Source of the DNA: Escherichia coli | Lineage (GTDB): Bacteria > Pseudomonadota > Gammaproteobacteria > Enterobacterales > Enterobacteriaceae | Assembly (NCBI RefSeq): GCF_044324785.1 | Contig: NZ_CP172127.1 | Reading direction: 5' to 3' (one strand) | Length of the DNA stretch: 64,000 nucleotides | Shown here: positions 1-64,000 of the stretch, piece by piece | How positions within the stretch are numbered: the first letter of the stretch is position 1 | How the letters are laid out: every line of letters begins with the position of its first letter | Notes under the pieces: model-generated | What the model saw: only the letters and a program-made list of their open reading frames with translations | What the model was told of the DNA's origin: nothing | Database searches by the model: none | Position numbers and translations under genes: made by a program

Positions 1-303
1 CTGTAGCGACTGGAGATAAGCATCGAAATAGAGCGGATCGTCGGTCAGTTGCAGGAAATTACCGAGATTAAGAGTGATGGAAAGTTGCCCGTCAGCCCAC
101 TCCATCAGTTCGGTATAAGGTGGAATGGCGCGCGCCATCTCCGCCAGGCTTATTTTAAAGACGATCAGAAATGGCAGCAGAAACAGCAGGATTAGCCAGA
201 TATAGGGCAGCGCAATCACCAGTTTGCGCCCATGCTTCATTTGCAACTGCGACAGCCACAGCTTAAAGGGTTTTGGCTGGGCAGCAGGTTCAAGTGTACT
301 CAT
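1..303 (-). CDS. potH: Putrescine ABC transporter permease PotH, N-terminal part only (gene continues past the window start)
   Basis: Reverse-complement of 241-303 translates MSTLEPAAQPKPFKLWLSQLQ, the PotH N-terminus; sits 10 bp downstream of the potG stop in the potFGHI operon arrangement. Confidence 0.9.
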   Translation of the reverse strand, partial: MSTLEPAAQPKPFKLWLSQLQMKHGRKLVIALPYIWLILLFLLPFLIVFKISLAEMARAIPPYTELMEWADGQLSITLNLGNFLQLTDDPLYFDAYLQSLQ

Positions 304-312
304 CTTTGCTCC

Positions 313-1446
313 TTAAACCGTCAGCACCACACAGCTGTCCACTTCCCAGCACAAACGCACTTCGTCGCCCCAGGTCGGTAACCCTTTACGATGACGATGG
401 GCGTTTTGTAGCTGGGCGCTAATCATCTGCCCACTTTTCAGACGAACGTGATACACCGAAAGATCGCCGAGATAGGCAATGTGTATCACCTCCCCCACCG
501 CGAAGTTACAACCATTGGCGGGCGGCTCTTCGCAAAGCATGATTTTTTCCGGACGCAGCGCTACGTGTACCGGCACGTTATCAACCACTGAAGCATCTGC
601 ATCGACTTTCAGTGGGTGCACCAGTCCCGGCGAATAAAGCACCAGACCATCTTCCTGACGCTCTTTGAGTACACCTTCAAAGACATTAACCGAACCGATA
701 AATTCAGCGCTATAGCGGGTGGTCGGATGCTCGTAGATCTCTTCCGGTTCGCCAATCTGGACAAATTTCCCACGATTCATAATGGCGATACGCCCCGCCA
801 TGGTCATCGCCTCTTCCTGATCGTGGGTGACCATCACACAAGTCACACCGACACGCTCCAGAATATCCACCACTTCAAGCTGCATCCGGTCACGCAGCTT
901 TTTATCCAGCGCGCCCATCGGCTCATCGAGCAGTAATAGTTTCGGGCGCTTGGCAAGGCTTCGGGCCAGTGCCACACGCTGTCGCTGACCACCGGAAAGC
1001 TGATGCGGTTTGCGTTTGGCGAACTCCTGCATATGCACCAGCCCGAGCATCTCATTGACCCGGCTGGCAATTTCCGCTTTCGGCAATTTGTCCTGTTTCA
1101 GGCCAAAAGCGATATTCTGTTCCACGGTCATATGCGGAAACAGCGCGTAAGACTGAAACATCATATTGATGGGGCGCAGGTAAGGCGGTACCTGTGACAA
1201 ATCGACGCCATCAAGCATTATCTGTCCGGCAGAAGGTTGTTCGAAACCTGCCAGCATACGCAGCAGCGTGGACTTGCCACAGCCGGATGCGCCCAGCAGC
1301 GCGAAGATTTCACCTTTGTAGATGGTCAGGCTGACATCATCCACCGCATGTTGACCATCGTAGGATTTGGTGAGGTTGCGGATTTCTAATAGCGGCGTCA
1401 GCGCCTTACGGGTTTTCGCCTGCGGGCGAGGGATAGCGTCATTCAC
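313..1446 (-). CDS. potG: Putrescine ABC transporter ATP-binding protein PotG (377 aa, GTG start)
   Basis: ORF 313..1527 contains Walker A GASGCGKST, LSGGQRQR signature and the PotG sequence from (V)NDAIPRPQAKTRK; start trimmed to the GTG that gives 377 aa. Confidence 0.92.
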   Translation of the reverse strand: MNDAIPRPQAKTRKALTPLLEIRNLTKSYDGQHAVDDVSLTIYKGEIFALLGASGCGKSTLLRMLAGFEQPSAGQIMLDGVDLSQVPPYLRPINMMFQSYALFPHMTVEQNIAFGLKQDKLPKAEIASRVNEMLGLVHMQEFAKRKPHQLSGGQRQRVALARSLAKRPKLLLLDEPMGALDKKLRDRMQLEVVDILERVGVTCVMVTHDQEEAMTMAGRIAIMNRGKFVQIGEPEEIYEHPTTRYSAEFIGSVNVFEGVLKERQEDGLVLYSPGLVHPLKVDADASVVDNVPVHVALRPEKIMLCEEPPANGCNFAVGEVIHIAYLGDLSVYHVRLKSGQMISAQLQNAHRHRKGLPTWGDEVRLCWEVDSCVVLTV

Positions 1447-1540
1447 GGCTGCTCTCCGGCATTGAATGTGTGCAAGCGCACCATAATGGTGCGAATTGCC
1501 GGCGGGTGTGGTGCGCCCGTCCGGCATCTACGACTGCGGA

Positions 1541-2653
1541 TTATTTTCCGCTCTTCACTTTGGTCCACGCGCGGGTGCGCACACGGTCTATTTTTGGATC
1601 CTGCACTTTCAGAGTGAACAACTTCGCACGAACGTCCGCCGGAGGATAAATCCCTGGATTATCACGCACTTCCGCACTCACCAGCGGCGTAGCTTCTTTG
1701 TTCGCGTTGGCATAGAACACATGGTCGGAAATATGCGCCACCACATCCGGGCGCAGCAGGTAATTCAGGAACTGATAGGCTTCGTCTTTATTTTTGGCAT
1801 CCGCAGGCATGGCGAAGACATCAAAGAACGCCATCGCCCCTTCTTTCGGAATCGAGAACGAGACATTAACGCCATTCTTCGCTTCCTTCGCGCGGTTTGA
1901 CGCCTGCCAGACATCGCCTGCCCAGCCGATAGCGACGCAGATATCGCCGTTTGCCAGGTCGTTAATGTATTGCGATGAATGGAAATAACGAATGTTCGGA
2001 CGCAGCTTTAACAGCAGATCGGTAGCCGGTCCGGTGTAATCATCCGCTTTAGTGCTGTTGGGATCTTTGCCGAGATAATTCAGCACGGTAGCAAAAACTT
2101 CTTCCGGTGCATCAAGGAAAGAGACGCCGCAGCTTTTCAGTTTTTCCAGATTTTCAGGCTTGAGGATCAAGTCCCAGCTATCGACGGGCGCGTTTTCGCC
2201 CAGCACCGCTTTGACTTTATCGACGTTATAGCCAATCCCGGTTGTCGCCCACATATAGGGCATAGCAAATTTATTATCCGGGTCGTGTTTGGCAACCAAC
2301 TTCAGCAGTTCCGGGTCGAGATTCTTCCACTCCGGCAATTTGCTTTTATCCAGCGGCTGGAAAACTCCCGCAGTCAACTGGCGTTCAAGAAAGCTTGCTG
2401 ACGGCACCACCAGGTCAAAGCCGGTGCTACCCGCCATTAATTTGCCTTCCAGTACTTCGTTAGAGTCGAAAACATCGTAGACGACTTTAATACCGGTTTC
2501 TTTTTCAAAATTGGCCACCGTGTCCGGAGCGATATAATCAGACCAGTTATAAATGTGGAGTGTTTTTTGTTCAGCCGCGAGCGTGCCGACAGAGACGGCC
2601 ATCAGAGCACCCGCAACCAGACCCGATAGCCATTTTTTATTTAAGGCGGTCAT
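1541..2653 (-). CDS. potF: Putrescine-binding periplasmic protein PotF (370 aa)
   Basis: ORF translation from MTALNKKWLSGLVAGALMAVSVGTLA (signal peptide) matches PotF; ATG at 2651-2653 complement. Confidence 0.93.
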   Translation of the reverse strand: MTALNKKWLSGLVAGALMAVSVGTLAAEQKTLHIYNWSDYIAPDTVANFEKETGIKVVYDVFDSNEVLEGKLMAGSTGFDLVVPSASFLERQLTAGVFQPLDKSKLPEWKNLDPELLKLVAKHDPDNKFAMPYMWATTGIGYNVDKVKAVLGENAPVDSWDLILKPENLEKLKSCGVSFLDAPEEVFATVLNYLGKDPNSTKADDYTGPATDLLLKLRPNIRYFHSSQYINDLANGDICVAIGWAGDVWQASNRAKEAKNGVNVSFSIPKEGAMAFFDVFAMPADAKNKDEAYQFLNYLLRPDVVAHISDHVFYANANKEATPLVSAEVRDNPGIYPPADVRAKLFTLKVQDPKIDRVRTRAWTKVKSGK

Positions 2654-2949
2654 ATCTCTTTCCTTCTGAAAGTTCGTTAACAAACGAACAAAAGTTGTCA
2701 CACTGAAAGATATGCAATAAACGTGCATATTTTTTATCGGCGCGGTGTAAGAAAAGAGAACTCTCTCCCGGCCAGCACTGCTCGCTATATAAAAGCATCG
2801 CAAGAATAACTTTAGCCAGGGTTTGAGACTATAGCTCGGATTAAAAAACGGTATTTAACAAATTTTTATGCGTATTTGCTCTATGTGATAAAGCCAAATC
2901 GGCACAAGAGAAGTGAAATAATCTTTAAGAAAAGGTTAAAAACAGCAGA

Positions 2950-2990
2950 TAATTTTGCAGCACGCAGTCACTGCGGCAGCGACTGCGTAC
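2950..2990 (-). terminator. Stem-loop downstream of ybjN (acgcagtcactgc / gcagcgactgcgt)
   Basis: Inverted repeat seen directly in the sequence just 3' of the ybjN stop on the minus strand. Confidence 0.4.
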
Positions 2991-3003
2991 TCGAAAGGAG
3001 TTA

Positions 3004-3480
3004 TCAGTGGAGGAAATAGTTTTCGGTAACGTTGTTTTGCCCTTCATCGTCAGTCGGTAACAGCAGTTGATGGGCATTAGCTTCAAGAATGACCATCGAA
3101 ATCTGCTCTTCGCTCTGACGCACGAACCATGCAAACTGCTCATAGGTTACGCCCTGCATAACGGATAAAGACTGGCAAACCACCAGCTTTGGCAGATTAT
3201 CATCCTGCATATCAAGAAATGCTTTCACGGTCAGCGAACTGGCATTGATGGCTGATAAATCCGCCGCCAGCGGCAATACGGCTGAAGGTCGGACTTCCGC
3301 CATGGCAGAAAACAGGATCGTGTTATCGATCAGATCGATTTTGGCATCAAAGACACCGTCGAAATTCTGCATATGGGGCAGATGCAGAGCCTGACAGTTA
3401 TCACATTCAAAAAAACTCATCCCCAGGTCATCGAGCCATTGACGCAGCGTATCCAGACCAGGAACGACCAGCGATGTCAT
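3004..3480 (-). CDS. ybjN: YbjN, putative sensory transduction regulator (158 aa)
   Basis: ORF translation from MTSLVVPGLDTLRQWLDDLGMSFFECDNCQALHLPHM matches YbjN; last gene of the ybjC-nfsA-rimK-ybjN cluster. Confidence 0.85.
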   Translation of the reverse strand: MTSLVVPGLDTLRQWLDDLGMSFFECDNCQALHLPHMQNFDGVFDAKIDLIDNTILFSAMAEVRPSAVLPLAADLSAINASSLTVKAFLDMQDDNLPKLVVCQSLSVMQGVTYEQFAWFVRQSEEQISMVILEANAHQLLLPTDDEGQNNVTENYFLH

Positions 3481-3567
3481 AATTTTGTACAACCTCTTTC
3501 GATAAAAAGACCGGCACAGCTTACGCAAAAAGCGCAGGCAAAACCATGATCAGTAATGTGATTGCGA

Positions 3568-4470
3568 CTAACCACCCGTTTTCAGGCAATATTCGGTCGT
3601 AGCGTGGCGTTCGATCCAGCGGATCATTTTACCCGCGATGTCGATACCGGTGGTTTTTTCTATTCCTTCCAGCCCCGGCGACGCATTCACCTCCATCACC
3701 AACGGCCCGCGATTAGCACGCAGAATATCCACACCAGCAACGTCCAGCGCCATCGTTCGCGCGGCTTTTATCGCGATTTCACGCTCCTGTGGTGTGATAC
3801 TGGCGACGCTTGCCGCGCCGCCACGATGCAAATTGGAACGAAAATCGCCCTCTTTCGCCCGCCGTTCAATCGCAGCGACCACTTCATCCCCAACAACCAG
3901 GCAGCGGATATCGCACCCTTGCGCCTCTTTGATATATTCCTGCACCAGAATATGCGCGTTCAGACCGCGAAAGGCGTCAATCACGCTTTCCGCCGCCTGA
4001 CGCGTCTCCGCCAGCACGACACCAATTCCCTGCGTACCTTCAACCAGCTTAACCACCAGCGGCGCACCACCGACCATGTCGATTAAATCGCTGGTATCAT
4101 CCGGCGAATGCGCAATGCCCGTGACAGGCAGGTCGATGCCCTGACGCGCCAGCAGTTGCATGGAACGCAATTTGTCACGCGCCCGGGCAATGGCGACCGA
4201 CTCATTGAGCGGATAGCTCCCCAGCATCTCGAACTGGCGCAGTGCCGCCGTCCCATAAAAGGTAATGGCGGTGCCAATACGCGGGATCACTGCGTCAAAA
4301 TGGGGTAACTTGCGGCCTTTGTAGTGAATAGAAGACGCCGCAGGATTTATGTTCATGTAGCAAGAAAGCGGATCAAGAATTTCAACCAGGTGACCGCGCT
4401 GTATAGCGGCTTCACGCAGCCGCTTACACGAATAGAGCGTTCCATCCCGGGACAATATGGCAATTTTCAC
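3568..4470 (-). CDS. rimK: Ribosomal protein S6 glutamate ligase RimK (300 aa, GTG start)
   Basis: ORF translation (M)[26 protein letters not shown]... is an ATP-grasp protein matching RimK; GTG at 4468-4470 complement. Confidence 0.93.
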
Positions 4471-4530
4471 CCTGCACCTCTCTGTCAGACCTGGTCAAAA
4501 GCCCGCGTATCATACATCGATGTGGCGGTT

Positions 4531-5253
4531 TTAGCGCGTCGCCCAACCCTGTTTGTGCAAATAATCCAGAATAAATGGGCGGCTTTCTTTAATGATTGTT
4601 CGGCGGATATGATCGCTCCAGGTATCCCGGCGATTATTGCTGCCACGGGTGAGGTAATATTCCGCCAGTTGTTCGTCATACTGCGCCAGTGCGTCTTTAT
4701 CCAACGGTTGATAGTTGTTTTCATGCACCAAAATGGAGGCCGGTAAACGCGGCTTAAGATCCGGATTATCCGCAGGCCAGCCAAGGCACAGCCCAAACAG
4801 CGGCAGAACATGCCGCGGTAATTTCAGCAGCTCCGTCACCGCTTCAATATTATTGCGCAGGCCGCCGATATATACCCCGCCCAATCCCAGCGATTCCGCT
4901 GCGGTTAACGCATTCTGCGCCATCATTGCCGTATCAACGACACCGAGCAACAGTTGTTCCGCCAGGCCGAGCTGAGCATCCGGACAGATCTGTAAATGGC
5001 GGTTAAAGTCGGCACAGAACACCCAGAACTCCGCCGCTTGCGCTACGTGTTTTTGCCCGCCGGTCAGCGTCACCAGTTCTTCACGTAACGCTTTGTCGGT
5101 AATGCGAATAATGCTACTGCACTGCAAAAAACTGGAACTGGACGTCGCACGGGCGCTGTTAATAATCGCCTCACGCTGCGCTTCGGAAATGGGTTCATCA
5201 GTGAAATGGCGAATGGAGCGATGGCCACAAATAAGTTCAATGGTTGGCGTCAT
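4531..5253 (-). CDS. nfsA: Oxygen-insensitive NADPH nitroreductase NfsA (240 aa)
   Basis: ORF translation MTPTIELICGHRSIRHFTDEPISEAQREAIINSARATSSSSFLQCSSIIRITD... matches NfsA. Confidence 0.93.
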   Translation of the reverse strand: MTPTIELICGHRSIRHFTDEPISEAQREAIINSARATSSSSFLQCSSIIRITDKALREELVTLTGGQKHVAQAAEFWVFCADFNRHLQICPDAQLGLAEQLLLGVVDTAMMAQNALTAAESLGLGGVYIGGLRNNIEAVTELLKLPRHVLPLFGLCLGWPADNPDLKPRLPASILVHENNYQPLDKDALAQYDEQLAEYYLTRGSNNRRDTWSDHIRRTIIKESRPFILDYLHKQGWATR

Positions 5254-5524
5254 TATCTTTTTCTCTTTCTGAACGTGAATATTGCGGTGGACGGTTCATC
5301 AGCTGTGGGGCAAGACGTTTTGCCACCTGAAGAATAACCACCACCGCAGCGGGAAGCATGAGCAAAACACCGAGAAAAATCATCAGAATCTGCACTTCTG
5401 GCCGAGAAAATGGCTCAGGCAGCGACAGGGAGCCGCTTACCGACAGCAGCGCCACCGCCAGCAACATCATTCCGATAAATTCCAGTATCAACACGCTTTT
5501 AGGCAATTTACCGATCGCGCGCAT
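5237..5524 (-). CDS. ybjC: YbjC, small inner-membrane protein (95 aa); overlaps the nfsA start by 17 nt
   Basis: ORF MRAIGKLPKSVLILEFIGMMLLAVALLSVSG... is hydrophobic and sits in the conserved position upstream of nfsA. Confidence 0.8.
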   Translation of the reverse strand: MRAIGKLPKSVLILEFIGMMLLAVALLSVSGSLSLPEPFSRPEVQILMIFLGVLLMLPAAVVVILQVAKRLAPQLMNRPPQYSRSEREKDNDANH

Positions 5525-5683
5525 GCGCTTCCCTCTGCAAAGTGAGCCTTCAGTCTAAAACTTTTCACTGTATTGTGTTTAACAGTTATAGCTTTTAGCA
5601 ATTAATGCAACAGGTTAAACCTACTTTCAGCGAATACATTTTAGCGTGATCATTACAGGCATAAATCTATGAGGAGAGAAATA

Positions 5684-5941
5684 ATGCAAACCGTTATTTT
5701 TGGTCGTCCGGGTTGCCCTTACTGTGTGCGTGCAAAAGATCTGGCTGAGAAATTGAGCAATGAACGCGATGATTTTCAGTATCAGTATGTTGATATTCGT
5801 GCGGAAGGGATCACTAAAGAAGATCTACAACAAAAGGCAGGTAAACCCGTAGAAACCGTGCCGCAGATTTTTGTCGATCAGCAACATATCGGCGGCTATA
5901 CCGATTTTGCTGCATGGGTGAAAGAGAATCTGGACGCCTGA
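5684..5941 (+). CDS. grxA: Glutaredoxin 1 (85 aa)
   Basis: MQTVIFGRPGCPYCVRAKDLAEKL... with the CPYC active site; strong RBS gaggaga 8 nt upstream; the longer ORF starting at 5669 is rejected. Confidence 0.93.
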   Translation: MQTVIFGRPGCPYCVRAKDLAEKLSNERDDFQYQYVDIRAEGITKEDLQQKAGKPVETVPQIFVDQQHIGGYTDFAAWVKENLDA

Positions 5942-5970
5942 TTGTCTTACAAGCCCTCGCGTTGAGGGCT

Positions 5971-6348
5971 TTATTGATTTTTTCTGTGCTGTGGTTTAAA
6001 CAAACTACTGATAAATAAGAAACACAGTGCCCCCAGCGCACACCAGAACACCGCACTTAATAACCATGCCAGCTCTTGCCAGAATGAGCGCGTCGGTGAA
6101 AAAAACAGCCGCATAATAAGCATTGAACAGGGTGCCGCCAGCATTGCGCCAAACAGAGGTTTCAGGACTTCTCTACGCTGTGAAAAGAAGCTGGCAACTG
6201 CTCCAGGAAGAATGAAAAACAGCAAGCCGATTTCAGGATGCCCGGCAGCCCGAAAAGCGCCTTTCATGTGCGTCGCCAGAAAAAGGCACACCACAATGAA
6301 GAGGACAAAACAGCAGATTGCCCCCGCCCAACGTTGTTTATGTTTCAC
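5971..6348 (-). CDS. ybjM: YbjM, inner membrane protein (125 aa)
   Basis: Hydrophobic 125-aa ORF in the conserved position between grxA and ybjL. Confidence 0.8.
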   Translation of the reverse strand: MKHKQRWAGAICCFVLFIVVCLFLATHMKGAFRAAGHPEIGLLFFILPGAVASFFSQRREVLKPLFGAMLAAPCSMLIMRLFFSPTRSFWQELAWLLSAVFWCALGALCFLFISSLFKPQHRKNQ

Positions 6349-6617
6349 TCGTTCCTCCTGACACTGCGTCTATCGAACACATTTTTCGCCAGTGTGGCGT
6401 TCAGTAAGATAAAGCCGCTTCGCATTCCATGCTAATATAGGCCAACGCAATTCATATAGCCGTTGATACCTAATGTGATTACACTAGTAAAATATATTGT
6501 TACTTTACTATCGTTTAGGTGCGCTGAATGAATCTGCGCCCTGAATTCTGGTAAAAAACATTATCGTAAATTACCATTTCTTTCAACAGCTTACTAGTAA
6601 ACAAGAAGTTAGCCTCC

Positions 6618-8303
6618 GTGAATATAAACGTCGCCGAATTGTTAAATGGGAATTACATTCTGTTATTATTTGTGGTCCTCGCGCTTGGGCTATGTCTCGG
6701 GAAATTACGACTTGGTTCGATCCAACTGGGTAATTCCATTGGCGTTTTGGTCGTATCACTGTTATTAGGCCAACAACATTTCAGCATTAACACCGACGCG
6801 CTTAATCTTGGCTTTATGCTGTTTATTTTCTGCGTCGGGGTCGAAGCCGGACCGAACTTTTTTTCCATTTTTTTTCGCGATGGGAAAAATTACCTAATGT
6901 TAGCACTGGTGATGGTTGGCAGTGCGCTGGTGATCGCCTTAGGGTTAGGTAAGCTGTTTGGCTGGGATATTGGCCTGACGGCCGGTATGTTAGCAGGCTC
7001 TATGACGTCAACACCGGTTTTGGTCGGTGCTGGCGATACACTGCGTCATTCCGGCATGGAAAGCAGGCAGCTCTCACTGGCACTGGATAATCTGAGCCTC
7101 GGGTATGCCTTAACCTATTTAATCGGTCTGGTGAGTTTAATTGTTGGTGCGCGTTACTTGCCGAAATTGCAGCATCAGGACTTACAGACCAGCGCCCAGC
7201 AAATCGCCCGCGAACGTGGCCTGGACACTGATGCCAACCGTAAGGTTTATTTACCGGTGATCCGCGCCTACCGCGTCGGCCCGGAGCTGGTAGCCTGGAC
7301 CGACGGCAAAAATCTGCGTGAACTGGGTATTTATCGACAAACTGGCTGTTACATTGAACGTATTCGGCGTAACGGGATTCTGGCAAATCCAGACGGTGAT
7401 GCCGTACTACAAATGGGCGATGAAATAGCGTTGGTAGGCTATCCTGACGCCCACGCCCGACTCGATCCCAGTTTCCGTAATGGCAAAGAAGTTTTCGATC
7501 GTGACCTTCTCGACATGCGTATCGTCACTGAAGAAGTGGTCGTTAAAAACCATAACGCTGTTGGCAAACGCCTGGCACAACTGAAGTTGACCGATCACGG
7601 TTGCTTCCTTAACCGCGTCATTCGTAGCCAGATTGAGATGCCGATTGATGACAACGTCGTGCTTAACAAAGGTGACGTTTTACAAGTCAGCGGCGATGCC
7701 CGCCGGGTAAAAACCATCGCCGATCGCATCGGCTTTATCTCGATTCACAGCCAGGTCACTGACTTGCTGGCATTCTGCGCCTTCTTTGTTATTGGGCTGA
7801 TGATCGGGATGATCACCTTCCAGTTCAGCACATTCAGTTTCGGTATGGGGAACGCTGCCGGGTTGTTATTCGCCGGAATTATGCTGGGCTTTATGCGTGC
7901 TAACCACCCGACCTTCGGTTACATTCCGCAGGGTGCATTAAGCATGGTGAAGGAGTTCGGCTTGATGGTGTTTATGGCAGGCGTTGGTCTGAGCGCTGGT
8001 AGCGGTATTAATAACGGCCTGGGCGCGATTGGCGGTCAGATGTTGATTGCCGGATTGATTGTCAGTCTGGTGCCCGTGGTTATCTGCTTCTTGTTCGGTG
8101 CTTATGTATTGCGAATGAACCGCGCACTGTTGTTCGGCGCAATGATGGGCGCACGCACCTGCGCGCCGGCAATGGAGATCATCAGTGATACAGCTCGCAG
8201 TAATATCCCGGCGCTGGGCTATGCGGGCACTTACGCAATCGCCAACGTCCTGCTGACGCTGGCAGGGACAATCATCGTCATGGTATGGCCAGGATTAGGA
8301 TAA
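6618..8303 (+). CDS. ybjL: YbjL, putative AAE-family transporter with TrkA-C domains (561 aa)
   Basis: 561-aa ORF with duplicated membrane domains flanking two cytoplasmic regulatory domains; length and context match YbjL. Confidence 0.88.
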
Positions 8304-8344
8304 AACTGAAGTTGCCCTGAAAATGAAATTTTTTTGCACAACCG

Positions 8345-8374
8345 CAGAACTTTTCCGCAGGGCATCAGTCTTAA
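8345..8374 (+). promoter_or_regulatory. Sigma-E-type promoter of rybB (-35 gaactt, -10 gtctta)
   Basis: ggaactt-like -35 and tctna-like -10 with about 16 bp spacing immediately upstream of the RybB 5' end; RybB is an established sigma-E-dependent sRNA. Confidence 0.6.
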
Positions 8375-8379
8375 TTAGT

Positions 8380-8458
8380 GCCACTGCTTTTCTTTGATGT
8401 CCCCATTTTGTGGAGCCCATCAACCCCGCCATTTTGGTTCAAGGTTGGTGGGTTTTTT
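8380..8458 (+). ncRNA. rybB: RybB small RNA (Hfq-dependent, represses OMP mRNAs)
   Basis: Sequence gccactgcttttctttgatgtccccattttgtggagcccatcaaccccgccattttggttcaaggttggtgggtttttt matches my recollection of RybB including the 3' terminator hairpin and U-run; lies in the ybjL-rcdA intergenic region as in K-12. Confidence 0.82.
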
Positions 8459-8477
8459 GTTATCTAAAATTTATCTA

Positions 8478-9014
8478 CTACCCTGCAACCCTCTCAACCA
8501 TCCTCAAAATCTCCTCGCGCGATAGCGGCTTACGGTCGGTGACAAAATGCAGCGTCATCCCCTCAATAAACGCATCAAGCGCGCGGGCGGTTCCGGGTTC
8601 AAACCATTGTTCGAGCGTTTGCTGACTGCGCTGCATCCAGTTTTGCATTACCGTTTTTAATAGCGGTTTTCGGCTAGCCAGCGCGTAGAGCTGGTACATC
8701 AGCTCCATGTTATCCGGCGTTGCAACCTGTGAGCTGTAAATCATATCGGTGATAGCCTGGCATGCGCCTTGAGCATCACTAACATCGCTAAAAAATGCCT
8801 GATATTGCCGGGACATGATCTCAGTAAAACTGCTGAACGCCTCCAGCAACAACTCATCAATTCCTGAAAAATAGTAGGTCATCGACCCCAACGGTACCCC
8901 GGCAAGGGTAGCAATTTTGCGGTGCGTAACAGCATGTATTCCATAAAGTTTCACCGCCTCCAGCGTGGCCTGGATAATTTTTTCTCGCCGTTGCGGATCG
9001 TTAGCGCGACGCAT
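8478..9014 (-). CDS. rcdA: TetR-family transcriptional regulator RcdA (YbjK), 178 aa
   Basis: ORF from [49 protein letters not shown] has a TetR-type HTH and matches RcdA. Confidence 0.85.
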
Positions 9015-9097
9015 GTCATTTCCTCTCTCTGCAATTGTGTACAAATGTACACAACCTTGCTAATGTTGTCTTCCCTCTTCTTATTTTGACGTGATCT

Positions 9098-10306
9098 ATG
9101 ACCGTAAATTCTTCACGTAATGCATTGAAACGCCGAACCTGGGCGCTGTTTATGTTCTTCTTTTTGCCGGGCCTGTTAATGGCGTCCTGGGCAACCCGTA
9201 CGCCTGCTATCCGCGATATTCTTTCTGTTTCGATCGCTGAAATGGGCGGAGTCCTCTTTGGTCTGTCGATCGGTTCAATGAGCGGTATTCTCTGCTCGGC
9301 GTGGTTAGTGAAACGCTTTGGGACGCGTAATGTCATCCTGGTCACGATGTCCTGCGCATTGATCGGGATGATGATACTAAGTCTGGCACTCTGGCTGACA
9401 TCGCCCCTGCTCTTCGCGGTTGGCCTCGGCGTCTTTGGGGCAAGTTTTGGTTCTGCGGAAGTGGCGATAAACGTTGAAGGTGCCGCCGTTGAGCGAGAAA
9501 TGAATAAAACGGTTTTGCCGATGATGCACGGTTTTTATAGCCTGGGCACGCTGGCAGGCGCTGGTGTCGGGATGGCACTGACGGCTTTTGGCGTTCCGGC
9601 AACGGTGCACATTTTATTGGCGGCGCTGGTAGGTATCGCGCCTATTTATATCGCCATTCAGGCAATCCCTGACGGTACGGGCAAAAATGCTGCCGATGGC
9701 ACCCAGCATGGCGAAAAAGGCGTTCCTTTTTATCGCGATATCCAGTTGCTGCTGATCGGTGTTGTGGTGCTGGCGATGGCCTTTGCCGAAGGTTCTGCCA
9801 ACGACTGGTTACCCTTATTAATGGTTGACGGTCACGGTTTTAGCCCTACTTCCGGCTCGCTGATTTATGCCGGTTTTACCCTGGGGATGACCGTTGGACG
9901 CTTCACTGGCGGTTGGTTCATCGACCGTTACAGTCGCGTTGCCGTGGTTCGGGCCAGTGCACTAATGGGGGCGTTGGGTATTGGGCTGATTATTTTTGTC
10001 GATAGCGCCTGGGTCGCTGGGGTGTCTGTTGTACTCTGGGGACTGGGTGCCTCGCTGGGCTTCCCGCTGACCATTTCTGCCGCCAGCGATACCGGCCCCG
10101 ATGCACCAACCCGCGTCAGTGTGGTAGCAACGACCGGTTATCTGGCTTTCCTCGTCGGGCCGCCACTGCTGGGCTATCTCGGCGAACATTATGGATTACG
10201 TAGTGCAATGCTGGTTGTACTGGCGCTGGTTATTCTCGCGGCTATTGTCGCGAAAGCCGTCGCCAAACCCGATACCAAAACGCAGACGGCGATGGAGAAT
10301 AGTTGA
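9098..10306 (+). CDS. ybjJ: YbjJ, MFS-family inner membrane transporter (402 aa)
   Basis: 402-aa ORF with 12 predicted TM segments; context and length match YbjJ. Confidence 0.85.
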
Positions 10307-11121
10307 TGAGCATTAAATTAATTGCGGTAGACATGGATGGTACTTTCTTAAGCGATCAAAAAACCTATAACCGTGAGCGGTTTATGGCTCAGTATCAGCA
10401 AATGAAAGCACAAGGCATTCGCTTTGTGGTCGCCAGCGGGAATCAATATTATCAGTTGATCTCTTTCTTCCCTGAAATTGCTAATGAAATTGCCTTTGTG
10501 GCTGAAAACGGCGGCTGGGTAGTGAGCGAAGGCAAAGATGTTTTTAATGGCGAGCTGTCGAAGGATGCGTTTGCTACTGTCGTGGAACATTTGCTGACGC
10601 GCCCGGAAGTGGAAATTATTGCCTGCGGAAAAAATAGCGCCTATACATTCAAAAAATATGACGATGCCATGAAAACGGTGGCGGAAATGTATTATCACCG
10701 TCTGGAATACGTCGATAACTTTGACAACTTAGAAGATATCTTCTTTAAGTTTGGTCTGAATCTTTCCGATGAACTGATTCCACAAGTACAAAAAGCATTA
10801 CATGAGGCCATCGGCGATATTATGGTGCCGGTCCACACCGGCAACGGCAGCATCGATCTGATTATCCCCGGCGTACATAAAGCCAATGGCCTTCGCCAAC
10901 TGCAGAAATTATGGGGAATAGACGACAGCGAAGTGGTGGTCTTTGGCGATGGCGGTAACGATATTGAGATGCTGCGTCAGGCAGGCTTTAGTTTTGCAAT
11001 GGAAAATGCCGGCAGCGCGGTCGTCGCAGCAGCAAAATACCGGGTAGGCTCCAATAACCGTGAAGGCGTACTGGATGTGATCGATAAAGTTCTTAAACAC
11101 GAAGCGCCATTTAACCAATAA
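10306..11121 (+). CDS. ybjI: YbjI, HAD-superfamily phosphatase (FMN phosphatase), 271 aa
   Basis: [17 protein letters not shown]... carries the HAD motif I (DMDGT); the ATG overlaps the ybjJ TGA by 1 nt (TTGATGA). Confidence 0.88.
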   Translation: MSIKLIAVDMDGTFLSDQKTYNRERFMAQYQQMKAQGIRFVVASGNQYYQLISFFPEIANEIAFVAENGGWVVSEGKDVFNGELSKDAFATVVEHLLTRPEVEIIACGKNSAYTFKKYDDAMKTVAEMYYHRLEYVDNFDNLEDIFFKFGLNLSDELIPQVQKALHEAIGDIMVPVHTGNGSIDLIIPGVHKANGLRQLQKLWGIDDSEVVVFGDGGNDIEMLRQAGFSFAMENAGSAVVAAAKYRVGSNNREGVLDVIDKVLKHEAPFNQ

Positions 11122-11206
11122 AAACGGCAGCACGCCCGGCAACACAATGCCTGAATGAAGGCTGCATAATTCGCGCAAATTAACCCGCTGCATTATTTCA
11201 GGCGAA

Positions 11207-11491
11207 ATGATTATGAAAAATTGTCTACTGTTGGGCGCGCTTTTAATGGGCTTTACTGGTGTGGCGATGGCGCAAAGTGTCACCGTCGATGTGCCGAGTG
11301 GATACAAAGTGGTTGTGGTTCCTGATTCAGTCAGCGTTCCACAAGCGGTCAGCGTCGCGACTGTGCCGCAAACCGTCTATGTGGCTCCTGCGCCAGCTCC
11401 GGCTTACCGCCCGCATCCTTATGTTCGCCATCTTGCCAGCGTAGGTGAAGGGATGGTTATCGAACACCAGATTGACGACCATCACCATTAA
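11207..11491 (+). CDS. ybjH: YbjH, small secreted protein of unknown function (94 aa)
   Basis: ORF with N-terminal signal peptide MKNCLLLGALLMGFTGVAMA and proline/valine-rich repeats; conserved position next to mdfA. Confidence 0.78.
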   Translation: MIMKNCLLLGALLMGFTGVAMAQSVTVDVPSGYKVVVVPDSVSVPQAVSVATVPQTVYVAPAPAPAYRPHPYVRHLASVGEGMVIEHQIDDHHH

Positions 11492-11497
11492 TTCGAG

Positions 11498-11531
11498 AAT
11501 GCCTGATCGCACAAAGCAATCAGGCATTTTT
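11498..11531. terminator. Bidirectional intrinsic terminator between ybjH and mdfA
   Basis: Hairpin aatgcctgatcgcacaaagcaatcaggcatt followed by a T-run; A-run on the other strand. Confidence 0.6.
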
Positions 11532-12764
11532 TTACCCTTCGTGCGAATTTCCCATCTGTTTATCTTTTAAAAAGATAACCATCAGCAACAGCCACAAAAT
11601 TCCGTTGACAAGGTTGAAGAGATTAAACAGTCCGTTGCCCCCGTTCAGCCAGGCATGTTTGCTGATTTCAATACCGACGGTAAAGATCAGCATTTGCAGC
11701 ATCCCCATCGCCGCAGAAACCGTACCTTTACTCATATCGCTGGCAAACAGGGTTAATCGCACCAGTCCCGCATTCGCCAGACCAATACCGAAAGCATAAA
11801 GACTTAACCCGGCGGTCATCCATAAATACGCGTGCGATGAGATAACCGTTGCCGCAGCAGCGACCAACAGACCAATCATAATCGGCCAGCCGCCCATAAT
11901 AATCAGCGAACGTACGGTGCGACGCGAGGTCAGACGCGCTAACAGCAAGTTACCCGCTATTAACGACCCGAAAATAGGCACTTGCAGCAAGCCATATTCA
12001 TAGCTGCTCAACTGCTCACCGGTAATGATGATAATTGGCGACTGGGCGATCCACGCCAGCAACGGCAGGCTAACGAATCCCAGCGCCAGCGCCCCCGCAA
12101 CAAAGCGACCGTTCTTCAGCACCAGCTTATAGTCACGACCGAGTTCTTTCAGCGACAGTTTCTCGCCTATACGCGTGGCGGTTTCAGGCATGGCTCGTTG
12201 CAGACCGAAAAAGGAGATCGCTGCCAATGCGGCAAACAAGACAAACATCCCCTCCCAGGGCAGCACATGGATCCACGCCGCGCCCACCAGCGGACCAAGT
12301 AGCGGAGCAATCAGCGCCACGTTCGCCATCAGCGCGGTGATCTTGATACAAACCGCCTCTTCGAAGGATTCCTGAATTGCGGCGTATCCCACAGCGCCAA
12401 TGAAACAGAGGCTTATGCCCTGCAAGAAGCGCAACAGGGTGAATTGTTCAATATTTTGCGCCAGTAATATTGCCAGACAGGTGACAATAAACCAAACCAC
12501 TCCCGCCAGCATCACCGGACGGCGACCAATACGATCCGACAGCGGCCCCAGGAGCCATTGTAAAAACATCCCGCCCGCCAGATATGCGGTCATCGAAGTA
12601 GGAACCCAATCAATGCCCGCCTGATATTGTTCCACCACGGCCAACATACCGGGTTGAATCATATCGTTGCCGATATAGGTTGAAAATTCGTAAAGCACCA
12701 GACAGAGAGGGAAAAGTAACGCCTGACGTCCAAGCCTGGCACCGGAAGCTAATTTATTTTGCAT
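11532..12764 (-). CDS. mdfA: Multidrug efflux MFS transporter MdfA (Cmr), 410 aa
   Basis: ORF from [40 protein letters not shown] matches MdfA. Confidence 0.92.
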
Positions 12765-13048
12765 GCAATTTCTTCGCCAATAATAATCGCGCAAAGTTTA
12801 ATAAAAGCGCAGCTAACGAGAAAGCGAATTTTGTAGCTGAAACCACGGTTAAGCACATTCTTACATTATTGCGAGTATAGCTACGCTTTCTTTAAGTTTT
12901 ATTTAACCTATGCCCGTTACAATCACCCACCGTAAACAGGCCGCTTGAGGGAAATAAGACGATGCCGCTTTACCCAGTTTAACCTGCACTTTATTCTCAA
13001 CGACTTGCCTGTATTGGCTCCCTTTTAATCACTTTGCGTCGGGAAGTT

Positions 13049-13645
13049 ATGCTGGAAAATTTGAATCTCTCTCTATTCTCTCTTATTAACGCGACGCCAG
13101 ACTCTGCGCCGTGGATGATCTCGTTGGCGATTTTTATTGCTAAAGATTTGATTACCGTGGTACCGCTGCTGGCCGCAGTACTTTGGTTGTGGGGGCTTAC
13201 AGCACAACGGCAACTGGTGATAAAAATCGCTATCGCGCTGGCGGTCAGCCTGTTTGTGTCCTGGACGATGGGGCATCTTTTTCCGCACGACCGACCCTTT
13301 GTCGAAAATATCGGCTATAACTTCCTGCATCATGCAGCGGATGACTCATTCCCGAGCGATCACGGTACAGTGATTTTCACCTTTGCACTGGCATTTTTAT
13401 GCTGGCATCGCCTGTGGTCCGGCTTACTTTTAATGGTGCTGGCCGTCGTCATTGCCTGGTCGCGCGTTTATCTTGGCGTCCACTGGCCGCTGGATATGCT
13501 CGGTGGATTGCTGGCAGGTATGATTGGCTGCCTTAGCGCTCAGATTATCTGGCAAGCGTTTGGGCATAAACTCTATCAACGTCTGCAATCGTGGTATCGC
13601 TTCTGTTTTGCATTACCGATCCGCAAAGGCTGGGTGCGTGACTGA
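13049..13645 (+). CDS. ybjG: Undecaprenyl-pyrophosphate phosphatase YbjG (PAP2 family), 198 aa
   Basis: MLENLNLSLFSLINATPDSAPWMISLAIFIAKDL... with PAP2 motifs (PSDH, SRVYLGVHWPLD); the ORF-track start at 13034 is a TTG extension and is rejected. Confidence 0.9.
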   Translation: MLENLNLSLFSLINATPDSAPWMISLAIFIAKDLITVVPLLAAVLWLWGLTAQRQLVIKIAIALAVSLFVSWTMGHLFPHDRPFVENIGYNFLHHAADDSFPSDHGTVIFTFALAFLCWHRLWSGLLLMVLAVVIAWSRVYLGVHWPLDMLGGLLAGMIGCLSAQIIWQAFGHKLYQRLQSWYRFCFALPIRKGWVRD

Positions 13646-13702
13646 TCTCTGCTAAAAAGTGTAGTATTGAGCGGCTCGCTTCAATAACTATTCAGAGGGA
13701 TT

Positions 13703-14461
13703 ATGGAAACACGTCGCGAAGAGCGTATCGGGCAGCTGCTGCAAGAATTAAAACGCAGCGATAAGTTACATCTTAAAGACGCCGCCGCCCTGCTTGGGGT
13801 TTCGGAGATGACGATTCGTCGCGATCTGAACAACCACAGTGCGCCCGTCGTTTTGCTCGGCGGCTATATTGTTCTGGAACCACGCAGCGCCAGCCATTAC
13901 CTGTTAAGCGATCAAAAATCCCGCCTGGTGGAAGAAAAACGCCGGGCGGCAAAACTGGCTGCGACGCTGGTAGAACCCGATCAGACCCTCTTTTTTGACT
14001 GTGGCACCACCACACCGTGGATTATTGAAGCGATTGATAATGAAATCCCTTTTACCGCCGTTTGTTATTCGCTAAATACCTTTCTGGCGCTGAAAGAGAA
14101 ACCCCATTGCCGCGCGTTTCTTTGCGGTGGTGAATTTCACGCCAGCAACGCCATTTTCAAACCCATCGATTTTCAGCAAACGCTGAATAATTTTTGCCCG
14201 GATATCGCTTTTTATTCCGCTGCGGGCGTGCATGTCAGTAAGGGCGCTACCTGTTTTAATCTTGAAGAGTTGCCGGTAAAACACTGGGCCATGTCGATGG
14301 CGCAAAAGCATGTGCTGGTTGTCGACCACAGTAAATTTGGCAAGGTGCGTCCGGCGCGCATGGGTGACCTGAAACGCTTTGATATTATGGTGAGCGATTG
14401 TTGCCCGGAAGATGAATATGTGAAGTACGCGCAGACGCAGCGTATTAAGTTGATGTATTAA
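13703..14461 (+). CDS. deoR: Deoxyribose operon repressor DeoR (252 aa)
   Basis: METRREERIGQLLQELKRSDKLHLKDAAALLGVSEMTIRRDL... HTH-containing DeoR-family protein matching DeoR. Confidence 0.92.
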   Translation: METRREERIGQLLQELKRSDKLHLKDAAALLGVSEMTIRRDLNNHSAPVVLLGGYIVLEPRSASHYLLSDQKSRLVEEKRRAAKLAATLVEPDQTLFFDCGTTTPWIIEAIDNEIPFTAVCYSLNTFLALKEKPHCRAFLCGGEFHASNAIFKPIDFQQTLNNFCPDIAFYSAAGVHVSKGATCFNLEELPVKHWAMSMAQKHVLVVDHSKFGKVRPARMGDLKRFDIMVSDCCPEDEYVKYAQTQRIKLMY

Positions 14462-14470
14462 TGACGTATA

Positions 14471-14500
14471 ACCGGATGACGTTTCGCGCCATCCGGTTAT
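14471..14500. terminator. Bidirectional hairpin between convergent deoR and dacC
   Basis: Inverted repeat aaccggatgacgtttcgcgccatccggtt seen in the sequence. Confidence 0.55.
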
Positions 14501-14507
14501 CACAAAA

Positions 14508-15710
14508 TTAAGAGAACCAGCTGCCGAACCACTGATGGAATTTCATCATCACGAAATCCCACATCCGACCAAAGAATCCGCCCTCTTCCACATTTTCCAT
14601 CACGATCAGCGGACGCTGCTCAATGGATTTACCGTTAAGCTGGAAATCAATGGTCCCGACAACCTGACCTTTTTTCAGCGGTGCGGTAAGCTGCGGTTCC
14701 GTTAACGTATAACTCGCTTTCAGGTTTTTCAGCTGCCCACGCGGTATGGTCACTGAGCCCGCTTCACCTGCCCCGAGATTCACTTCGCTCTTATCACCAA
14801 ACCAGACGCGCTGAGTCACAAAGGTGGCATCAGGTTTAATTGGCGTCACGGTTTCAAAGAAGCGGAAACCCCAGGTCAATAATTTCTCAGACTCATTAAA
14901 ACGGATACGGTCGGTTTTCGCCCCCAGCACTACGGAGATTAAACGCATATCGCCCTGGGTAGCCGAAGCAACCAGATTATATCCCGCGCCTGCCGTGGTT
15001 CCTGTCTTCATGCCATCAACATTCAGGTTGCTGCTCCACAGCAGACGGTTACGGTTAGGCTGACGAATTTTGTTGAAGGTGAACTCTTTCTCTTTATGAA
15101 TGGCGTACTCTTCCGGCACATCGTGGATCAATGCTTTACCCAGCAATGCCATATCGCGCGCGGTACTGAACTGCCCCGGCGCATCCAGACCGTGCACCGT
15201 CTGGAAGGTAGTGTTGGTGAGACCCAGTTTTTTGGCATAACCATTCATCAGACCAATAAATGACTCCTGACTCCCGGCAACGTAATCAGCCAGCGCAATG
15301 CAGGCGTCATTACCGGACTGGATAATCACACCTTTGTTCAGGTCTGCCACCGAAACCTGATCGCCCGGTTTGAGGAACATTACCGATGAACCACGCAGTG
15401 CCGGATTTCCCGTCGCCCAGGCATCTTTACCGACCGTCACCATATCGGTGAGTTTAATCTTATCGGCCTTAAGCGCCTGCCCAACCACATAGCTGGTCAT
15501 GATTTTAGTCAGGCTTGCGGGATCCAGTTTCTCATCCGCATTGCCTTCTGCCAGCACTTTACCGCTGGCGTAATCCATTAAAATCCATGCACGCGCATCC
15601 ACGCTCGGCGCTTCAACGGTTTGTTCCGCCGCGAATGCCGTTGGGGCAAAAAGGAATAAAAATGCAGAACCCGCTGCAAGACCACGAAGGAGAGAGGAGT
15701 ATTGCGTCAT
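14508..15710 (-). CDS. dacC: D-alanyl-D-alanine carboxypeptidase DacC (PBP6), 400 aa
   Basis: ORF from [27 protein letters not shown] (signal peptide) with SxxK and SGN motifs matches PBP6. Confidence 0.92.
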
Positions 15711-15956
15711 AAATGCCACCCGAGTATCCATTCAAAAAAAATACGTTATATCGCCGTATGATAAGTTCGGTGATTAATAACGCACACACAAACTTAAAGA
15801 AACCGTAAGTTGGTAAAGTTTTTAAAGTTTATGCAATATCCTGCCGCTTCGCTGCTTCTGGTGTCATTTTTTTGCCAGCTGTTGCTTAAAAGTTAACTTT
15901 ACTTCACCATCGGAGTCCTGTTCAGCCTGTGGCTGCCTGTCGGAAAAGGGGTGAGT

Positions 15957-16583
15957 ATGATTACGCTGTGGGGTCGGAATAATTCAACCAACGTAAAAAA
16001 AGTATTGCTGACGCTCGAAGAACTGGAACTACCTTATGAGCAAATTCTCGCGGGCCGTGAGTTTGGGATAAATCACGATGCTGATTTTCTGGCGATGAAC
16101 CCTAACGGGCTGGTGCCATTGTTGCGTGACGACGAAAGTGATCTCATTCTTTGGGAATCAAACGCCATTGTCCGCTATCTGGCGGCACAGTACGGGCAAA
16201 AACGCCTGTGGATAGACTCACCGGCACGTCGTGCGGAAGCAGAAAAATGGATGGACTGGGCAAACCAGACGCTCAGTAATGCTCATCGCGGGATCCTGAT
16301 GGGATTAGTCAGAACACCACCGGAAGAGCGCGATCAGGCCGCCATTGATGCCAGTTGCAAAGAGTGCGACGCCCTGTTTGCCCTGCTCGATGCGGAACTG
16401 GCAAAAGTAAAATGGTTCTCTGGCGACGAGTTTGGTGTGGGCGATATCGCTATCGCTCCGTTCATCTACAATTTGTTTAACGTTGGCCTGACCTGGACAC
16501 CACGTTCAAATCTGCAACGCTGGTATCAGCAACTCACTGAACGCCCCGCAGTGCGCAAAGTGGTGATGATTCCCGTTAGCTAA
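15957..16583 (+). CDS. gstB: Glutathione S-transferase GstB (YliJ), 208 aa
   Basis: [30 protein letters not shown]... GST fold; matches GstB. Confidence 0.9.
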
Positions 16584-17695
16584 TTGCGTGGGCTAACTTT
16601 AAGTAATTCCCCACTGGACTCGTCGGTGAGAACGTATAAATAACCGTCGGGTCCAGTGCGAACATCACGAATTCGCTGCCCTCTGTCCGTTAAAATACGG
16701 CCATCTTCTGTCACTTTGTCGCCGTTGACGCTCATCACAATGACATCTTTATCTTTCAGCGCGCCAATAAATAATTTTTGCTGCCACTGGGGGAATTTAT
16801 CGCTGTTATAGAAGGCCATGCCGCTCACGGCGGGCGAATCTTTCCAGTAAAAAACAGGTTGCTCGGTCCCGGCGACGATCTCCCCTTTCGCTTCCGGTAT
16901 CTTAAAGCCCGAATAGTTGATTCCCCAGGTTGCCAGCGGCCAGCCGTAGTTTTTGCCTTTTTGCGGGATATTAATTTCATCACCACCGCGCGGGCCATGT
17001 TCATTCAGCCACAGTGCATTACTCCACGGATTCATCGCCATTCCTTGCGGATTACGAATGCCATAAGACCAGATCTCGGCGCGCACACCGGATTCCTTTA
17101 CAAAAGGATTATCATCCGGGATTTCGCCCAGGTCGGTCAGACGCACCAGTTTGCCCTGTAATTTATCCAGATCCTGCGCCGTCGGGCGCTGATTGTTTTC
17201 GCCCAGAGCAATAAAAAGATAACCTTTACCGTCGAATACCAGCCGCCCGCCAAAATGGTTGCCGGTAGACAGTTTTGGCATCTGGCGAAAGACGGTGCGG
17301 AAGTCGGTCACTTTTGATAGATCATCACTTAAGCGGCCATAACCCACAGCAGTTCCGGCTTTGCCATCATCGCCAACTTCGGAATAACTTAACCAGATGC
17401 GGCGAGACTGAGCAAAATCAGGCGCTAAAACCACGTCCAGCAGGCCGCCCTGCCCGCGCGCCCAAACGTCCGGCACTCCGGAAAGCGGCGCAGATAATCC
17501 TTTTCCTGCTTGCCAGTGACGCAACTCGCCGCCGCGCAGAGTGATTAACATACCGTGATTATTGGGTAAAAAGGCCAGCGCCCAGGGATGGTCGAGTTTG
17601 TCTTGCAGTACTTCGACATTTACCGTTGCTGGAGCCGCCCAGAGAGCGGAAGAAAGACAAATAAGGGGCACAGAGAAAAAGAATTGTCGATGCAT
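16580..17695 (-). CDS. yliI: Soluble aldose sugar dehydrogenase YliI (PQQ-dependent), 371 aa
   Basis: [44 protein letters not shown]... signal peptide plus beta-propeller sequence matching YliI. Confidence 0.9.
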
Positions 17696-17805
17696 AACGC
17701 CTCCGGATTGACTCTGGCTTAAAGCGTAGTCAGTGGAGGAGATAACAAATTCATTTTTACAAAAACTTAAACATGAAGGGGGAGACGCTTTCTCCCCCTT
17801 AGTTT

Positions 17806-18189
17806 TCAGGCCTTCTCAAGCATGGCGTGCTTCTGCAGGCTCTGGATACTCAGCGTTAAGCTCATCAGACAATTTTCAAGCTTATCGGCGTTGACGGTAA
17901 TAACAGTCGGGCAATCATGGTGCCCACTCATCAAACATACTGCGGCTGTCGCTAATGCTTCTTCAGCATGATGAAGAGCACTCCACTCTTCCTGATCCAG
18001 ATGAAGATTCAACCGCAGCGATTTATCGTGCAGTTCGCGATTCAGTTTAAAAAAGTTATCTCGTAGATGATTGCTTTCGCTGACGGACATGTATCCTTTT
18101 GCCTTCCTCAGTTGCACGTATGCGGCGAGGTCAACGCGTGCGTCGATCAACCGGTTCAGCAGATCGATTCGCTGTCTGTCAACGAACAT
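17806..18189 (-). CDS. bssR: Biofilm regulator BssR (YliH), 127 aa
   Basis: ORF from MFVDRQRIDLLNRLIDARVDLAAYVQLRKAKGYMSVSESNHLRDNFFKLNREL matches BssR. Confidence 0.88.
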   Translation of the reverse strand: MFVDRQRIDLLNRLIDARVDLAAYVQLRKAKGYMSVSESNHLRDNFFKLNRELHDKSLRLNLHLDQEEWSALHHAEEALATAAVCLMSGHHDCPTVITVNADKLENCLMSLTLSIQSLQKHAMLEKA

Positions 18190-18401
18190 ACTTCGATCCT
18201 CCTCTTTCCAGCCTTGTTGCAATTAAATAGTATGGCTATTTTTTGAGCAAAATGCTGTCCAGGATCAATTCTTCACGCCGAATTAACAAAATTTACATTT
18301 CCTTCGCCTCCGCCAGTGAATGAGATTGCGATACAAATTTTATCCAGAACTCTGTAGAATCCCTGCCCTGACCTTTCCTGTAACTGAATATTTTTTAAGC
18401 T

Positions 18402-19727
18402 ATGAGCAAAGTAACTCCCCAGCCGAAAATCGGCTTTGTTTCCCTTGGCTGTCCGAAAAACCTTGTTGATTCAGAGCGTATTCTCACCGAACTACGCACT
18501 GAAGGTTATGACGTGGTACCGAGCTATGACGATGCGGACATGGTGATCGTCAACACCTGCGGCTTTATTGACAGCGCGGTACAAGAATCACTGGAAGCCA
18601 TTGGTGAAGCGTTGAATGAAAACGGCAAGGTAATTGTGACCGGTTGTCTGGGGGCAAAAGAAGATCAGATCCGCGAAGTCCACCCGAAAGTGCTGGAAAT
18701 CACCGGGCCTCATAGCTATGAGCAGGTTCTGGAGCACGTTCATCACTACGTGCCAAAACCGAAACACAACCCATTCCTGAGCCTGGTGCCAGAACAAGGC
18801 GTGAAACTGACGCCGCGTCATTATGCCTATCTGAAAATTTCTGAAGGCTGTAATCACCGCTGCACCTTCTGCATTATTCCGTCTATGCGCGGCGACCTGG
18901 TGAGCCGTCCGATTGGCGAAGTGTTAAGTGAAGCGAAACGCCTGGTAGATGCGGGCGTTAAAGAGATTCTGGTGATCTCGCAGGATACTTCCGCCTATGG
19001 CGTCGATGTTAAACATCGTACTGGCTTCCACAACGGCGAGCCGGTAAAAACCAGCATGGTCAGCCTGTGCGAACAGTTATCGAAACTGGGGATCTGGACA
19101 CGTCTGCACTACGTTTACCCTTATCCGCATGTGGACGACGTCATCCCACTGATGGCAGAAGGCAAAATCCTGCCGTATCTGGACATTCCGTTGCAGCACG
19201 CCAGCCCGCGCATTCTCAAACTGATGAAGCGTCCGGGTTCTGTAGATCGCCAACTGGCGCGCATCAAACAGTGGCGCGAAATCTGCCCGGAACTGACCCT
19301 ACGCTCAACCTTTATTGTCGGCTTCCCTGGCGAGACGGAAGAAGATTTCCAGATGCTACTCGACTTCCTGAAAGAAGCGCGTCTGGATCGCGTTGGCTGC
19401 TTTAAATACAGCCCGGTTGAAGGTGCAGACGCCAATGCCCTGCCTGACCAGGTTCCGGAAGAAGTGAAAGAAGAACGCTGGAACCGTTTCATGCAGCTGC
19501 AGCAGCAGATTTCCGCCGAGCGCCTGCAAGAGAAAGTGGGCCGTGAAATTCTGGTGATTATCGACGAAGTGGACGAAGAAGGCGCGATTGGTCGCAGCAT
19601 GGCAGATGCACCGGAAATCGACGGCGCGGTTTATCTCAATGGTGAAACCAACGTTAAGCCAGGTGATATCCTGCGTGTGAAAGTCGAGCACGCCGATGAG
19701 TACGATTTGTGGGGTAGCCGGGTTTAA
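18402..19727 (+). CDS. rimO: Ribosomal protein S12 methylthiotransferase RimO (YliG), 441 aa
   Basis: [36 protein letters not shown]... radical-SAM MTTase with [11 protein letters not shown] motif; matches RimO. Confidence 0.93.
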
Positions 19728-19732
19728 TTAAT

Positions 19733-19762
19733 TCAGGCCGGGCAAAATCATTTGTCCGGCCT
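19733..19762. terminator. Bidirectional hairpin between convergent rimO and dgcI
   Basis: Inverted repeat caggccgggcaaaatcatttgtccggcctg seen in the sequence. Confidence 0.55.
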
Positions 19763-19773
19763 GCGAATAATGA

Positions 19774-21102
19774 TTACTGCCAGCTAATCTGAGCCCTGCC
19801 GTTTTTCTTACTCTTATACAACCGCTCATCCGCCAGCATTTTCAAGCGTTCGACGGTAGGACATTCATTTGAATGCGCTACACCGATACTGGTGCTTAAA
19901 TTAATGCTTCCCACCTGGAAATGAACGATTTCTTTTAGAATCGATAGCAACTCTTCCAGCGTTCCACCCGTATAAATCACCGCAAATTCGTCACCGCCGA
20001 AGCGGTAGACTTTACCTTTATCTACCGGGATCTGTGATTTAAGGATTTTCACCACTTTCATCAACACTTCATCGCCCAGCAAATGACCGAAGGTGTCGTT
20101 GATGTTTTTGAATTTATCGACGTCAAACAGGCACAAATAACCGCCTTTTTCCGGTAGCGCTTTTAAATCTTCGTCAAAGGATTTTCTGCCCATCGCTTTG
20201 GTCAGGTCGTCCAGGAACGCCGAGTTATACATACTGTAGAGTTTTTTGACATCGGCAGCTGAAAAGAAAAGCCCGCCATCCAGTACGCGTTCAAAATGGT
20301 TATTAATAATGGCTTCTTTCTCCACAATACCACGATTAATCACTCTGCGTACCAGATAGAGGCAACTGGCACCCGATATCACAGCCACCAATGCGGCAAA
20401 GAAAATAATCAACGTACAAACCCGCAAATAAACATCTTTTTTATACGCAAATACGTACAATCCGGTCGGCAAATAGGAGAAGTGCTCCATCGCTTCCGAA
20501 ACGGTGAAGATGGCGTTTTTAGCATTATATTCATCACCGGTCACCGGTTTACCGTTCTTAAACAGAGAGAACATCAGGTTCTCGCTATCCATCGCCAGTG
20601 ATTTTGACAGTAAAGAAAAACGCTCCAGACCAAGCAAAAATATCAGACTGCGATTGTGGGTTACCGGATAGAGGTAATAGACGAAGGTTTTACCGTCAAA
20701 AGAGATAAACCCTGTATTTTTGACATGTCGATACTTCACAACCTGCATAATATCTGCACAATAATTTTTCTCGAACTCCTTTACCTGAATACATTCGTCA
20801 CTGAAAATCAGATAAGGACCGACATCGTACAAATAAGAGGGTGAAACCGAGTCGGCGTAAGCTGTGCGCAAACCAACCAACAGCTGTTCCTCCGTGGGGT
20901 TTAGCGTGTTGATGAGATCAATTGCCACGCTACGCCGATATTCAGCAATATTTGCCACCGCAAAAGCAGTATCAATAACGGACTGTTTCAGGCCATACAC
21001 CCGTTCCTTTACCATTTGAGTGTAGATCCCGCAGGCAACTGCTGAAATCATGATAAAAATCAGCAGACTGACTGTAAGTACGAACTTATTGATTCTGGAC
21101 AT
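19774..21102 (-). CDS. dgcI: Diguanylate cyclase DgcI (YliF), 442 aa, periplasmic sensor domain plus GGDEF
   Basis: [30 protein letters not shown]...; C-terminal GGDEF domain (RFGGDEF); 7 bp downstream of pdeI. Confidence 0.9.
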
Positions 21103-21109
21103 ACGTAAA

Positions 21110-23458
21110 CTACTCTTTTACTAATTTTCCACTTTTATCCCAGGCGGAGAATGGCATGGGTTTCTGGTACAGATACCCCTGAGCCTGAACACATCCTAAT
21201 TTGATTAATTCGCGCGCAACGTCTTCGCTCTCTACGCCTTCCGCAATCACCGGGATCCGGTTATAGCGTGCCAGATCGAAAATAATGCGCACAATTTTTC
21301 CCGCAGTACCGAAAATATCGCCGGTAAATTGCGAGTCCACTTTTATGCTATCTGGATTAATTTCATAAAAACGTTTCAGGTTTGACAAACCGGTGCCAAA
21401 GTCATCAATCGATATCCGTACCCCTTGTTTACGCAGTTGTTCAATATTGAGATAAAAATGTTCATTAATTCGCTCGATCACGGTTTCAGTGATCTCAACA
21501 CAGAGGCTGTTCGCCTTCAGGCCATTTTCTTTCATGATGGTGGTAAAACGCTCATGAAAGTGCGGTTCGTTTAACTGCCAGGGCGAAACATTAATATGCA
21601 GTAAGAAATCATCCTTCAGCGATGCACGCTGACTAAAATGTCTGAATTCACCCATTGCCGTTTTAATAATCTGATAACCCAGCTCATTGATAAACCCGAT
21701 ATCTTCAGCAATGGTAATGAACTTCAGCGGTGAAATGATCCCCCGCTCCGCAGACACCCAACGGCACAACGCCTCCGCGCCCAGAATGGTGCGGGTGTTA
21801 ATATCAACGATCGGCTGATAGACCAGGAATAGTTCGCCAATTTCCATTGCATGGCGAATATTACGCGCAATCCAGATATTCTCTTCTATTTCGTTGAGTT
21901 TCGCGTCATCACAGAAAATAAACTCGGAGAACATATGATCACGGATACTGGAAATCGCCAGTTTCAGTTTTTCTGCGTAACTCCAGGCGTTTTCTCCCTG
22001 CAAAGGTTCACAAATGGCAGACTTATGGATGCGCAGATTGCGGTAGCCAAAGCTGCTGTCAAAATCGTTTACCATCGCTATTTTACGGGTAAATGTCTGT
22101 ACATTTTCCCGGCACAGAAGTAAATAGAGATCGGCATTAAATGTCACGATATCGCAGCATTGCGCATATTTCTCGGCAATTCGCTGACACAATTTCCTGA
22201 CGATTTTATTGCGTTCATCAACACCAAACACCGCTTCCACGGCTTCCAGACCACACAGTTTGATGATCCCCACAGCCAGATACTGATTATTGTTGGACTC
22301 AATAATCGCCATATTTTTAATAAAACCGCTTTCCTGATCGTAAGAGATCAGTGAGAGCAATTTATTTGACCGTTCAATTTCGGCATCTTTCATTTCCGCG
22401 ATCGAATTTTTGATGCTGATAATCTCTTTCGCATCGCCTTCGCGAATTTTCAGAGCCTCGATTTGATCCGTTGAGTCAGGCAAAAACGCCAGCGTATTAA
22501 CCAGCTCTGTCATTTCAGAAAATTGCCGACGGAACACACGAGTGGTCATTAAATAAACCACCAGCAATACGATAATAATGAAAGCAAACGGCAGATAAAA
22601 AAGTTTATCTGATGCGTTCAATAAATTACCACCAGGATAATAAAAATAGATTTCGAATAATGCGTTGTTTGGCACCGCTGATGTTTTTTCGATATATTCA
22701 GTATCGACAGAATCAATAATATTATAATTACCTTCGCTATTATAAATAATTAGTTTTTCACGAGCGAGTTGATTCTTGGCAATGATCTCATGGCCTTGTT
22801 TTAAAAATAGAACTTCATCATTAGCGCTGATTTGATCAAGATACTAGTTCAGATATCGCCAGTTTAAATCGACATGAATTTTATCCACCGCTAACAAATC
22901 GTGATCTTTGCCGTTGATGTGTAGCGTAAAAGAGATACATTTTTTACCCGGACGATCAAAGCAATTGTATGCCGGATTCCAGCTGTTGTTAGAGTCATCT
23001 GAAGCCATCGACCACGGTCGTTTCGATGGGTTAAAATCGGCAAAAATAACCCGCCCTGACTCGTCGACAAGCGGTCCATTTACTTGTTCCTGATGATAAA
23101 CAACGATTTTATCATTCGCCCTCCGCGAAAAAAGATAATATTTATTATCATCAAGTACCAGTCCCACCGAGTCTAAAAATGGCATCATTTCCATTTTAAG
23201 AATCACGGCGCGTTGAATCTCCTCTGTATTTTTTAATAAATACAGTGAGTCCTTTAATGTCAGGGCCGAACGTTCAATATCTTTAAAGAAATAGCCAACG
23301 TTTTTCTGAATAAGTTCAAAGCGGCTATCGGCACGTTTTACCGCGCGCTCCGATACCAGTTGATAGTTAATGATGAAAAAAAGACCAATAAATGACAGTG
23401 CTGCCAATAAAAATAAAATTATCAGCCTTATCTTTATCTTTTCGTATAAACTCAGCAT
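21110..23458 (-). pseudogene. pdeI: c-di-GMP phosphodiesterase PdeI (YliE, 782 codons) interrupted by an in-frame TAG at codon 205 (complement of 22844-22846)
   Basis: ORFs 22844..23536 and 21110..22675 are in the same frame and separated only by one amber codon (coding strand ...CTG AAC TAG TAT CTT...); read through, the length is exactly 782 codons from MLSLYEKIKIRL, matching intact PdeI; the EAL domain lies entirely downstream of the stop. Confidence 0.75.
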
Positions 23459-23635
23459 GTTAATACATTTAACAAAATAACTATCTGAACGCTGTGCCGC
23501 TGCAAAAATTGTCCCTTGCTGCGGCTTTTTAACCAAATTACCCGATTCTACAAAATCAGCAGAAAGTTACAACACTTGCTTAGGGCAATAATTTCCTGTG
23601 AGGTGATTACCCTTTCAAGCAATATTCAAACGTAA

Positions 23636-24547
23636 CTATCCTTTAATTTTCGGATCCAGCGCATCGCGTAAACCATCGCCCAACAAATTGAACGCCAGTA
23701 CGGTCAGAAAAATAGCCAGGGTCGGAAAAACAGCGACATGCGGCGCGATAACCATATCCGCTCGTGCCTCATTGAGCATTGCTCCCCACTCTGGTGTCGG
23801 CGGCTGCGCACCGAGGCCGAGAAATGACAGGCTGGCGGCAGAGATAATCGAGGTGCCGATGCGCATGGTGAAAAACACCACGATAGAAGAGACGGTCCCA
23901 GGCAAGATATGACGCAATAAAATGGTCATATCGCTGGCACCAATACTGCGTGCTGACTCAATAAAGGTTTGCTGTTTCAACACCAGCGTGTTGCCGCGCA
24001 CCAGGCGGGCAAACGCGGGGATGGAAAAAATGGCGACAGCGATAATCACGTTAGCAATGCCGCTTCCCAACACCGCAACAACAGCGATCGCCAGTAAAAT
24101 ACCCGGGAAGGCAAACAGCACATCGCAAATGCGCATGATTAGCCGATCTGACCAGCCTTCATAATATCCAGCAAGCAAGCCCAGCAACGTCCCGATCGCC
24201 GCACCGATAAACACGGCAAACACACCCGCCGCCAGTGAGATTTGCGCACCAACCAGGACACGGCTGAAAATGTCACGCCCGAGTGAATCGACGCCAAACC
24301 AGTGCTGCAAAGAAGGTCCGTTATTCAGATTGTCATAATCGAAATAATTTTCGGCGTCATAGGGAGCGATCCAGCGTGCAAAAATGGCCACTACAATCAA
24401 TAAAATAACGAATAATGCGGCGGTCATCGCCATATGCTGACGGCGAAATCGTCGCCAGAATTCATGCCACGGTGTACGTACCTGGTCAGGTTTGACCAGT
24501 GGCATGGCGTTTAACACCGCCTGACGTCGCCAGTTAAATAGTCGCAT
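23636..24547 (-). CDS. gsiD: Glutathione ABC transporter permease GsiD (303 aa)
   Basis: ABC permease matching GsiD (YliD); operon position after gsiC. Confidence 0.9.
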
Positions 24548-24549
24548 CC

Positions 24550-25470
24550 TTACTTGTACCTGATAGCCGGGTTAATGGCGGCGTAAAGCACATCCACCAC
24601 TAAGTTGATAAGAATAAATTCCAGCGAGAAAAGCAGAATTTCCGCCTGAATCACCGGGTAATCGCGCATTTCTACGGAGTCAACGAGTAAGCGTCCAAGT
24701 CCGGGCCAGTTGAAAACTTTCTCCACCACGATGGAACCACCGAGCAAAAAGCCAAACTGTAAGCCCATCATGGTCACTACCGGGATCATCGCGTTGCGTA
24801 GCCCGTGTTTGAGGACAACCCAGGTTTCGCTCACCCCTTTCGCCCTCGCGGTACGCATATAATCTTCGCTTAAAACGTCGACAAACGACGCGCGGGTAAA
24901 GCGCGCCATCACGGCTGCCACTGCCGCGCCGAGCGTCAGGGAGGGTAAAATATAGTGCTGCCAACTGTCTGCTCCCACGGTAGGCAGCCAGCCCAGTTCA
25001 ACGGAGAATACCTGAATTAAAAGCATCCCCAGCGCAAATGCCGGAAACGAGATCCCCGACACCGCAATGGTCATACTCAATCGATCCGGCCAACGATTAC
25101 GCCAGACGGCGGCGATAATTCCCGCCGCCATACCAAATATCACCGCCCAGACCATACTGGTTATGGTCAGCCACAGCGTTGGCATAAAGCGGCTGGCAAT
25201 CTCATCGGCAACCGGACGACGCGACACCATCGACAGGCCAAAATCCCCCTGCACAGCATTGCTGATATAGTGCCAGAACTGGTGATACAGCGGCTGATCC
25301 AACCCCAGCTGCTGACGCACCAGTTCTATAACCTGCGCATCAGCTTCGGGCCCGGCAATCAATCGCGCCGGATCGCCGGGCAGCATATGGACAAATAAAA
25401 ACACCAGCACCGAGACGATAAACAGCGTCGGAATCAACCCCAGTAAGCGTTTGATAACGTAATTAAGCAT
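24550..25470 (-). CDS. gsiC: Glutathione ABC transporter permease GsiC (306 aa)
   Basis: [37 protein letters not shown]... DppB-type permease matching GsiC. Confidence 0.9.
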
Positions 25471-25487
25471 TCCACTCCCTGCGTTGC

Positions 25488-27026
25488 TTATTGCAAATCC
25501 GCGTCTTCAAAGCTGAAGCCGGTGTCTGGCATGATCCAAAAACCGGTCAGGTTTTTACTGTGTGCCGACACCAGTTTTTCTACCACCAGCGGGATCCACG
25601 GCGACTCTTGCCAGATGATATCCTGCGCCGCCTTATATAAACGGGTCTTTTCTGCCGGATCATTAGTTTTCAGTGCCTGAGCCAGGAAGTCATCCACCTG
25701 TTTATTGCTGTAAAACGCGGTATTAAACAGCGTCGGTGGCCAGTTCTGCGATGCAAACAGCGGCGATAGAGCCCAGTCAGCTTCGCCGGTTGAAGCCGAC
25801 CAGCCAGTGTAGAACATCCGCACGCCGCTCTCTTTTTGCCCTTTACCTTCAACTTCTGCCGCCCGCTGTCCGGCATCCATCGCAGTCACCTGGGCTTTAA
25901 TCCCGATCTGCGCTAACTGCTGCTGGGTAAATTGCAGCACTTTCTGCGCGGTGCTGTGGTTATGTGACGACCACAGCGTGGTACTGAAACCGTTGGGATA
26001 TCCCGCCTCTTTCAGTAATTCGCGCGCTTTCACTGGATCGTAAGGCCACGGTTTATAACTTTGCGCGTAGGCGATACTCGGCGGTACCACACCAGTAGCT
26101 GGCGTTGCATAGCCCGCGAAGGCTACTTTCACCAGCGCCGGGCGGTTAATGGCGTAATTCAGCGCCTCACGGACCTTCGGGTTATCGAACGGCTTTTGCG
26201 TCACGTTCATACTGATATAACGCTGCATAATTGACGGACTGGCCATCAACTCGATATTTTTGTTTTTCTCCAGCAGTGCGGCCTGCTCGTAGGGAATGGG
26301 GAAAGCAAACTGCGCTTCACCGGTTTGCAGCATTGCCGCGCGGGTGTTGTTATCCGCCACCGGACGCCAGGTTATGCTGTCCAGTTTGGGCAATCCTGGC
26401 TGCCAGTAACCCGCGAATTTTTTCACCTTCACAAAATCAGTCTGATTCCAGGTATCCAGTTCATACGGCCCGGTTCCCACTGGATGAAAACCAATCTCCT
26501 TGCCATATTTTTCCAGCGCTGCCGGTGAAATCATCGCGGTCGCCGGATGGGCAAGAATATTAATAAACGCTGAGAACGGCTGTTTGAGGGTAATCTTTAC
26601 CGTTGTTGGATCGATCGCTTCCGTTTTGGCAATATTCTTATACAGGTTGTAGCGTTTAAGATGATTCGCCGGATCGCTGGCCCGGTCCAGATTCGCTTTT
26701 ACCGCCGCTGCGTTGAAGTCGGTGCCATCCTGGAATTTAATTCCTTCCCGCAGTTTCACGGTGTAAGTTAGGCCGTCATCGGAAACGGTATAACTCTCCG
26801 CCAGCACGTTTTTCAGTTTCATCTCTTTATCGAGACCGAACAGCCCCTGGTAAAACGATTTCGCTACGGCCTGAGATAACGTGTCATTCGCGTCATATGG
26901 ATCGAGCGTGGTGAAGTTCGATCCTACAGCCACCACCACATCTTTGGCAGCGAATGCACAAGATGCCATCAACGCTGTCGCAATGCCCAGCGCCACTAAC
27001 CCACTACGGTGTACAGCTCTTGCCAT
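25488..27026 (-). CDS. gsiB: Glutathione-binding periplasmic protein GsiB (512 aa)
   Basis: ORF from [38 protein letters not shown] matches GsiB; the 601-aa ORF-track extension is rejected. Confidence 0.9.
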
Positions 27027-27045
27027 TTTATTCTCCGCCTGAATG

Positions 27046-28917
27046 TTATCTACGCATGAATGCGTATTCTGATTGTGGTTGTGCGACGTAATGCCCCGGC
27101 CCGACGCATTGCAACGAGACGGCTGCAACCTCTTCGCCACGCAGATGAATATTGCTGGGAAGATCGTCCGACAGCAGTACACGCTGCGGTCGTTGTCGGG
27201 ACGGTTCCGCGACCGGAACTGCCGCCAGTAATTTACGCGTATAAGGATGCTTCGGGTTTTCGAAGACCGCGCGCCGTGGACCAATTTCAACAATTTGTCC
27301 GAGATACATCACCGCCACACGATGACTAATCCGCTCTACCACGGCCATATCGTGGGAGATAAACAGATACGCAATGCCGAAATCACGCTGGAGATCGAGC
27401 AACAAGTTGATAATCTGCCCGCGAATAGAAACATCCAGCGCCGAGACGGCTTCGTCGGCAATGATCACTTTCGGATTCAATGCCAACGCGCGAGCAATGC
27501 AGATACGCTGGCGCTGACCGCCGGAAAACTCATGCGGGTAACGCCAGGCATGTTCAGGTAACAGGCCCACGCGCTCCAGCAACCACGCAACGCGGGCAGC
27601 CGCTTCTTTACCTGGCAATAAACCGTGTACGCGCAGCGGTTCGATAATCGAATCACCGATGGTCTGACGTGGGTCCAGCGAAGCGTAAGGGTCCTGAAAA
27701 ATAAACTGAATATCGCGGCGCAATGCCTGAAGTTTGCCGGGTGACAAGGTATCGATTCGCTGACCGTTAAAGATAATTTCGCCGCCCTGCGATTCGACCA
27801 GGCGCAGCAACGCCCGCCCGGTAGTGGATTTACCGCTGCCAGACTCGCCCACCAGCGATAGCGTTTCACCAGGCCAGAGATCAAAACTGACTTTCTCAAC
27901 GGCATGCACTTCCCGCGTTACGCGATTCAACAAACCGCTGCGCAAAGGGAAACGGGTGACCAGATTACGCACCCGTAAAACAGGTTCGCCATCCACCACC
28001 GTTTTCTGCTCGATGGGGGGGGCCTGTTTCGCTGGATGTTCAAGCGATATCAATGGGAAACGTCGGGGATAATCTAACCCTTTCATCGCACCAAGTTGCG
28101 GAACAGCAGCTAACAGCGCACGGGTGTAAGGATGTTGCGGTGCATGAAAAATCTGTTCGACGCTACCCGTTTCCACCGCCTCGCCCTGATACATCACCAG
28201 TACCCGATCGGCAATCTCTGCCACCACGCCCATATCGTGAGTGATAAAGATAACGCCCATCGACATCTCTTTTTGCAATACTTTGATTAATTGCAGGATC
28301 TGCGCCTGAATAGTGACATCCAGCGCGGTGGTTGGCTCATCGGCAATCAGCACAGCCGGGCGGCATGACAGCGCCATCGCAATCATCACTCGCTGGCGCA
28401 TCCCGCCAGAGAGTTGATGCGGATAACGTGAAAGAATGGTTTGTGCCTCCGGAATGCGTACCTGATCCAGCATCCGCTTCGCCTCGACCATTGCTTCTTC
28501 ACGACTGGCGTTTTGATGCAGACGAATAGATTCAGCAATCTGTTCACCCACAGTAAATACCGGGTTCAGCGATGTCATCGGCTCCTGAAATATCATCGCC
28601 ATATCCGCACCGCGCACATGGCGCATTTGTGCAGCGCTCTGCTCGCTAAGTTCAATCACTTCGCGACTGCGCCGCCGCAACAGCATTTGATCGCACTGCA
28701 CTAAACCGCCCGCCTGTTCCAACAGGCGCATCAATGCCAGCGCAGTCACTGACTTACCGGAGCCGGATTCGCCAACAATTGCCAGCGTCTCACCGCGTTG
28801 CAGGCTAAAAGAGAGATTGCGGACCGCAGCTATTTTCTGCTGGTCCTGCATAAAGGCAATATTCAGATTTTCAACCGCCAGCACATCACCGGCATCAAGT
28901 TCATCACTGTGTGGCAA
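27046..28917 (-). CDS. gsiA: Glutathione ABC transporter ATP-binding protein GsiA (623 aa, tandem ABC domains)
   Basis: ORF from [22 protein letters not shown] with two Walker A motifs (GESGSGKS) and two LSGG signatures; matches GsiA. Confidence 0.9.
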
Positions 28918-29869
28918 CGGTGTCCCCTTTTTCACGGTAGATACCGGTGGTTGGCGTATCGCCTGCGTAGCCCCAGGCGCGATACATTCCTTCGGTGTTA
29001 AACAGTAGCGCGACGTTACCTTCATGGTCGATAGCGATTAAGCCACCGCTACCGCCAAGCGCAGGGAGTTTTTCCATTACTACCCGCTCGCAGGCTTCCG
29101 CGAGACTTAATCCGCCGTAATCCATTAACGCGGCGATGTCATATGCCGCCAGCGCGCGGATGAAGACTTCGCCCGTGCCGGTACATGAAACCGCCACACT
29201 GGCGTTATTGGCGTAGCATCCGGCCCCCACTAAGGGACTATCGCCAACTCGTCCGGGTAATTTATTGGTCATTCCGCCTGTGGACGTGGCTGCCGCCAGA
29301 TTGCCGTCTAAATCCAACGCCACGGCCCCCACGGTGCCCATTTTCTGTTTTTCATCCAGTGGCGCACCGCTATGGTCGAGGACCATTTCCCCTTCCTCGC
29401 GCGCTGCCAGTAGTTGTTCATAACGCAAAGGCGTGGAGAAAATCTCCGGCGAGACGCGCTCCATGCCATGAGCAGACGCAAAATTTTCTGCCCCTTCGCC
29501 AATCATCATCACATGCGGGCTCTGCTCCATCACCAGCCGGGCGGCAAGAACCGGATTACGCAGATGACTAACGCCCGCCACCGCACCGGCTTTCAGGGTG
29601 TTACCATCCATCACACAGGCGTCCAGTTCATGGGTTTCATCACGCGTAAAGACAGCGCCAATTCCGGCGTTAAACAGTGGACACTCTTCCAGCAGACGCA
29701 CCGCTTCCGTCACCACATCCAGCGCACTTTCGCCCGCTTCCAGCATTTTCTGCCCGGTTTCAACAATGGCAGACAGCGCCTCGATGTAGCGTAATTCCTG
29801 TTGCAGACTCATCTGCGCGCGGCTAATTGCACCTGCGCCGCCATGAATTGCAATGACTGCTTTGCCCAT
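28904..29869 (-). CDS. iaaA: Isoaspartyl dipeptidase / L-asparaginase IaaA (Ntn hydrolase), 321 aa
   Basis: [32 protein letters not shown]... with the autoproteolytic GTVGAVALD site; overlaps the gsiA start by 14 nt. Confidence 0.9.
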
Positions 29870-30072
29870 AGTATTCGTCCATTAAGGGTGGCTCGCCACT
29901 TTTGCTATAAATATCAGAATTTTTATGAATTACTCATTCAATTTTTGAATATAGAAAGATGGATATGGCATGTAAAGGCAGGAGCCAGCGCTACGCCCGA
30001 GGTGGCATACAGTCTGTGGCGTTTTTCTGACATAATAGGCAAATTCGATTTTGCCTCCGCAGGAGTGTTTTC

Positions 30073-31308
30073 ATGGAATTTACCACCGGATTGATGTCGC
30101 TCGACACCGCGCTTAATGAGATGCTTTCTCGCGTTACCCCACTGACCGCCCAGGAAACGCTGCCACTGGTACAGTGTTTTGGTCGTATTCTGGCGAGCGA
30201 TGTCGTTTCGCCACTGGATGTCCCGGGGTTTGATAACTCCGCTATGGACGGCTACGCGGTGCGTTTAGCCGATATAGCCTCCGGGCAACCGCTGCCCGTT
30301 GCCGGTAAATCCTTTGCCGGTCAGCCGTACCATGGTGAATGGCCTGCGGGTACCTGCATTCGTATTATGACCGGTGCGCCGGTGCCAGAAGGCTGCGAAG
30401 CGGTGGTGATGCAGGAACAGACTGAACAAACGGACAATGGCGTGCGTTTTACTGCTGAAGTGCGTAGCGGGCAAAATATTCGCCGTCGCGGTGAAGATAT
30501 CTCTGCGGGTGCGGTTGTTTTCCCGGCGGGGACTCGCCTGACTACCGCAGAGCTGCCAGTAATTGCTTCACTGGGGATTGCCGAAGTTCCGGTGATTCGT
30601 AAAGTGCGTGTAGCGCTGTTTTCTACCGGTGATGAACTCCAGTTGCCAGGCCAGCCGCTGGGCGACGGCCAAATCTACGATACCAACCGTCTCGCCGTAC
30701 ACCTGATGTTAGAACAGCTGGGATGCGAGGTAATCAACTTAGGGATTATCCGCGACGATCCCCATGCCCTGCGCGCCGCTTTTATTGAAGCCGATAGTCA
30801 GGCGGATGTGGTGATCAGTTCCGGCGGTGTTTCAGTGGGTGAAGCGGATTACACCAAAACCATTCTTGAAGAGCTGGGGGAGATCGCCTTCTGGAAGCTG
30901 GCGATTAAACCGGGTAAACCGTTCGCGTTCGGTAAACTTTCTAATAGCTGGTTCTGCGGCCTGCCGGGCAACCCGGTTTCAGCAACGCTGACCTTCTATC
31001 AACTGGTACAGCCTTTGCTGGCAAAACTAAGCGGCAATACCGCCAGCGGCCTGCCCGCGCGCCAGCGTGTGCGCACGGCATCGCCTCTGAAGAAATCGCC
31101 AGGACGCCTTGATTTCCAGCGCGGTATGCTGCAACGCAACGCCGATGGCGAACTGGAAGTGACGACCACCGGGCATCAGGGTTCACATATATTTAGCTCC
31201 TTTAGCCTCGGCAACTGCTTTATCGTACTGGAGCGCGAGCGCGGCAATGTGGAAGTGGGCGAATGGGTGGAAGTAGAACCGTTTAACGCATTGTTCGGAG
31301 GCCTGTAA
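30073..31308 (+). CDS. moeA: Molybdopterin molybdenumtransferase MoeA (411 aa)
   Basis: [63 protein letters not shown]... matches MoeA. Confidence 0.93.
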
Positions 31309-32057
31309 TGGCGGAACTCAGCGATCAGGAGATGTTGCGCTACAACCGGCAAATCATTCTGCGCGGTTTTGATTTTGACGGTCAGGAGGCGCTAAAAGAT
31401 TCCCGCGTGCTGGTCGTCGGCCTTGGTGGACTCGGCTGCGCAGCTTCGCAGTATCTGGCAAGCGCCGGTGTCGGCAACCTGACGCTGCTCGACTTCGACA
31501 CGGTTTCGCTCTCGAATCTGCAACGCCAGACTCTGCACAGTGATGCCACGGTCGGGCAACCGAAGGTGGAATCCGCCCGTGACGCCCTGACGCGGATCAA
31601 CCCACATATCGCGATTACGCCAGTCAATGCACTGCTGGATGACGCAGAACTTGCTGCGATGATTGCAAAACACGATCTGGTGCTCGACTGTACGGATAAC
31701 GTTGCGGTACGCAATCAACTGAACGCAGGCTGTTTTGCCGCGAAGGTGCCGCTGGTTTCCGGCGCGGCAATTCGTATGGAAGGTCAAATCACGGTCTTCA
31801 CTTATCAGGACGGCGAGCCTTGCTATCGCTGCCTTAGCCGTTTGTTTGGCGAGAACGCGTTAACCTGCGTAGAAGCAGGCGTGATGGCACCGTTGATCGG
31901 CGTAATTGGTTCGTTGCAGGCAATGGAAGCGATCAAACTGCTGGCAGGTTATGGCAAACCGGCCAGCGGGAAAATCGTCATGTACGATGCGATGACCTGT
32001 CAGTTTCGCGAAATGAAACTGATGCGTAACCCGGGGTGTGAGGTGTGTGGGCAGTAA
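31308..32057 (+). CDS. moeB: Molybdopterin-synthase adenylyltransferase MoeB (249 aa)
   Basis: [44 protein letters not shown]... ThiF/MoeB fold with CxxC pairs; start overlaps the moeA stop. Confidence 0.93.
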   Translation: MAELSDQEMLRYNRQIILRGFDFDGQEALKDSRVLVVGLGGLGCAASQYLASAGVGNLTLLDFDTVSLSNLQRQTLHSDATVGQPKVESARDALTRINPHIAITPVNALLDDAELAAMIAKHDLVLDCTDNVAVRNQLNAGCFAAKVPLVSGAAIRMEGQITVFTYQDGEPCYRCLSRLFGENALTCVEAGVMAPLIGVIGSLQAMEAIKLLAGYGKPASGKIVMYDAMTCQFREMKLMRNPGCEVCGQ

Positions 32058-32143
32058 TTGCCACCTCAGGCCAGATAAGACGTAGCAGGCATCGGTGCAC
32101 TCCGCCACGTCATCAGCAATTTATGAAGATGCAGAACGTCCGG

Positions 32144-32806
32144 TTAAATCGACGTTCTGCCAAACGCTCCCAGCCAGTCCTGTTCAAACTTCGCCACAGC
32201 GGCATCAACCGCCGGATAGCTAATCATCTGTTGTGCCACATCCAGCGGCAGAGTAATTGATTCACACCCTGCCAGTAAGCAGTCCAGCGCCTGACGCGGG
32301 GTTTTGAAACTCGCGGCTAACACTTTCGCCTGCGGCGCATGCATTTTCAATAACTGGTGTAAGTCGGTCACAGTCTGAATACCGCTACCGCCCTGAGCAT
32401 CAATACGATTAACGTAAGGCGCAACATATTCCGCACCTGCCAGCGCCGACAGCAGCCCTTGTGCTGCGCCATATACCGCGGTTCCCAGCGTCGGAATCCC
32501 TTCCGCTTTTAACATCTTAATAGCTGCCAGCCCCTCGGCGGTCACCGGAACTTTCACCACGATATCCGCAATAATAGAACGCAATTTACGTGCGTCATTC
32601 ACCATCCCTTCAGCAGTGGTAGCCATTACCTGGGCAAACAGACGCCCCTGACCGCCCATCGCTTCATGAAGTTCCGGAAGCACAACCTCCAGCGGTTTTT
32701 TACCCGCGGCGATAATGCTTGGGTTAGTGGTCACACCCGCCAGCGGAAAAATACGTGACAGCGCCTTCACCGCAACAACGTCTGAAGTATCCAGATACAG
32801 TTCCAT
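32144..32806 (-). CDS. fsaA: Fructose-6-phosphate aldolase 1 FsaA (220 aa)
   Basis: ORF from [46 protein letters not shown] matches FsaA (transaldolase-like). Confidence 0.9.
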
Positions 32807-32936
32807 AACCATCCTCAAAATGTACTTTTTGTCTGAATGTAGACTATCACGGGAAAACTCTCTGAACAGTTGACGCACATCAATCTAACTTTCATTCGAA
32901 AGTATTTTAATGTTTGAACGAAACAGAGAGGCAACT

Positions 32937-33836
32937 ATGATTTTCAATATTCAGCGCTACTCGACCCATGATGGCCCCGGTATCCGCACGGTCGTATTTC
33001 TTAAAGGCTGTTCGCTGGGCTGCCGCTGGTGTCAGAACCCGGAAAGCCGCGCCCGCACGCAGGATCTGCTGTATGACGCACGTCTGTGTCTGGAAGGCTG
33101 CGAGCTGTGCGCTAAGGCCGCGCCGGAAGTGATTGAGCGCGCGCTGAATGGCTTGCTTATTCATCGGGAAAAGTTAACCCCGGAGCATCTGACAGCGTTA
33201 ACCGACTGCTGCCCGACACAGGCGTTAACCGTATGTGGTGAAGTGAAAAGCGTTGAGGAGATAATGAAGACCGTTCTGCGCGATAAACCGTTTTACGATC
33301 GCAGCGGCGGCGGCTTAACGCTTTCTGGCGGTGAACCCTTTATGCAGCCGGAAATGGCGATGGCGCTACTGCAAGCCAGCCACGAGGCCGGCATTCATAC
33401 TGCGGTAGAAACCTGTCTGCATGTGCCGTGGAAATATATCACCCCTTCTCTGCCCTATATCGATCTGTTTCTTGCCGATTTAAAACACGTTGCCGACGCA
33501 CCGTTTAAACAGTGGACCGACGGTAATGCCGCCAGGGTGCTGGATAACCTGAAAAAACTCGCCGCAGCGGGCAAAAAAATCATTATCCGCGTGCCGCTGA
33601 TTCAGGGCTTTAATGCCGACGAAACCTCTGTAAAAGCCATTACCGATTTTGCCGCCGACGAGCTGCACGTTGGCGAAATTCATTTCCTGCCCTACCACAC
33701 GCTGGGCATCAACAAATATCACTTACTTAATCTGCCCTATGACGCCCCGGAAAAACCGCTTGATGCGCCAGAACTGCTCGACTTTGCCCAGCAGTATGCC
33801 TGCCAGAAAGGGTTAACCGCGACCTTACGAGGATAA
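32937..33836 (+). CDS. pflE: Glycyl-radical enzyme activating protein PflE (YbiY), radical SAM, about 299 aa
   Basis: [36 protein letters not shown]... with CxxxCxxC radical-SAM motif and a ferredoxin-like cysteine cluster. Confidence 0.85.
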
Positions 33837-33841
33837 CAACC

Positions 33842-36274
33842 ATGACCACACTGAAACTGGATACGCTCAGCGACCGCATTAAAGCGCACAAAAATGCGCT
33901 GGTGCATATTGTGAAACCGCCGGTCTGTACCGAGCGCGCGCAGCACTATACTGAGATGTATCAACAACATCTCGATAAGCCGATCCCGGTACGTCGCGCG
34001 CTGGCGCTGGCGCATCACCTGGCGAATCGCACCATCTGGATCAAGCACGATGAGTTGATCATTGGCAACCAGGCAAGCGAAGTTCGCGCCGCGCCGATCT
34101 TCCCGGAATATACCGTCTCCTGGATCGAAAAAGAGATTGATGATCTGGCGGATCGTCCGGGTGCTGGTTTTGCGGTGAGCGAAGAGAACAAACGTGTTCT
34201 GCATGAAGTGTGCCCTTGGTGGCGCGGTCAGACGGTACAGGATCGCTGCTACGGCATGTTTACCGATGAGCAAAAAGGTCTGCTGGCGACCGGAATCATT
34301 AAAGCGGAAGGCAATATGACCTCCGGCGATGCGCACCTGGCGGTGAATTTCCCGCTACTGCTGGAAAAAGGTCTTGATGGTCTGCGCGAGAAAGTAGCGG
34401 AACGTCGCTCGCGCATCAACCTGACGGTGCTGGAAGATTTGCACGGCGAGCAGTTCCTGAAAGCGATTGATATCGTGCTGGTGGCAGTCAGTGAACACAT
34501 TGAACGTTTCGCTGCCCTGGCGCGTGAAATGGCAGCCACTGAAACCCGCGAAAGCCGTCGCGATGAACTGCTGGCGATAGCAGAAAACTGCGATCTTATC
34601 GCCCACCAGCCGCCGCAGACTTTCTGGCAGGCGCTGCAACTGTGCTACTTCATCCAGTTGATTTTGCAGATCGAATCTAACGGTCACTCGGTATCGTTTG
34701 GTCGTATGGACCAGTATCTCTACCCGTACTATCGCCGCGACGTTGAACTGAACCAGACACTGGATCGTGAACACGCCATCGAGATGCTGCATAGCTGCTG
34801 GTTAAAATTGCTGGAAGTGAACAAAATCCGCTCCGGCTCGCACTCGAAAGCCTCTGCGGGAAGTCCGCTGTATCAGAACGTCACCATTGGCGGACAAAAT
34901 CTGGTTGATGGTCAACCAATGGACGCGGTGAATCCACTCTCTTACGCGATCCTCGAATCCTGCGGTCGCCTGCGTTCTACTCAGCCTAACCTCAGCGTGC
35001 GTTACCATGCAGGAATGAGCAACGATTTCCTCGACGCCTGCGTACAGGTGATCCGCTGCGGCTTCGGGATGCCGGCGTTCAACAACGACGAAATCGTCAT
35101 CCCGGAATTTATTAAACTCGGTATTGAACCGCAGGACGCTTACGACTATGCAGCGATTGGTTGTATCGAAACCGCCGTCGGTGGCAAATGGGGCTATCGC
35201 TGTACCGGCATGAGCTTTATCAACTTCGCCCGCGTGATGCTGGCGGCGCTGGAAGGCGGGCGTGATGCCACCAGCGGCAAAGTGTTCCTGCCACAAGAAA
35301 AAGCGTTGTCAGCGGGTAACTTCAACAACTTCGATGAAGTAATGGACGCATGGGATACGCAAATCCGTTACTACACGCGTAAATCAATCGAAATCGAATA
35401 TGTCGTCGACACCATGCTGGAAGAGAACGTACACGATATTCTCTGCTCGGCGCTGGTGGATGACTGTATTGAGCGAGCGAAAAGTATCAAGCAAGGCGGC
35501 GCTAAATATGACTGGGTTTCTGGCCTGCAGGTCGGCATTGCTAACCTCGGCAACAGCCTGGCGGCAGTGAAGAAACTGGTATTTGAACAGGGCGCGATTG
35601 GTCAGCAACAGCTGGCTGCCGCACTGGCGGATGACTTCGACGGCCTGACTCACGAGCAGCTGCGTCAGCGGCTGATTAACGGTGCGCCTAAGTACGGCAA
35701 CGACGATGATACTGTCGATACGCTGCTGGCTCGCGCTTATCAGACCTATATCGACGAACTAAAACAGTACCATAACCCGCGCTATGGTCGTGGTCCGGTT
35801 GGCGGCAATTATTACGCGGGTACGTCATCTATCTCCGCTAACGTACCCTTTGGCGCGCAGACGATGGCAACGCCGGACGGGCGTAAAGCCCACACCCCGC
35901 TGGCAGAAGGCGCTAGTCCGGCCTCCGGTACTGATCATCTTGGCCCTACTGCGGTCATTGGCTCAGTGGGTAAACTGCCTACGGCCGCGATTCTCGGCGG
36001 CGTGTTGCTCAACCAGAAACTGAATCCGGCAACGCTGGAGAACGAATCTGACAAGCAGAAACTGATGATCCTGCTACGCACCTTCTTTGAAGTGCATAAA
36101 GGCTGGCATATTCAGTACAACATCGTTTCCCGCGAAACGCTGCTGGAAGCGAAAAAACATCCGGATCAGTACCGCGATCTGGTAGTGCGTGTCGCGGGTT
36201 ATTCCGCCTTCTTCACTGCGCTCTCTCCAGACGCACAGGACGATATCATCGCCCGTACTGAACATATGCTGTAA
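33842..36274 (+). CDS. pflF: Glycyl-radical enzyme PflF (YbiW), PFL-like, 810 aa
   Basis: 810-aa ORF with the C-terminal glycyl-radical motif ([10 protein letters not shown]) and PFL-like domain; matches YbiW. Confidence 0.9.
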
Positions 36275-36278
36275 CTCT

Positions 36279-36306
36279 TCCGCCCGGCGGCCACCGTCGC
36301 CGGGCC
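36279..36306 (+). terminator. Hairpin after pflF (gcccggcggccaccgtcgccgggc)
   Basis: GC-rich inverted repeat directly after the pflF stop. Confidence 0.45.
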
Positions 36307-36419
36307 AAATCATTCACATCATCAATTTCATCCTCGCTTTCATTCGAAATATAATTTGTGCTCTGCGTCACATTGTTATTACACTGTTACGGTTTCATTT
36401 TCGAGCCAGGAGCACACCT

Positions 36420-37235
36420 ATGAGCGTAAAAGTTATCGTCACAGACATGGACGGTACTTTTCTTAACGACGCCAAAACGTACAACCAACCACGTTTTATG
36501 GCGCAATATCAGGAACTGAAAAAGCGCGGCATTAAGTTCGTTGTCGCCAGCGGTAATCAGTATTACCAGCTTATTTCGTTCTTTCCTGAGCTAAAGGATG
36601 AGATCTCTTTTGTCGCGGAAAACGGCGCACTGGTTTACGAACATGGCAAGCAACTGTTCCACGGCGAACTGACCCGACATGAATCGCGGATTGTTATTGG
36701 CGAGTTGCTAAAAGATAAGCAACTCAATTTTGTCGCCTGCGGTCTGCAAAGTGCATATGTCAGCGAAAACGCCCCCGAAGCATTCGTCGCACTGATGGCA
36801 AAACACTACCATCGCCTGAAACCTGTAAAAGATTATCAGGAGATTGACGACGTACTGTTCAAGTTTTCGCTCAACCTGCCGGATGAACAAATCCCGTTAG
36901 TGATCGACAAACTGCACGTAGCGCTCGACGGCATTATGAAGCCGGTTACCAGTGGTTTTGGCTTTATCGACCTGATTATTCCTGGCCTGCATAAAGCGAA
37001 TGGTATTTCGCGGTTACTGAAACGCTGGGATCTGTCACCGCAAAATGTGGTAGCGATTGGCGACAGCGGTAACGATGCGGAGATGCTGAAAATGGCGCGT
37101 TATTCCTTTGCGATGGGCAATGCTGCGGAAAACATTAAACAAATCGCCCGTTACGCTACCGATGATAATAATCATGAAGGCGCGCTGAATGTGATTCAGG
37201 CGGTGCTGGATAACACATCCCCTTTTAACAGCTGA
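36420..37235 (+). CDS. ybiV: Sugar phosphatase YbiV (SupH), HAD/Cof family, 271 aa
   Basis: [51 protein letters not shown]...; paralogous to YbjI in this same window; the upstream ORF-track extension from 36189 is rejected. Confidence 0.9.
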
Positions 37236-37386
37236 CCTCTCTACCGGAGCTATGCGCTCCGGTTTTCCCTTCTTTTTACATCCTTTACATCACATCAAAT
37301 CATTAAACTTCCATTAACTTATTTATAACTTATATTGTCACATGCAAATCAGCATAGTTTCGAATGAAAGTTAATGCGAGGTGGTT

Positions 37387-38652
37387 ATGGCTTCTACTTT
37401 TACCAGCGACACATTGCCTGCCGATCACAAAGCAGCTATCCGTCAGATGAAGCACGCGCTGCGGGCGCAGCTTGGCGACGTCCAGCAGATCTTTAATCAG
37501 CTAAGCGATGACATTGCCACGCGAGTGGCTGAAATCAACGCACTCAAAGCACAGGGCGATGCCGTCTGGCCGGTGCTGTCTTATGCCGATATCAAAGCAG
37601 GTCATGTTACTGCAGAGCAGCGCGAACAAATTAAACGTCGCGGTTGTGCGGTGATAAAAGGCCATTTCCCCCGCGAACAAGCGCTAGGCTGGGATCAGTC
37701 GATGCTGGACTATCTGGACCGCAACCGCTTTGACGAGGTCTACAAAGGCCCCGGCGATAATTTCTTCGGGACACTCAGCGCTTCACGTCCCGAGATTTAC
37801 CCCATCTACTGGTCGCAGGCGCAAATGCAGGCCCGCCAGAGTGAAGAAATGGCGAATGTGCAGTCGTTTCTCAATCGTCTGTGGACATTTGAAAGTGATG
37901 GAAAGCAATGGTTTAACCCGGATGTGAGCGTCATCTACCCTGACCGTATCCGCCGCCGTCCGCCCGGAACGACCTCCAAAGGTCTTGGAGCGCATACCGA
38001 CTCCGGGGCGCTGGAACGCTGGCTGCTTCCAGCGTATCAGCACGTTTTCGCCAACGTCTTTAATGGCAATCTGGCGAAATACGATCCCTGGCATGCGGCA
38101 CATCGTACGGAAGTTGAAGAGTACACGGTGGACAACACCACCAAATGTTCCGTGTTTCGGACATTCCAGGGCTGGACAGCGCTCTCTGATATGCTGCCTG
38201 GTCAGGGGTTGCTGCACGTCGTGCCCATTCCTGAAGCCATGGCGTACGTACTGTTACGTCCGCTGCTTGATGATGTGCCGGAGGATGAACTGTGCGGCGT
38301 AGCGCCCGGAAGAGTGTTGCCGGTATCAGAGCAATGGCATCCACTGTTAATTGAGGCGTTAACCAGCATTCCAAAACTCGAGGCCGGAGACTCCGTCTGG
38401 TGGCACTGCGACGTCATCCATTCCGTTGCCCCCGTTGAAAATCAACAGGGTTGGGGCAACGTGATGTACATTCCTGCGGCACCGATGTGCGAGAAAAATC
38501 TTGCCTACGCGCACAAGGTGAAGGCCGCACTGGAAAAAGGCGCATCGCCGGGCGACTTCCCGCGCGAGGACTATGAAACAAACTGGGAAGGACGCTTTAC
38601 GCTTGCCGACCTCAACATTCACGGTAAGCGAGCGTTGGGAATCGACAGCTGA
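37387..38652 (+). CDS. ybiU: YbiU, DUF1479 protein (2OG-oxygenase-like), 421 aa
   Basis: ORF from MASTFTSDTLPADHKAAIRQMKHALRAQL... matches YbiU. Confidence 0.85.
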   Translation: MASTFTSDTLPADHKAAIRQMKHALRAQLGDVQQIFNQLSDDIATRVAEINALKAQGDAVWPVLSYADIKAGHVTAEQREQIKRRGCAVIKGHFPREQALGWDQSMLDYLDRNRFDEVYKGPGDNFFGTLSASRPEIYPIYWSQAQMQARQSEEMANVQSFLNRLWTFESDGKQWFNPDVSVIYPDRIRRRPPGTTSKGLGAHTDSGALERWLLPAYQHVFANVFNGNLAKYDPWHAAHRTEVEEYTVDNTTKCSVFRTFQGWTALSDMLPGQGLLHVVPIPEAMAYVLLRPLLDDVPEDELCGVAPGRVLPVSEQWHPLLIEALTSIPKLEAGDSVWWHCDVIHSVAPVENQQGWGNVMYIPAAPMCEKNLAYAHKVKAALEKGASPGDFPREDYETNWEGRFTLADLNIHGKRALGIDS

Positions 38653-39722
38653 GTGTCGTACAGCCCTTCCCGTTCCACGGCGGTGTTCCCTTTTCCTGGG
38701 CGAACCCGCCGCACTGACTCCCGCACCGCCAATCGTCCGTGCAGCAGCAGCGAGCCCACCGGAGCATCCGGGCGAATCAGCCGCTGTTGCAACATTTGCA
38801 CCGCTTCATTGCCTAGCTCATCGCGTGGCACATGCACAGCCGTCAGGGGAACATCCTCGATTGCCGCAAGGTTAAAGCCGTCGATACTCATCACCGAGAC
38901 ATCCTGTGGTACGCGCAGACCACGACGATGTAGCGCATTTACCGTTCCCGCCGCCATAAAATCCCCGCCGACCAGAAACGCCGTCGGCAACGTCTTGCCA
39001 TTGGCGGCATCCAGCCACGCTCCGACCTTTTCTTCCGCTTCTTTAGCGCTAAAACTGCTGATATTCAGCAAATGACGGTCATGGTGAAAGGCCAGATTAT
39101 GCTGACGCCATGATTCTTTAATCCCTGCAAACCGCTGCTCCATAGTGTAGCGGCGCAGGCACATCACATTCATCACCTCCCGGTGACCCATTTCAAACAG
39201 ATAGCGGGCGGCGAACGCGCCAATTAACCGATGGTCCGGCGCAATCGCCGGGAGGCGCATTCGTTCATCACGGCAGTTGATCAGCACACAAGGCTTAGCG
39301 AGATCGGCGGCCAGATCATGGATGTGCGGATCGTCAATCCCCAGCAGGATCGCCGCCTGCGTATCTGCTTCATTCATCCGCGAGAGAAATAGCGCGGGAT
39401 CGCTGTCAAACTCCTCCAGCGCGCAGTAACGCAGCCGCACTTCATGCGGCGATAACGCTTTGCTGATGCTCTGGATCACACGGTAATAAAAGATATCAGA
39501 TCGTTGGTCAAAAGCGCGTTGCGGCGCGAAAATAATCAGGTTGTTCAGCAACATACGACCTGCTGCCATGCCATCCATCACGCCCAACTCACGCGCGCAG
39601 GCCAGCACCTGTTCGCGAGCGCGTGCACTGGTATTCGCTTTGCCAGCCAGCACCCGCGAAACCGTACTCGGCGATAGCCCGGTACGTGCGGCGATATCGG
39701 CGATTTTCAGCTTCTTGTCCAT
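38619..39722 (-). CDS. LacI-family transcriptional regulator (accessory, not in K-12 at this position), about 367 aa with an unusually long C-terminal tail
   Basis: MDKKLKIADIAARTGLSPSTVSRVLAGKANTSARAREQVLACARELGV... is a LacI-type HTH followed by a periplasmic-binding-protein-like sugar domain; its 3' end overlaps the ybiU 3' end by 34 nt. Confidence 0.7.
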   Translation of the reverse strand: MDKKLKIADIAARTGLSPSTVSRVLAGKANTSARAREQVLACARELGVMDGMAAGRMLLNNLIIFAPQRAFDQRSDIFYYRVIQSISKALSPHEVRLRYCALEEFDSDPALFLSRMNEADTQAAILLGIDDPHIHDLAADLAKPCVLINCRDERMRLPAIAPDHRLIGAFAARYLFEMGHREVMNVMCLRRYTMEQRFAGIKESWRQHNLAFHHDRHLLNISSFSAKEAEEKVGAWLDAANGKTLPTAFLVGGDFMAAGTVNALHRRGLRVPQDVSVMSIDGFNLAAIEDVPLTAVHVPRDELGNEAVQMLQQRLIRPDAPVGSLLLHGRLAVRESVRRVRPGKGNTAVEREGLYDTQLSIPNARLP

Positions 39723-40016
39723 TTTGTGATCTGCCTCTAATTCGGAAATGACAGAATTTTCATGAGCAAAAAAGCCCATTCTGTCTGGCATTAAATCCAT
39801 TTCAGTAATGTATATCAGTCACTCATGGAAAAACGTGCACAAAACCCGCTTTCTTTCGCTTTTAGGGTCTCTTACTGTGAATTGGTAGAACAACTTCCAT
39901 ACAAAAATAATGGAAAAACGAACAACAAAGACTTTATTTATCAAAAAGTTAAAAGTGGTGTGACAACTCCATTCTGACGTTGCCGCACAAACCCTATACC
40001 ATTCTGTGGAGTGCAT
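39723..40016. promoter_or_regulatory. Divergent control region between the LacI-family regulator and the MFS-GH31 genes
   Basis: 294-bp AT-rich, ORF-free intergenic region between divergently oriented genes; position inferred, no operator identified. Confidence 0.4.
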
Positions 40017-41318
40017 ATGAGTCAGGGTATCAATAACGATATGACTGCCAGTAAACCGCGCCATATCGTCAAAAATCTGCGTTGGTGGATACTGGTCCTT
40101 TTTTTGCTCGGTGTTACTGTCAACTACATCACGCGTAACTCGCTGGGTATTCTCGCCCCCGAACTGAAAAGCAGCCTGGGGATTACCACCGAACAATATT
40201 CCTGGATTGTAGGTGCTTTCCAGCTCGCCTATACCCTATTCCAACCGTTGTGCGGATGGCTGATTGACGTCATTGGCCTCAAACTGGGCTTTATGATCTG
40301 CGCGGGACTGTGGGCACTGGCCTGTCTGATGCATGCGGGGGCGGGAAACTGGGTACATCTGGCGCTGTTGCGCTTCTTTATGGGCGGTGCGGAAGCCGCA
40401 GCAACCCCAGCAAACGCCAAAACCATCGGTGAATGGTTTCCAAAATCAGAACGCCCGATCGCCGCAGGCTGGGCAGGCGTCGGTTTTTCCATCGGTGCCA
40501 TGCTGGCCCCACCGATTATCTATTTTGCCCACGCTTCATTCGGCTGGCAGGGTGCATTTATGTTCACTGGCATCCTGGCGATGCTGTGGGTCGTGCTGTG
40601 GTGGGCGTTCTATCACAGCCCGGATAAGCATCCTAACCTCAGCAAAGCCGAGCTGGACTTTATTCGCCAGGATAACGAAGCGCCCCCGGTCAAGTTACCC
40701 TTTCTGACCGCACTGAAAACCGTGGGCAAAAATAAACGCTTTTACGGTATCGCTATCCCGGCCTTTATGGCAGAACCGGCGTGGGCGGTGATGAGTTTCT
40801 GGGTTCCGCTATACCTGTCCAAAACCTATGGCATGGACCTGAAGCAGATCGCATTATTCGCCTGGTTGCCGTTCCTCGCCGCTGATCTTGGCAGTATTGC
40901 CAGCGGCTATCTGACCAAACTTTACACCCGCCTGTTTGGGCTGAGTCGTGTGAACTCCGTTGTCGCATCATCGGTCAGTGGCGCATTCCTGATGGTTTCG
41001 CTGGCGGTGATGGCCTTTACCAATAACCCGTATATCGCCATCGTCCTTATCTCCATCGGCGGCTTCGGTCACCAGATCATCTCCTGCATGCTAAGCGCAC
41101 TGGTGGTGGAATCCTTCGACAAAGGTCAGATGGCCACTGTTAACGGCATGCGCGGTTCTGCCGCGTGGATCGCAAGTTTCCTGTTCTCCCTGATAATCGG
41201 GGTTACCGCAGACAAAATCGGCTTTAACCCCCTGTTTATCGCCATGGGCTTCTTTGACCTGATTGGCGCTTTCTTCCTGGTCACCTTTATTGCTGAACGT
41301 CGCGCAAAACGCGCCTGA
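40017..41318 (+). CDS. MFS transporter resembling the anion:cation symporter family (ExuT/GudP/DgoT-like), about 433 aa
   Basis: 12-TM ORF with N-terminal sequence ...NYITRNSLGILAPELKSSLGITTEQYSWIVGAFQLAYTLFQP typical of ACS-family transporters; RBS ggag 6 nt before the ATG at 40017. Confidence 0.7.
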   Translation: MSQGINNDMTASKPRHIVKNLRWWILVLFLLGVTVNYITRNSLGILAPELKSSLGITTEQYSWIVGAFQLAYTLFQPLCGWLIDVIGLKLGFMICAGLWALACLMHAGAGNWVHLALLRFFMGGAEAAATPANAKTIGEWFPKSERPIAAGWAGVGFSIGAMLAPPIIYFAHASFGWQGAFMFTGILAMLWVVLWWAFYHSPDKHPNLSKAELDFIRQDNEAPPVKLPFLTALKTVGKNKRFYGIAIPAFMAEPAWAVMSFWVPLYLSKTYGMDLKQIALFAWLPFLAADLGSIASGYLTKLYTRLFGLSRVNSVVASSVSGAFLMVSLAVMAFTNNPYIAIVLISIGGFGHQIISCMLSALVVESFDKGQMATVNGMRGSAAWIASFLFSLIIGVTADKIGFNPLFIAMGFFDLIGAFFLVTFIAERRAKRA

Positions 41319-41332
41319 GAGTGGATGTAAAC

Positions 41333-43696
41333 ATGAAAACGCTGAAAAACTGGACCCTGCACAAACAGTCTGCCCACCACGTTGAACTGCTGGTCGATGG
41401 CCAGCATATCCTGTGCCTGTACGTGCTGGAAGAAAATCTGTTCCGCGTGCTGTTAAAACGCAAAGGCGAGCTGGCGCTGGATCGCACCTGGAGCATTGCT
41501 CCGGCGCAGGATGTGCCATGGGAAGGGCGCAGCCGCGAAGATCTCAGCGGCTTTAGCCTGCCCGCGTGGACATTGATCCAGCACGACGACACCGTGGTTA
41601 TCGCCACCGAGTCACTGCGTGTCACCGTTCACCAGCCGCTGTGGCTGGAGTGGCACTATCGTAACAACGAAGGCGAATGGCTGCCGTTGGTGAATGACCG
41701 CCCGACCAGCGCTTATCTGCTGAATGCCCACGGCGATGGCGTGGCACACTATCAGAGCCGTCGTAAAGATGAACGCTTTTATGGCCTCGGAGATAAAGCC
41801 GGCGACCTGCAACGCAACGGTAAACGTTACGAGATGCGTAACCTCGACGCGATGGGCTACAACGCCGTTAGTACTGACCCGCTGTACAAACACATTCCAT
41901 TCACCATCACCCGCCGCGATGACATTAGCTTCGGCCTGTTTTATGACAACCTCAGCAGCTGCTGGCTGGATCTGGGCAACGAGATCGACAACTACCACAC
42001 CGCCTATCGCCGCTGGCAGGCGGAAGCGGGTGATATCGACTACTACCTGTTTACCGGCGAACGCGTACTTGATATCACCAAAGCCTTCGTACGCCTGACC
42101 GGAAAAACCCTGTTCGGACCGAAATGGAGCCTGGGCTACAGCGGTTCAACTATGCACTACACCGATGCGCCGGACGCACAAAATCAGTTGATGAACTTTA
42201 TCCGCCTGTGTGAAGAACATGCAATTCCCTGCGATTCGTTCCAGCTCTCTTCCGGTTATACCTCAATTAACGGCAAACGCTATGTGTTCAACTGGAACTA
42301 CGACAAAGTGCCGCAGCCGAAAGTGATGAGCCAGGCATTTCACAATGCTGGTTTGCACCTGGCCGCCAATATCAAGCCGTGCCTGTTGCAGGATCACCCA
42401 CGCTATAACGAAGTGGCAGAAAGAGGACTGTTCATCCGTGATTCAGAAACAGATGAACCAGAACGTTCCAGCTTCTGGGATGACGAAGGTTCTAACCTCG
42501 ACTTTACTAATCCGCAGACCATCCAGTGGTGGCAGGAAGGCGTGACCACACAGCTTCTGGAGATGGGTATCGACTCCACCTGGAACGACAACAACGAATT
42601 CGAAGTATGGGACGGTGAAGCACGCTGTCACGGCTTTGGTCAGACGATCGCGATCAAACATATTCGCCCAGTGATGCCACTGCTGATGATGCGAGCCTCG
42701 ATGGAAGCCCAGCAGCGTTTCGCTCCGGAAAAACGTCCGTACTTGATCTCCCGCTCCGGCTGCGCGGGAATGCAGCGCTACGTGCAGACCTGGAGTGGCG
42801 ATAACCGCACTAGCTGGGACACTCTGCGCTACAACACCCGCATGGGTCTGGGGATGAGCCTCTCCGGGTTGTATAACCTCGGTCACGACGTCGGCGGTTT
42901 CTCCGGTGATAAACCGGACCCGGAACTGTTTGTACGCTGGGTACAAAACGGCGTGATGCATCCGCGCTTTACGATTCACTCATGGAACGATGACCATACC
43001 GTAAACGAACCGTGGATGTATCCGGGCGTCACTCCGGCGATCCGCAGCGCTATTGAGTTGCGCTATCGCCTGCTGCCCTACTTTTATACCCTGATGTGGC
43101 AGGCATACGCCGATGATGAACCAATGCTACGTCCGACTTTCCTTGACCACGAGCACGACGTTCAGACTTTTGAAGAGTGTGATGACTTCCTGCTTGGTCG
43201 CGATATTTTGGTTGCCAGCGTCGTAGAGCAAGGCGAGCGCCAGCGCCGTGTATGGCTGCCAGATAACGAAACTGGCTGGTACGATTTCTACAACGGCGAA
43301 TGGTTCAGTGGCGGTCAGTGGATCACCCTCGACGCACCGCTGGAGAAACTGCCGCTGATGGTGCGTGCCGGGGCTGGTCTACCGCTCAGCAAACGCATCA
43401 CCTATGTGAGCGCAGAACAAGACGATACCCGCGAACTGAAACTGTTCCCGCTGAAAGGTGTGGGCACAACGTCCGGCCTGCTGTTTGAAGACGATGGCGA
43501 AAGCTGGGGCTACCAAACTGGTAATGCGCTTTGGGTGGAATGGGAAATGGTTTGCGATGGGGCGACCATCAACCTGAAAGTCAACGCGCGCGGGGATTAT
43601 CGTCCTGCATGGAGTGCACTGAAAGTGTCATTACCATTGGAAGAAAAACGCACGCTGCTGGTCAATGGTGTTGAAGGGAGTGAATGGATGCGTTAA
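41333..43696 (+). CDS. Glycoside hydrolase family 31 alpha-glycosidase (about 787 aa)
   Basis: Carries GH31 hallmark motifs: TWNDNNEF (catalytic nucleophile region), RSGCAGMQRY...WSGDN (acid/base region), GHDVGGF; tightly linked (2-14 bp) downstream of the transporter. Confidence 0.75.
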   Translation: MKTLKNWTLHKQSAHHVELLVDGQHILCLYVLEENLFRVLLKRKGELALDRTWSIAPAQDVPWEGRSREDLSGFSLPAWTLIQHDDTVVIATESLRVTVHQPLWLEWHYRNNEGEWLPLVNDRPTSAYLLNAHGDGVAHYQSRRKDERFYGLGDKAGDLQRNGKRYEMRNLDAMGYNAVSTDPLYKHIPFTITRRDDISFGLFYDNLSSCWLDLGNEIDNYHTAYRRWQAEAGDIDYYLFTGERVLDITKAFVRLTGKTLFGPKWSLGYSGSTMHYTDAPDAQNQLMNFIRLCEEHAIPCDSFQLSSGYTSINGKRYVFNWNYDKVPQPKVMSQAFHNAGLHLAANIKPCLLQDHPRYNEVAERGLFIRDSETDEPERSSFWDDEGSNLDFTNPQTIQWWQEGVTTQLLEMGIDSTWNDNNEFEVWDGEARCHGFGQTIAIKHIRPVMPLLMMRASMEAQQRFAPEKRPYLISRSGCAGMQRYVQTWSGDNRTSWDTLRYNTRMGLGMSLSGLYNLGHDVGGFSGDKPDPELFVRWVQNGVMHPRFTIHSWNDDHTVNEPWMYPGVTPAIRSAIELRYRLLPYFYTLMWQAYADDEPMLRPTFLDHEHDVQTFEECDDFLLGRDILVASVVEQGERQRRVWLPDNETGWYDFYNGEWFSGGQWITLDAPLEKLPLMVRAGAGLPLSKRITYVSAEQDDTRELKLFPLKGVGTTSGLLFEDDGESWGYQTGNALWVEWEMVCDGATINLKVNARGDYRPAWSALKVSLPLEEKRTLLVNGVEGSEWMR

Positions 43697-43875
43697 ATCA
43701 TTACCGGGGCCGGGAGGCGACTGCACCTTACCCGGTCCAGCCATCGAATCCTTTACCTCAGTATTTCACGCTGCAGGAAGGCAGCAAACCTGTAAACCCC
43801 GGGAGCTTAAATAAGTAAGTGACCGGGGTGAACAGGTGAAGCCAATGCATCTGCCGCATGAAAGACGGCGGGGAA

Positions 43876-45471
43876 TTAACCGTCGATCCCTTTACTACGC
43901 AGGTAATCTTCGTAATTACCGCTAAAGTCAATAACGCGTTCCGGGGTGATTTCCAGAATGCGGGTCGCCAGGGAGCTTACGAACTCACGGTCGTGTGAAA
44001 CAAAGATCAGCGTGCCCTGATACAGTTCCAGCGCCATGTTCAGCGACTCGATGGATTCCATATCCAGGTGGTTGGTCGGTTCGTCCATGATCAGAATGTT
44101 CGGCTTCTGCATCATTAACTTACCAAACAGCATCCGCCCTTTTTCCCCACCGGAAAGCACTTTCGCTGGTTTTTTGATGTCGTCCTGGCTGAACAGCAAA
44201 CGACCGAGAATGCTGCGTACCGCCTGCTCGTCATCGCCTTCCTGCTTCCACTGGCTCATCCATTCGAACACGGTCAGATCATTTTCAAACTCATATTCGT
44301 GGTCCTGAGCATAGTAACCAATGCGCGCGTTTTCAGACCATTTTACGGTGCCGCTGTCCGGTTGCAGATCGCCCACCAGCGTTTTCAGCAGCGTTGATTT
44401 ACCGACGCCGTTGGTACCCAGTACCGCAAGTTTTTCACCGACCTCCAGCAGCAGGTTGAGATTTTTAAACAGTGGACCGTTATCAAACCCTTTGGTCAGA
44501 CCTTCCACTTCCAGCGCGTTACGGAACAGTTTCTTATCCTGTTCAAAACGGATGAACGGGTTCTGACGGCTGGAGGCTTTCACCTCTTCCAGTTTGATTT
44601 TATCAATCTGGCGCGCGCGCGAAGTTGCCTGGCGAGATTTCGAGGCGTTGGCGCTAAAGCGGCTAACGAAAGATTGCAGCTCAGCAATCTGCGCTTTCTT
44701 CTTGGCGTTATCAGCCAGCAGACGTTCACGCGCCTGGGTCGCCGCCGTCATGTACTCATCGTAGTTGCCCGGATAAACGCGCAGCTCGCCGTAATCCAGA
44801 TCCGCCATATGGGTACAAACCATGTTAAGGAAGTGACGGTCGTGCGAGATGATGATCATGGTGCTGTCACGCTCGTTCAGCACCTGTTCCAGCCAACGAA
44901 TGGTGTCGATGTCGAGGTTGTTGGTCGGTTCGTCGAGCAGGAGAATGTCTGGATCAGCAAAAAGCGCCTGTGCCAGCAGCACACGCAGCTTCCAGCCAGG
45001 AGCAACTTCACTCATCGGGCCGTAGTGCTGTTCCACTGGAATTCCCACGCCAAGCAACAATTCACCGGCGCGAGCTTCCGCAGAGTAACCGTCCATTTCG
45101 CCGTATTTCACTTCCAGATCGGCCACTTTATAGCCGTCTTCTTCACTCATTTCCGGCAAAGCATAGATGCGGTCACGCTCCTGCTTCACTTCCCACAACT
45201 CTTTATGCCCCATGATCACCGTATCCAGCACAGTGAACTCTTCAAAGGCAAACTGATCCTGACGCAGCTTACCAATGCGCTCGTTGGGATCGAGGGAAAC
45301 GTTACCCAACGTCGGCTCTAAGTCGCCGCCGAGGATCTTCATAAAGGTGGATTTACCACTACCGTTCGCGCCAATCAGGCCGTAACGGTTGCCGCCGCCA
45401 AATTTGACGGAAATGTTTTCAAACAACGGCTTACTGCCGAACTGCATGGTGACGTTACTGGAAACTAACAC
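43876..45471 (-). CDS. ybiT: ABC-F family ATPase YbiT (tandem ABC domains), about 530 aa, GTG start
   Basis: (M)[41 protein letters not shown]... two ABC cassettes without a TM domain; matches YbiT. Confidence 0.9.
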
Positions 45472-45689
45472 AGGCGTATCCTGAAAAGAGATATGACAAA
45501 CCGCGCATTATGCCATAAGTCTGAAAGAAGATCCTGCTCCTCGCTTAAGGTCTACACTCAAGCCAAAGGCAAAAAATGTGATTTCGTACACATCTGATTT
45601 CACTGTGAGCTGGAATGAACTTATAATGCGCTTCCAATACTCTAATATTCTCAACCCAATGGCCTGCCAGGCACAAAATCTCGCTTAAC

Positions 45690-46610
45690 ATGAATATGAA
45701 ATTGAAAACATTATTCGCAGCGGCCTTCGCTGTTGTCGGCTTTTGCAGTACCGCCTCTGCGGTAACTTATCCTCTGCCAACCGACGGGAGTCGCCTGGTT
45801 GGTCAGAATCAGGTGATCACCATTCCTGAAGGTAACACTCAGCCGCTGGAGTATTTTGCCGCCGAGTACCAGATGGGGCTTTCCAATATGATGGAAGCGA
45901 ACCCCGGTGTGGATACCTTCCTGCCGAAAGGCGGTACTGTACTGAACATTCCGCAGCAGCTGATCCTGCCGGATACCGTTCATGAAGGCATCGTCATTAA
46001 CAGTGCAGAGATGCGTCTGTATTACTATCCGAAAGGAACCAACACTGTTATCGTGCTGCCGATCGGCATTGGTCAGTTAGGCAAAGACACGCCTATCAAC
46101 TGGACCACCAAAGTTGAGCGTAAAAAAGCAGGCCCGACCTGGACGCCGACCGCCAAAATGCACGCAGAGTACCGCGCTGCGGGCGAACCGCTTCCGGCTG
46201 TCGTTCCGGCAGGTCCGGATAACCCGATGGGTCTGTATGCACTCTACATCGGTCGCCTGTACGCTATCCATGGCACCAACGCCAACTTCGGTATCGGCCT
46301 GCGTGTAAGTCATGGCTGTGTGCGTCTGCGTAACGAAGACATTAAATTCCTGTTCGAGAAAGTGCCTGTCGGTACTCGCGTGCAGTTTATTGATGAGCCG
46401 GTGAAAGCGACTACCGAACCAGACGGCAGCCGTTACATTGAAGTCCATAACCCGCTGTCTACCACCGAAGCCCAGTTTGAAGGTCAGGAAATTGTGCCAA
46501 TTACCCTGACGAAGAGCGTGCAGACAGTGACCGGTCAGCCAGATGTTGATCAGGTTGTTCTGGATGAAGCGATCAAAAATCGTTCCGGGATGCCGGTTCG
46601 TCTGAATTAA
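45690..46610 (+). CDS. ldtB: L,D-transpeptidase LdtB (YbiS), 306 aa
   Basis: [24 protein letters not shown] signal peptide, LysM-like region and YkuD domain with the catalytic HGCVRL motif region ([12 protein letters not shown]). Confidence 0.9.
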
Positions 46611-46629
46611 TCGTCAAAACGTAAAACAG

Positions 46630-46658
46630 AGGCGGACTCATCATCCGCCTTTTTTATT
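46630..46658 (+). terminator. Intrinsic terminator after ldtB
   Basis: Hairpin aggcggactcatcatccgcct followed by tttttt. Confidence 0.65.
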
Positions 46659-46667
46659 TGCCAGACC

Positions 46668-47786
46668 CTACCAGGCCGGGATCATAACCAACAAAACGTA
46701 TCCCACCAGCGCCGCCCACAACAGCATCGGTATTGAATAGAGATGGAAACGCCACCAGATACGGCGATCGTTCGCCATCCGTAACGCAATCAAATTTGCC
46801 AGCGATCCGGGTAATAAACCAAAGCCACCTACGTTAACCGCCCATGCCAGCAGCAACGACGGCGGCACATAATTGAGCAGCAAAATGGTACTCGGCACGT
46901 TACTGATCACCTGCGATAAACCGATTGCCGTTAACCATAACCCGGGTTCAGATAAATGACTCACGTTACCCAACACACCTTGCAACGCTGGAAGCTGGGT
47001 CAGTAAATGGACGTCGATAAACATCGCCATAAACACCAGCAGCAGCGTCCAGTCCACACTCAACACCACGCGACGTGCCAGCAGCGCAAAGCCCGCCGCC
47101 ACAATCACCAGTCCCCACAGCTCTTGTTTTAACTCCAGCGCCGTCAGAAAGACGATATACAGCCCCAGACAACTCCACACCAGCCGCGGTTTCCACTCCG
47201 GAGTTTGCACCCCCGTATGGTATTGGAGTGCCTTTCCAGGGAAACAACACCAGCACAGGAGCAGGAGCGTCAGCATCATTGCGCCAGCCAGTGGTGCCAT
47301 TTGGGCAATAAATCCGGCAAACGAAAGACCAGAACGTCCCCAGATAAGAATATTTTGCGGGTTGCCAATTGGCGTCAGTAGCGAACCAGCGTTGACTGCC
47401 AGCGCCTCAAAAATAATCAGCCGATTAACCGGGATCTCACACAGTCTTTTGAGCGTGATAGTCAGCGGAACAACTATAAACAGCGCGACATCGTTGGTCA
47501 GAAAGGTAGAAAGCAGCGCCGCCGCCAGCACCATAAACATCGCCAGCCGACGCTCCGTAGCAAAGCGGCGCACCATTTTGCGCCCCAGCACATCAAAATA
47601 ACCGCTTAGCTCCACACCTTTAGTCAGCAGCATCAGGCCGCTTAAGGTGATGATGGTGTGCCAGTCGATAGCAGCAGGCCAGGATTTCGGTGCAAAGGGA
47701 ACAAAAAAACTTAATCCGATGCCAACAAGAATTAATAACTGAAAAAAACGATCGCCTTGCAGCGTGCGTAAAAAAGGCAGGCTCAT
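46668..47786 (-). CDS. ybiR: YbiR, putative inner-membrane anion transporter (ArsB/NhaD-type), 372 aa
   Basis: Hydrophobic 372-aa ORF; start overlaps the mntR stop (operon mntR-ybiR). Confidence 0.85.
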
Positions 47787-48250
47787 TTGGCACCGTGTTT
47801 CTGGGTAAACAAACGAAAGGCATCCAGCGTCTCTTCACTAACATGGTGCTCCATGCCTTCCGCGTCGCGACGGGCGATTTCCGGACTGACGCCCAACACC
47901 AACAAGAAATTTTCGACTATCTGATGTCGCTCGCGGCTTTCCTGCGCCAGTTTCTCTCCTTCTGCCGTTAAAAACACGCCACGCCAGGGGATCATTTCAA
48001 TCAGCCCCATGGTTGCCAGCCGCTTAAGCATTTTCGCCACCGTCGGTTGCGAAACCCCCAGACGAGCAGCCATGTCCACCTGACGAGCTTCCCCCACTTC
48101 CCTGATCAAGTCAGAAATCAGCTCAACGTAATCATCAATAAGCTCGCGCCGATGCGCCTCTCTGACCTGGCGGAACCCTTCAACGTGCTCTTCCACGTTC
48201 ACTAACTGCGTCACTTTTTTTGCTGTTGGCGTACCTGCGCGACGACTCAT
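47783..48250 (-). CDS. mntR: Manganese-responsive transcriptional regulator MntR (DtxR family), 155 aa
   Basis: [71 protein letters not shown]... matches MntR. Confidence 0.9.
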
Positions 48251-48338
48251 TGTGCTTCCTCATTATGGTGACGCATACCTAGCGTTCTCATTTCGTGCGC
48301 ACATTGTAAACCAGAGTTGCGAAGGTACAAAAAATTAA

Positions 48339-48382
48339 CGTTTTAGCAATAGCTATATAATATAGCCTGTGCTATATCTGTA
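48339..48382. promoter_or_regulatory. Putative MntR operator(s) in the mntS promoter (tagcaatagctata / atatagcctgtgctatat)
   Basis: AT-rich imperfect palindromes with GC(A/T)...AGC cores upstream of mntS; mntS is an established MntR-repressed gene. Confidence 0.5.
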
Positions 48383-48435
48383 TGTAATGCAATCATCCCT
48401 CAAGGATCGACGGGATTAGCAAGTCAGGAGGTCTT

Positions 48436-48564
48436 ATGAATGAGTTCAAGAGGTGTATGCGCGTGTTTAGTCATTCTCCCTTTAAAGTACGGTTAATGCT
48501 GCTCTCTATGTTGTGCGATATGGTCAACAACAAACCGCAGCAAGATAAACCTTCCGATAAATAG
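48436..48564 (+). CDS. mntS: Small protein MntS (42 aa), encoded within the RybA sRNA locus
   Basis: Translation MNEFKRCMRVFSHSPFKVRLMLLSMLCDMVNNKPQQDKPSDK; RBS aggagg at 48425-48430; divergent from mntR as in K-12. Confidence 0.85.
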   Translation: MNEFKRCMRVFSHSPFKVRLMLLSMLCDMVNNKPQQDKPSDK

Positions 48565-48835
48565 CGGCGTCGCGGTACGCCGCTTCACTCCTGCTTTTAT
48601 GCAGGCACAACGCGTTTTGGTCTGAAAAACCCCACTTTTTGTCGGATTTGCAATCCCCTTCGCAAAAGATTTGTTCGTCAGTAGTTGACCTGAACGGCGG
48701 CTCGCTCTATCTTCTTGCAGCCCTGCGTATATTGCGGCTCGCGGATGCGGACCCCTTTCCCCTCTTCACGCACTCTTGCAGGTATTGACCCTTGACGCCA
48801 GGGTAAGCACATGGCGTTTGTTACGATAGTGGCAT

Positions 48836-50419
48836 ATGAATTTAACCCTCAAAGAATCGCTTGTTACCCGTAGCCGGGTATTTAGCCCGTGGACTGCGTT
48901 CTACTTTTTACAGTCGCTATTAATTAACCTCGGCTTAGGTTATCCCTTCAGTTTGCTCTACACCGCTGCGTTTACGGCTATTTTGCTTTTGCTATGGCGA
49001 ACATTGCCTCGCGTACAAAAAGTTCTGGTCGGTGTCAGTTCGCTGGTGGCGGCTTGTTATTTCCCTTTTGCTCAGGCCTACGGCGCGCCTAATTTCAATA
49101 CATTGCTGGCATTGCACTCCACCAATATGGAAGAGTCGACCGAAATCCTGACGATTTTTCCGTGGTACAGCTACCTGGTCGGCTTATTTATTTTTGCGCT
49201 CGGCGTAATAGCAATCAGGCGAAAAAAAGAGAATGAAAAAGCGCGCTGGAATACCTTCGACAGCCTGTGTCTGGTATTCAGTGTGGCGACATTTTTTGTT
49301 GCTCCCGTGCAAAACCTGGCCTGGGGCGGCGTATTTAAACTGAAAGATACTGGCTATCCGGTATTTCGTTTTGCTAAGGATGTCATCGTCAATAATAACG
49401 AGGTGATTGAAGAGCAAGAACGGATGGCAAAACTGTCCGGAATGAAAGATACCTGGACGGTCACTGCCGTTAAGCCGAAATATCAGACTTATGTGGTGGT
49501 GATCGGTGAAAGCGCGCGTCGCGATGCCCTCGGTGCCTTTGGCGGTCACTGGGACAATACCCCGTTTGCCAGCAGCGTTAACGGTTTGATATTTGCTGAC
49601 TACATTGCCGCCAGTGGCTCCACGCAGAAATCGCTTGGCTTAACGCTCAATCGCGTAGTCGATGGCAAACCACAGTTTCAGGATAACTTTGTCACCCTGG
49701 CAAATCGCGCGGGCTTCCAGACCTGGTGGTTTTCCAACCAGGGCCAAATCGGCGAATACGATACCGCCATCGCCAGCATCGCCAAACGTGCAGATGAAGT
49801 GTACTTCCTGAAAGAAGGTAATTTTGAAGCAGATAAAAACACGAAAGACGAAGCGTTACTGGATATGACCGCTCAAGTGCTGGCACAAGAGCACTCGCAA
49901 CCGCGGCTGATTGTTCTACATCTGATGGGCTCACATCCGCAGGCCTGCGACCGGACACAAGGCAAATACGAAACCTTTGTGCAATCGAAAGAAACGTCGT
50001 GCTATCTCTATACCATGACGCAAACGGACGATTTACTGCGCAAGCTGTACGATCAGTTACGCAACAGCGGCAGCAGCTTCTCGCTGGTTTACTTTTCTGA
50101 CCACGGTCTGGCTTTTAAAGAGCGCGGCAAAGACGTGCAATACCTTGCCCATGATGATAAGTATCAGCAAAATTTCCAGGTGCCTTTTATGGTCATTTCG
50201 AGCGACGATAAAGCGCATCGGGTGATTAAAGCCCGCCGCTCAGCCAATGACTTCTTAGGTTTTTTCTCCCAGTGGACGGGAATTAAAGCGAAGGAAATTA
50301 ACATCAAATACCCGTTTATATCTGAGAAGAAAGCCGGGCCGATATACATCACCAACTTCCAGTTACAGAAGGTAGATTACAACCATCTCGGAACCGATAT
50401 TTTCGACCCGAAACCTTAA
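48836..50419 (+). CDS. opgE: Phosphoethanolamine transferase OpgE (YbiP), 527 aa
   Basis: N-terminal TM segments plus C-terminal sulfatase-like domain; length and position match OpgE. Confidence 0.85.
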   Translation: MNLTLKESLVTRSRVFSPWTAFYFLQSLLINLGLGYPFSLLYTAAFTAILLLLWRTLPRVQKVLVGVSSLVAACYFPFAQAYGAPNFNTLLALHSTNMEESTEILTIFPWYSYLVGLFIFALGVIAIRRKKENEKARWNTFDSLCLVFSVATFFVAPVQNLAWGGVFKLKDTGYPVFRFAKDVIVNNNEVIEEQERMAKLSGMKDTWTVTAVKPKYQTYVVVIGESARRDALGAFGGHWDNTPFASSVNGLIFADYIAASGSTQKSLGLTLNRVVDGKPQFQDNFVTLANRAGFQTWWFSNQGQIGEYDTAIASIAKRADEVYFLKEGNFEADKNTKDEALLDMTAQVLAQEHSQPRLIVLHLMGSHPQACDRTQGKYETFVQSKETSCYLYTMTQTDDLLRKLYDQLRNSGSSFSLVYFSDHGLAFKERGKDVQYLAHDDKYQQNFQVPFMVISSDDKAHRVIKARRSANDFLGFFSQWTGIKAKEINIKYPFISEKKAGPIYITNFQLQKVDYNHLGTDIFDPKP

Positions 50420-50424
50420 AAACA

Positions 50425-50452
50425 AAAATCCGCCCCGAGAGGCGGATTTTTT
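50425..50452. terminator. Bidirectional intrinsic terminator shared by convergent opgE and ompX
   Basis: Hairpin aaatccgccccgagaggcggattt flanked by A-run and T-run. Confidence 0.7.
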
Positions 50453-50467
50453 ATATCACCGAAGTGA

Positions 50468-50983
50468 TTAGAAGCGGTAACCAACACCGGCAATCCAGGT
50501 GCCTACGTCAACGCTACGAATACGGCTCTGCTCGTAAGAGAAGTCCAGAGCAACGTTTTCCATCGGGTTGAACTGCAGACCAGCACCGTAGGAGAAACCG
50601 TAGTCGCTGGTGTCGTGTTTGTAGGTCGGGTATTCAGTGGTCTGGAATTTACCATAACCCACACCCACTACACCGTAGATGCTTGCCCAGTCGTTAATGC
50701 GGTAAGCCGGACCAGCAGTGATGCCGTAGTACTGGTTTTTGTTGTAGTCACCAGAGCTTGCAGTACGGCTTTTCTCGGTGTAAGTGAAAGAACCGATCAC
50801 ACCCAGCGGGCTGTTGTCTTCTTCATAGCGGTATTTCAGGTTGAAACCGCCCATTTTGTTCATTTGGCCCTGAGCGTCGCTCTGTGCGTAACCGCCAGTT
50901 ACGGTAGAAGTCGCAGCTACGGAAGTACCTGCGGTGAAAGCCAGAACTGCGGCCAGTGCTGAAAGACATGCAATTTTTTTCAT
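50468..50983 (-). CDS. ompX: Outer membrane protein X (171 aa)
   Basis: MKKIACLSALAAVLAFTAGTSVAATSTVTGGYAQSDAQGQMNKMGGFNLKYRYEEDNSPLGVIGSFTYTEK...IAGVGYRF matches OmpX including the C-terminal Phe. Confidence 0.95.
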   Translation of the reverse strand: MKKIACLSALAAVLAFTAGTSVAATSTVTGGYAQSDAQGQMNKMGGFNLKYRYEEDNSPLGVIGSFTYTEKSRTASSGDYNKNQYYGITAGPAYRINDWASIYGVVGVGYGKFQTTEYPTYKHDTSDYGFSYGAGLQFNPMENVALDFSYEQSRIRSVDVGTWIAGVGYRF

Positions 50984-51335
50984 AACCACCTCAAATGTGA
51001 TTCAAATAAGTCCTAAGTTTTAAATATATCAAAAATTAATGGGAAACTCTTCGCGATTTGTGATGTCTAACGGGCCATTTCATGTAACAGAACGTTTCCA
51101 TACACCGCTATCCATCTAAATTTAAATCACTTTTTCAGAGAACTGCGTAAGTATTACGCATGTTTTCCCTGTCATTCATCCAGATTATTCCTAATCACCA
51201 GACTAATGATTCCATCAATCCTGGCGCATTTTAGTCAAAACGGGGGAAAATTTTTTCAACAAATGCTCAACCAGCATTGGGTATATCCAGTACACTCCAC
51301 GCTTTACTTAAGTCTAGATATTTGTGGGAGAAAGG

Positions 51336-52223
51336 ATGCCTGGTTCATTACGTAAAATGCCGGTCTGGTTACCAATAGTCATATTGCTCGTTGCCATGGC
51401 GTCTATTCAGGGTGGAGCCTCGTTAGCTAAGTCACTTTTTCCTCTGGTGGGCGCACCGGGTGTCACTGCGCTACGTCTGGCATTAGGAACGCTGATCCTC
51501 ATCGCGTTCTTTAAGCCATGGCGACTGCGCTTTGCCAAAGAGCAGCGGTTACCGCTGTTGTTTTACGGCGTTTCGCTGGGTGGGATGAATTATCTTTTTT
51601 ATCTTTCTATTCAGACAGTACCGCTGGGTATTGCGGTGGCGCTGGAGTTCACCGGACCACTGGCGGTGGCGCTGTTCTCTTCTCGTCGCCCGGTAGATTT
51701 CGTCTGGGTTGTTCTGGCGGTTCTTGGTCTGTGGTTCCTGCTACCGCTGGGGCAAGACGTTTCCCATGTCGATTTAACCGGCTGTGCGCTGGCTCTGGGG
51801 GCCGGGGCTTGTTGGGCTATTTACATTTTAAGTGGGCAACGCGCAGGAGCGGAACATGGCCCTGCGACGGTGGCAATTGGTTCGTTGATTGCAGCGTTAA
51901 TTTTCGTGCCAATTGGAGCGCTTCAGGCTGGTGAAGCACTCTGGCACTGGTCGGTTATTCCATTGGGTCTGGCGGTCGCTATTCTCTCGACCGCTCTGCC
52001 TTATTCGCTGGAAATGATTGCCCTCACCCGTTTGCCAACACGGACATTTGGTACGCTGATGAGCATGGAACCGGCGCTGGCTGCCGTTTCCGGGATGATT
52101 TTCCTCGGAGAAACACTGACACCCATACAGCTGCTGGCGCTCGGCGCTATCATCGCCGCTTCAATGGGGTCTACGCTGACAGTACGCAAAGAGAGCAAAA
52201 TAAAAGAATTAGACATTAATTAA
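51336..52223 (+). CDS. rhtA: Threonine/homoserine exporter RhtA (DMT family), 295 aa
   Basis: ORF from MPGSLRKMPVWLPIVILLVAMASIQGGASLAKSLFPLVG matches RhtA. Confidence 0.88.
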   Translation: MPGSLRKMPVWLPIVILLVAMASIQGGASLAKSLFPLVGAPGVTALRLALGTLILIAFFKPWRLRFAKEQRLPLLFYGVSLGGMNYLFYLSIQTVPLGIAVALEFTGPLAVALFSSRRPVDFVWVVLAVLGLWFLLPLGQDVSHVDLTGCALALGAGACWAIYILSGQRAGAEHGPATVAIGSLIAALIFVPIGALQAGEALWHWSVIPLGLAVAILSTALPYSLEMIALTRLPTRTFGTLMSMEPALAAVSGMIFLGETLTPIQLLALGAIIAASMGSTLTVRKESKIKELDIN

Positions 52224-52232
52224 ATTTACATT

Positions 52233-52260
52233 TCTGCATGGTTATGCATAACCATGCAGA
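52233..52260. terminator. Perfect 28-bp palindrome immediately after rhtA (tctgcatggttatgcataaccatgcaga)
   Basis: Perfect inverted repeat seen directly; likely the rhtA terminator, possibly also a protein-binding site upstream of dps. Confidence 0.5.
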
Positions 52261-52377
52261 ATTTCTCGCTACTTTTCCTCTACACCGTCTTTATATATCG
52301 AATTATGCAAAAGCATATTTATTCCGAAAATTCCTGGCGAGCCAATAAATAAGAATTGTTCTTATCAATATAACTAA

Positions 52378-53025
<648 letters not shown>

Positions 53026-53253
53026 ATCCATCGCTGATGGTGCAGAACTTTAGTACACGATAAAAGCGGCTTCCTGACAGGAGGCCGTTTTGTTTTGTAG
53101 CCCGCCTCAACGCACTTATTTAGTGCATCCATCTGCTATCCCCAGCTGGTTAAGTAAATTTTTTGTATCCACATCATCACACAATCGTTACATAACGATT
53201 GTTTTTTCATCAGGTTTTACGCTAAATAATCACTGTGTTGAGTGCACAATTTT

Positions 53254-53300
53254 AGCGCACCAGTTTGGTGCCCCAGAATGGTGCATCTTCAGGGTATTGC
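53254..53300 (+). promoter_or_regulatory. NtrC (NRI) enhancer sites upstream of glnH (gcaccagtttggtgc and atggtgcatc...)
   Basis: Matches the TGCACCA-N3-TGGTGCA NtrC consensus; established architecture of glnHp2. Confidence 0.7.
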
Positions 53301-53358
53301 CCTATAAATCGTGCATCACGTTTTTACCGCATCTCGATAAATCAATGAGTTGCAAAAC

Positions 53359-53375
53359 TGGCACGATTTTTTCAT
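53359..53375 (+). promoter_or_regulatory. Sigma-54 promoter glnHp2 (TGGCAC-N5-TTTCA)
   Basis: ctggcacgattttttcat matches the -24 GG / -12 GC-type sigma-54 consensus, about 55 bp upstream of the glnH ATG. Confidence 0.75.
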
Positions 53376-53413
53376 ATATGTGAATGTCACGCAGGGGATC
53401 GTCCCGTGGATAG

Positions 53414-54175
<762 letters not shown>

Positions 54176-54204
54176 TAACGCTACGCCTGTAAAGCGCACT
54201 GGCA

Positions 54205-54262
54205 GTTCCCTCTCCCCTCTGGGGAGAGGATTAGGGTGAGGGGCGCAAACCCGCTCCGGGGC
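54205..54262 (+). repeat. GC-rich hairpin-forming element in the glnH-glnP intergenic region (intra-operon attenuator or REP-like element)
   Basis: cctctcccc / ggggagagg inverted repeat followed by gggtgaggggcgcaaacccgctccgggg, seen directly; family assignment uncertain. Confidence 0.4.
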
Positions 54263-54313
54263 CATTAATTACCCTGAATTTGATTATTTACACCACGGTA
54301 ACAGGAACAACAT

Positions 54314-54973
54314 ATGCAGTTTGACTGGAGTGCCATCTGGCCTGCCATTCCGCTTCTGATTGAAGGTGCCAAAATGACCCTGTGGATTTCGGTCCTCGGT
54401 CTGGCTGGCGGCCTGGTGATCGGATTGCTGGCAGGTTTTGCACGCACCTTCGGTGGTTGGATAGCCAACCACGTCGCGCTGGTCTTTATTGAAGTGATCC
54501 GCGGCACACCTATCGTCGTCCAGGTGATGTTTATCTACTTTGCCCTGCCGATGGCGTTTAACGACTTACGCATCGACCCGTTTACTGCGGCGGTGGTCAC
54601 CATCATGATCAACTCCGGCGCGTACATTGCAGAAATCACGCGTGGTGCGGTGCTGTCTATTCACAAAGGTTTTCGTGAAGCAGGACTGGCGCTCGGTCTT
54701 TCACGTTGGGAAACCATTCGCTACGTCATTTTACCGCTGGCATTGCGTCGTATGCTGCCGCCGCTGGGTAACCAGTGGATCATCAGCATTAAAGACACCT
54801 CGCTGTTTATTGTTATCGGCGTGGCGGAACTGACCCGTCAGGGGCAAGAAATTATTGCCGGTAACTTCCGCGCCCTTGAGATCTGGAGCGCCGTGGCGGT
54901 GTTCTATCTGATTATTACCCTGGTGCTGAGCTTTATTCTGCGTCGTCTGGAAAGAAGGATGAAAATCCTGTGA
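54314..54973 (+). CDS. glnP: Glutamine ABC transporter permease GlnP (219 aa)
   Basis: [48 protein letters not shown]... matches GlnP. Confidence 0.93.
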
Positions 54974-55692
54974 TTGAATTTAAAAACGTCTCCAAGCATT
55001 TTGGTCCAACCCAGGTGCTGCACAATATCGATTTGAACATTGCTCAGGGCGAAGTCGTGGTGATTATCGGGCCGTCCGGTTCCGGTAAATCGACCCTGCT
55101 GCGCTGCATCAACAAACTGGAAGAAATCACCTCCGGCGATCTGATTGTCGATGGCCTGAAGGTTAACGATCCGAAAGTTGACGAGCGCCTGATTCGCCAG
55201 GAAGCAGGTATGGTGTTCCAGCAGTTTTACCTCTTCCCGCATCTGACGGCGCTGGAAAACGTCATGTTTGGTCCGCTACGCGTGCGTGGCGCGAACAAAG
55301 AAGAGGCGGAAAAACTGGCGCGTGAGCTGCTGGCGAAAGTCGGCCTGGCAGAACGCGCTCACCACTACCCTTCCGAGCTTTCTGGTGGTCAACAGCAGCG
55401 TGTGGCGATCGCACGCGCGCTGGCGGTGAAGCCGAAAATGATGCTGTTTGATGAACCGACTTCCGCTCTTGACCCGGAACTGCGCCATGAAGTGCTGAAG
55501 GTTATGCAGGATCTGGCTGAAGAAGGGATGACGATGGTGATCGTGACACACGAAATCGGTTTTGCCGAGAAAGTAGCTTCGCGCCTGATCTTTATCGACA
55601 AAGGCCGGATTGCGGAAGATGGCGATCCGCAGGTGTTGATCAAGAACCCACCGAGCCAGCGCTTGCAGGAATTTTTGCAGCACGTCTCTTAA
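54970..55692 (+). CDS. glnQ: Glutamine ABC transporter ATP-binding protein GlnQ (240 aa)
   Basis: [48 protein letters not shown]... Walker A and [15 protein letters not shown]; start overlaps the glnP stop. Confidence 0.93.
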
Positions 55693-55699
55693 CTTCTCA

Positions 55700-55728
55700 G
55701 CCTCCCTTTCCCCCGAAAGGGAGGCACA
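55700..55728 (+). terminator. Terminator hairpin after glnQ (cctcccttt cccccg aaagggagg)
   Basis: Inverted repeat seen directly after the glnQ stop. Confidence 0.55.
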
Positions 55729-55808
55729 CCAGATTCCTCTCATTTAAAATCGCCCCTCCCCCAGCATCTATACTTATCTTTTTGCTCTGTTTTCTCACTG
55801 GAGGAGTC

Positions 55809-58034
55809 ATGCGGTGGATCCTGTTCATCCTCTTCTGCCTGCTGGGCGCACCTGCCCACGCGGTATCCATACCCGGCGTTACAACCACAACGACAACGGA
55901 CTCAACGACTGAACCGGCCCCGGAACCGGATATCGAACAAAAAAAAGCGGCCTATGGCGCACTGGCGGATGTGCTGGATAATGACACCTCGCGTAAAGAG
56001 TTGATCGACCAGTTGCGCACCGTCGCCGCGACGCCCCCTGCGGAACCCGTACCGAAGATCGTGCCGCCGACGCTGGTTGAAGAGCAAACCGTGCTGCAAA
56101 AAGTCACCGAAGTCAGCCGCCATTATGGTGAAGCCCTTTCCGCCCGCTTCGGACAACTTTATCGCAATATCACCGGCTCCCCGCATAAGCCGTTTAATCC
56201 ACAAACCTTCAGCAATGCGTTGACCCATTTTTCAATGTTAGCGGTATTAGTGTTTGGTTTTTACTGGCTGATTCGCCTGTGCGCACTTCCGCTGTATCGC
56301 AAAATGGGTCAGTGGGCGCGGCAAAAAAATCGTGAGCGCAGTAACTGGTTGCAGCTTCCGGCGATGATTATCGGGGCGTTTATTATCGACCTGCTGTTAC
56401 TGGCGCTGACATTGTTTGTCGGCCAGGTATTAAGCGACAACCTGAATGCGGGCAGTCGCACCATCGCTTTCCAACAAAGTTTGTTTCTCAACGCCTTTGC
56501 CCTGATTGAATTTTTCAAAGCTGTACTACGCCTGATTTTTTGCCCAAATGTGGCGGAGCTGCGCCCGTTCACGATTCAGGACGAGAGCGCCCGTTACTGG
56601 AGTCGTCGCCTGAGCTGGTTAAGCAGCCTGATTGGCTATGGCCTGATTGTGGCCGTGCCGATTATCTCTAATCAGGTGAATGTACAGATAGGTGCGCTGG
56701 CGAACGTCATCATTATGCTGTGCATGACGGTCTGGGCGTTGTACCTGATCTTTCGTAATAAAAAAGAGATTACCCAGCATTTGCTCAACTTCGCGGAGCA
56801 TTCGCTGGCCTTTTTCAGCCTGTTTATCCGCGCCTTTGCGCTGGTGTGGCACTGGCTGGCAAGCGCCTATTTTATCGTGCTGTTTTTCTTTTCGTTGTTC
56901 GATCCGGGCAACAGCCTGAAATTTATGATGGGTGCAACGGTGCGCAGCCTGGCGATTATTGGTATCGCAGCGTTTGTTTCCGGTATGTTTTCCCGCTGGC
57001 TGGCGAAAACCATCACCCTCTCGCCACATACTCAGCGTAACTATCCAGAGCTGCAAAAACGGCTGAATGGCTGGCTTTCGGCGGCGCTGAAAACAGCGCG
57101 TATTCTGACAGTCTGCGTGGCGGTAATGCTGCTGTTGAGCGCATGGGGATTGTTCGATTTCTGGAACTGGCTGCAAAACGGTGCGGGGCAGAAAACCGTA
57201 GATATCCTGATCCGTATCGCACTCATTCTTTTCTTCTCGGCGGTTGGCTGGACGGTGCTCGCCAGTTTGATCGAAAACCGGCTGGCTTCGGATATTCATG
57301 GCCGCCCGCTACCCAGCGCCCGCACGCGTACCCTGCTGACGCTGTTTCGTAACGCGCTGGCGGTGATTATCAGTACCATCACCATCATGATTGTGTTGTC
57401 GGAAATCGGCGTCAATATCGCGCCATTGCTGGCAGGTGCCGGGGCATTAGGTCTGGCTATCTCGTTTGGTTCGCAAACGCTGGTGAAAGATATTATCACC
57501 GGGGTATTTATTCAGTTTGAAAACGGCATGAACACTGGAGATTTGGTTACTATCGGGCCGTTGACCGGTACTGTGGAACGGATGTCGATTCGCTCCGTGG
57601 GCGTGCGTCAGGATACCGGGGCGTATCACATCATTCCGTGGTCTTCGATAACCACCTTTGCTAACTTCGTCCGCGGCATTGGTTCGGTGGTGGCAAATTA
57701 CGATGTTGATCGCCATGAAGATGCTGATAAAGCCAATCAGGCACTGAAAGATGCGGTAGCTGAATTGATGGAAAACGAAGAAATTCGCGGGTTGATTATC
57801 GGTGAACCGAACTTTGCCGGGATTGTCGGCTTAAGCAATACCGCGTTTACACTGCGTGTTTCGTTCACCACGCTGCCACTCAAACAGTGGACGGTCCGCT
57901 TTGCCCTCGACAGCCAGGTGAAAAAACATTTCGACCTGGCGGGTGTTCGCGCGCCGGTACAGACTTATCAGGTGCTGCCTGCTCCGGGCGCGGCCCCGGC
58001 TGAACCGTTGCCGCCGGGGGAACCAACGCTTTAA
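55809..58034 (+). CDS. ybiO: Mechanosensitive channel YbiO (MscS family), about 741 aa
   Basis: [18 protein letters not shown] signal peptide, multiple TM segments and a C-terminal MscS domain; the upstream ORF-track extension is rejected. Confidence 0.85.
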
Positions 58035-58960
58035 CGCTGGCGATTGACAAAACGGCGGCGCTGCTCGTCGTTCATAAAGGTCCAGGCAATAAAGCGACTC
58101 TGCTTTTGCCCCTGGGCCATCTCTTTTTTAACCACCTTCACCGCGCCCACGTCCGTCAGGGCACGATACAACGGCGGTAAGTTTTCACCACGAGATACCA
58201 GTGAGGTAAACCACATCACCTGCTTCGCGAAGCCTTTGCTCTCTTCAATCATCTTTTTGATAAAGGTGACTTCACCGCCTTCACACCACAACTCCTGTTG
58301 CTGGCCGCCAAAGTTCAGTGCATCGTCTTTGTTTAGCCCCAGGTTACGGCGTTTACGTTCACTACCTGCCCGTGCCGCAGCGGCGGAATCGTGGAATGGC
58401 GGGTTACACAAGGTCGCGTCGTATTGCTCGTTTTTATGGATGATGCCGTTAAAAATCGCCCCACTCTCTTTTTGCCGACGCAGACGAATGGCGCGGTTAA
58501 GCCCCGGATTAGCACTGATGATCGCCTGCGCACTGCTTAACGCCTGGCTGCTGGTTTCACTACCAGTAAAACGCCAGCCATATTCATGTACGCCAATCAG
58601 CGGGTAAATACAGTTCGCACCAACGCCGATATCCAGAATGCTGGCATTAGCTGGAATTGTTCCGCTTGCTTCTGCCAGTAAATCGGCAAGGTGATGAATA
58701 TAATCCGCCCGGCCCGGTACTGGTGGGCAGAGAAAACCGTCGGGGATATCCCAGTTCGCTACGGCGTAAAAATGGGCCAGCAACGCCTTATTGAGCGCCT
58801 TCACCGCCAGCGGATTGGCAAAGTCTACGCTTTGCTCCCCGGCGGGTGTAAGCGTGAGGAATTGCCTGAGTTCAGGATTGACCTGACAAAGCGTGGCGAG
58901 ATCGTAGCGGCTGTGATGACGGTTGCGCGGATGCAACCCCGGTTTCTGGGCGGACATAGC
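58031..58960 (-). CDS. rlmF: 23S rRNA m6A1618 methyltransferase RlmF (YbiN), 308 aa
   Basis: ORF from [34 protein letters not shown] with the SAM-binding NPPF motif (LCNPPFHDS). Confidence 0.88.
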
Positions 58961-59232
58961 ATTCTCCTTTAAGCAGCGGCGTAAGATACCCGCATAACGC
59001 GACAGGGTAAATATCTGGCTGCGTTTATCATTCCCCAAAACCTTAACATGGCTATGGTTTATGGCAATTCATCATAAAAATCAGCATCATGCATTTCATT
59101 GATTTGTCTTATTTTGTAAAAATATATCGTTCAAAAAATAAGCACATCTCTGTCAATTTTTTGCGTCATTTTCATCGCCCAGGCGACCTACACTTATCAG
59201 GCACTACCCGTTGTATTTATGAGGATGTCATT

Positions 59233-59493
59233 ATGAAAAAGTGCCTCACACTACTGATTGCCACCGTCCTGAGCGGAATCTCTCTCACGGCTTATGCCGC
59301 GCAACCGATGAGTAACCTGGACAGCGGTCAGCTACGGCCCGCCGGTACCGTTTCGGCAACTGGCGCATCAAACCTAAGCGATCTGGAGGATAAACTGGCA
59401 GAAAAAGCGCGCGAGCAAGGCGCGAAAGGTTATGTCATTAATTCCGCAGGCGGAAATGACCAGATGTTCGGTACTGCAACCATCTACAAATAA
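59233..59493 (+). CDS. mcbA: McbA (YbiM), small periplasmic DUF1471 protein, 86 aa
   Basis: MKKCLTLLIATVLSGISLTAYAAQPMSNLDSGQLRPAGTVSATGASNLSDLEDKLAEKAREQGAKGYVINSAGGNDQMFGTATIYK; paralogous to YbiJ in the same window. Confidence 0.82.
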   Translation: MKKCLTLLIATVLSGISLTAYAAQPMSNLDSGQLRPAGTVSATGASNLSDLEDKLAEKAREQGAKGYVINSAGGNDQMFGTATIYK

Positions 59494-59626
59494 CCCCACC
59501 AACGTAACTGCATTCGCCTCTGGATGCAGTTTTCGCCTGTTTTGTAATCAAAAAACATCAAATATGAACGCAATGTAAATAAATGTATTTCTTTTTCGCG
59601 CAATGGGTGATAGAAAATCGCGCCAA

Positions 59627-59657
59627 GTGATAATGCTTATCAAAATTATTATCACTT
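59627..59657 (+). promoter_or_regulatory. Fur box in the fiu promoter (gtgataatgcttatcaaaattattatcac)
   Basis: Matches the GATAATGATAATCATTATC Fur consensus in overlapping hexamers; fiu is an established Fur-regulated gene. Confidence 0.7.
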
Positions 59658-59757
59658 GCACGAACACTATCACGAGATTAACAGTGGCATCGCATCCGCA
59701 GAGAGGCTTTCTCGTGGCAGTGAAAATTTCAACATATAAGAAAAAGTCACCTGCAAA

Positions 59758-62040
59758 ATGGAAAACAATCGCAATTTCCCTGCCAGACAATTTCATTCGC
59801 TCACGTTCTTTGCCGGTCTTTGTATTGGCATCACGCCTGTGGCTCAGGCACTCGCCGCCGAAGGGCAAGCAAACGCGGATGACACGCTGGTTGTCGAAGC
59901 ATCAACGCCTTCGCTTTATGCGCCACAACAATCTGCTGATCCGAAATTCTCGCGTCCGGTAGCGGATACTACCCGCACGATGACGGTGATTTCTGAACAA
60001 GTGATTAAAGATCAGGGCGCAACCAACCTTACCGACGCGCTCAAAAACGTCCCCGGCGTGGGTGCGTTTTTTGCGGGTGAGAACGGTAACTCCACCACTG
60101 GCGACGCCATTTATATGCGTGGTGCCGATACCTCTAACAGTATTTATATTGATGGCATTCGCGATATCGGCAGCGTCTCGCGCGACACCTTCAATACCGA
60201 GCAGGTCGAAGTGATTAAAGGGCCGTCCGGCACCGACTACGGGCGCAGCGCACCGACGGGCTCGATCAATATGATCAGCAAGCAGCCGCGCAATGACTCA
60301 GGCATTGACGCCTCCGCGAGTATTGGCAGCGCCTGGTTCCGCCGCGGCACGCTGGACGTCAATCAGGTCATTGGTGATACCACTGCGGTGCGCCTGAATG
60401 TGATGGGTGAAAAAACGCACGATGCCGGACGCGACAAAGTCAAAAATGAGCGTTACGGCGTCGCCCCTTCTGTCGCTTTTGGCCTTGGCACAGCGAATCG
60501 TTTGTATCTTAATTATCTACATGTCACCCAGCACAACACGCCAGACGGCGGCATTCCGACCATCGGTTTGCCGGGCTATTCTGCCCCATCTGCGGGAGCG
60601 GCGGCCCTGAATCATTCCGGAAAAGTAGATACGCATAACTTTTATGGCACGGATTCCGATTACGACGATTCGACCACCGATACCGCTACCATGCGTTTTG
60701 AGCACGATATCAACGATAACACCACCATTCGCAATACTACCCGTTGGTCGCGCGTGAAGCAGGATTACCTGATGACGGCGATTATGGGCGGGGCGTCGAA
60801 TATTACCCAGCCCACCAGCGATGTGAATAGCTGGACCTGGTCACGCACGGCGAATACTAAAGATGTGAGTAATAAAATTCTCACCAACCAGACCAACCTG
60901 ACCTCGACGTTCTATACCGGTTCTATCGGTCATGATGTCAGTACCGGCGTGGAATTTACCCGTGAAACGCAGACTAACTACGGCGTTAATCCGGTGACGT
61001 TACCTGCGGTAAATATTTATCATCCTGACAGCAGCATTCATCCCGGCGGCCTGACGCGCAACGGCGCAAACGCCAATGGTCAGACGGATACCTTCGCAAT
61101 TTACGCTTTCGATACGCTGCAAATCACCCGTGATTTTGAGCTGAACGGCGGGATCCGTCTGGATAATTATCATACTGAATATGACAGTGCCACCGCCTGC
61201 GGCGGCAGCGGACGCGGTGCCATCACCTGCCCTGCTGGCGTGGCAAAAGGTTCTCCGGTCACCACCGTCGATACCGCCAAGTCGGGCAATCTGGTGAACT
61301 GGAAAGCCGGGGCGCTGTATCACCTGACGGAAAACGGCAATGTCTATATTAACTATGCTGTTTCCCAGCAGCCTCCGGGCGGCAACAACTTCGCCCTTGC
61401 GCAGTCTGGCAGCGGTAACAGTGCCAACCGCACCGATTTTAAACCGCAAAAAGCCAACACCAGCGAGATTGGCACCAAATGGCAGGTTCTGGATAAACGC
61501 CTGTTGCTCACCGCCGCGCTGTTCCGTACTGATATCGAAAATGAAGTTGAGCAAAATGATGACGGAACTTACTCGCAATACGGTAAGAAACGCGTCGAAG
61601 GCTATGAGATATCCGTGGCCGGGAATATCACTCCCGCGTGGCAGGTGATTGGCGGCTATACCCAGCAAAAAGCAACCATCAAAAACGGCAAAGATGTTGC
61701 CCAGGATGGTTCCTCATCGCTGCCGTATACCCCGGAGCACGCCTTTACCTTATGGAGCCAGTATCAGGCAACCGATGATATTTCCGTTGGTGCGGGCGCA
61801 CGCTATATCGGCAGTATGCATAAAGGTTCTGACGGCGCGGTGGGAACGCCAGCGTTTACCGAAGGTTATTGGGTCGCCGACGCTAAACTGGGGTATCGGG
61901 TTAATCGCAATCTCGACTTCCAGCTAAACGTCTACAACCTGTTTGATACCGATTACGTCGCCTCAATCAACAAGAGCGGCTACCGTTATCACCCGGGCGA
62001 GCCAAGAACCTTCCTGCTCACGGCCAATATGCATTTCTGA
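59758..62040 (+). CDS. fiu: TonB-dependent catecholate siderophore receptor Fiu (760 aa)
   Basis: Signal peptide, plug domain and beta-barrel ending ...[11 protein letters not shown] (C-terminal aromatic residue) match Fiu. Confidence 0.9.
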
Positions 62041-62047
62041 TTCAGAT

Positions 62048-62070
62048 GTGGGGCGCAGGCCCCACTTTTT
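62048..62070 (+). terminator. Hairpin between fiu and ybiX (gtggggcgcaggccccac + ttttt)
   Basis: Seen directly; probably a partial terminator inside the fiu-ybiX operon. Confidence 0.5.
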
Positions 62071-62081
62071 GGAGAACTTGT

Positions 62082-62759
62082 ATGATGTACCACATTCCCG
62101 GCGTGCTATCGCCAAAGGACGTCGCCCGTTTTCGCGAACAACTGGAACAAGCCGAATGGGTGGATGGACGCGTCACCACTGGCGCACAAGGTGCGCAAGT
62201 TAAGAACAATCAACAGGTAGACACCCGCAGCACGTTATACGCCGCCCTGCAAAATGAGGTGCTGAACGCGGTTAACCAACATGCTTTGTTCTTTGCCGCG
62301 GCCTTACCGCGTACCCTTTCCACGCCGCTGTTTAATCGCTATCAGAACAATGAAACCTATGGTTTTCATGTGGATGGCGCAGTACGCAGTCACCCACAAA
62401 ACGGCTGGATGCGCACTGACCTTTCTGCCACACTGTTTTTAAGCGATCCACAAAGCTACGACGGCGGCGAACTGGTCGTTAATGACACCTTCGGACAACA
62501 TCGGGTAAAACTCCCGGCAGGCGATCTGGTGTTGTATCCCTCCAGCAGCTTGCATTGCGTGACACCCGTAACCCGCGGCGTACGAGTGGCATCATTTATG
62601 TGGATCCAGTCGATGATCCGTGATGATAAAAAGCGCGCCATGCTGTTTGAACTGGACAACAATATTCAGTCGCTGAAAAGCCGCTACGGCGAAAGTGAAG
62701 AGATCCTGTCGCTGCTCAATCTTTATCATAATCTGCTGCGGGAATGGTCGGAGATCTGA
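62082..62759 (+). CDS. ybiX: YbiX, PKHD-type Fe(II)/2-oxoglutarate-dependent hydroxylase, 225 aa
   Basis: [34 protein letters not shown]... with an HxD...H iron-binding pattern; co-oriented with fiu. Confidence 0.85.
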
Positions 62760-62832
62760 CGCTTGAACTGCCCGAGTTCGTCCCTATATTAGCTACACTT
62801 AACTGTACAAGTATTGATATGGGGAGGACGAT

Positions 62833-63099
62833 ATGGCATCCGGTTGGGCTAACGATGACGCCGTCAACGAACAGATCAACAGTACAATTGAAGATGCGAT
62901 TGCCCGCGCTCGGGGTGAAATTCCGCGTGGTGAAAGCCTGTATGAATGTGAAGAGTGCGGCGCACCTATCCCACAGGCCCGTCGGGAAGCCATTCCTGGC
63001 GTGCGCTTATGCATTCATTGTCAGCAGGAGAAAGATTTACAAAAACCAGCTTATACAGGATATAATCGCAGAGGTTCGAAAGACAGCCAGTTACGTTAA
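62833..63099 (+). CDS. ybiI: YbiI, DksA/TraR-family C4 zinc-finger protein, 88 aa
   Basis: MASGWANDDAVNEQINSTIEDAIARARGEIPRGESLYECEECGAPIPQARREAIPGVRLCIHCQQEKDLQK with a CxxC...CxxC finger. Confidence 0.85.
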   Translation: MASGWANDDAVNEQINSTIEDAIARARGEIPRGESLYECEECGAPIPQARREAIPGVRLCIHCQQEKDLQKPAYTGYNRRGSKDSQLR

Positions 63100-63363
63100 C
63101 TACAACTGGCGGGATGTATAGCGAGTATAATTTGTATTTTGCGTGGCATTCCGTGCCTTTAACGCTGTCGTGACTGCCACGCTGCATAAAACAAGTCCAT
63201 AAGTTCAACAAATAAATGGATTATCAGTATGTTAGATATCAATCAATTTATTTGAACAAGGCGGTCAATTCTCTTCGATTTTATCTCTCGAAAAAAAACG
63301 TGATACTCATCACATCGACGAAACAACGTCACTTATACAAAAATCACCTGCGAGAGATTAATT

Positions 63364-63624
63364 ATGAAAACTATCAATACTGTTGTTGCTGCTATGGCTC
63401 TTTCAACTCTGTCATTTGGCGTGTTTGCCGCGGAACCGGTAACGGCATCCCAGGCACAGAACATGAATAAAATCGGCGTGGTTTCTGCCGATGGCGCATC
63501 CACCCTCGATGCCCTGGAAGCGAAACTGGCTGAGAAAGCTGCGGCAGCTGGGGCGAGTGGATACAGCATCACTTCTGCCACCAACAACAATAAATTAAGC
63601 GGTACTGCGGTAATTTATAAGTAA
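63364..63624 (+). CDS. ybiJ: YbiJ, periplasmic DUF1471 protein, 86 aa
   Basis: MKTINTVVAAMALSTLSFGVFAAEPVTASQAQNMNKIGVVSADGASTLDALEAKLAEKAAAAGASGYSITSATNNNKLSGTAVIYK. Confidence 0.85.
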   Translation: MKTINTVVAAMALSTLSFGVFAAEPVTASQAQNMNKIGVVSADGASTLDALEAKLAEKAAAAGASGYSITSATNNNKLSGTAVIYK

Positions 63625-63734
63625 TTCGTAAGCCGGATCAGTCGTTTACGCTACGTCCAGCACAAGTATTTCCCTGTCTGTTTGCCGACAGACGCATATG
63701 CTCTAACCCTCATTGATCCTATATTACCCTTGTT

Positions 63735-63762
63735 TGCCCGTCCGTTACTGGACGGGCTTTTT
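63735..63762 (+). terminator. ybiJ intrinsic terminator (gcccgtccgttactggacgggc + tttttt)
   Basis: Perfect hairpin plus T-run seen directly. Confidence 0.75.
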
Positions 63763-63765
63763 TGT

Positions 63766-64000
63766 GCACAGAAAACCCCCAGCTAGGCTGGGGGTTCCGG
63801 AAAGCTTTCAGCTTTGAGCCAGTTATTAAAACCCCTTTTGATTTGTTAAAACACCTTGCGGTCTGGCAACTGCAAGTGTCAAACAAGAAATCAAAAGGGG
63901 GTCCCAATGGGGGACGAAAAGAGCTTAGCGCACACCCGCTGGAACTGTAAATATCACATAGTTTTTGCGCCGAAATACCGAAGACTGGCGTTTTACGGAG
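63766..64000 (+). mobile_element. Left end of an IS200 insertion sequence (IS200/IS605 family), truncated by the window end
   Basis: Two hairpins characteristic of the IS200 left end (cccccagctaggctggggg, then a stem sequestering the RBS: ccccttttgatttgtt...aacaagaaatcaaaaggggg) followed by the tnpA start; IS200 is absent from K-12 as far as I recall. Confidence 0.75.
63907..64000 (+). CDS. tnpA: IS200 transposase TnpA (HUH Y1 transposase), N-terminal 31 codons only
   Basis: Translation MGDEKSLAHTRWNCKYHIVFAPKYRRLAFYG matches the conserved IS200 TnpA N-terminus. Confidence 0.8.
   Translation, partial: MGDEKSLAHTRWNCKYHIVFAPKYRRLAFYG

Follow-up and report, generated by a model that had tools for sequence, protein, structure and literature searches.

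Identification and genomic context of rybB

The window, which is the whole 64,000-nt stretch of DNA analyzed here, is of E. coli origin and runs collinear with K-12 from position 896445 down to 837437. The following genes were identified at the locus of interest:

6618-8303, + strand, ybjL, with Asp-Al_Ex/TrkA_C domains
8380-8458, + strand, rybB, the 79-nt RybB small RNA, placed by alignment to K-12 b4417 and by the Rfam family RF00110
8478-9014, - strand, rcdA, TetR family

Only two above-threshold matches, RybB and STnc490, were returned when the whole window was scanned against Rfam. The RybB match (RF00110), at 8383-8461 (+), extends over the entire model (positions 1-79) and has a score of 104.8 bits (E-value, 1.7e-20), far above the gathering score of 40; the model begins 3 nt inside the RNA and extends 3 nt beyond its end. 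An alignment with K-12 rybB (b4417, 79 nt) confirmed this assignment, as 77 of the 79 RNA bases are the same and positions 8296-8434 of the window, which take in the promoter and RNA nt 1 to 55, match K-12 exactly. The two RNAs share their locus, length, promoter, first 55 nt, and terminator architecture, and differ by two substitutions in the 3' hairpin (C56U and A69G in the window) and by one position within the 16 nt that follow the U-tail. In the K-12 record b4417 is annotated as a 79-nt noncoding RNA between rcdA and ybjL, and the order ybjL-rybB-rcdA in the window corresponds to b0847-b4417-b0846. The Salmonella gene is likewise located between ybjL and ybjK/rcdA (PMC1804206).

A sequence-only reading of this DNA had claimed that the promoter, body, and terminator of RybB are intact between ybjL and rcdA. 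All three were found, and the range that it gave, 8345-8458, is accurate, beginning immediately ahead of the -35 element and ending at the final U of the tail; the covariance-model scan and K-12 alignment that it had proposed as checks gave the results described above. Thus, the RybB sequence identity and the K-12 neighborhood are established in the window, the promoter and the 5' pairing region are both intact, and 8380-8458 (+) is almost certainly the chromosomal rybB of an E. coli strain. All features that define RybB at the sequence level are present (covariance-model score, 5' pairing region, terminator, sigma-E-type promoter, and gene neighborhood), and no observation spoke against the identification. 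The gene is already known, being an ordinary member of a thoroughly characterized family at its expected locus.

Searches of complete E. coli genomes identified rybB in 5,418 of 5,426, and the sequence of strain 2020CK-00188 was 100% identical to the window over 401 nt, with an unchanged layout. Eight of the 5,426 genomes gave no match, and seven matches were on plasmid records. The sequence-only reading had also listed the gene on the grounds that gene tracks would miss it, and this proved correct: the RefSeq/PGAP records of other E. coli strains lack any annotation at this place, with no feature under the rybB match in 30 of 30 records among the matches listed, and only the curated K-12 MG1655 record carried a rybB annotation among the E. 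coli records compared. As automated RefSeq annotation leaves rybB unmarked, a covariance-model scan is needed to reveal the gene. The importance of the finding beyond correct annotation is slight, since RybB is a textbook regulator of the envelope stress response and would be expected in any E. coli genome.

The putative sigma-E-type promoter

Upstream of rybB, the following elements were recognized:

8320-8335, + strand, A/T-rich block aaaatgaaattttttt, upstream of the -35 element
8346-8354, + strand, putative -35 element AGAACTTTT, matching the consensus at 8 of 9 positions and the same as in K-12
8368-8374, + strand, putative -10 element GTCTTAA (hexamer GTCTTA at 8368-8373), the same as in K-12

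The published sigma-E consensus consists of GGAACTTTT at -35 and GTCAAA at -10 (PMC1804206). The hexamer GTCTTA matches the latter at four of six positions; K-12 has the identical hexamer, Salmonella has GTCATA in place of GTCTTA, and the two mismatches of the window fall on columns that are variable across species. A spacer of 16 nt separates GAACTT from the -10 element, which ends 6 nt ahead of the K-12 start base G8380 and is therefore in the correct register. Within the 64-kb window, GAACTT-N16-TCTNA was matched a single time, at 8347-8373, compared with an average of 0.07 matches in shuffled sequences.

To these matches can be added the conservation seen when 114 sequences (the window and 113 other Enterobacterales species) were aligned on the start site. 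GAACTTT (-33 to -27) was 98 to 100% conserved and a T-run at -48 to -46 was 91 to 94% conserved, while G-12, T-11, C-10, A-7, and T-1 were invariant and A-6 was present in 94%; the window promoter matched every column with a conservation of at least 90%. The A/T-rich block at 8320-8335 is possibly an UP-like element. A scan for sigma-70 promoters found none on the + strand upstream of rybB, which fits a sigma-E promoter. On the basis of these motifs the rybB promoter appears to be of the sigma-E type; its dependence on sigma-E is taken from the K-12 and Salmonella literature. The rybB promoter is reported to be among the strongest sigma-E promoters (PMC12249550).

The 5' pairing region and terminator hairpin

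Three features were delineated within the RNA:

8380-8395, + strand, 5' target-pairing region GCCACUGCUUUUCUUU, identical to K-12
8416-8452, + strand, terminator hairpin from the minimum free energy (MFE) fold, with a 10-bp stem formed by 8416-8425 and 8443-8452
8453-8458, + strand, U6 tail of the intrinsic terminator, read from the sequence

To survey the 5' end across species, one genome per species was scanned for a 23-nt RybB sequence (nt 3 to 25). Exact copies were identified in at least 120 Enterobacterales species, ranging from Escherichia to Yersinia, Serratia, Xenorhabdus, Proteus, and Providencia. Nucleotides 1 to 25 were invariant across the 41 distinct sequences aligned, but as 23 of these 25 made up the search pattern, the invariance of nt 3 to 25 follows from the way in which the loci were retrieved. 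The pairing region GCCACUGCUUUUCUUU was unpaired in the MFE fold except for a weak 4-bp closing helix. It has been reported that a 16-nt 5' fragment (RybB-16) anneals to ompD, that the C2G change abolishes this pairing, and that Hfq accelerates RybB annealing more than 200-fold (PMC4911921).

The fold of the whole RNA was modestly better than that of shuffled sequences (z = -2.2), as would be expected because the 5' half of RybB is deliberately unstructured. The RybB terminator escaped a generic terminator scan because its loop is longer than the 8-nt limit of the scan, and folding and covariation were used instead. From the analysis of the 41 distinct sequences it was found that pairing held in 96.1% of the cells of the 10-bp stem, compared with 20 to 48% for control stems slid along the alignment, and that 7 of the 10 stem pairs had compensatory changes on both sides. 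On four of five covariation measures none of 500 shuffles reached the observed value; on the fifth, the number of further pair types, 25 of the 500 did. The terminator stem is thus supported by covariation. The T-run was kept in all aligned RybB homologues, and by analogy with the RybB literature the U6 tail is the expected Hfq-binding 3' end.

The U56/G69 allele

The two substitutions relative to K-12 are both in the terminator hairpin:

8435, + strand, C56U, in the terminator loop
8448, + strand, A69G, converting the stem pair U41-A69 to U41-G69

To place this form among other E. coli strains, alleles were counted as exact matches in 5,420 complete E. coli records. The K-12 allele, which is also the RNA sequence of Salmonella enterica subsp. 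arizonae, was present in 4,497 records and the C56/G69 allele in 739, while the U56/G69 allele of the window was present in 151 (2.8%) and no record among the 5,420 carried U56/A69. Based on these counts, U56/G69 is a nested, lineage-specific minority form.

Both differences could matter if, in a gene that is otherwise rybB, a weaker or reshaped hairpin changed termination, Hfq binding, or the stability of the RNA and thereby made RybB levels differ from those in K-12. Their position in the terminator hairpin, the rarity of the full U56/G69 combination (151 of 5,420 records), and the absence of G69 from the 113 other species aligned, the stems of which stay Watson-Crick or compensate, are in keeping with such an effect. 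However, A69G retains the pair as G-U, and the predicted energy of the hairpin shifts by only 0.2 kcal/mol, from -21.1 kcal/mol in K-12 to -20.9 kcal/mol in the window. Moreover, U at position 56 occurs naturally in other genera, the promoter and 5' pairing region are unchanged, and G69 is carried by 739 plus 151 of the 5,420 complete E. coli records (16%), a frequency that argues against a harmful effect. A functionally altered allele is therefore very unlikely, and C56U and A69G most likely serve as neutral markers of a lineage.

The prophage attachment site at the 3' end of rybB

P2-like (Felsduovirus) prophages have a known attachment site at the 3' end of rybB (PMC3032704 Table 2; PMC10121019 hotspot #29). 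In the window this site is empty:

8448-8474, + strand, empty P2-like prophage attachment site, comprising the last 11 nt of rybB and the next 16 nt

The stretch between rybB and rcdA was broken just after rybB in approximately 1,200 of 5,422 E. coli genomes (~22%). A P2-like prophage of 34.3 kb accounts for the break in strain 95-3322; the integrase adjoins rcdA, and ogr and gpD adjoin rybB. This prophage is bounded by a 27-nt direct repeat, ATGGGTTTTTTGTTGCCTGAAATTTAT, which starts at RybB nt 69, and the final 11 nt of rybB are thereby replaced by a phage-borne copy. The site in the window matches 23 of the 27 bases of the lysogen repeat. P2-like markers also adjoined rybB in 8 of 120 loci from other species.

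Across 102 nonlysogenic Enterobacterales species, the 13 nt that follow the U-tail (8459-8471), consisting of G or A followed by TTGCCTGAAATT, were 60 to 100% conserved, with conservation falling to approximately 30 to 40% beyond them (loci L006 to L125). Both the window and K-12 depart from this form at three positions, reading GTTATCTAAAAT. Heterogeneity of the 3' end, a binding site, and repeated resetting by phage recombination are possibilities that might account for the conserved 13 nt, which could point to an undescribed function just past the annotated 3' end of rybB. The window combines U56 and G69 with the K-12-like ATCTA form of these nucleotides. The core begins at position 69, and because only 23 of its 27 bases are shared by the window, the rybB 3' end found here might integrate phage poorly. 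It is nevertheless improbable that the minority allele together with ATCTA has a selectable effect, whereby drift or selection away from the phage would have left the site a poor substrate for P2-like integration.

Alternatively, the 3' end of rybB in the window might be nonnative, that is, a hybrid left by the integration of a P2-like phage, either as a prophage junction or as a scar. The attachment repeat starts exactly at nt 69, the site of one of the two substitutions, and the ~1,200 interrupted genomes show how often the rybB-rcdA stretch is entered. Against this, rybB continues straight into rcdA without phage genes, a layout shared by 2020CK-00188 over the 401 nt at 100% identity, and the phage copy has A, not G, at position 69. 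In addition, both junctions of the 95-3322 prophage carry GTTGCCTGAAAT where the window has the K-12-like GTTATCTAAAAT, and neither phage-type sequence (GTTGCCTGAAATTTATGC...) nor an integrase was found within a few kilobases of 8458. Given the contiguity into rcdA and the nonphage form of the core, a prophage-derived 3' end was ruled out as extremely unlikely, and the end is read here as that of a native rybB.

A sequence resembling the downstream motif GTTGCCTGAAAT was noted on the other side of the gene: GTTGCCCTGAAA at 8311-8322, 69 nt upstream of the rybB start. It was confined to the genus Escherichia, occurring in the window, in E. albertii, and in Escherichia sp. strain E1V33. The possibility that this upstream GTTGCC(C)TGAAA copy at -69 is a duplicated att-like sequence was set aside, as it is restricted to Escherichia, without wider conservation, and is probably a coincidence.

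Mechanically called open reading frames (ORFs) of 43 to 71 amino acids overlap rybB on both strands:

8295-8432, - strand, from the ORF list
8394-8525, + strand, from the ORF list
8410-8625, + strand, from the ORF list

That the region instead encodes a small protein, or that its resemblance to RybB arose by chance, has a negligible probability despite these ORFs, which were set aside as mechanical, given the Rfam E-value of 1.7e-20, an RNA-like pattern of conservation (an invariant 5' end, compensatory changes in the stem, and frame-breaking indels in the loop), and the lack of an annotated protein gene at this place in K-12.

Expected regulation by RybB and its targets in the window

Control of RybB by sigma-E, its omp mRNA targets, and the decay of these mRNAs have been established in Salmonella (PMC1804206). 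Sigma-E-dependent transcription, with accumulation of RybB during envelope stress or stationary phase, has been published for both K-12 and Salmonella, and Hfq-dependent repression of omp mRNAs, including ompC and ompW, for homologues whose 5' end is identical. We infer sigma-E dependence, Hfq binding, and the list of targets of the RybB in the window from the published K-12 and Salmonella work. By analogy, an accumulation of unfolded outer-membrane proteins would release sigma-E, and RNA polymerase carrying it would start at G8380 by way of the -35 (8346-8354) and -10 (8368-8374) elements, with transcription stopping at the hairpin and U6 terminator (8416-8458). The 79-nt RybB would then bind Hfq, and its single-stranded 5' end (approximately the first 16 nt) would pair with the mRNAs of outer-membrane proteins, blocking their translation and speeding their decay; this would lower the envelope load and feed back on sigma-E. 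Some targets, ompD among them, are restricted to Salmonella.

Two other sigma-E-dependent small RNAs are comparable. MicA (SraD) resembles RybB in belonging to the sigma-E regulon, in having a sigma-E promoter and an intrinsic terminator, in binding Hfq, and in pairing through its 5' end, and Table 1 of PMC8534726 lists ompA, lamB, tsx, and ompW as targets common to both. However, the sequence of MicA is unrelated to that of RybB, its locus is between luxS and gshA, and ompX is on its target list but not on that of RybB. MicL, the third sigma-E-dependent small RNA, binds Hfq and relieves envelope stress as RybB does (PMC4102768); unlike RybB, it arises from within cutC, is processed, has the single target lpp, and shows no sequence relation.

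Two outer-membrane protein genes in the window were considered in relation to RybB:

50468-50983, - strand, ompX
59758-62040, + strand, fiu, a catecholate-siderophore outer-membrane receptor and a listed RybB target

The sequence-only reading had remarked that ompX, as a likely target of RybB, lies in the same window. Its presence was confirmed, but its status as a target was not borne out. In Salmonella, ompX mRNA served as a RybB-independent control that was stable or increased on RybB induction (PMC1804206, Papenfort et al. 2006), and the E. coli targets of Gogol et al. 2011, as given in Table 1 of PMC8534726, place ompX under MicA and CyaR. The same table includes fiu among the E. coli targets of RybB. 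Duplexes predicted between the first 25 nt of RybB and gene leaders, a simple comparison against shuffles that offers weak evidence, pointed in the same direction: the best duplex for ompX (-14.3 kcal/mol) was weaker than the shuffle mean (-16.0 kcal/mol), whereas a duplex of -21.1 kcal/mol was predicted for the fiu leader at -73 to -39, with 2.4% of shuffles as good. These predictions may do no more than corroborate the literature on ompX and fiu. With the literature and a duplex prediction lacking signal both against it, ompX was ruled out as a RybB target, and the real link of the window to RybB is fiu rather than ompX.

Other features of the window

The second Rfam match marks the left end of an IS200 element:

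63774-63897, STnc490, 146.4 bits, at the left end of the IS200 element, which runs to the end of the window at 64000

The tnpA gene of this element belongs to the IS200/IS605 family. The element is inserted just past ybiJ/ybiE, at a place occupied in K-12 by the end of hcxB and the ZbiJ small RNA, and the same insertion at this position was identified in 2 of 5,426 E. coli genomes, one of them strain N3.

A second difference from K-12 is a 5.2-kb insertion between ybiU and ybiT (38646-43882), in which three genes were identified:

38619-39800, - strand, LacI-family regulator
40011-41318, + strand, MFS transporter
41321-43696, + strand, GH31 glycoside hydrolase

From this gene content, the ybiU-ybiT insertion looks like a small sugar-utilization island.

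Follow-up and report, generated by a model that had tools for sequence, protein, structure and literature searches.

Stop codons and frameshifts that interrupt genes of the c-di-GMP network are well known from natural E. coli strains (Cimdins et al. 2017, PMC5635171; Povolotsky & Hengge 2016, as cited there). In the urosepsis strain B-11870, a TGG codon of yciR (pdeR) is changed to TAG, and the same codon reads TGA in EHEC O111:H- 11128. Other examples are stop codons in yliF (dgcI) and in the phosphodiesterase gene yddV/dosP, and a C-terminal stop in yjcC (PMC5635171). In Shigella, nonsense or frameshift mutations have made pseudogenes of six phosphodiesterase genes (PMC13320778). A premature stop in bcsQ is fixed in the K-12 lineage, where the phenotype is the absence of cellulose (Serra et al. 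2013, as cited in PMC5635171).

The pdeI (yliE) allele described here, E205*, lies in a 64-kb stretch of E. coli DNA that was analysed as a whole (the window), and is a new example of this class. Like the other strain-specific nonsense alleles of c-di-GMP genes, it arises from one base change in a multi-domain GGDEF/EAL gene, is found in a natural isolate, leaves an N-terminal sensor fragment, and is lineage-restricted. It differs from the yciR alleles in the gene and the position affected, and also in extent: no output domain survives the pdeI stop, but truncated YciR still has an active GGDEF domain and was associated with an altered phenotype (PMC5635171). The likeness to Shigella lies in the loss of an EAL-domain gene by nonsense mutation within the E. 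coli/Shigella complex. Loss of phosphodiesterases in Shigella, however, is lineage-fixed and part of genome-wide reductive evolution, whereas the 55 neighbours of pdeI are intact and sister genomes keep the gene. As in bcsQ of K-12, one early stop interrupts the leading gene of a tightly packed pair or operon of the biofilm/c-di-GMP network, but here the allele is confined to a single isolate.

The locus is orthologous to PdeI, a membrane protein with CHASE9, divergent GGDEF and EAL domains, and the allele is a pseudogene. Orthology is indicated by position, by a colinear frame, by a CHASE9 domain between two transmembrane segments, and by a C-terminal EAL domain with its motifs; the one expected feature that fails is an uninterrupted coding sequence. 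The gene order gsiD–pdeI–dgcI–rimO is the same in K-12, N3, 19KM1831 and the window. In K-12 MG1655 the gene (b0833) has 2,349 nucleotides and aligns to pdeI of the window without a gap. The two copies differ at 24 nucleotides, 21 of the differences being synonymous and three non-synonymous (V151M, A557T and E205*). This preponderance of synonymous changes, together with the intact EAL motifs, points to purifying selection on pdeI until recently.

Pfam recognizes both the CHASE9 core (E=2.3e-62) and the EAL domain (E=2.5e-69) in the pdeI product, and hydropathy marks two transmembrane segments. An NCBIfam model for GepA-type GGDEF-EAL proteins aligns to residues 377–774, an extent that fits the known divergent GGDEF domain of PdeI. 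All of the EAL catalytic motifs are present downstream of the stop (EALCR562, NVSP623, EITE655, DDFGTG685, EGVE740 and QG760). A search of solved structures found none matching the periplasmic region of PdeI. Coordinates of these and other features are collected in the table.

Table. Features of the pdeI–dgcI locus, in window coordinates
Feature	Position	Strand	Description
pdeI (yliE) frame	21110..23458	(-)	782 codons plus terminal TAG, colinear with K-12 b0833; now a pseudogene through one internal stop
Amber codon 205 (TAG)	22844..22846	(-)	Ancestral codon GAG (Glu), seen by comparison with K-12 and relatives
N-terminal fragment, 204 aa	22847..23458	(-)	Translated; TM1, CHASE9 core and 54 further periplasmic residues
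TM1, residues ~12-30	23369-23425	(-)	Hydropathy
CHASE9 core, residues 35-150	23009-23356	(-)	Pfam
Codons 206-782	21110..22843	(-)	Beyond reach of the native start; periplasmic remainder, TM2, divergent GGDEF, EAL
TM2, residues ~286-304	22547-22603	(-)	Hydropathy
Divergent GGDEF region, residues ~377-510		(-)	NCBIfam GGDEF-EAL match
EAL domain, residues 532-767	21158-21865	(-)	Pfam; catalytic motifs intact
TTG, codon 280	22619..22621	(-)	Hypothetical internal start; GGUGG upstream, anti-SD duplex -6.2 kcal/mol; would give TM2 and cytoplasmic domains
ATG, codon 304	22547..22549	(-)	Hypothetical internal start; GGUGG upstream, anti-SD duplex -5.6 kcal/mol; would give soluble GGDEF*-EAL
Sigma-70-like match TTGTAA-16-TAGAAT	23545..23572	(-)	Possible promoter, upstream of pdeI
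dgcI (yliF)	19774..21102	(-)	Intact, 442 aa, GGDEF motif at residue 369; 100% nucleotide identity to N3 dgcI

Translated on the minus strand, the pdeI frame comprises 782 codons before its terminal stop, and codon 205 is the only stop within it. The original prediction, made from the sequence alone, was that a single in-frame amber breaks the gene into two open reading frames (22844..23536 and 21110..22675), and this description is borne out. The two share one frame (23536 − 22675 = 861 = 3 × 287), no stop besides the TAG lies between them, and reading through gives the length of intact PdeI, 782 sense positions when codon 205 is counted. K-12, which had been expected to be uninterrupted at this point, indeed has the sense codon GAG there, as does every close relative compared. 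The surrounding DNA reads ...TGG CGA TAT CTG AAC TAG TAT CTT GAT..., and the change is a G>T substitution on the coding strand (pdeI nucleotide 613), or C>A at plus-strand position 22846. The predicted placement of the stop requires some correction. It does precede TM2 and the EAL domain, but it does not follow the whole periplasmic sensor region: it falls inside the periplasmic stretch, past the CHASE9 core only, and 80 residues ahead of TM2. At window positions 22842–22847 the same substitution generates a CTAG tetranucleotide and a recognition site for SpeI (ACGAGT>ACTAGT).

The explanation best suited to these observations, with a probability of roughly 0.85, is a genuine and very recent loss-of-function nonsense mutation in pdeI, private to one isolate. 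In a single isolate or clone of E. coli, one G>T transversion would have replaced the Glu codon GAG at position 205 by TAG. Translation begun at the native ATG would then stop after residue 204, probably with high efficiency; UAG followed by U, the context found here, is reportedly an efficient terminator. The released product would be a membrane-anchored fragment that lacks an output domain and is presumably functionless. Neither TM2 nor the divergent GGDEF domain would be made, nor the EAL domain with its intact catalytic motifs, so that the full-length sensor enzyme would be lost; barring suppression or internal initiation, the output domains should be absent. The gene thus has the appearance of a newly formed pseudogene in which no further damage has yet accumulated.

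Native expression of pdeI may be low in any case. The gene is AT-rich (41% GC, compared with 51% for the window), and its ATG has no detectable Shine-Dalgarno match (window 23459–23478; duplex energy +0.9 kcal/mol); these two properties suggest weak expression. A promoter and terminator scan, in which the sigma-70-like match upstream of pdeI was one candidate, gave no excess over shuffled background (9 sites found, 9.1 expected).

The distribution of the allele bears directly on its age. The reference set comprised 5,426 RefSeq complete E. coli genomes, exclusive of the window's own genome, and 5,365 of these contain the region. A 75-mer spanning the TAG has an exact match in none of the 5,365, the best hits all being one base off. 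The best match among the 5,426 is strain N3 (99.3% identity over 24 kb), and in the nearest complete genomes, 19KM1831, N3 and elppa4, plus-strand position 22846 is C, which corresponds to GAG. Searches with the TAG allele pattern likewise gave no exact match in GTDB representative genomes or in JGI metagenomes.

The Glu205 version of exactly the window's protein occurs as an intact 782-residue protein on 167 public contigs. Four sister contigs, from four different samples (L019, L020, L022 and L023; sources GCA_044095485.1, ERZ28577173, GCA_028598205.1 and GCA_044689585.1), were taken from part of this group. Identity of these contigs to the window is 99.93–99.98% across as much as 22.3 kb, and all four have GAG at codon 205. 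In L020, L022 and L023, nucleotide 613 (G, where the window has T) is the sole difference in pdeI. A multiple alignment with the four sisters leaves only two substitutions private to the window in 22.3 kb, the amber at 22846 and a change at 23722. With so few private changes, and with GAG retained in the sisters, the amber mutation lies at the very tip of the tree, and the lineage as a whole retains intact pdeI. An allele common to the lineage, which the original prediction had left as a question, is excluded by the GAG codons of the four sisters and by the lack of matches in RefSeq complete, GTDB and JGI sequences. What is found is a single-base difference from an intact allele in near-identical sisters, the pattern of a recent nonsense pseudogene.

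The second private substitution lies 876 bp from the amber; a G>A change in the coding strand, it replaces Ala276 of GsiD by Thr (A276T). Both of the window-private changes thus alter protein sequence.

Genome decay of the Shigella kind was considered by mapping N3 genes onto the window, and is excluded: the 55 other conserved genes are intact relative to N3, and pdeI alone has an internal stop. Some accessory features do vary among these genomes. A 5.2-kb islet at 38640–43882, between ybiU and ybiT, carries genes for a LacI-family regulator (38619–39800, minus strand), an MFS transporter of the D-galactonate-transporter family (40011–41318), and a glycoside hydrolase family 31 alpha-glucosidase/xylosidase (41321–43696). 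N3 has IS621 in place of the islet, which occurs at this site in 577 of the 5,426 complete E. coli genomes. The catecholate siderophore receptor gene fiu (59758–62040) is intact in the window, at 760 aa, and is interrupted by IS4 in N3, the closest complete genome. The window ends (63907–64000) partway through an IS200/IS605 tnpA, which has the same sequence in N3. In another E. coli lineage (L021, GCA_017776915.1, positions 13755–14460), genes for a RelE-family toxin and an HTH antitoxin lie between dgcI and rimO; the window does not have this pair.

It is possible to suppose that the isolate is truly GAG and that the T arose by an error of sequencing, polishing or assembly, an alternative that the original prediction had raised. 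The G>T change is typical of oxidative-damage artefacts, all of the sister genomes have G, and the carriers of the TAG allele amount to about three public contigs, which may all represent one isolate. The 204-residue N-terminal and 521-residue C-terminal products are nevertheless both on record in a public protein collection, and among the contigs listed one, ERR13187251_52 (84.7 kb), has both of them in the arrangement seen in the window. This contig belongs to a separate, k-mer-based Logan assembly made directly from sequencing run ERR13187251, and across 8,615 nucleotides it matches the window at 100% identity, TAG included, although the run may derive from the same isolate, and even from the same reads, as the window's assembly. 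A k-mer contig would be expected to break at an unresolved variant. Furthermore, the change is a substitution rather than a homopolymer indel, and the 55 other genes of the window contain no frameshift or stop, which argues for a consensus of high quality. An error is therefore unlikely.

Public matches to the 204-residue fragment give a misleading impression of how widely the allele is shared. The exact fragment matches 22 public contigs, but of the ten places listed, nine (L007–L015) are contigs that end inside codon 205. Where bases remain past the cut at the contig end, they are the wild-type G or GA. These contigs also belong to a different lineage, with about 98.3% identity in eight and 99.5% in the ninth (L008). 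They are partial proteins at contig ends, an artefact of exact lookup, and not carriers of the allele. Another apparent carrier, in a metagenome-assembled E. coli (L017, GCA_964261755.1, contig CAXVQW010064420.1, positions 2268–3000), has GAG at codon 205 and is rejected as well. Its lesion is of another kind, a 19-bp tandem duplication in the TM1 region together with a 1-bp insertion near codon 218, and its 521-residue C-terminal open reading frame is identical to that of the window. This disruption of pdeI may be genuine and of independent origin, or it may be an error of assembly.

A second alternative accepts the stop but supposes that the split gene still functions, through internal initiation at TTG280 or ATG304, or through amber suppression or read-through that restores some full-length PdeI. 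Each of the two candidate starts is preceded by a Shine-Dalgarno-like GGUGG with favorable pairing, whereas the native ATG has no such element, and the downstream frame is intact along with every EAL catalytic motif. An intact downstream frame, however, is to be expected in any case after so recent a mutation, and Shine-Dalgarno-like pentamers are common by chance. Both candidate starts lie 225–300 nucleotides beyond the stop, too far for termination-reinitiation. The 64-kb window contains no tRNA gene, and hence no suppressor tRNA; amber suppressors are rare in natural isolates, and the UAG-U context would itself favor termination. A programmed read-through or recoding site is excluded, for the stop is conserved in no relative: none of the 5,365 complete genomes has it, and the sisters and K-12 have GAG. 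Residual function thus seems decidedly improbable.

A particular form of this idea is a two-piece system, in which the membrane-bound CHASE9 fragment would coexist with an internally initiated GGDEF*-EAL protein freed from periplasmic sensor control. Such a system is conceivable but very improbable. If it were real, the outcome would be constitutive c-di-GMP turnover, possibly adaptive, rather than a simple loss of function, with consequences such as altered biofilm or persister formation or altered susceptibility to phage N4.

Deliberate engineering of a knockout is scarcely credible. The ACTAGT context, in which one change yields an amber codon together with a SpeI site, is directly observed; once a TAG is present, the flanking AC and T that the site requires would occur by chance in about 1 case in 64. 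But no scar or marker is present, nor any other sign of engineering. The lineage is wild-type, its natural sisters occur among isolate assemblies as well as metagenome assemblies, and the second private substitution nearby in gsiD is consistent with ordinary accumulation of mutations. The SpeI site is probably a coincidence.

If pdeI has been inactivated by a recent nonsense mutation, the effect on its neighbor must also be considered. The prediction that dgcI is intact holds. Its start lies 7 nucleotides after the pdeI stop, and the two genes are probably co-transcribed. The early stop would leave 1.7 kb of untranslated RNA ahead of dgcI, and Rho-dependent polarity could result; the bcsQ stop of K-12 is said to be polar on its downstream genes. 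For dgcI, polarity is only an inference, and the RNA downstream of the amber is G-rich rather than C-rich, with 533 G and 435 C and a C/G ratio of at least 1.3 in only 6 of 295 windows. Strong Rho-dependent polarity is therefore poorly supported, and polarity on dgcI may be regarded as a minor possibility.

The original prediction also held that the c-di-GMP balance could shift, the phosphodiesterase being lost beside an intact cyclase. The published evidence on the net activity of PdeI is conflicting. Overexpression of pdeI, like that of five other phosphodiesterases, confers resistance to phage N4, which suggests that the protein degrades c-di-GMP (PMC7553319, discussed in PMC8669469). On the other hand, overexpression has been found to raise c-di-GMP about 11-fold, an increase for which G412 of the divergent GGDEF domain is required, and PdeI marks a persister-prone subpopulation of biofilm cells (eLife 2024, PMC11651652). 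Because of this conflict, the direction in which c-di-GMP would change upon loss of PdeI cannot be predicted. E. coli has about 13 EAL proteins; since PdeI is only one among these, a modest and condition-specific effect of its loss is expected.

The mutation would have little significance beyond this one strain. For annotation, the locus should be marked as one pseudogene and not as two genes, a 204-residue CHASE9 protein and a 521-residue EAL protein, as gene callers split it. If the allele is real, the isolate is a natural pdeI knockout that stands beside near-isogenic sisters in which the gene is intact, and comparison of the TAG isolate with its GAG sisters could help to settle whether PdeI lowers or raises c-di-GMP.

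Follow-up and report, generated by a model that had tools for sequence, protein, structure and literature searches.

1,5-Anhydroglucitol (1,5-AG) is a dietary polyol (sugar alcohol) and a clinical marker of glycaemia. According to the account given in the review PMC12441222 of the work of Ma et al. 2024, the Escherichia coli enzyme YbiW converts 1,5-anhydroglucitol-6-phosphate (1,5-AG6P) to 1-deoxy-fructose-6-phosphate, and PflD forms the same product from 1,5-anhydromannitol-6-phosphate (1,5-AM6P). The same account states that both substrates arise by PTS phosphorylation, that the YbiW and PflD reactions need a glycyl radical, and that the pathways make 1,5-AG a growth substrate for E. coli, although most probably in strictly anaerobic culture only (PMC12441222). 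The original report is that of Ma et al. (J Am Chem Soc 2024;146:26187; pmid 39283600). Crystal structures are present in the PDB for YbiW (8id7, 8yjn) and PflD (8yjo). The biology of the ybiY-ybiW pair is therefore already known and its substrate is no longer an open question. The first-pass annotation of the DNA analysed here had held that the substrate was not firmly established; this is contradicted by the AG6P assignment (Ma et al. 2024), which is literature of the kind that the annotation had itself named as decisive against it.

E. coli PflD/PflC is like YbiW in enzyme class, in the GCxE loop, in the sequence RVAGYSAFF, in its product and in having an FSA aldolase partner (fsaB). PflD is nevertheless only 39% identical to YbiW, has H-D after the Cys loop where YbiW has T-G, and is encoded in the frw-pflDC / ptsA-fsaB-gldA cluster with PTS genes of its own, whereas such genes are missing from the ybiW locus. 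The B12-independent glycerol dehydratase of Clostridium butyricum (1r8w), propanediol dehydratase (5i2a), CutC and HypD share with YbiW the fold, a Cys with a Glu at +2, the equivalent of His165 and the sequence NGHS. The activases of such dehydratase-type glycyl-radical enzymes (GREs) resemble YbiY in being long and in carrying a ferredoxin-like insert. The YbiW substrate is a phosphorylated cyclic ether, in contrast to the small diol or amine used by the dehydratase-type GREs. PflB and PflA resemble YbiW and YbiY in belonging to the glycyl-radical superfamily, in the RVxGY motif and in radical-SAM activation, but PflB is 25% identical to YbiW, carries a Cys-Cys pair and catalyses other chemistry, and PflA lacks the Cys-rich insert found in YbiY.

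The locus considered here lies in the window, that is, the whole stretch of 64,000 nucleotides of E. coli contig NZ_CP172127.1 (assembly GCF_044324785.1) that was analysed. ybiY (pflE), encoding the radical-SAM GRE activase of 299 aa, occupies 32937..33836 on the plus strand (the ORF list gives 32937 for the ATG and 33834-33836 for the stop codon), and ybiW (pflF), encoding the GRE of 810 aa, follows at 33842..36274 (+). The ORFs lie exactly where the first-pass annotation had placed an 810-aa GRE with the motif RVAGYSAF and a radical-SAM activase, and RefSeq annotates the same two genes in this genome as ybiY and ybiW. Five nucleotides separate the genes, the ribosome-binding site (RBS) of ybiW lies inside the final ybiY codons, and both genes are intact and translationally coupled. 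An old 308-aa ybiY model corresponds to a longer in-frame ORF starting at 32910. The start at 32937 is preferred because it is preceded by the RBS GAGAGG (32926-32931, +), because orthologues open with MIFNIQRYS, and because the ATG at 32910 lies upstream of the predicted transcription start (~32918).

The genes had been described as core, and indeed the ybiY-ybiW segment is present, at 95-99% identity, in 5425 of 5426 complete E. coli genomes; YbiW is 86-93% identical among genera of the Enterobacterales, and the window sequence is the head of a 90% cluster with 20,781 members. In one Yersinia pseudotuberculosis genome the activase is apparently split into two ORFs. Compared with K-12, the window YbiW is identical at 806 of 810 residues (99.5%) and YbiY at 297 of 299. 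The YbiW differences, K-12 to window, are E184K, M246I, H474R and D769E, none of them in the Cys or Gly loop, and at the first three the window residue is that of the homologue 6xs4; those in YbiY are T111K and A169T. The K-12 locus has the same neighbours and the same three operator copies described below, and the intergenic region upstream of ybiY is identical at 128 of 130 bases.

In a domain search YbiW carries the PFL-like domain (PF02901, E=3.5e-209) and the Gly_radical domain (PF01228, E=1.6e-32), and YbiY the Radical_SAM domain (E=2.3e-13). YbiW passes the model TIGR01774 (PFL2/glycerol dehydratase family) with 1408.9 bits against a cutoff of 678.2, and YbiY passes TIGR02494 with 370.5 bits against 174. 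Along its whole length the window YbiW matches 8id7/8yjn ('Probable dehydratase YbiW'), with 1855 bits. Database names are still generic ('probable dehydratase' in the PDB, 'glycyl radical protein' in RefSeq). The equivalog models for glycerol/propanediol dehydratase, CutC and HypD are all failed widely by YbiW, and NCBIfam holds no equivalog model for the 1,5-anhydroglucitol-6-phosphate function. In YbiY, the CX3CX2C motif is formed by C25, C29 and C32, and a ferredoxin-like insert rich in Cys contains C51, C55, C58, C91, C92 and C100. The key residues of YbiW are Gly786, the radical site within R783-V-A-G786-Y (which fits RVxG[FWY]), Cys441, the thiyl residue, Glu443 and His165. The Cys loop reads G440-C441-I442-E443 (GCxE), with one Cys and no Cys-Cys pair; C441 is invariant in an alignment of YbiW, PflD and PflB, and comparison of the active site with that of PflB, a check proposed in the first-pass annotation, places Gly-Cys in YbiW opposite the Cys-Cys of PflB, with a Glu at +2 in YbiW that PflB lacks. 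C441 and E443 align with C433 and E435 of glycerol dehydratase, and H165 with its H164, whereas Asp447 of that enzyme (1r8w numbering) is not conserved in YbiW, where Thr/Gly are aligned. The single Cys441 together with Glu443, in place of a Cys-Cys pair, supports the view that YbiW is an enzyme of the dehydratase type and not a pyruvate formate-lyase. The names pflE and pflF are historical and misleading, since the enzyme is not a formate-lyase.

Both fsaA and ybiV had been named as neighbours of the pair, which is borne out: fsaA (32144..32806, minus strand) is divergent from ybiY and lies 130 bp upstream, and ybiV lies 145 bp downstream of ybiW. The fsaA product scores 449 bits against NF009296 (cutoff 306), is named fsa in RefSeq and differs from that of K-12 by four substitutions; FsaA is reported to cleave the 1-deoxy-fructose-6-phosphate made by YbiW. 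The divergent pairing of fsa with ybiY-ybiW is kept in 54 of 68 ybiY-carrying Enterobacteriaceae loci, and also in Yersinia, Mixta and Brenneria, in unrelated chromosomal surroundings. ybiYW occurs without an adjacent fsaA in some genera, e.g. Klebsiella, Raoultella and Trabulsiella.

The region between fsaA and ybiY contains an FNR-type box, TTGACgcacATCAA (32870..32883, unstranded), whose centre lies at approximately -41.5 from the predicted ybiY start and approximately -42.5 from the putative fsaA start. The predicted -10 element of the ybiY-ybiW promoter, TTTAAT (32906..32911, +), falls within a block, (T/A)ATTTAAT, that is conserved across relatives, and the geometry of the FNR box fits it. 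TTGAY-N4-RTCAA is found upstream of ybiY in all 68 Enterobacteriaceae loci, with a freely varying spacer, and is a perfect consensus in Yersinia and Brenneria. Neither this pattern (0.34 expected) nor a CRP-like pattern (0.99 expected) is enriched in the window, so that the case for each is one of position and cross-species conservation, and it is on this footing that we infer FNR binding at the ybiY box. Among the papers searched for FNR control of ybiY/ybiW none mentioned ybiY together with FNR, the reports on ybiW concerning anaerobic or in-vivo abundance only.

An exact 13-mer, CTTTCATTCGAAA, precedes ybiY, ybiV and ybiU, with three copies in the window against none expected. The first copy, CTTTCATTCGAAAG (32889..32902, +), is the inverted repeat CTTTC-N4-GAAAG and sits between the FNR box and the -10 element, at approximately -29 to -16 of ybiY. 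Of 68 loci, 64 have an exact TTTCATTCGAAA at -47 to -50 relative to ybiY and the other four are one base off, and the operator block is at least 95% conserved over 55 distinct intergenic sequences. The second copy (36337..36349, +) adjoins a perfect TATAAT (36350-36355) before ybiV and is exact, in either orientation, in 59 of 74 loci, the others having palindromic variants, e.g. TTTCATATGAAA. The third copy (37358..37370, minus strand) lies in the ybiU 5' leader, 17 nt before the ATG, and is exact in 72 of 80 loci and off by one or two bases in the other eight; in Mixta, too, the motif precedes the ybiU homologue.

The repressor that uses the 13-mer as its operator is probably YciT, of the DeoR type, a candidate suggested by RNA-seq of a yciT deletion, by ChIP-exo, and by the motif together with YciT homologues beside the module elsewhere. 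In the published RNA-seq, deletion of yciT changed expression (log2) of ybiY by +7.7, ybiU by +7.0, ybiW by +3.5, ybiV by +2.2 and fsaA by +1.8, and a published table assigns YciT ChIP-exo peaks to ybiY/fsaA and ybiV; both data sets are for K-12 and not for the present strain. In Yersinia, Mixta and Brenneria a YciT homologue (57-60% identity) is encoded beside the module, and in those three genera the motif is found before ybiY, ybiU and the regulator gene itself. After conversion of the ChIP-exo coordinates from NC_000913.2 by +777, the peaks assigned to ybiY and ybiV fall 100-150 bp away from the 13-mers in current coordinates, and the only peak that contains a similar palindrome, that at ybiO, is weak (S/N 2.66) and within a terminator-like hairpin; direct proof of YciT at the 13-mer is therefore not claimed. 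The 13-mer was also sought at the pflD/fsaB and pflB loci and is absent from both, so that the motif does not place the two anhydro-sugar pathways under common control. The strong response of ybiY to the yciT deletion bears out the description of the pair as cryptic as far as tight repression in laboratory conditions is concerned, but in no other sense.

Eight nucleotides past the ybiW stop, a GC-rich hairpin (36282..36305, +) with arms GCCCGGCG and CGCCGGGC and no T-run has the same stem as in K-12 and a different loop. It was not called by a terminator scan and, as judged from its sequence, probably acts weakly as a terminator or else stabilises the 3' end. ybiV (36420..37235, +), encoding a HAD-IIB (Cof-type) sugar phosphatase identical to K-12 YbiV, has its own promoter and is followed by a canonical terminator (37243-37263). 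A putative CRP-like box, TGTGCtctgcgTCACA (36357..36372, unstranded), lies in the ybiV leader or promoter, and TGTG-N8-CACA, with a variable spacer, occurs in the majority of the 15 divergent sequences listed from upstream of ybiV. ybiU (37387..38652, +) encodes a DUF1479/Gig2-like protein (PF07350, E=1.4e-154) and is co-regulated with the radical-enzyme operon in the K-12 yciT-deletion RNA-seq. The PDB entries 2dbi, 2dbn, 2csg and 4rgk are all labelled hypothetical; H203-x-D205 and H340/H345 of YbiU would fit a 2-His-1-carboxylate pattern, and an HxD...H arrangement is typical of Fe(II)/2-oxoglutarate oxygenases. Downstream of ybiU this strain carries a LacI-MFS-GH31 trio, its MFS transporter being of the anion type, that is absent in K-12. 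A strain-specific insertion was considered and rejected, for the trio occupies the same site in 61 of 80 Enterobacteriaceae species loci, which means that it has been lost from most E. coli. The idea that the GH31 protein is an alpha-glucan lyase making an anhydro-sugar precursor was unsupported, its nearest relatives being alpha-glucosidases.

We consider it very probable that ybiY-ybiW is the known AG6P glycyl-radical operon, with catalytic, FsaA and regulatory steps as follows. Under anoxia, YbiY, with S-adenosylmethionine and a [4Fe-4S] cluster, would abstract a hydrogen from Gly786 of YbiW. The radical would move to Cys441, the thiyl radical would abstract a substrate hydrogen, and the substrate radical would expel the ring oxygen, with C1-O5 cleavage assisted by Glu443 and His165. 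Return of the hydrogen by Cys441 would give 1-deoxy-D-fructose-6-phosphate, which FsaA would split into glyceraldehyde-3-phosphate and hydroxyacetone. As far as the published account extends, YbiW activity, structures and growth on 1,5-AG are the findings of other workers; what is said here of individual residues and of FsaA is our reading of the work of Ma et al. and of GRE dehydratase chemistry. As judged from sequence, conservation and published omics, transcription of ybiY-ybiW would require two signals: an anaerobic one from FNR at a class II site at -41.5, and departure of the DeoR-type repressor YciT from the CTTTC-N4-GAAAG operator between the FNR box and the -10 element, the inducer presumably being a sugar phosphate of the pathway. 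The two further operator copies would control ybiV and ybiU, and since they are found at those genes we propose that fsaA, ybiYW, ybiV and ybiU form one small regulon. A broader reading, which we regard as rather unlikely, is that the radical operon could be the anaerobic arm of a larger YciT regulon for anhydro-sugar phosphates, with YbiU as an O2-dependent counterpart that could, e.g., hydroxylate C1 of AG6P to give glucose-6-phosphate, and with YbiV as an AG6P/deoxy-fructose-6-phosphate phosphatase that could prevent toxic build-up. What is seen is co-regulation and the conserved operators, which bear on the control of these genes and not directly on substrates.

That YbiW and YbiY are a third pyruvate (or 2-ketoacid) formate-lyase and its activase is the view implied by the K-12 RefSeq label 'putative pyruvate formate lyase' and by older papers that count ybiW among the alternative PFLs, and YbiW does have the PFL-like fold and the Gly-radical domain. 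It is nonetheless extremely improbable, given the low identity to PflB, the Gly-Cys in place of Cys-Cys with Glu two residues on, a score of 160.8 against a cutoff of 994.2 with the formate C-acetyltransferase model TIGR01255 and of 582 against 1109 with NF007437, and the different substrate, AG6P, given in the published account. The dehydratase-type assignment leaves room for another main physiological substrate, such as a small diol or the phosphate of a different anhydro- or deoxy-sugar, with AG6P as one accepted substrate, or for a role in detoxification of AG6P as an accidental product of glucose uptake by the PTS. Among relatives with solved structures and known function, the nearest are the dehydratases of glycerol (E=6e-164) and propanediol (E=1e-150); the regulon includes a phosphatase, YbiV, and the oxygenase-like YbiU, neither of which a simple catabolic route would call for; and in mammals AG6P is known to arise as a toxic by-product. 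Such a role seems very unlikely, however, in view of the growth of E. coli on 1,5-AG via the pathway stated in the published account, of the Thr/Gly in place of the glycerol dehydratase Asp447, and of the tight and conserved pairing with an aldolase that accepts a C6 keto-phosphate, which fits sugar-phosphate catabolism.

Very low expression in standard culture (ybiY baseMean 23) and the apparently split activase of the one Y. pseudotuberculosis genome could be taken to mean that ybiYW is a silent evolutionary remnant without current function. Intact ORFs in all but one of the complete E. coli genomes, the identity of YbiW among genera, the base-for-base conservation of the promoter elements in 55 distinct species-level sequences, and the published increase of YbiW protein in Shigella dysenteriae in the piglet gut weigh against a remnant; the conservation data effectively refute it, and we leave it virtually no probability.

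The preferred assignment is thus that of the AG6P operon. What is added here is an incremental and testable control map, comprising the FNR box, the three copies of the 13-bp operator and the likely YciT repressor. In the published route of radical-mediated glycolysis by which gut Enterobacteria ferment 1,5-anhydroglucitol, the pair itself provides the entry enzyme.

The ybiY-ybiW pair lies on the plus strand, where a six-frame ORF list places open reading frames of 308 aa at 32910-33836 and 810 aa at 33842-36274. The ATG at 32937 is internal to the former, is preceded by GAGAGG at 32926-32931 and is also the start used by RefSeq (299 aa); the YbiY orthologues of Mixta and Brenneria share this initiating Met. 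A gap of 5 nt separates the ybiY stop from the start of ybiW, whose ribosome-binding site falls within the final ybiY codons; the two genes are thus translationally coupled as a single unit. They are flanked by fsaA (32144-32806, minus strand) and ybiV (36420-37235), and a megablast search found the ybiY-ybiW segment in 5,425/5,426 complete E. coli genomes at 95-99% identity. The observation made in the first-pass annotation is confirmed in all details, including gene positions, neighbours, core status and the RVAGYSAF motif of YbiW (Gly786). In Yersinia pseudotuberculosis (GCA_900460685.1; homologous locus L005, 8098-8996) the activase is called as two ORFs of 135 and 164 aa, against 299 aa here, which suggests that ybiY is frameshifted in that genome; ybiW there is intact.

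Domains, motifs and family models likewise uphold the identification of a glycyl-radical enzyme with its radical-SAM activase. YbiY has the CX3CX2C motif (C25/C29/C32), passes the activase model TIGR02494 and carries a Cys-rich insert of ~70 residues (C51, C55, C58, C91, C92, C100) that is not found in PflA. YbiW contains PFL-like and Gly_radical domains and passes the NCBIfam PFL2/glycerol dehydratase subfamily model (1408.9 bits; cutoff 678.2). In alignments, the radical glycine, the catalytic C441 and R783 are common to the window YbiW, K-12 YbiW, PflD and PflB. Formate-lyase chemistry requires a Cys-Cys pair. The active-site comparison proposed in the first-pass annotation shows this pair in PflB, whereas in YbiW and PflD it is replaced by Gly-Cys, with Glu at +2; moreover, YbiW scores below all NCBIfam equivalog models tried, including both formate C-acetyltransferase models, and membership of the formate-lyase family is ruled out on both counts. 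HMMER alignment to the Clostridium glycerol dehydratase 1r8w places C441/E443 on C433/E435 and H165 on H164, but Asp447 of 1r8w is Thr/Gly in YbiW, which excludes a glycerol dehydratase; catalytic residues are common to YbiW and the glycerol and propanediol dehydratases, but the substrate pocket is not. Together, the Gly-Cys-x-Glu loop, the matching catalytic residues and the replaced Asp447 identify YbiW, at the level of alignment, as a dehydratase-type glycyl-radical enzyme.

The claim that the YbiW substrate is not firmly established is outdated, and the interpretation of the first-pass annotation is thus partly supported. According to the account of Ma et al. (J Am Chem Soc 2024;146:26187) in a 2025 review (PMC12441222), a PTS phosphorylates 1,5-anhydroglucitol (1,5-AG) and 1,5-anhydromannitol, and the 6-phosphates are converted to 1-deoxy-fructose-6-phosphate through YbiW and PflD in a glycyl-radical-dependent manner. 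A defined substrate, 1,5-AG 6-phosphate, is therefore on record for YbiW, as relayed in that review, which adds that the pathways enable growth on 1,5-AG in E. coli and many gut bacteria, most likely under strictly anaerobic conditions only. Literature of this kind is what the first-pass annotation had named as its refutation. In a 2025 preprint that cites Ma et al., YbiW and PflD are still simply listed as E. coli glycyl-radical enzymes. The window pair is E. coli ybiYW itself and not a relative: YbiW differs from its K-12 counterpart at four positions (E184K, M246I, H474R, D769E), and a homologue, 6xs4 (95% identical to YbiW), has the window residue at three of them. Two PDB structures are available for E. 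coli YbiW (8id7, 8yjn) and a single one for PflD (8yjo). PflD/PflC shares class and product with YbiW, but identity to PflD is only 39%; in contrast to the pflD locus, ybiW has no linked PTS genes, and its regulatory motif is absent from the pflD locus.

Yersinia, Mixta and Brenneria retain the complete divergent fsa / ybiY-ybiW core in chromosomal surroundings unrelated to those of E. coli, and YbiW identity across Enterobacterales is 86-93%. FsaA or FsaB reportedly splits 1-deoxy-fructose-6-phosphate into glyceraldehyde-3-phosphate and hydroxyacetone, the latter being said to be reduced to 1,2-propanediol by GldA. The conserved core fits an aldolase using the product of the radical enzyme. 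In Klebsiella, Raoultella, Trabulsiella, Phytobacter and some Kosakonia and Enterobacter, ybiY-ybiW-ybiV-ybiU occurs with no fsaA homologue (at least 50% identity) beside ybiY; these loci (handles L055, L060, L070, L073, L078-L080, L083-L085, L088 and L090) keep the FNR box and the operator.

A 13-mer, CTTTCATTCGAAA, precedes ybiY (32889..32902), ybiV (36337..36349) and ybiU (37358..37370), with exactly three copies in the 64 kb and none in 100 shuffles. K-12 carries the same three copies, and a K-12 search found none at the pflD and pflB loci. The candidate binder is the DeoR-type repressor YciT, for which ChIP-exo peaks have been reported at ybiY/fsaA and ybiV, with a palindromic motif given in a figure only; deletion of yciT raised ybiY by 7.7, ybiU by 7.0, ybiW by 3.5, ybiV by 2.2 and fsaA by 1.8 log2 units (Gao et al., NAR 2021; PMC8464067). 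The peaks (NC_000913.2, +777 to current numbering) are 100-150 bp off the 13-mers: that of ybiY (K-12 863650-863677, window ~32771-32798) lies within the first fsaA codons and that of ybiV (K-12 859232-859265, window ~37183-37216) within the last ybiV codons. Possible explanations are extra sites, looping of the DNA from one operator to another, or the way in which peaks were called. The sole peak with a CTTTC-N4-GAAAG palindrome, at ybiO, is weak and lies inside a terminator-like hairpin. About 150 bp of the glnQ-ybiO spacer (K-12 845589-845740) are missing in the window strain near 55692-55725, where the adjoining hairpin, CCTCCCTTTC-CCCC-GAAAGGGAGG, has a loop unlike the K-12 copy.

A YbiU-query scan with one genome per species gave 80 Enterobacteriaceae loci, in which the exact 12-mer was found upstream of ybiY in 64/68 (-47 to -50 from the start codon; the other four one base off), of ybiV in 59/74 (either orientation, -78 to -83) and of ybiU in 72/80 (-20 to -35; the other eight one or two bases off). 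Most of the remaining ybiV loci carry variants, among them the perfect palindrome TTTCATATGAAA, and one (L066) has no recognisable site. With at most one mismatch, the motif also precedes the Mixta ybiU homologue, the DeoR gene of Yersinia and the ybiY genes of Yersinia, Mixta and Brenneria. A DeoR-family regulator with 57-60% identity to E. coli YciT adjoins the module in these three genera; E. coli yciT lies at a separate chromosomal site.

Downstream of ybiW is a perfect 8-bp GC hairpin lacking a T-run, and ybiV has its own predicted promoter, in which a perfect TATAAT directly adjoins the operator and has a CRP-like box (TGTGCtctgcgTCACA, 36357-36372) just downstream of it. Most of the 15 divergent ybiV upstream sequences displayed preserve the TGTG-N8-CACA pattern of this box, whose spacer varies, and its placement matches no standard class I or class II activator site. 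A canonical terminator ends ybiV, and ybiU (37387-38652) is served by a further predicted promoter and carries the operator in its leader. These three transcription units are consistent with the unequal derepression values. The putative ybiU -35 (37297-37302) reads TTCCAT in the window, against TTGCAT in K-12 and the majority of other species, a difference that may reduce expression of ybiU in this strain. YbiU is a DUF1479/Gig2-like protein with several crystal structures, every one labelled hypothetical, and no functional assignment was found in the literature searched. Its H203-x-D205 and H340/H345 fit the 2-His-1-carboxylate pattern of a putative Fe(II)/2-oxoglutarate oxygenase triad, and its gene is co-regulated with the radical-enzyme operon, given the shared operator and the derepression in the yciT deletion. 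An unlikely proposal is that both YbiU and YbiV use the same anhydro-sugar phosphates as the radical enzyme, with YbiU serving as its oxygen-dependent counterpart.

Between ybiU and ybiT lies a sugar module (38619-43696) of a LacI-family regulator (38619-39779, minus strand), an MFS transporter of the anion-type (D-galactonate) family (40017-41318) and a GH31 glycoside hydrolase closest to alpha-glucosidases (41333-43696). It is missing in K-12 and present in only 576/5426 complete E. coli genomes. The same trio directly follows ybiU in 61/80 Enterobacteriaceae species loci (84-92% identity), which rules out a recent insertion, so the module has been lost by most E. coli.

A TTGAY-N4-RTCAA box (32870..32883) is found in all 68 loci, 5 nt ahead of the ybiY operator, with invariant half-sites, a freely variable spacer and a perfect FNR consensus in Yersinia and Brenneria. 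Among 55 distinct fsaA-ybiY spacers, conservation is at least 95% over GTTGA....TCAA-ATAA-CTTTCATTCGAAAGTA-TTTAAT. With TTTAAT (32906-32911) as -10, the predicted ybiY start is ~32918, the FNR box is centred at -41.5, a class II position, and the operator spans -29 to -16. The box would also be ~-42.5 from a putative fsaA -10 (GATAGT, minus strand); the operator would then be well upstream of that promoter, in agreement with fsaA responding far less to YciT. Taken alone, the window shows no enrichment of the FNR pattern, and no report of FNR control of ybiY was found in the literature searched. YbiW protein of Shigella has been reported to increase in the piglet gut. The ybiYW finding is already known, and the modest additions made here are the map of its control region and, as a question, the roles of YbiU and YbiV. 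Judged from these sites, the ybiY promoter would combine an anoxia signal from FNR with a substrate signal from YciT, a dual control that would suit an oxygen-labile enzyme.

Follow-up and report, generated by a model that had tools for sequence, protein, structure and literature searches.

A GH31 glycosidase locus between ybiU and ybiT of Escherichia coli and its possible role in alpha-glucuronide utilization

Which substrate does a glycosidase locus serve that lies between ybiU and ybiT in some strains of Escherichia coli and is absent from K-12? We examined this question in a 64,000-nucleotide stretch of contig NZ_CP172127.1, referred to here as the window. A sequence-only reading of the window had described a LacI-family regulator gene on the minus strand diverging from tandem genes for an anion-symporter-type MFS transporter and a GH31 glycosidase, and had held that no substrate could be named. 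That last point holds for existing records: database annotation of the three genes is generic only, and a non-exhaustive search for literature naming the three RefSeq proteins found none.

Layout and ancestry of the locus

The locus is flanked on the left by ybiU (positions 37387 to 38652, plus strand; DUF1479), as annotated by RefSeq in a 99.6% identical strain, and on the right by ybiT (43876 to 45471, minus strand), which encodes an ABC-F ATPase. The regulator gene occupies 38619 to 39722 on the minus strand, counted from its probable start (367 aa). It is followed on the plus strand by the gene for an ACS-family MFS transporter, an ExuT paralogue of 433 aa (40017 to 41318), and, after a spacing of 14 nt, by the GH31 gene (41333 to 43696; 787 aa), which was assigned from Pfam domains, alignments, and an AF2 model. 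The divergent arrangement was as previously described, all three ORFs are intact and full length, and the family assignments were borne out by Pfam and NCBIfam matches. Orthologues with 75 to 91% identity occur across dozens of genera; thus, the three ORFs are real genes rather than chance ORFs.

The 3' end of the regulator gene overlaps the end of ybiU (38652) by 34 nt, and the last ~5 codons of ybiU are unlike those of K-12 in a junction alignment with a K-12-like genome. At the other end of the locus, an imperfect 22-nt inverted repeat (43788 to 43837) separates the convergent GH31 and ybiT genes; it is a possible terminator hairpin, judging from its sequence, and has no T-run. The open reading frame of the regulator extends from 38619 to 39800 on the minus strand. 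RefSeq places the start at 39779 in the 99.6% identical strain, giving a protein of 386 aa. The start is probably the ATG at 39722 (MDKKLKIADIA), where conservation across genera begins.

The same three genes are not found at this position in K-12, in agreement with the earlier statement that the 5.2 kb are absent there. In K-12-like genomes, ybiU adjoins ybiT, with a REP-rich spacer of ~240 bp in place of the locus; one B2 strain lacks ybiU as well. The full locus was present in 575 out of 5,426 complete E. coli genomes (~11%), in every case on the chromosome and never on a plasmid. The view that it had been inserted between ybiU and ybiT did not survive a wider comparison. The cassette occupies the identical position in ~60 out of 80 Enterobacterales species sampled, including members of Enterobacter, Klebsiella, Citrobacter, Kluyvera, Kosakonia, Buttiauxella, and Cedecea, Salmonella diarizonae, and others, and its neighbors in Enterobacterales are ybiT-ldtB, plus ybiV-ybiU where present. 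Since so many species keep it at the same site, loss of an ancestral locus by deletion accounts for the K-12 state better than a gain by the present strain does.

The GH31 enzyme and its transporter

Only GH31-type domains were reported by Pfam for the glycosidase (PF01055, 4.6e-88; PF13802, 5.6e-37; PF21365, 1.4e-22; and DUF5110), and its N terminus has no obvious signal peptide. The enzyme thus has the TIM barrel, N-terminal mutarotase-like domain, and C-terminal beta-sandwich domains of the family. Its AF2 model is confident (pLDDT of 93.5). In Foldseek comparisons, the model matched 6jr6 and glucosidase II with TM scores of 0.88 and 0.85, respectively. The nearest solved structures, those of the ER glucosidase II alpha subunit and the Flavobacterium dextranase FjDex31A, share 25 to 26% identity with the enzyme, and the identity is 28% to YihQ and 25% to YicI. 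No characterized hydrolase with more than 90 percent identity was found. The set is thus distinct from the known E. coli modules and its GH31 enzyme has no close characterized relative, as the sequence-only reading had proposed. No solved member was found in the entire clade to which the enzyme belongs.

The predicted nucleophile D419 (in WNDNNE) and acid/base D490 (in WSGDN) align with the catalytic aspartates of glucosidase II, FjDex31A, and YihQ (D405 and D472 in the latter), and both are invariant across the clade. Trp554, Asp662, and His691, further ligands of the -1 glucose in the glucosidase II CtGII, correspond to W417, D519, and H549, which, together with R474, are likewise invariant in the clade. 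In CtGII, Asp443 is a ligand of the glucose in subsite -1 and Asp482 reaches the 6-OH of this glucose via water (PMC9061262). In our alignment, these two residues are replaced with S306 and K348, respectively. K348 is invariant in all 78 of 78 full-length clade proteins. In the AF2 model, S306 and K348 are located at the C-terminal ends of predicted strands, as are the catalytic aspartates. The WNDMNEP motif of classical alpha-glucosidases is also replaced, by WNDNNE(Y/F) in the clade and WNDNNEF in E. coli. Thus, the four-domain fold, the catalytic pair, W417, R474, D519, and H549 are shared with glucosidase II alpha and FjDex31A, whereas none of the three marks of a classical alpha-glucosidase, Asp443, Asp482, and WNDMNEP, is retained.

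The enzyme could not be placed with other characterized GH31 types either. Its best NCBIfam match is the alpha-glucosidase MalA (6.9e-91; 305 bits, cut-off 800), and the alpha-xylosidase model gave 230 bits (cut-off 606). At the positions of HFD and INP in YicI, it has QLS and IKP, which together with the 25% identity sets it apart from YicI-type alpha-xylosidases. The YihQ triad is incomplete: R301 corresponds to R316, W304 falls in a gap, and Y508 corresponds to F523. The arginine at the first of these positions is near-universal among the aligned GH31 sequences.

The transporter is 43% identical to ExuT of K-12 over 414 residues (E value of 7e-120). It matches TIGR00893, a subfamily model of the anion:cation symporter (ACS) family, at 4.5e-79 and below the 395-bit cut-off, and its best solved relative is DgoT (6e9n, 1e-38). 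It therefore belongs to the ExuT subgroup of the ACS family, where its closest characterized relatives are transporters of acid sugars. Import through a TRAP or ACS transporter implies that the cargo bears a carboxylate. The transporter gene was found directly upstream of the GH31 gene in every Enterobacterales locus examined. With a cytoplasmic glycosidase as its constant partner, the transporter should carry a glycoside, and we predict an anionic glycoside:H+ symporter. The likeness to yicJ-yicI and yihO-yihQ that had been noted earlier thus extends to the pairing of a GH31 enzyme with a transporter and not to the transporter itself, as YicJ and YihO belong to the GPH family.

Regulatory sites and gene neighborhoods

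The regulator matches the RbsR, CytR, and PurR models of NCBIfam over their full length, none of them above the equivalog cut-off. The nearest solved structure is that of PurR (1e-20), and the orthologues carry PF00356 and PF13377, in keeping with the N-terminal HTH and the effector domain of periplasmic-binding-protein type that mark the LacI/GalR family. A candidate operator, ATGACAGAATTTTCAT, is located at 39748 to 39763, 26 nt upstream of the probable start of the regulator gene. Its consensus palindrome ATGAAAANNTTTTCAT (12 or more matches out of 14) precedes the MFS gene in 69 of the 71 loci with a LacI-family gene versus 1 of the 10 without, against a background of 14 matches in 1.59 Mb. 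The palindrome thus co-occurs with the regulator, as would be expected of its operator. A second block, ATGGAAAAACGTGCAC (39825 to 39840), comprises conserved columns of a 28-genus intergenic alignment. In E. coli, it matches the ATGAAAANNTTTTCAT palindrome at only 9 out of 14 positions, as counted by eye (sites with at least 10 out of 14 were listed by script).

A UxuR/ExuR-type box, AATTGGTAGAACAACT, lies at 39880 to 39895, 137 nt upstream of the ATG of the MFS gene. It agrees at 12 out of 14 positions with AATTGGTNNACCAATT, which we take to be the UxuR/ExuR consensus; both mismatches are in its right half. Across the 64-kb window, no other site matches with at most two mismatches. When K-12 was searched as a control, only three matches were found, two in the gntP-uxuA spacer and one upstream of uxuR. 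In the K-12 exuT-uxaC spacer, nothing convincing was detected with up to three mismatches, more degenerate versions being visible by eye; the motif is therefore validated on the K-12 uxuA and uxuR promoters. A box with at least 12 out of 14 matches precedes the MFS gene in 19 out of 81 loci (E. coli and 18 others), versus 2 in the other 1.6 Mb, and it is degenerate in Enterobacter, Klebsiella, and Citrobacter. The E. coli box overlaps a -35-like hexamer of a weak promoter-like sequence for the MFS-GH31 operon, TTGGTA-18-AATAAT (39882 to 39911, plus strand), which was recognized by consensus match only. A scan for sigma-70 promoters and terminators did not rise above chance in the region, with 2 promoter sites versus 3.8 expected.

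For the clade, at least 584 stretches were confirmed in metagenomes and at least 597 were counted in species-representative genomes, and ~100 of the 150 best cluster representatives at 50% identity belong to it. The nearest non-enterobacterial relatives (53 to 64% identity) are nearly all found within glucuronate operons. Metagenome architectures include ManD / UxaC-UxuB-Eda-KdgK-GH31, TRAP-GH31-UxuB-UxaC, and GH31 / UxuR-TBDR-UxuA-GH2. A glucuronate gene or UxuR was present at 17 of the 47 non-enterobacterial loci of the subclade with S306 and H549 versus none of 11 in its sister subclade, and UxaC, UxuA, UxuB, or ManD made up 25 of the 425 neighboring ORFs. The occurrence of UxuA, ManD, and the fructuronate-reductase-like UxuB as partners points to the glucuronate rather than the galacturonate branch. 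Roughly half of the clade loci from outside the Enterobacterales, many of them on short contigs, showed no uronate gene; the metagenome contigs of P0121, P0122, and P0124 were short and gave no useful context. In the sister subclade, and at a few loci of the S306/H549 type, the transporters are CUT1 ABC systems and no uronate genes lie nearby. Sulfoglycolysis genes were found neither in the locus of the window nor among the annotated neighbor clusters of 85 non-enterobacterial loci.

Among the 80 Enterobacterales loci, neighbors were searched for ExuT/ExuR/UxaC/UxaA-type and Ybi-type genes only. In Erwinia and Pantoea, uxaC and a gene for an ExuR-like regulator adjoin the MFS-GH31 pair, with uxuA in addition in one locus. 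The pair there occupies the place divergent from uxaC that is held by exuT in K-12.

A proposed function and its alternatives

There is, in our estimate, about an even chance that the locus serves the uptake and hydrolysis of an alpha-glucuronide, a small anionic glycoside of D-glucuronic acid. This reading is suggested by the kinship of the transporter with ExuT, the S306 and K348 substitutions, the glucuronate-operon contexts, the UxuR/ExuR box, and the carboxylate-type transporters of the clade. The ExuT-like protein would bring the intact glycoside into the cell with protons. The cytoplasmic GH31 enzyme would then split it by retaining double displacement, with D419 as the nucleophile and D490 as the acid/base. 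Glucuronate would occupy subsite -1, where K348 and S306, in place of the two alpha-glucosidase aspartates, may accommodate the C6 carboxylate. The freed glucuronate would enter the chromosomally encoded UxaC-UxuB-UxuA-KdgK-Eda pathway. The LacI-family protein would bind at 39748 to 39763 and shut both divergent promoters until the glycoside or its product is bound, and the UxuR/ExuR box over the operon promoter would add control by the hexuronate regulon. Candidate aglycones are xylose (in aldobiouronates from glucuronoxylan), glycerol, and inositol.

The best NCBIfam match (MalA, though far below cut-off) and the closest structures (glucosidase II and a dextranase) would suit an ordinary alpha-glucosidase or alpha-xylosidase acting on a neutral alpha-glycoside of the maltose, isomaltose, nigerose, or isoprimeverose kind, and some sources call the orthologues by these names. 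We nonetheless regard this function as highly improbable, since it would not account for a transporter that is paralogous to ExuT and belongs to the anion:cation symporters, for the glucuronate-operon contexts, or for the UxuR box. It also conflicts with the replacement of both aspartates near O4 and O6 of the -1 sugar; the classical alpha-glucosidases in the same search retain LD, I(I/V)DP, and WNDMNEP. An alpha-1,4-glucan lyase (compare PMC12441222) was discarded as well, as none of the listed PDB matches could be recognized as a lyase and the gene context bears no relation to one.

Glucuronate could instead be the aglycone, leaving from subsite +1 as the enzyme removes a neutral alpha-sugar (glucosyl, xylosyl, or hexosaminyl) at -1. 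The ExuT-like, TRAP, and UxuR/UxaC links fit this arrangement equally well, and one clade locus with a PIG-L-type deacetylase and a GH63-like enzyme hints at a hexosamine-uronate glycan. We consider it unlikely: the clade-invariant changes of Asp to Ser and Asp to Lys fall where glucosidase II contacts the -1 sugar, and a conserved uronate site at +1 would not need the loss of both. Moreover, the partner genes serve glucuronate only, and genes for catabolism of a second sugar do not recur. It is quite unlikely that the -1 sugar is another acidic or C6-modified one, that is, sulfoquinovose, an alpha-galacturonide, or exclusively a 4-O-methyl-glucuronide. The GH31 family does contain YihQ, which acts on an anionic C6-modified glucoside, and R316 aligns with its sulfonate-binding R301. 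However, this arginine is not diagnostic, and a sulfoquinovosidase was rejected because W304 and Y508 of YihQ are without counterpart (the latter being Phe) and the annotated neighbor clusters contained no sulfoglycolysis genes. UxaC, whose K-12 name is D-glucuronate/D-galacturonate isomerase, also isomerizes galacturonate, but the recurring partners UxuA, ManD, and UxuB belong to the mannonate branch, and UxaA and UxaB are not among them. A preference for 4-O-methyl-glucuronic acid would be a sub-case of the proposed alpha-glucuronide function.

The proposed alpha-glucuronide module would differ from the E. coli hexuronate system, in which ExuT (the hexuronate transporter of the K-12 record) carries free hexuronates, in pairing its transporter with a cytoplasmic glycosidase and in having a dedicated LacI-family regulator; the two are alike in the ExuT-type carrier and the UxuR/ExuR-type box in the promoter region. 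The E. coli gus/uid operon encodes UidA (GH2) and UidB/UidC for transport and is controlled by UidR and UxuR. Its logic would be the same, with glucuronide import, cytoplasmic hydrolysis, feeding of the Uxa/Uxu pathway, and local plus hexuronate repressors, whereas the glycosidase (GH2 versus GH31), the anomer (that of GH31 being alpha), the transporter (GPH versus ACS MFS), and the local repressor (TetR versus LacI) differ. YihQ-YihO likewise combines a transporter with a GH31 enzyme for an anionic C6 derivative of glucose; the candidate anion-binding residues K348 and S306 are at positions other than those of W304 and Y508. In YicI-YicJ, the GH31 gene is directly downstream of the transporter gene, as it is here. 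The known alpha-glucuronidase families are GH67 and GH115 (inverting) and GH4 (NAD-dependent). They release alpha-linked (methyl)glucuronic acid and feed the same catabolic genes, as predicted for the GH31 enzyme, which would differ in its retaining mechanism with a covalent glycosyl-enzyme.

More tentatively, and with somewhat less than an even chance, the whole S306/K348/H549 clade is a family of retaining, covalent-intermediate alpha-glucuronidases that is ancestral and UxuR/ExuR regulated in Enterobacteriaceae and was lost from K-12. A non-exhaustive literature search for GH31 alpha-glucuronidases, alpha-galacturonidases, or alpha-mannosidases found no report and hence no precedent. A 2026 paper on lactulose in Salmonella, in which a GH31 and induction of uxa/uxu are mentioned, seems to have no bearing on the locus. 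Enterobacter asburiae JDR-1 reportedly ferments methylglucuronoxylose, and this locus type may underlie that ability.

If the proposal is true, the clade would represent a new GH31 activity, recognizable by Ser and Lys in place of two C4/C6-side aspartates of subsite -1, plus WNDNNE, and the alpha-glucuronidases would come to include a retaining family with a mechanism unlike that of the others. We know of no other Koshland-type enzyme for the alpha-glucuronide linkage; the clade would be the first. Such enzymes would be of use in processing aldouronates of glucuronoxylan and for activity-based probes. Together with ExuT-like, TRAP, TonB-dependent, or ABC importers, the clade would form a widespread, overlooked entry of alpha-glucuronides into the isomerase pathway, drawing on xylan aldouronates or on glucuronosyl-glycerol or glucuronosyl-inositol lipid head groups. 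At the ybiU-ybiT site, what had been seen as an acquired island would be an ancestral locus that laboratory lineages have lost by deletion. For E. coli, the locus would be a strain-variable extension of the hexuronate regulon in about one complete genome out of nine, and most sampled species of Enterobacter, Klebsiella, and Citrobacter carry it as well. Such an extension could bear on the niches that are used in the gut and in plant habitats.

Gene content and history of the ybiU-ybiT interval

The locus consists of three intact open reading frames: a LacI-family regulator on the minus strand (38619-39800), placed among LacI-family models by NCBIfam, and, divergent from it on the plus strand, an MFS transporter (40017-41318; anion:cation symporter subfamily TIGR00893, 4.5e-79) and a GH31 glycosidase (41333-43696; PF13802, PF01055, PF21365, and DUF5110). 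The latter two genes are separated by 14 nt. The sequence-only reading had proposed the same three identities and the same divergent, tightly tandem layout, and both are borne out by these assignments. For no NCBIfam model did the transporter or the regulator reach an equivalog cutoff. In RefSeq, a 99.6% identical strain has all three genes annotated under generic names only, with ybiU and ybiT as flanks. An imperfect 22-nt inverted repeat (43788-43837; 77% complementary, 6-nt loop, no T-run) lies between the convergent GH31 gene and ybiT.

By megablast, the full locus was found in 575 of 5,426 complete E. coli genomes, always on the chromosome; in the remaining genomes ybiU adjoins ybiT. A K-12-like genome carries a REP-rich spacer of ~240 bp in place of the 5.2-kb cassette, in agreement with the sequence-only reading, which had ybiU and ybiT adjacent in K-12, and the alignment loses identity a few codons ahead of the ybiU stop and directly past the 3' end of ybiT. 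The REP-rich spacer that remains where the cassette is missing harbors an IS110-like IS621 transposase in many genomes (e.g., NZ_CP037943.1; megablast matches H5, H6, H11, and H12). The site has a third state: in the B2 strain E. coli 83972 (NZ_CP058220.1, 3358998-3373115) ybiU was deleted together with the cassette, and ybiV is followed directly by ybiT. Separately, E. coli IH5 (NZ_CP168949.1) contains a 978-bp operon fragment (query 1060-2037, 99.3% identity) with three matching places in the record; a "Bbp16 family capsid cement protein" is among the features under the listed place, so the fragment may be prophage-borne.

One genome per species was scanned, which gave at least 597 confirmed relatives; the best 80 were examined. 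All 80 were from Enterobacterales, and about 70 had the same LacI-MFS-GH31 cassette. The cassette adjoined ybiT-ldtB in about 60, most of these with ybiV-ybiU on the other side, including Enterobacter, Klebsiella, Citrobacter, Kluyvera, Kosakonia, Raoultella, Leclercia, Buttiauxella, Cedecea, and Salmonella enterica subsp. diarizonae. Among the nearest genera to E. coli, divergence is about equal in the flanks (YbiU, 82-95%; YbiT, 91-97%) and in the cassette (GH31, 84-91%). The cassette had been described as inserted between ybiU and ybiT, a view at odds with its shared position beside ybiT. The simplest history is that the locus is ancestral in enterobacteria and that most E. coli lineages, K-12 among them, have lost it by deletion. 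The cassette also behaves as a functional unit, since it is located at another site in Serratia and Edwardsiella. In Edwardsiella tarda (locus L004, 10413-18367) it adjoins genes resembling a yiaK-S-type 2,3-diketo-L-gulonate/L-xylulose cluster (TRAP transporter, FGGY kinase, OMP-decarboxylase-like, AP-endonuclease-2-like, and class II aldolase), which may be a coincidence.

Active site of the GH31 enzyme

The glycosidase is only 28% identical to YihQ and 25% identical to YicI, confirming that it is distinct from these characterized E. coli paralogues. Its nearest solved chains by sequence were ER glucosidase II (1e-79) and FjDex31A. A confident AlphaFold model (36-sequence alignment; pLDDT, 93.5; pTM, 0.94) again matched these two proteins best (TM, 0.85-0.88; 25-26% identity); among PDB entries through April 2026, no structure closer than 26% identity was found, and none from the clade to which the enzyme belongs. 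This clade is large: across 1.84 billion cluster representatives, it reaches down to about 30-35% identity. It is marked by three signatures: (F/Y)xLS-SGY, N(I/V)KP, and WNDNNE(Y/F), as opposed to WxD-I(D/E), I(I/V)DP, and WNDMNEP, respectively, in the classical enzymes.

In Chaetomium glucosidase II (CtGII), the −1 glucose is recognized by Asp443, Trp554, Asp662, and His691, and its 6-OH contacts Asp482 and Trp517 via water (Ikegaya et al., PMC9061262). We inferred the corresponding E. coli residues by counting the spacing by hand, and the CtGII spacing (39, 35, and 37 positions) agrees with a HMMER alignment to mouse glucosidase II. By this mapping, the catalytic pair (nucleophile, D419; acid/base, D490) and four of the six residues in contact with glucose (W382, W417, D519, and H549 for Trp517, Trp554, Asp662, and His691) are kept, as is R474, whereas the two acidic residues Asp443 and Asp482, the latter a 6-OH contact, are replaced by S306 and K348. 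A cationic side chain beside C6, as predicted for K348, would meet the needs of a C6 carboxylate. Among 78 full-length metagenome clade proteins, K348, N346, P349, S307, G308, W382, W417, D419, N420, R474, and D490 were invariant; in the model, these residues fall at the C-terminal ends of predicted strands, which we read as those of the TIM barrel.

We also considered a YihQ-type sulfoquinovosidase, but the sulfonate triad R301/W304/Y508 is not reproduced: W304 falls in a gap and Y508 aligns with Phe. R301 corresponds to R316, but Arg is found there in almost all GH31 sequences aligned.

Genomic context and candidate regulatory sites

Outside E. coli, the clade is repeatedly linked to glucuronate genes. 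The cassette lacks the LacI gene in eight Erwinia and Pantoea species. In seven of these, MFS-GH31 is divergent from uxaC, the place of exuT in K-12, and lies beside an ExuR/UxuR-like regulator; the eighth (L077) has the regulator only. Gene calls were read for one locus, which also had uxuA.

Scanning metagenomes with a clade alignment added 80 loci, whose neighbors were assigned by ORF clustering and NCBIfam annotation. These included ACS-type MFS transporters (27 loci), LacI-family regulators (21), UxuR/ExuR-type regulators (9), TonB-dependent receptors (6), GH2 (6), and TRAP permeases (5), together with glucuronate isomerase UxaC (9 loci; 566 versus a cutoff of 387 bits), mannonate dehydratase UxuA (6; 677 versus 200 bits), ManD (4; 715 versus 550 bits), and a fructuronate-reductase-like UxuB (8; 365.5 bits, below the cutoff of 603 bits). 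UxuA, ManD, and UxuB point to glucuronate over galacturonate. Architectures included UxuR-x-MFS-GH31-porin, TRAP-GH31-UxuB-UxaC, in which almost all of the nonenterobacterial proteins closest to the E. coli enzyme (53-64% identity) were found, and ManD | UxaC-UxuB-Eda-KdgK-GH31, a full glucuronate operon with GH31 as the last gene. A recurrent arrangement (loci L123, L125, L126, L170, and L131) joined GH31 to UxuR, a TonB-dependent receptor, a 435-aa protein, UxuA, and a beta-glucuronidase/beta-galactosidase-like GH2, which suggests outer-membrane import of a larger glucuronate-containing glycan. Another locus (L097, 9001-16905) has, after a clade GH31 (46% identity), genes for a GH63/MGH1-like hydrolase, a PIG-L-type deacetylase, and an MFS_2 transporter, and uxaC lies alongside; these neighbors hint that the source is a hexosamine-glucuronate glycan.

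The clade comprises two types. S306/H549 is found in E. coli and at every uronate-linked locus; G306/N549 is found in 11 proteins (loci L095, L096, L140, L146, L148, L149, L160, L163, L164, L171, and L174), which retain Lys348 and neighbor CUT1 ABC transporters (several loci) or other genes. A glucuronate gene or UxuR occurred at 17 of 47 nonenterobacterial S306/H549 loci versus none of the 11 of the sister type (Fisher p = 0.024), which had no uronate genes nearby and therefore probably differ in specificity. Of 425 ORFs neighboring the nonenterobacterial S306/H549 loci, 25 fall into four glucuronate-pathway families, by a rough estimate ~60 times the frequency at a random genomic position.

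The spacer between regulator and transporter holds two candidate operators. Within the window, AATTGGTAGAACAACT (39880-39895) is the sole match with at most two mismatches to AATTGGTNNACCAATT, a palindrome that we take to be the UxuR/ExuR box. It lies 137 nt upstream of the transporter ATG, overlapping a -35-like TTGGTA. A 10-kb K-12 control gave only three matches, two in the gntP-uxuA spacer and one upstream of uxuR, and Erwinia has two such boxes between uxuA and the MFS gene. Boxes matching at 12 or more of 14 positions preceded the MFS gene in 19 of 81 loci, compared to 2 elsewhere (1.6 Mb). Among the 19 are Escherichia, Kluyvera, Pseudocitrobacter, Atlantibacter, Serratia, Hafnia, Enterobacillus, Erwinia, and Pantoea. 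The box is degenerate in Enterobacter, Klebsiella, and Citrobacter, and this layer of control may thus not be universal.

When the spacer was aligned from 28 loci, regulator-side conservation began at the ATG at 39722, so RefSeq probably places the start, at 39779, too far upstream. Just past the probable start is a palindrome (39748-39763; consensus ATGAAAANNTTTTCAT) that the RefSeq start would put within the regulator coding sequence. At 12 or more of 14 positions, it was found in 69 of 71 loci with a LacI gene versus 1 of 10 without, with a background of 14 matches in 1.59 Mb, making it a credible candidate operator for the LacI-family regulator. A second 12/14 match (50968-50983; ATGCAATTTTTTTCAT) is within the background rate.

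Predicted substrate

Four independent lines of evidence converge on an anionic alpha-glycoside containing glucuronate as the substrate of the module: the homology of the transporter, the predicted charge reversal beside C6 in subsite −1, the recurrence of the clade within glucuronate operons with carboxylate-type transporters, and the hexuronate-regulon box. The transporter is 43% identical to the K-12 hexuronate transporter ExuT over 414 residues (E, 7e-120), and among solved structures the galactonate transporter DgoT is its closest relative. In Paraburkholderia, a GH31 homologue (48% identity) is preceded by an ExuT-like MFS protein 46% identical to that of E. coli.

We favor glucuronate as the glycon, at about an even chance, which would make the enzyme a retaining alpha-glucuronidase. 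The main rival, in which glucuronate would be the aglycone of the glycoside, appears unlikely: the clade-wide changes fall in the −1 subsite, and the sole recurrent catabolic partners are glucuronate genes, both of which favor the glycon. For such an alpha-glucuronidase, a xylan-derived aldobiouronate is an attractive candidate substrate. Enterobacter asburiae has the cassette (89% identity, locus L020), and its strain JDR-1, going by the title of a paper cited in PMC9233362, reportedly ferments methylglucuronoxylose. The cassette is also present in species for which we know of no phenotype of this kind.

A search of the accessible literature found no description of a GH31 alpha-glucuronidase or of this locus; the clade may already be a numbered CAZy subfamily, with or without a characterized member. 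As a predicted variant, the locus would combine two known kinds of components, a GH31 enzyme and the hexuronate regulon.

Follow-up and report, generated by a model that had tools for sequence, protein, structure and literature searches.

Convergent genes often meet at their 3′ ends, and where a variably present segment of a chromosome ends at the same place, the history of the junction and that of the reading frames are easily confused. In the window analysed here, a stretch of 64,000 nucleotides from Escherichia coli (assembly GCF_044324785.1, contig NZ_CP172127.1), a LacI-family regulator gene continues beyond the usual end of its family and terminates inside ybiU, on the opposite strand, at the edge of a segment that most E. 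coli genomes lack. This raises the question of whether the unusual C-terminus was created when a segment was joined to ybiU, or whether it was inherited with the regulator. We consider it very probable that it combines a native, conserved tail with a 10-codon read-through originating from the TGA stop codon of ybiU, and that both are older than the presence/absence junction of E. coli. We document how the locus is built, that the tail is conserved, which ybiU stop codons accompany the extension, and the synteny of the cluster and clade structure of the regulators; translation of the 367-aa C-terminus and activity of the regulator are predicted from the sequence.

Anatomy of the locus

The regulator is encoded on the minus strand (38619–39722) by a reading frame that is open across 38619–39800. 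Its likely start is the conserved MDKK codon at 39722 (MDKKLKI), giving a protein of 367 aa. PGAP sometimes places the start at 39779 instead, giving 386 aa. On the plus strand, ybiU (DUF1479 / Gig2-like; 37387–38652, 421 aa) ends in …HGKRALGIDS with a TGA stop codon at 38650–38652, and the two genes share 34 nt (38619–38652, both strands), both stop codons included. In identical E. coli genomes, RefSeq/PGAP has the two genes overlapping in the same way (CDS 7320–8480 versus ybiU 6088–7353), and it also carries the 367-aa version of the regulator with the overlap. Coordinates and annotation thus bear out the original observation of a frame that extends beyond the LacI core (…LAVRES) by about 30 codons and enters ybiU by 34 nt. 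As this overlap is a plain reading of the sequence, no question of chance arises; it is an ordinary convergent overlap that had been annotated before. A literature search on ybiU plus ybiT found nothing relevant to the locus.

On the other side of the regulator lie, on the plus strand, a PGAP-annotated MFS transporter of the D-galactonate / anionic-sugar transporter subfamily type (40017–41318; TIGR00893, E = 4e-79, below the curated cut-off) and a PGAP-annotated GH31 glycoside hydrolase (41333–43696, 787 aa, alpha-glucosidase-like), which among solved structures comes closest to glucosidase II alpha and to a bacterial GH31 alpha-glycosidase (E about 1e-79). They are followed on the minus strand by the ABC-F ATPase gene ybiT (43876–45471), which encodes 531 aa ending in KGIDG-stop, versus 530 aa ending in KGIE-stop in K-12. 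An operator search for inverted repeats with default extension in the regulator/MFS intergenic region (39723–40016) found nothing. Conserved blocks in this region are visible by alignment only.

Family membership and intactness of the regulator

The LacI-family core, with its helix-turn-helix (HTH) and sugar-binding domains, covers residues 1–336 (38715–39722, minus strand) and ends in …LLLHGRLAVRES. Homology to PurR, CcpA, LacI and the NCBIfam LacI-family profiles ends at residues 336–342 (…LAVRESV), individual profiles stopping at 334–342, so that about 30 codons lie beyond the core. At the other end, the PurR and CcpA alignments begin at residues 5–7; the PurR alignment spans residues 7–337, residue 337 being paired with residue 330 of the 340-residue PurR chain. 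The HTH domain PF00356 is present, the effector-binding core (PF13377 / PF00532) is complete to its last strand, and the matches to NCBIfam profiles extend to the final profile positions; PF00356, PF00532 and PF13377 are all on record for the regulator's cluster, and PF00356 also for its orthologues. No NCBIfam profile of a named equivalog (PurR, RbsR, CytR, GalR etc.) was matched above its curated cut-off, the best score being 113.6 bits versus 382. These profile matches identify the regulator as a LacI/GalR family member outside the curated equivalogs. It shares with the repressors PurR, CcpA, RbsR, CytR and LacI an N-terminal HTH followed by a periplasmic-binding-protein-like effector domain, but carries a conserved basic C-terminal tail of 20 residues that PurR, CcpA and RbsR lack.

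It has been proposed that the regulator is 3′-truncated, then extended, and possibly impaired in the window strain; it could also be a pseudogene of another kind. Some E. coli assemblies do have a natural allele in which codon 335 has changed from GAG to the nonsense codon TAG and the entire tail is lost, which indicates that loss of the C-terminus is tolerated, at least transiently, and about 89% of complete E. coli genomes lack the segment that holds the gene. Decay is nevertheless very unlikely here. The regulator matches its orthologues along its whole length, at 70–92% identity over all 356 core-plus-tail residues, with no frameshift or internal stop, leaving truncation and impairment unsupported, and the core follows PurR over the range given above. 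In addition, the window allele shows 100% identity with its best match, strain M7424, over 1.6 kb, and 99.7–99.9% with the other sampled segment-bearing genomes, and PGAP calls it an intact CDS. Judged by these alignments, the regulator is intact, with no sign of truncation or impairment.

A conserved, family-specific tail

Beyond the core, residues 337–356 (38655–38714, minus strand; SVRRVRPGKGNTAVEREGLYD / VRRVRPGKGNTAVEREGLYD) form a family-specific tail, conserved throughout Enterobacteriaceae in each of the 79 orthologues that could be assessed. Its basic consensus across the orthologue group reads S-V-R-R-[VI]-R-x-G-x-x-R-T-A-V-E-R-E-G-L-Y-D-x. Conservation was assessed on two sets, an alignment of 24 orthologues (A1) and 70 in-register orthologues; in the latter, V337, R338, R339, R341, V349, G353, L354 and Y355 are invariant, and diversity at codon positions 1/2/3 amounts to 0.158/0.114/0.450 in the tail versus 0.166/0.103/0.474 in the core. 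Since the variation of the tail is distributed among codon positions like that of the core, with third positions the most variable, the tail is native and, on this codon-level evidence, under purifying selection. Twenty of the 30 residues that had been taken for a junction artefact are therefore ordinary parts of the protein, conserved in every orthologue.

The length of the tail is itself unremarkable in this family. The C-terminal tetramerisation helix of LacI likewise follows the last core strand and adds about 30 residues, and in the same search that yielded the PurR alignment, the match to LacI, whose chains have 360 aa, goes no further than residue 328. The resemblance is one of position and length, whereas in composition the two differ: the tail of the regulator is rich in Arg, Lys, Pro and Gly, and in the full C-terminal stretch SVRRVRPGKGNTAVEREGLYDTQLSIPNARLP, which includes 3 Pro and 3 Gly, no heptad pattern is seen. 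An amphipathic LacI-type tetramerisation helix with a leucine heptad was not found in the sequence, nor does AlphaFold2 show a helix, at low confidence, which leaves tetramerisation unsupported. Its pLDDT is below 50 for residues 327–367, from a shallow input alignment of 24 close orthologues, so that the structure model is silent on the role of the conserved tail. The conservation of the 20 residues nevertheless suggests that they have a function.

A stop-codon toggle shared with ybiU

The remainder of the C-terminus (38619–38654, minus strand) consists of the variable residue 357, a 10-codon extension (Q358–P367, QLSIPNARLP) and a TGA stop codon at 38619–38621, and the predicted end of the 367-aa product is …EGLYDTQLSIPNARLP. 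The extension is encoded antisense to the ybiU end …HGKRALGIDS-stop, and since the two frames have their third codon positions in common, its sequence is wholly dictated by ybiU. At the entrance to the extension lies the tetranucleotide 38649–38652, CTGA on the plus strand and TCAG on the regulator strand; because ybiU stops at TGA, codon 358 of the regulator is CAG (Gln) and offers no stop.

A survey of 80 species-representative loci revealed how closely the two ends are correlated. In 52 of them the regulator is 357 aa long (356 aa in one) and stops at the homologous position; both genes there stop within a shared [T/C]TA[A/G], with a 4-nt overlap, the ybiU stop being always TAA or TAG and the site reading TTAA (33), TTAG (9), CTAA (5) or CTAG (5). 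By contrast, all eight representatives with the 34-nt overlap have TCAG, TCAA or TCAC at this site, a TGA stop in ybiU and a regulator of 367 aa. Both states occur side by side within Salmonella: S. enterica has GAT AGT TAA and a ybiU stop of TAA, while S. diarizonae has GAC AGT CAA and a ybiU stop of TGA, the difference between TTAA and TCAA being one transition.

These patterns are consistent with a simple mechanism. In the usual state, the stops of the regulator and ybiU share [T/C]TA[A/G], with a 4-nt overlap and a 357-aa regulator. A change of the ybiU stop to TGA leaves YbiU unchanged, yet on the opposite strand it produces CA[G/A] or CAC, which are sense codons, and the regulator stop is gone. 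Translation would then continue through 10 codons antisense to the conserved C-terminus of ybiU, to a TGA arising from '…T CAy' (Ile/Leu-His), giving 367 aa and a 34-nt overlap. Such a change very probably took place in the ancestor of one regulator clade, whose members today occur in E. coli, Kluyvera, Pseudocitrobacter and Salmonella, and was reverted in some S. enterica. Compared with most orthologues, a native stop has indeed been lost, as had been suspected, but the loss adds only 10 codons, stems from the TGA of ybiU and is inherited within a clade, instead of having been made at a junction.

Stop-codon movement is the accepted origin of convergent overlaps; short ones of this kind are frequent, and E. 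coli K-12 has 75 annotated convergent overlapping pairs (PMC4161906). The pair described here fits this class: two opposed, independently conserved genes share their 3′-terminal nucleotides, shorter orthologues exist, and the difference in length maps to an ancestral stop codon that has been lost. As in other convergent pairs arising from stop-codon loss, the stop is abolished and the frame runs to the next in-frame stop inside the 3′ end of the opposite-strand neighbour. It differs from them in that the trigger can be pinpointed, namely a switch of the partner's stop from TAA/TAG to TGA within a shared 4-nt double-stop, and in that both states coexist in one genus, Salmonella.

The 10 residues, or the longer antisense overlap, could instead be adaptive, by contributing to the stability or oligomerisation of the regulator or by coupling ybiU and the regulator through convergent transcription. 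The extended form persists in four genera, a tight convergent overlap is kept in 60 of the 66 loci where ybiU is adjacent, and there is no room for a terminator between the genes, a terminator and promoter scan around the overlap giving counts no higher than in shuffled sequence. Yet the extension follows exactly from reading the conserved YbiU residues GKRALG in antisense, it varies where the last residues of YbiU vary, and it has been reverted in S. enterica. A copy of the cluster located away from ybiU, moreover, has an unrelated tail after GLYD. An adaptive origin accordingly seems most improbable, and we infer that the ten extra residues are a functionally neutral by-product.

Distribution, synteny and age of the extended form

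Outside E. coli, 367-aa regulators were found in Kluyvera (5 species), Pseudocitrobacter (3 species) and S. diarizonae, and in eight of these nine species the gene overlaps ybiU by 34 nt exactly as in the window; the remaining one, Kluyvera genomosp. 3, has a disrupted ybiU. A three-gene cluster, headed by the regulator and continued by the MFS transporter and GH31 genes, occupies the same ybiU–ybiT site in > 50 enterobacterial species, and the order ybiT-GH31-MFS-LacI-ybiU-ybiV-ybiW is found in Kluyvera, Pseudocitrobacter, Citrobacter, Salmonella and Enterobacter. In a neighbour-joining (NJ) tree built on residues 1–356 only, all 367-aa forms fall into one clade, with the 357-aa S. enterica form nested inside. 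The presence of the 367-aa form in other genera, with the same synteny and in one clade with E. coli, indicates that the extension predates the E. coli polymorphism. The tail had been thought a product of the junction, a view contradicted by the regulators of Kluyvera, Pseudocitrobacter and S. diarizonae, which share the C-terminus at full length.

The regulator of the window is nearest to those of Kluyvera (89–92% aa identity), while ybiU, ybiV and ybiT are nearest to their counterparts in Citrobacter or Salmonella; comparisons of the MFS transporter and GH31 genes all lie near 90% and give a weak signal on whether the phylogeny of the segment departs from that of the flanking core genes.

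The variably present segment and its boundary in E. coli

Within E. coli, the variably present segment (38640–43882, both strands) comprises the last 4 codons of ybiU, the regulator, the MFS transporter, the GH31 gene, a dispersed repeat and the last 2–3 codons of ybiT. It occurs in 576 of 5426 complete genomes, and the junction region is covered in all 576, with 98–100% identity among the sampled matches. On the ybiU side near-identity to segment-free strains breaks off at 38639/38640, and on the ybiT side it returns at 43883; the alignment to K-12 ends at 38639–38645 and resumes at 43883, and matches of other genomes stop at query position 340 or 346, that is, at 38639 or 38645 of the window. 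The last 13 nt of ybiU have diverged from segment-free E. coli (GIDS-stop versus GMDV-stop, at the same stop position), and nothing aligns past the stop. The boundary thus falls inside the interval originally flagged (38619–38720), though at 38639/38640, just left of the 38653–38710 that had been proposed for it.

This boundary gives some substance to the view that a segment was inserted beside ybiU in E. coli, that the native stop was lost at the recombination junction and that all of the tail, about 30 aa, derives from the junction. The presence/absence boundary at 38640–38652 falls inside the overlap, the last 7 regulator codons and the stop (38619–38639) lie within sequence identical to segment-free strains, and most orthologues end 10 codons sooner. 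Against this stand the conservation of 20 of the 30 tail residues in every orthologue, the recurrence of the same 367-aa end and 34-nt overlap in 8 species representatives of 3 other genera with the same synteny, and the grouping of the extended forms in a single clade. Because the cluster lies between ybiU and ybiT family-wide, the joint between regulator and ybiU is an old gene–gene boundary and not that of a new insertion. The E. coli haplotype breakpoint (38640–38652) coincides with the toggle site, so that E. coli sequence alone cannot prove whether CAG was inherited or re-created there; codon 358 is also CAG in Kluyvera, which argues for inheritance. Taken with this shared codon, an origin of the tail at an insertion junction is hardly plausible, and we retain the native tail with a read-through inherited from an ancestor.

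In place of the segment, K-12 has a 240-bp spacer without homology to it, whose palindromes we take to be REP-like. A search of this spacer for segment remnants (blastn, word size 7) returned only REP-like matches to other intergenic sites, which give no direction as between deletion and insertion. The shorter ybiT of K-12 was considered as a deletion scar and rejected, the same ending being found in many segment-bearing species. The similar ends of YbiU (GIDS-stop) and YbiT (GIDG-stop) were considered as terminal inverted repeats of a mobile segment and treated as a coincidence; the string shared by the ends of ybiU and ybiT usually measures 3–5 nt, and 6 nt in the window, across 54 loci (52 species loci, the window and K-12).

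The locus resembles variably present E. coli segments with a REP-filled empty site in its presence/absence pattern and in its sharp bounds at the ends of two convergent core genes. Of the usual features of a genomic island, within-species presence/absence polymorphism is found, but atypical composition, mobility genes and a tRNA site are not: GC content is an unremarkable 54–57.5% in the three segment genes versus 47.5–55.6% in the flanking genes, only three metabolic or regulatory genes are annotated in the segment, and an Rfam scan of 36000–46000 returned no matches. Unlike a classical horizontally acquired island, the segment has neither integrase nor tRNA and no evident direct repeats, and the same three genes stand at the same site in other species. 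A diverged Escherichia lineage also has the three genes, at 96.6–98.4% nucleotide identity versus 95.4–95.9% for the flanking core genes. Read from its gene content and synteny, the putative island is an old syntenic enterobacterial cluster that is absent from most E. coli.

Implications

A more ambitious reading, which we regard as unlikely, holds that the basic tail (S-V-R-R-I-R-P-G-K-R-R-T-A-V-E-R-E-G-L-Y-D) would be an undescribed functional module for oligomerisation or for contact with DNA or a partner, that the stop-to-stop overlap in ~60 species would couple YbiU expression to the MFS–GH31 cluster by convergent transcription, and that the TAA/TGA toggle would switch regulator isoforms.

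The inherited read-through behind a native tail has little import beyond annotation hygiene: annotation should treat the regulator gene neither as a pseudogene nor as an artefact of the junction. It also provides a teaching case, in which, within a 4-nt double-stop, a change from TAA to TGA in one gene leaves its own protein unchanged and lengthens that of its partner, and in which a presence/absence boundary and an overlap of reading frames can coincide without a causal tie.

The regulator tail and its overlap with ybiU

The E. coli window carries, in order, ybiW, ybiV, ybiU (37387-38652, + strand), a gene for a LacI-family regulator (38619-39722, − strand), genes for an MFS transporter (40017-41318, + strand) and a GH31 hydrolase (41333-43696, + strand), and ybiT (43876-45471, − strand). 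The regulator ORF and ybiU overlap over 34 nt (38619-38652, both stops counted); gene and overlap are already recorded in RefSeq, in its annotation of identical genomes. Matches of the regulator to PurR, CcpA, LacI and NCBIfam LacI-family profiles all stop at residues 336-342 (…LAVRESV), and therefore about 30 codons lie beyond the family core. ORF coordinates and family alignments thus bear out the ~30-codon tail and the 34-nt overlap of the original prediction. Its explanation, a native stop lost at a recombination junction, is contradicted by homologous regulators elsewhere that share the full-length C-terminus.

All 24 orthologues aligned, from many enterobacterial genera, conserve residues 337-356 (VRRVRPGKGNTAVEREGLYD); their usual length is 357 aa, with the stop one residue past GLYD. 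Among the 70 in-register orthologues used for a codon-position test, V337, R338, R339, R341, V349, G353, L354 and Y355 are invariant, and nucleotide diversity at codon positions 1/2/3 is 0.158/0.114/0.450 in the tail, compared with 0.166/0.103/0.474 in the core. This pattern indicates purifying selection on the translated sequence. Two thirds of the "extra" tail thus belong natively to the protein as a family-specific element, probably functional because under selection, and the last ten codons (QLSIPNARLP) alone extend past the usual orthologue end. Confidence of the AlphaFold2 model is low for residues 327-367. C-terminal extensions of ~30 residues are known in the LacI family, such as the LacI tetramerisation helix, which the tail described here does not resemble.

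An impaired regulator, the other option originally considered, finds no support: the protein aligns with orthologues end to end, with neither frameshift nor internal stop, no part of its core is missing by comparison with PurR, and a 1.6-kb stretch matches the closest E. coli genome at 100% identity, the figure for the other segment-bearing genomes sampled being 99.7-99.9%. Certain E. coli assemblies (protein cluster P0004, with 86 member sequences) do carry a distinct nonsense allele, E335*, in which GAG is replaced by TAG (window 38718-38720; 2503-2505 of comparison locus L092). It cuts the regulator to 334 aa and so deletes the tail entirely; elsewhere in the 221-nt junction region the sequence is identical to the window. 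At the other end of the gene (39723-39800), PGAP places the start variably among E. coli genomes: M7424 is annotated from 39779 (386 aa), MS1718 from 39722 (367 aa). The 367-aa start is more likely, because orthologues mostly begin MDKK/MEKK and GAGG lies ~10 nt upstream of 39722. Two regulator/MFS intergenic blocks are conserved over six genera (39748-39763 and 39876-39903). One, immediately 5' of the regulator start, is a near-palindrome (ATGACAGAATTTTCAT, with the form ATGAAAAnnTTTTCAT in other genera), and the other reads TGTGAATTGGTAGAACAACTTCCATACA; both are candidate operators or promoter elements.

The ten-codon extension follows the ybiU stop codon

Script-based classification of 80 loci from species-representative genomes revealed two main states. 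At 52 loci the regulator has 356/357 aa, the overlap is 4 nt (TTAA 33, TTAG 9, CTAA 5, CTAG 5) and the ybiU stop is TAA or TAG, never TGA. At eight loci (four Kluyvera, three Pseudocitrobacter and S. diarizonae) a 367-aa regulator overlaps ybiU by 34 nt, the ybiU stop is always TGA and the homologous tetranucleotide is TCAG (6), TCAA (1) or TCAC (1). A TGA stop reads TCA on the opposite strand; the regulator-frame triplet thereby becomes a sense codon, CAx, and the regulator frame stays open until a TGA antisense to "…T CAy" (Ile/Leu-His) codons of ybiU. Both states occur within Salmonella, one transition apart: S. enterica ends …GAT AGT TAA with ybiU stop TAA, and S. diarizonae …GAC AGT CAA with ybiU stop TGA. 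Codon 358 is CAG in E. coli and Kluyvera alike. A fifth Kluyvera has a 367-aa regulator adjoining an apparently disrupted ybiU; in this genome (genomosp. 3 YDC799, locus L012) the best ybiU match stops prematurely near residue 358, and the overlap is lost.

Coordinates place the third codon positions of both frames in coincidence within the overlap, and the extension (…IPNARLP) is therefore what the conserved YbiU GKRALGI dictates; its conservation says nothing about function. In a cluster copy away from ybiU, between transposase genes, the tail after GLYD is unrelated. We infer that the ten residues are a neutral passenger.

In an NJ tree built from residues 1-356 only, all 367-aa regulators (E. 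coli, Kluyvera, Pseudocitrobacter, S. diarizonae) form one clade, within which the 357-aa S. enterica regulator is nested. The extension therefore arose a single time, in the common ancestor of these regulators, with a reversion in S. enterica, and is older than the presence/absence polymorphism in E. coli. The feature is real and ordinary. Convergent overlaps that arise when a stop codon shifts are textbook knowledge. E. coli K-12 has 75 annotated convergent overlapping pairs (PMC4161906).

Segment boundaries and the empty site

The segment (38640-43882) is carried by 576 of 5426 complete E. coli genomes; in the remaining genomes with a match, the match stops at 38639 or 38645. Relative to K-12, identity extends up to 38639, ybiU then diverges over its final 13 nt (8/13 identities; GIDS* vs GMDV*, stop position unchanged), no alignment is found past the ybiU stop until the end of ybiT, and identity returns at 43883, within the last ybiT codons (KGIDG* vs KGIE*). 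The left boundary thus falls within 38619-38720, as expected, at 38640-38652, slightly left of the predicted 38653-38710.

The K-12 empty site is a 240-bp spacer with REP-like palindromes (locus L002, 3354-3593), in which no segment remnant is detectable. These palindromes (GCCTGATGCGGCG…CGCCTTATCCGGCCTAC) match REP copies at other intergenic sites in related genomes, and a GC-rich hairpin (CCGTCACCCCGA…TCGGGGTGACGG) directly follows the ybiT stop. K-12-type and window-type ybiU/ybiT endings are both natural variants in segment-bearing species; what separates the two E. coli haplotypes is thus their history of recombination, not a simple scar. In the window haplotype, YbiU and YbiT both end G-I-D-x-stop (38638-38652; 43876-43890), so that GGA ATC GAC AGC TGA and GGG ATC GAC GGT TAA form a short inverted repeat at the segment borders, probably a coincidence, because at the 54 loci with both genes (window and K-12 included) the two ends usually have just 3-5 nt in common. 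The GH31-ybiT spacer (43697-43875, …CCCGGGAGCTTAAATAAGTAAGTGACCGGGGTGA…), homologous to that of Citrobacter, belongs to a dispersed repeat that occurs, at 60-80% identity, in a median of 7 places per E. coli genome, genomes without the segment included; its sequence resembles ERIC/IRU elements.

Origin of the segment

The order ybiT-GH31-MFS-LacI-ybiU is kept in Kluyvera, Pseudocitrobacter, Citrobacter, Salmonella, Enterobacter and dozens more. This conserved order, an unremarkable GC content and an annotation free of mobility genes set the segment apart from classical islands. A typical enterobacterial ybiT-GH31-MFS-LacI-ybiU-ybiV locus also appears in L027, an assembly labelled Chryseobacterium sp. 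18061 and probably mislabelled or contaminated; its counterpart in "Citrobacter sp. 18056", which belongs to the same project, is nearly identical in type. One E. coli assembly (L011; GCA_002519925.1, contig NOPB01000030.1) has a diverged copy of the regulator-MFS-GH31 cluster, with a 371-aa regulator of 71% identity, at a distance from ybiU and ybiT, between transposase-like genes and adjoining a molybdopterin oxidoreductase operon; the cluster can therefore also move as a unit.

The segment is present in the diverged Escherichia lineage MOD1-EC7003 with 96.6-98.4% nucleotide identity, the flanking core genes being 95.4-95.9% identical, which would fit long residence in the genus and loss in most E. 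coli. Across comparison loci L012-L091, the E. coli regulator is nearest to Kluyvera (89-92% aa identity), whereas ybiU, ybiV and ybiT are nearest to Citrobacter or Salmonella, a disagreement that hints at an old exchange by homologous replacement. Citrobacter regulators are scattered over the tree, and together with the gene-tree conflict this suggests that the cluster may have been repeatedly replaced by homologous recombination among Enterobacteriaceae.

Follow-up and report, generated by a model that had tools for sequence, protein, structure and literature searches.

Control by GalR in the gal system uses two operators, OE at −60.5 and OI at +53.5, of which OE lies upstream of the −35 element; repression there relies both on contact with the alpha subunit of RNA polymerase and on looping. 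The lac main operator O1 and auxiliary operator O3 sit less than 100 bp apart and are bridged by one repressor, an arrangement in which distance matters and whose loop needs a C-terminal tetramerisation helix. At CytR/CRP promoters, a LacI-family protein acts upstream of the core promoter, with flexible octamer repeats and paired CRP sites. The operators of the family have been catalogued (PMC4052901): 1251 of 1303 LacI-family factors bind even palindromes (1173 of the 1303 with a central CG), only 78 of 1303 depart from CG at the centre or are degenerate there, and autoregulation is seen in 72% of the factors. The family operator is described there as an even palindrome of 16–22 bp formed by conserved inverted repeats, with even 16-bp palindromes as the norm and a usual position 30–140 nt upstream of the regulated start codon (PMC4052901).

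Here we analyse the spacer between two divergent genes in a 64,000-nucleotide stretch of E. coli DNA (the window, within which all positions are numbered). This spacer is 294 bp long (39723–40016), running from the 5′ end of a regulator open reading frame (ORF; 39722) to the start of a transporter gene (40017). The minus strand carries the LacI-family regulator (38619–39722, 367 aa; start codon 39722–39720, MDKKLKIADIAARTGLS...), and the plus strand an MFS transporter of the anion:cation-symporter type (40017–41318; MFS_1 by Pfam and NCBIfam) followed by a GH31 α-glycosidase (41321–43696; Pfam and NCBIfam), whose nearest solved structures are α-glucosidase II and a bacterial GH31 enzyme. The transporter gene has a Shine–Dalgarno GGAG (40008–40011, plus strand) 5 nt before its ATG at 40017, within a TGTGGAG conserved in the alignment described below. 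In E. coli the three genes form an insertion between ybiU and ybiT. The original prediction placed here a divergent, AT-rich control region of an accessory locus, and both its coordinates and its character are borne out: the spacer has 37.4% GC against 54.7% in 6.7 kb of flanking sequence, and it is found in 577 of 5426 complete E. coli genomes (~10%), chromosomal in every case. The spacer was also called ORF-free, which stands in that no conserved ORF is present but fails literally, as seven ORFs of at least 20 aa from a mechanical ORF listing overlap it and RefSeq starts the regulator inside it, at 39779.

We found no literature on this uncharacterised, accessory locus, which occurs in many Enterobacteriaceae genera. 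An autoregulated divergent operon under a LacI-type repressor is no surprise biologically, and the switch is an ordinary one; we consider it likely that the spacer controls, in both directions, a three-gene accessory locus for sugar utilisation and holds two cognate LacI-type operators working by the mechanism proposed below. The main value of the analysis is practical. It yields two defined 16-bp candidate sites with a family-wide consensus, a candidate promoter, a revised start codon for the regulator and an entry point to the substrate, and it adds an example of the minority class of LacI-family operators whose centre is not CG.

Scanning a single genome for each species gave 80 loci with regulators 69–97% identical, from ~30 enterobacterial genera, among them Kluyvera, Pseudocitrobacter, Citrobacter, Enterobacter, Klebsiella, Raoultella, Kosakonia, Leclercia, Edwardsiella, Cedecea and Buttiauxella, together with Salmonella diarizonae. 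The regulator/MFS/GH31 layout is complete in 74 of the 80, nearly all others ending at a contig or fetch boundary. Spacer lengths range from 255 to 312 bp across the loci. Aligning 79 orthologous spacers reveals an initial stretch of ~185 bp that is nearly free of indels, in which sharply conserved islands stand amid unconserved DNA. The same comparison settles where the regulator begins. The RefSeq/PGAP coding sequence starts at 39779, 57 nt upstream of 39722, which gives a protein of 386 aa and would place two of the conserved islands (O1 and block A, below) within coding sequence. This upstream extension is unconserved, with an in-frame stop 7–8 codons before MDKK in 9 of 79 orthologs and no alternative upstream start in 23 of 79; therefore 39722 is the supported start. 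All 79 orthologs (from MDKKLKIA onwards) and four distant relatives align from residue 1 of the regulator.

The strongest conserved island spans 39746–39763, and its 16-bp core (39748–39763; ATGACAGAATTTTCAT in E. coli) is the element that we term operator O1, a proposed autoregulatory site. O1 is a gapless 16-mer in 79/79 orthologs, with the family consensus ATGAAAAAATTTTCAT symmetric at seven of eight pairs; in three species it is the perfect palindrome ATGAAAAATTTTTCAT. The E. coli copy is a weak palindrome (5/8 symmetric pairs) that scores 19–20 bits with a position weight matrix (PWM). Its position is rigid: in all 75 orthologs scored, O1 starts 25 nt from the ATG of the regulator, and the O1 centre is 33 nt upstream of that ATG. 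The central dinucleotide is AA in 70 orthologs, AT in five and TT in three. The two arms differ in conservation: the right arm (ATTTTCA) is better conserved than the left, and on the regulator strand it reads GAAAAT, a recurrent −10-like hexamer.

A second site, O2 (39825–39840; ATGGAAAAACGTGCAC in E. coli; consensus ATGARAAnnnTTGCAY), is the proposed control site of the transporter operon. Scanning with a PWM derived solely from O1 picks out O2 in 45 of 79 orthologs (at least 8 bits), always at the same aligned position, against an expectation of 0.006 per shuffled spacer. In some species O2 is near-identical to O1 (ATGAAAATTTTTTCAC, ATGAAAAAACTTTCAT); the E. coli copy reaches 3.8 bits with the O1-only PWM and has three of eight symmetric pairs. 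The distance from O1 to O2, scored like that from O1 to the ATG in 75 orthologs, is 77 bp in 63 and 78 bp in 12, and is held across ~60 bp of unconserved sequence. An A-tract follows O2 immediately. The O2 centre lies 184 nt upstream of the transporter ATG, beyond the usual 30–140 nt range for family operators. A small plus-strand ORF that begins at the ATG in O2 was set aside: it has 50 codons in E. coli and stops after 5–16 codons in most orthologs.

O1 and O2 share the geometry of the LacI family, with TG at −7/−6, AA at −4/−3, TT at +3/+4 and CA at +6/+7 from the centre. Expressed as the pattern TGNAANNNNTTNCA with at most one mismatch, this geometry is matched by O1 in 78/79 orthologs and by O2 in 79/79; the pattern occurs four times in the E. 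coli spacer, where local composition predicts 0.2–0.4 (P ≤ 0.0006). Specificity extends to the surrounding DNA: of the 158 PWM matches of at least 12 bits in 957 kb of fetched sequence around the loci, 136 fall at the standard spacer coordinates, and most of the remaining 22 sit, as judged by coordinates rather than match by match, where the spacer is expected in differently offset loci. An extra strong match in the window, at 50968, was rejected as the first codons of ompX. Repeats picked from the E. coli sequence alone (CCATTCTGT, four copies; GACAGAAT/ATTCTGTC; ATGGAAAAACG, two copies) are conserved only where they fall inside O1 and O2. The motif ATGAAAAWWTTTTCAT can be used to search genomes for further members of the regulon.

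Set beside canonical LacI/GalR operators of the PurR, CcpA cre and Cra type (TGnAAnCGnTTnCA), O1 and O2 are alike in being even 16-bp palindromes with TG, AA, TT and CA at the same positions, and likewise lie upstream of and adjoining the regulator gene, which implies autoregulation. They differ in that their centre is AA, AT or TT rather than CG, that the E. coli copies are degenerate and that two sites stand at a fixed 77–78 bp. Taken singly, O1 has the even 16-bp palindrome, the TG..AA/TT..CA geometry and a position 30–140 bp upstream of the regulated start codon that mark a family operator; its lack of a central CG makes it a minority variant of the family and does not exclude it. This centre helps to explain how the site had escaped notice. 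The original prediction expected a LacI-type operator in the spacer, saw no palindrome by eye and proposed a search with a CG-centred core. Phylogenetic footprinting of the 79 orthologs, a check that the prediction also proposed, supports the operator itself, with O1 in every ortholog and O2 at a fixed 77–78 bp; the prediction had named the lack of a conserved palindrome over homologous loci as what would count against it, and such a palindrome is present. The CG-centred model does not hold: TGNANCGNTNCA has no match in the spacer even with one mismatch, because the sites are centred on AA, AT or TT, and its count across the window is at chance. The A/T centre together with the degeneracy of the E. 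coli copies accounts for the palindrome not being visible by eye.

The protein encoded next to these sites has the two parts expected of a LacI/GalR-family member, an N-terminal helix-turn-helix (PF00356, 33.8 bits, cut-off 27) and a periplasmic-binding-protein-like effector domain (PF13377, Peripla_BP_3, 97.8 bits; PF00532, 57 bits). Its best solved relatives are PurR, LacI and CcpA. The recognition helix, S17-x-S19-T-V-S-R23, is invariant in the 79 orthologs, matching the invariant operator; position 18 varies and is Pro in E. coli only. Residue 18 appears to co-vary with the left half-site of O1 (I with AAAAA, A with AAAGA, T with GGGAA, P with ACAGA). We rejected it as a specificity determinant, since only one arm changes and the pattern probably reflects shared ancestry. 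The hinge-helix leucine lever, L56 in LacI and L54 in PurR, corresponds to aligned position 57, where E. coli and 29 other orthologs have Met and 49 have Leu; this residue does not track the central base pair. Met57 was accordingly dropped as a cause of the non-CG centre, for the 49 of 79 orthologs with Leu have an A/T centre all the same.

Distant relatives of the regulator bear on whether it is this protein that reads the conserved motif. An exhaustive profile search shows a sharply bounded subfamily, with full-length relatives 55, 48, 46 and 42% identical, followed by generic LacI relatives at 33%. In the 55% and 48% relatives the site at offset 25 reads ATGAAAAAATTTTCAT and ATGAAAATTTTTTCAT, respectively, and a second site lies 78 and 75 bp from it. 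The 42% relative (L084), which retains block A, carries TTGACATTATTTTCAT at offset 26 and its second site 74 bp from there, in a different context, with three GFO/IDH/MocA oxidoreductase genes and next to dapB. In the 46% relative (L083), the palindrome is altered (GTGTAAATTTTTACAC, offset 26) and the recognition helix is altered too, S19 to G. The sites therefore co-occur with the LacI-family regulator gene among the 42–55% relatives and change with it in L083; they are co-inherited with the regulator gene and not with the cargo genes.

These relatives also weigh against a reading that we think quite improbable, in which the conserved blocks are promoter or leader elements or sites of an unrelated protein and the regulator binds elsewhere, for example at a repeat TTCCAT-N9-ATGGAA in block D. 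Block D (39890–39902, ACAACTTCCATAC) has 80–90% column conservation, is conserved as well as O2 and shows lineage-specific inverted repeats; the greater conservation of the right arm of O1, which doubles as the −10-like GAAAAT on the regulator strand, would also suit a promoter element. However, the O1/O2 motif is symmetric, repeated and of LacI-family geometry, it follows the regulator into another operon in L084, and in L083 it changes along with the recognition helix. Block D, by comparison, has a partner arm that shifts or vanishes among lineages. The 16-mer at 39885–39900 is an operator-like pseudo-site of E. coli and Kluyvera, and its geometry is matched in only 10 of 79 orthologs. A block D hairpin was also rejected, its inverted repeats being lineage-specific (mean z −1.8) with no common structure. 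As putative operators of the adjacent regulator itself, O1 and O2 are well supported at the level of sequence comparison.

A further conserved island, block A (39723–39733, TTTGTGATCTG), abuts the regulator start codon and is near-invariant in the 79 orthologs, occurring also in L081 (55% identical) and L084 (42%). It is a perfect CRP left half-site and includes GATC; read as TGTGA-N6-TCTAA it matches the CRP core at 8/10 positions, with the left half alone conserved. The locus resembles the CytR/CRP promoters in its predicted regulation from upstream and in having TTGCA-containing and CRP-like half-sites nearby. It differs in that there is no pair of good CRP sites and the operator is a contiguous palindrome, and the regulator itself has family-level similarity only to CytR (95 bits, cut-off 436). 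We also see little chance that CRP is what binds O2, and perhaps O1 and block A as well, which would make the second conserved block a site of catabolite activation. The Enterobacter-type O2 reads TGAGA-N6-GCACA, 8/10 of the core including the key G and C positions, and O1 is TGAAA-N6-TCACA in some species, which with block A gives this reading its appeal. Yet shuffled spacers yield 1.1 matches of at least 7/10 each, the O1 left halves never have the second G of TGTGA, and O2 is almost identical to O1 in many species. Moreover, relative to the predicted start a CRP register centred on O2 would stand at about −51.5, which falls between the two standard positions of −41.5 and −61.5, and block A, conserved in its left half only, overlaps the ribosome-binding region of the regulator. 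No full CRP site (TGTGA-N6-TCACA, both halves recognisable) at a standard distance was found in the spacer, the best match being block A (8/10); the E. coli copies of O1 and O2 score 6/10 and 7/10. A sigma-54 element at O2 was likewise discarded on inspection, the TGG-N7-TGCA being wrongly spaced and most orthologs having TGA, not TGG.

We return to O1 and O2 as operators of the regulator, whose function depends on where the promoters lie. The original prediction put both promoters in the spacer, and here the outcome is divided: the transporter side is backed by a conserved −10-like hexamer, from which a promoter can be inferred, and the regulator side gave no consistent placement. A sigma-70 PWM applied to the orthologs identified no universal promoter on either strand. 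On the plus strand, the best candidate for the −10 of the transporter/hydrolase promoter is TACTGT (39873–39878). TAnnnT occupies this column in 79/79 orthologs and begins exactly 48 nt after the O2 start in all 78 in which this distance was scored, leaving 32 bp between O2 and the hexamer. The relatives have TAnnnT 47–48 nt from O2 as well: TACGCT in L081, TATACT in L082 and TATGCT in L084, the last with TTGTGT at 17 bp. Transcription of the transporter operon would then start near G39885, with a predicted leader of ~132 nt, placing the centre of O2 near −52 and that of O1 near −130.

As a promoter this is poor. Its −10 hexamers in orthologs (TAAGGT, TACCCT, TACTGT) are matched with no TTGACA-like −35; the E. 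coli −35 is a weak TTTCTT (39850–39855), with TATTGC also among the hexamers, and the orthologous spacers contain no convincing −35 or activator site for the transporter promoter. A sigma-70-like match specific to E. coli, TTGGTA-18-AATAAT (39882–39911, plus strand; 9/12 in a consensus scan), was rejected: shuffles give 0.9 matches against the one observed, and a comparable match occurs in only 19 of 79 orthologs. On the regulator strand there are two partial promoter clusters, one with its −10 inside O1 and one with its −10 near 39862 (Enterobacter group). In the distant relatives, O1 overlaps the predicted regulator promoter elements or falls between them. We place the putative regulator promoter over O1 with moderate confidence; the −10-like GAAAAT, the hexamer of this kind that recurs most on the strand, fits the greater conservation of the O1 right arm.

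These positions suggest how the switch could work. O1 probably overlaps the regulator promoter or its transcription start, so that the regulator would repress its own gene. Without inducer, repressor dimers would occupy both O1 and O2, and the dimer at O2 would impede RNA polymerase from a position immediately preceding the −35 region; binding of the inducer, presumably α-glucoside-like and possibly an anionic sugar, would free both promoters. Sequence comparison shows the two sites, how well they are conserved, their symmetry and fixed spacing, and that they are inherited with the regulator gene; binding of the regulator to them, its repressive effect, the nature of the inducer and the transcription starts are what we infer. 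The predicted sites give a route to the substrate, through reporter fusions and operator-release assays with candidate α-glucosides. A point against this mechanism is that, should TAnnnT be the −10, the core promoter would have both operators upstream of it, an unusual arrangement for simple steric repression.

The nearest mechanistic precedent is OE of gal. Like GalR, the regulator would act as a LacI-family dimer with two operators, one of them upstream of the −35 of a catabolic promoter. The differences are that both sites here are upstream of the predicted catabolic promoter and bracket the regulator promoter region, and that they are 77 bp apart instead of ~114 bp; HU and a dimer–dimer contact are features of gal. 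The strictly conserved distance suggests that O1 and O2 may cooperate, either in binding or through a small DNA loop. As a pair less than 100 bp apart they resemble lac O1/O3. The regulator differs from LacI at its C terminus, where the last 30 residues are variable and inspection reveals no leucine heptad repeat; a LacI-style tetramer loop therefore lacks support.

The same spacings allow a different role for O2, which we rate as unlikely. Bound near −52, the regulator could recruit RNA polymerase to the transporter operon and repress only its own gene at O1, as an activator or a dual regulator. Cra, a LacI-family protein, activates from sites upstream of the promoter, and the constancy of the O2–TAnnnT distance (in 78/78 orthologs and within 1 nt in three relatives) would fit such a contact, as would a candidate promoter with a weak −35, a G/C-rich −10 and no CRP site at a standard activating distance. 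Against this, a regulator that loses DNA binding when it binds sugar makes no sense as the activator of a catabolic operon, and the transcription start from which the position is counted is itself a prediction. The local sugar regulators of the LacI family are for the most part repressors that the sugar releases (PMC4052901). A more speculative proposal is that the subfamily may bear a portable, rigid cassette, joined to the regulator gene itself and formed by the start codon, block A, O1, ~77 bp, O2, 32 bp and the −10 of the opposite operon. Control would then be exerted from near −52 through the polymerase alpha subunit, through a small loop as at GalR-OE or through effector-dependent activation, and not by simple occlusion; we regard this as possible but hold it tentatively.

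Two further elements lie between the candidate −10 and the transporter gene. The sequence TATCAAAAAGTTA at 39939–39951 (plus strand) is an IHF-like core that fits WATCAANNNNTTR and is preceded by an A/T tract; the core occurs at the same column in 12 of 79 orthologs under a strict definition and in 55 of 79 under a relaxed one, with shuffled spacers giving 0.03 and 0.18 per spacer. Block F (GGTGTGACAACT, 39957–39968) contains GTRTRAC in 55 of 79 orthologs and, in E. coli, is accompanied by an imperfect plus-strand hairpin (39958–39989; the whole element spans 39957–39989) of −10.4 kcal/mol (z = −1.9). A family-wide structure was rejected here, the family mean z being −0.36 and the complementarity no higher than in shuffles; an Rfam search of the spacer returned best scores of 13.8–24 bits against thresholds of 37–50, all from unrelated families. 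Absent in the Enterobacter group, the block F hairpin looks compensatory in the E. coli, Kluyvera and Citrobacter groups.

RefSeq/PGAP annotates the LacI-family regulator of the accessory locus as a protein of 386 aa starting at 39779, an extension (39723–39779) that takes in both block A of the spacer (39723–39733) and the proposed operator O1 (39748–39763). Comparative sequence evidence supports a start at 39722 (367 aa) over this annotated one. Position 18 of the regulator, encoded at 39669–39671, falls in the helix-turn-helix and corresponds to LacI Tyr17. Among the 79 aligned orthologues (one genome per species), proline occupies this position only in E. coli, the others having I, A, V, T, G or M. 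A relative with 42% identity, found next to dapB (L084), likewise has Pro18, and its operators carry TGACA half-sites of the kind seen in E. coli O1 (left arm). This paralogous regulator (L084–L087; 5001–6068 and upstream) adjoins dapB–carAB in other Enterobacterales, divergent from genes for three GFO/IDH/MocA oxidoreductases and an MFS_2 transporter; in the 212-bp spacer of the locus, block A, O1, O2 and the −10 are arranged as in the E. coli spacer.

Scanning the entire window with the operator matrix gave ATGCAATTTTTTTCAT as the top match (20.4 bits, 50968–50983). We rejected this as an operator: these bases encode the first residues of OmpX (MKKIAC..., minus strand), and codons of the Met-Lys-Lys-Ile-Ala type match the matrix by coincidence. 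A fourth match to the operator geometry, TTAAATCCATTTCA (39791–39804), lies between O1 and O2 (39825–39840) and is E. coli-specific, without conservation in other genera.

The 3′ ends of the regulator gene and the convergent ybiU overlap by ~34 nt (38619–38652, equivalent to 3397–3430 of RefSeq locus L088), and the accessory segment therefore starts within, or at the extreme end of, ybiU. The GC content of the accessory genes (38619–43696, ~55%) and the presence of their closest orthologues in Kluyvera (90–92% protein identity) together suggest horizontal acquisition from a Kluyvera-like donor. A search for a characterised close relative found none; judging from the type of transporter, the substrate may be an anionic alpha-glycoside. 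One record, L016 (CACSKA010000002.1), is labelled Chryseobacterium sp. 18061 and carries an Enterobacteriaceae-type locus near-identical to that of Citrobacter sp. 18056 (L008) from the same study; the L016 assembly is probably mislabelled or contaminated.
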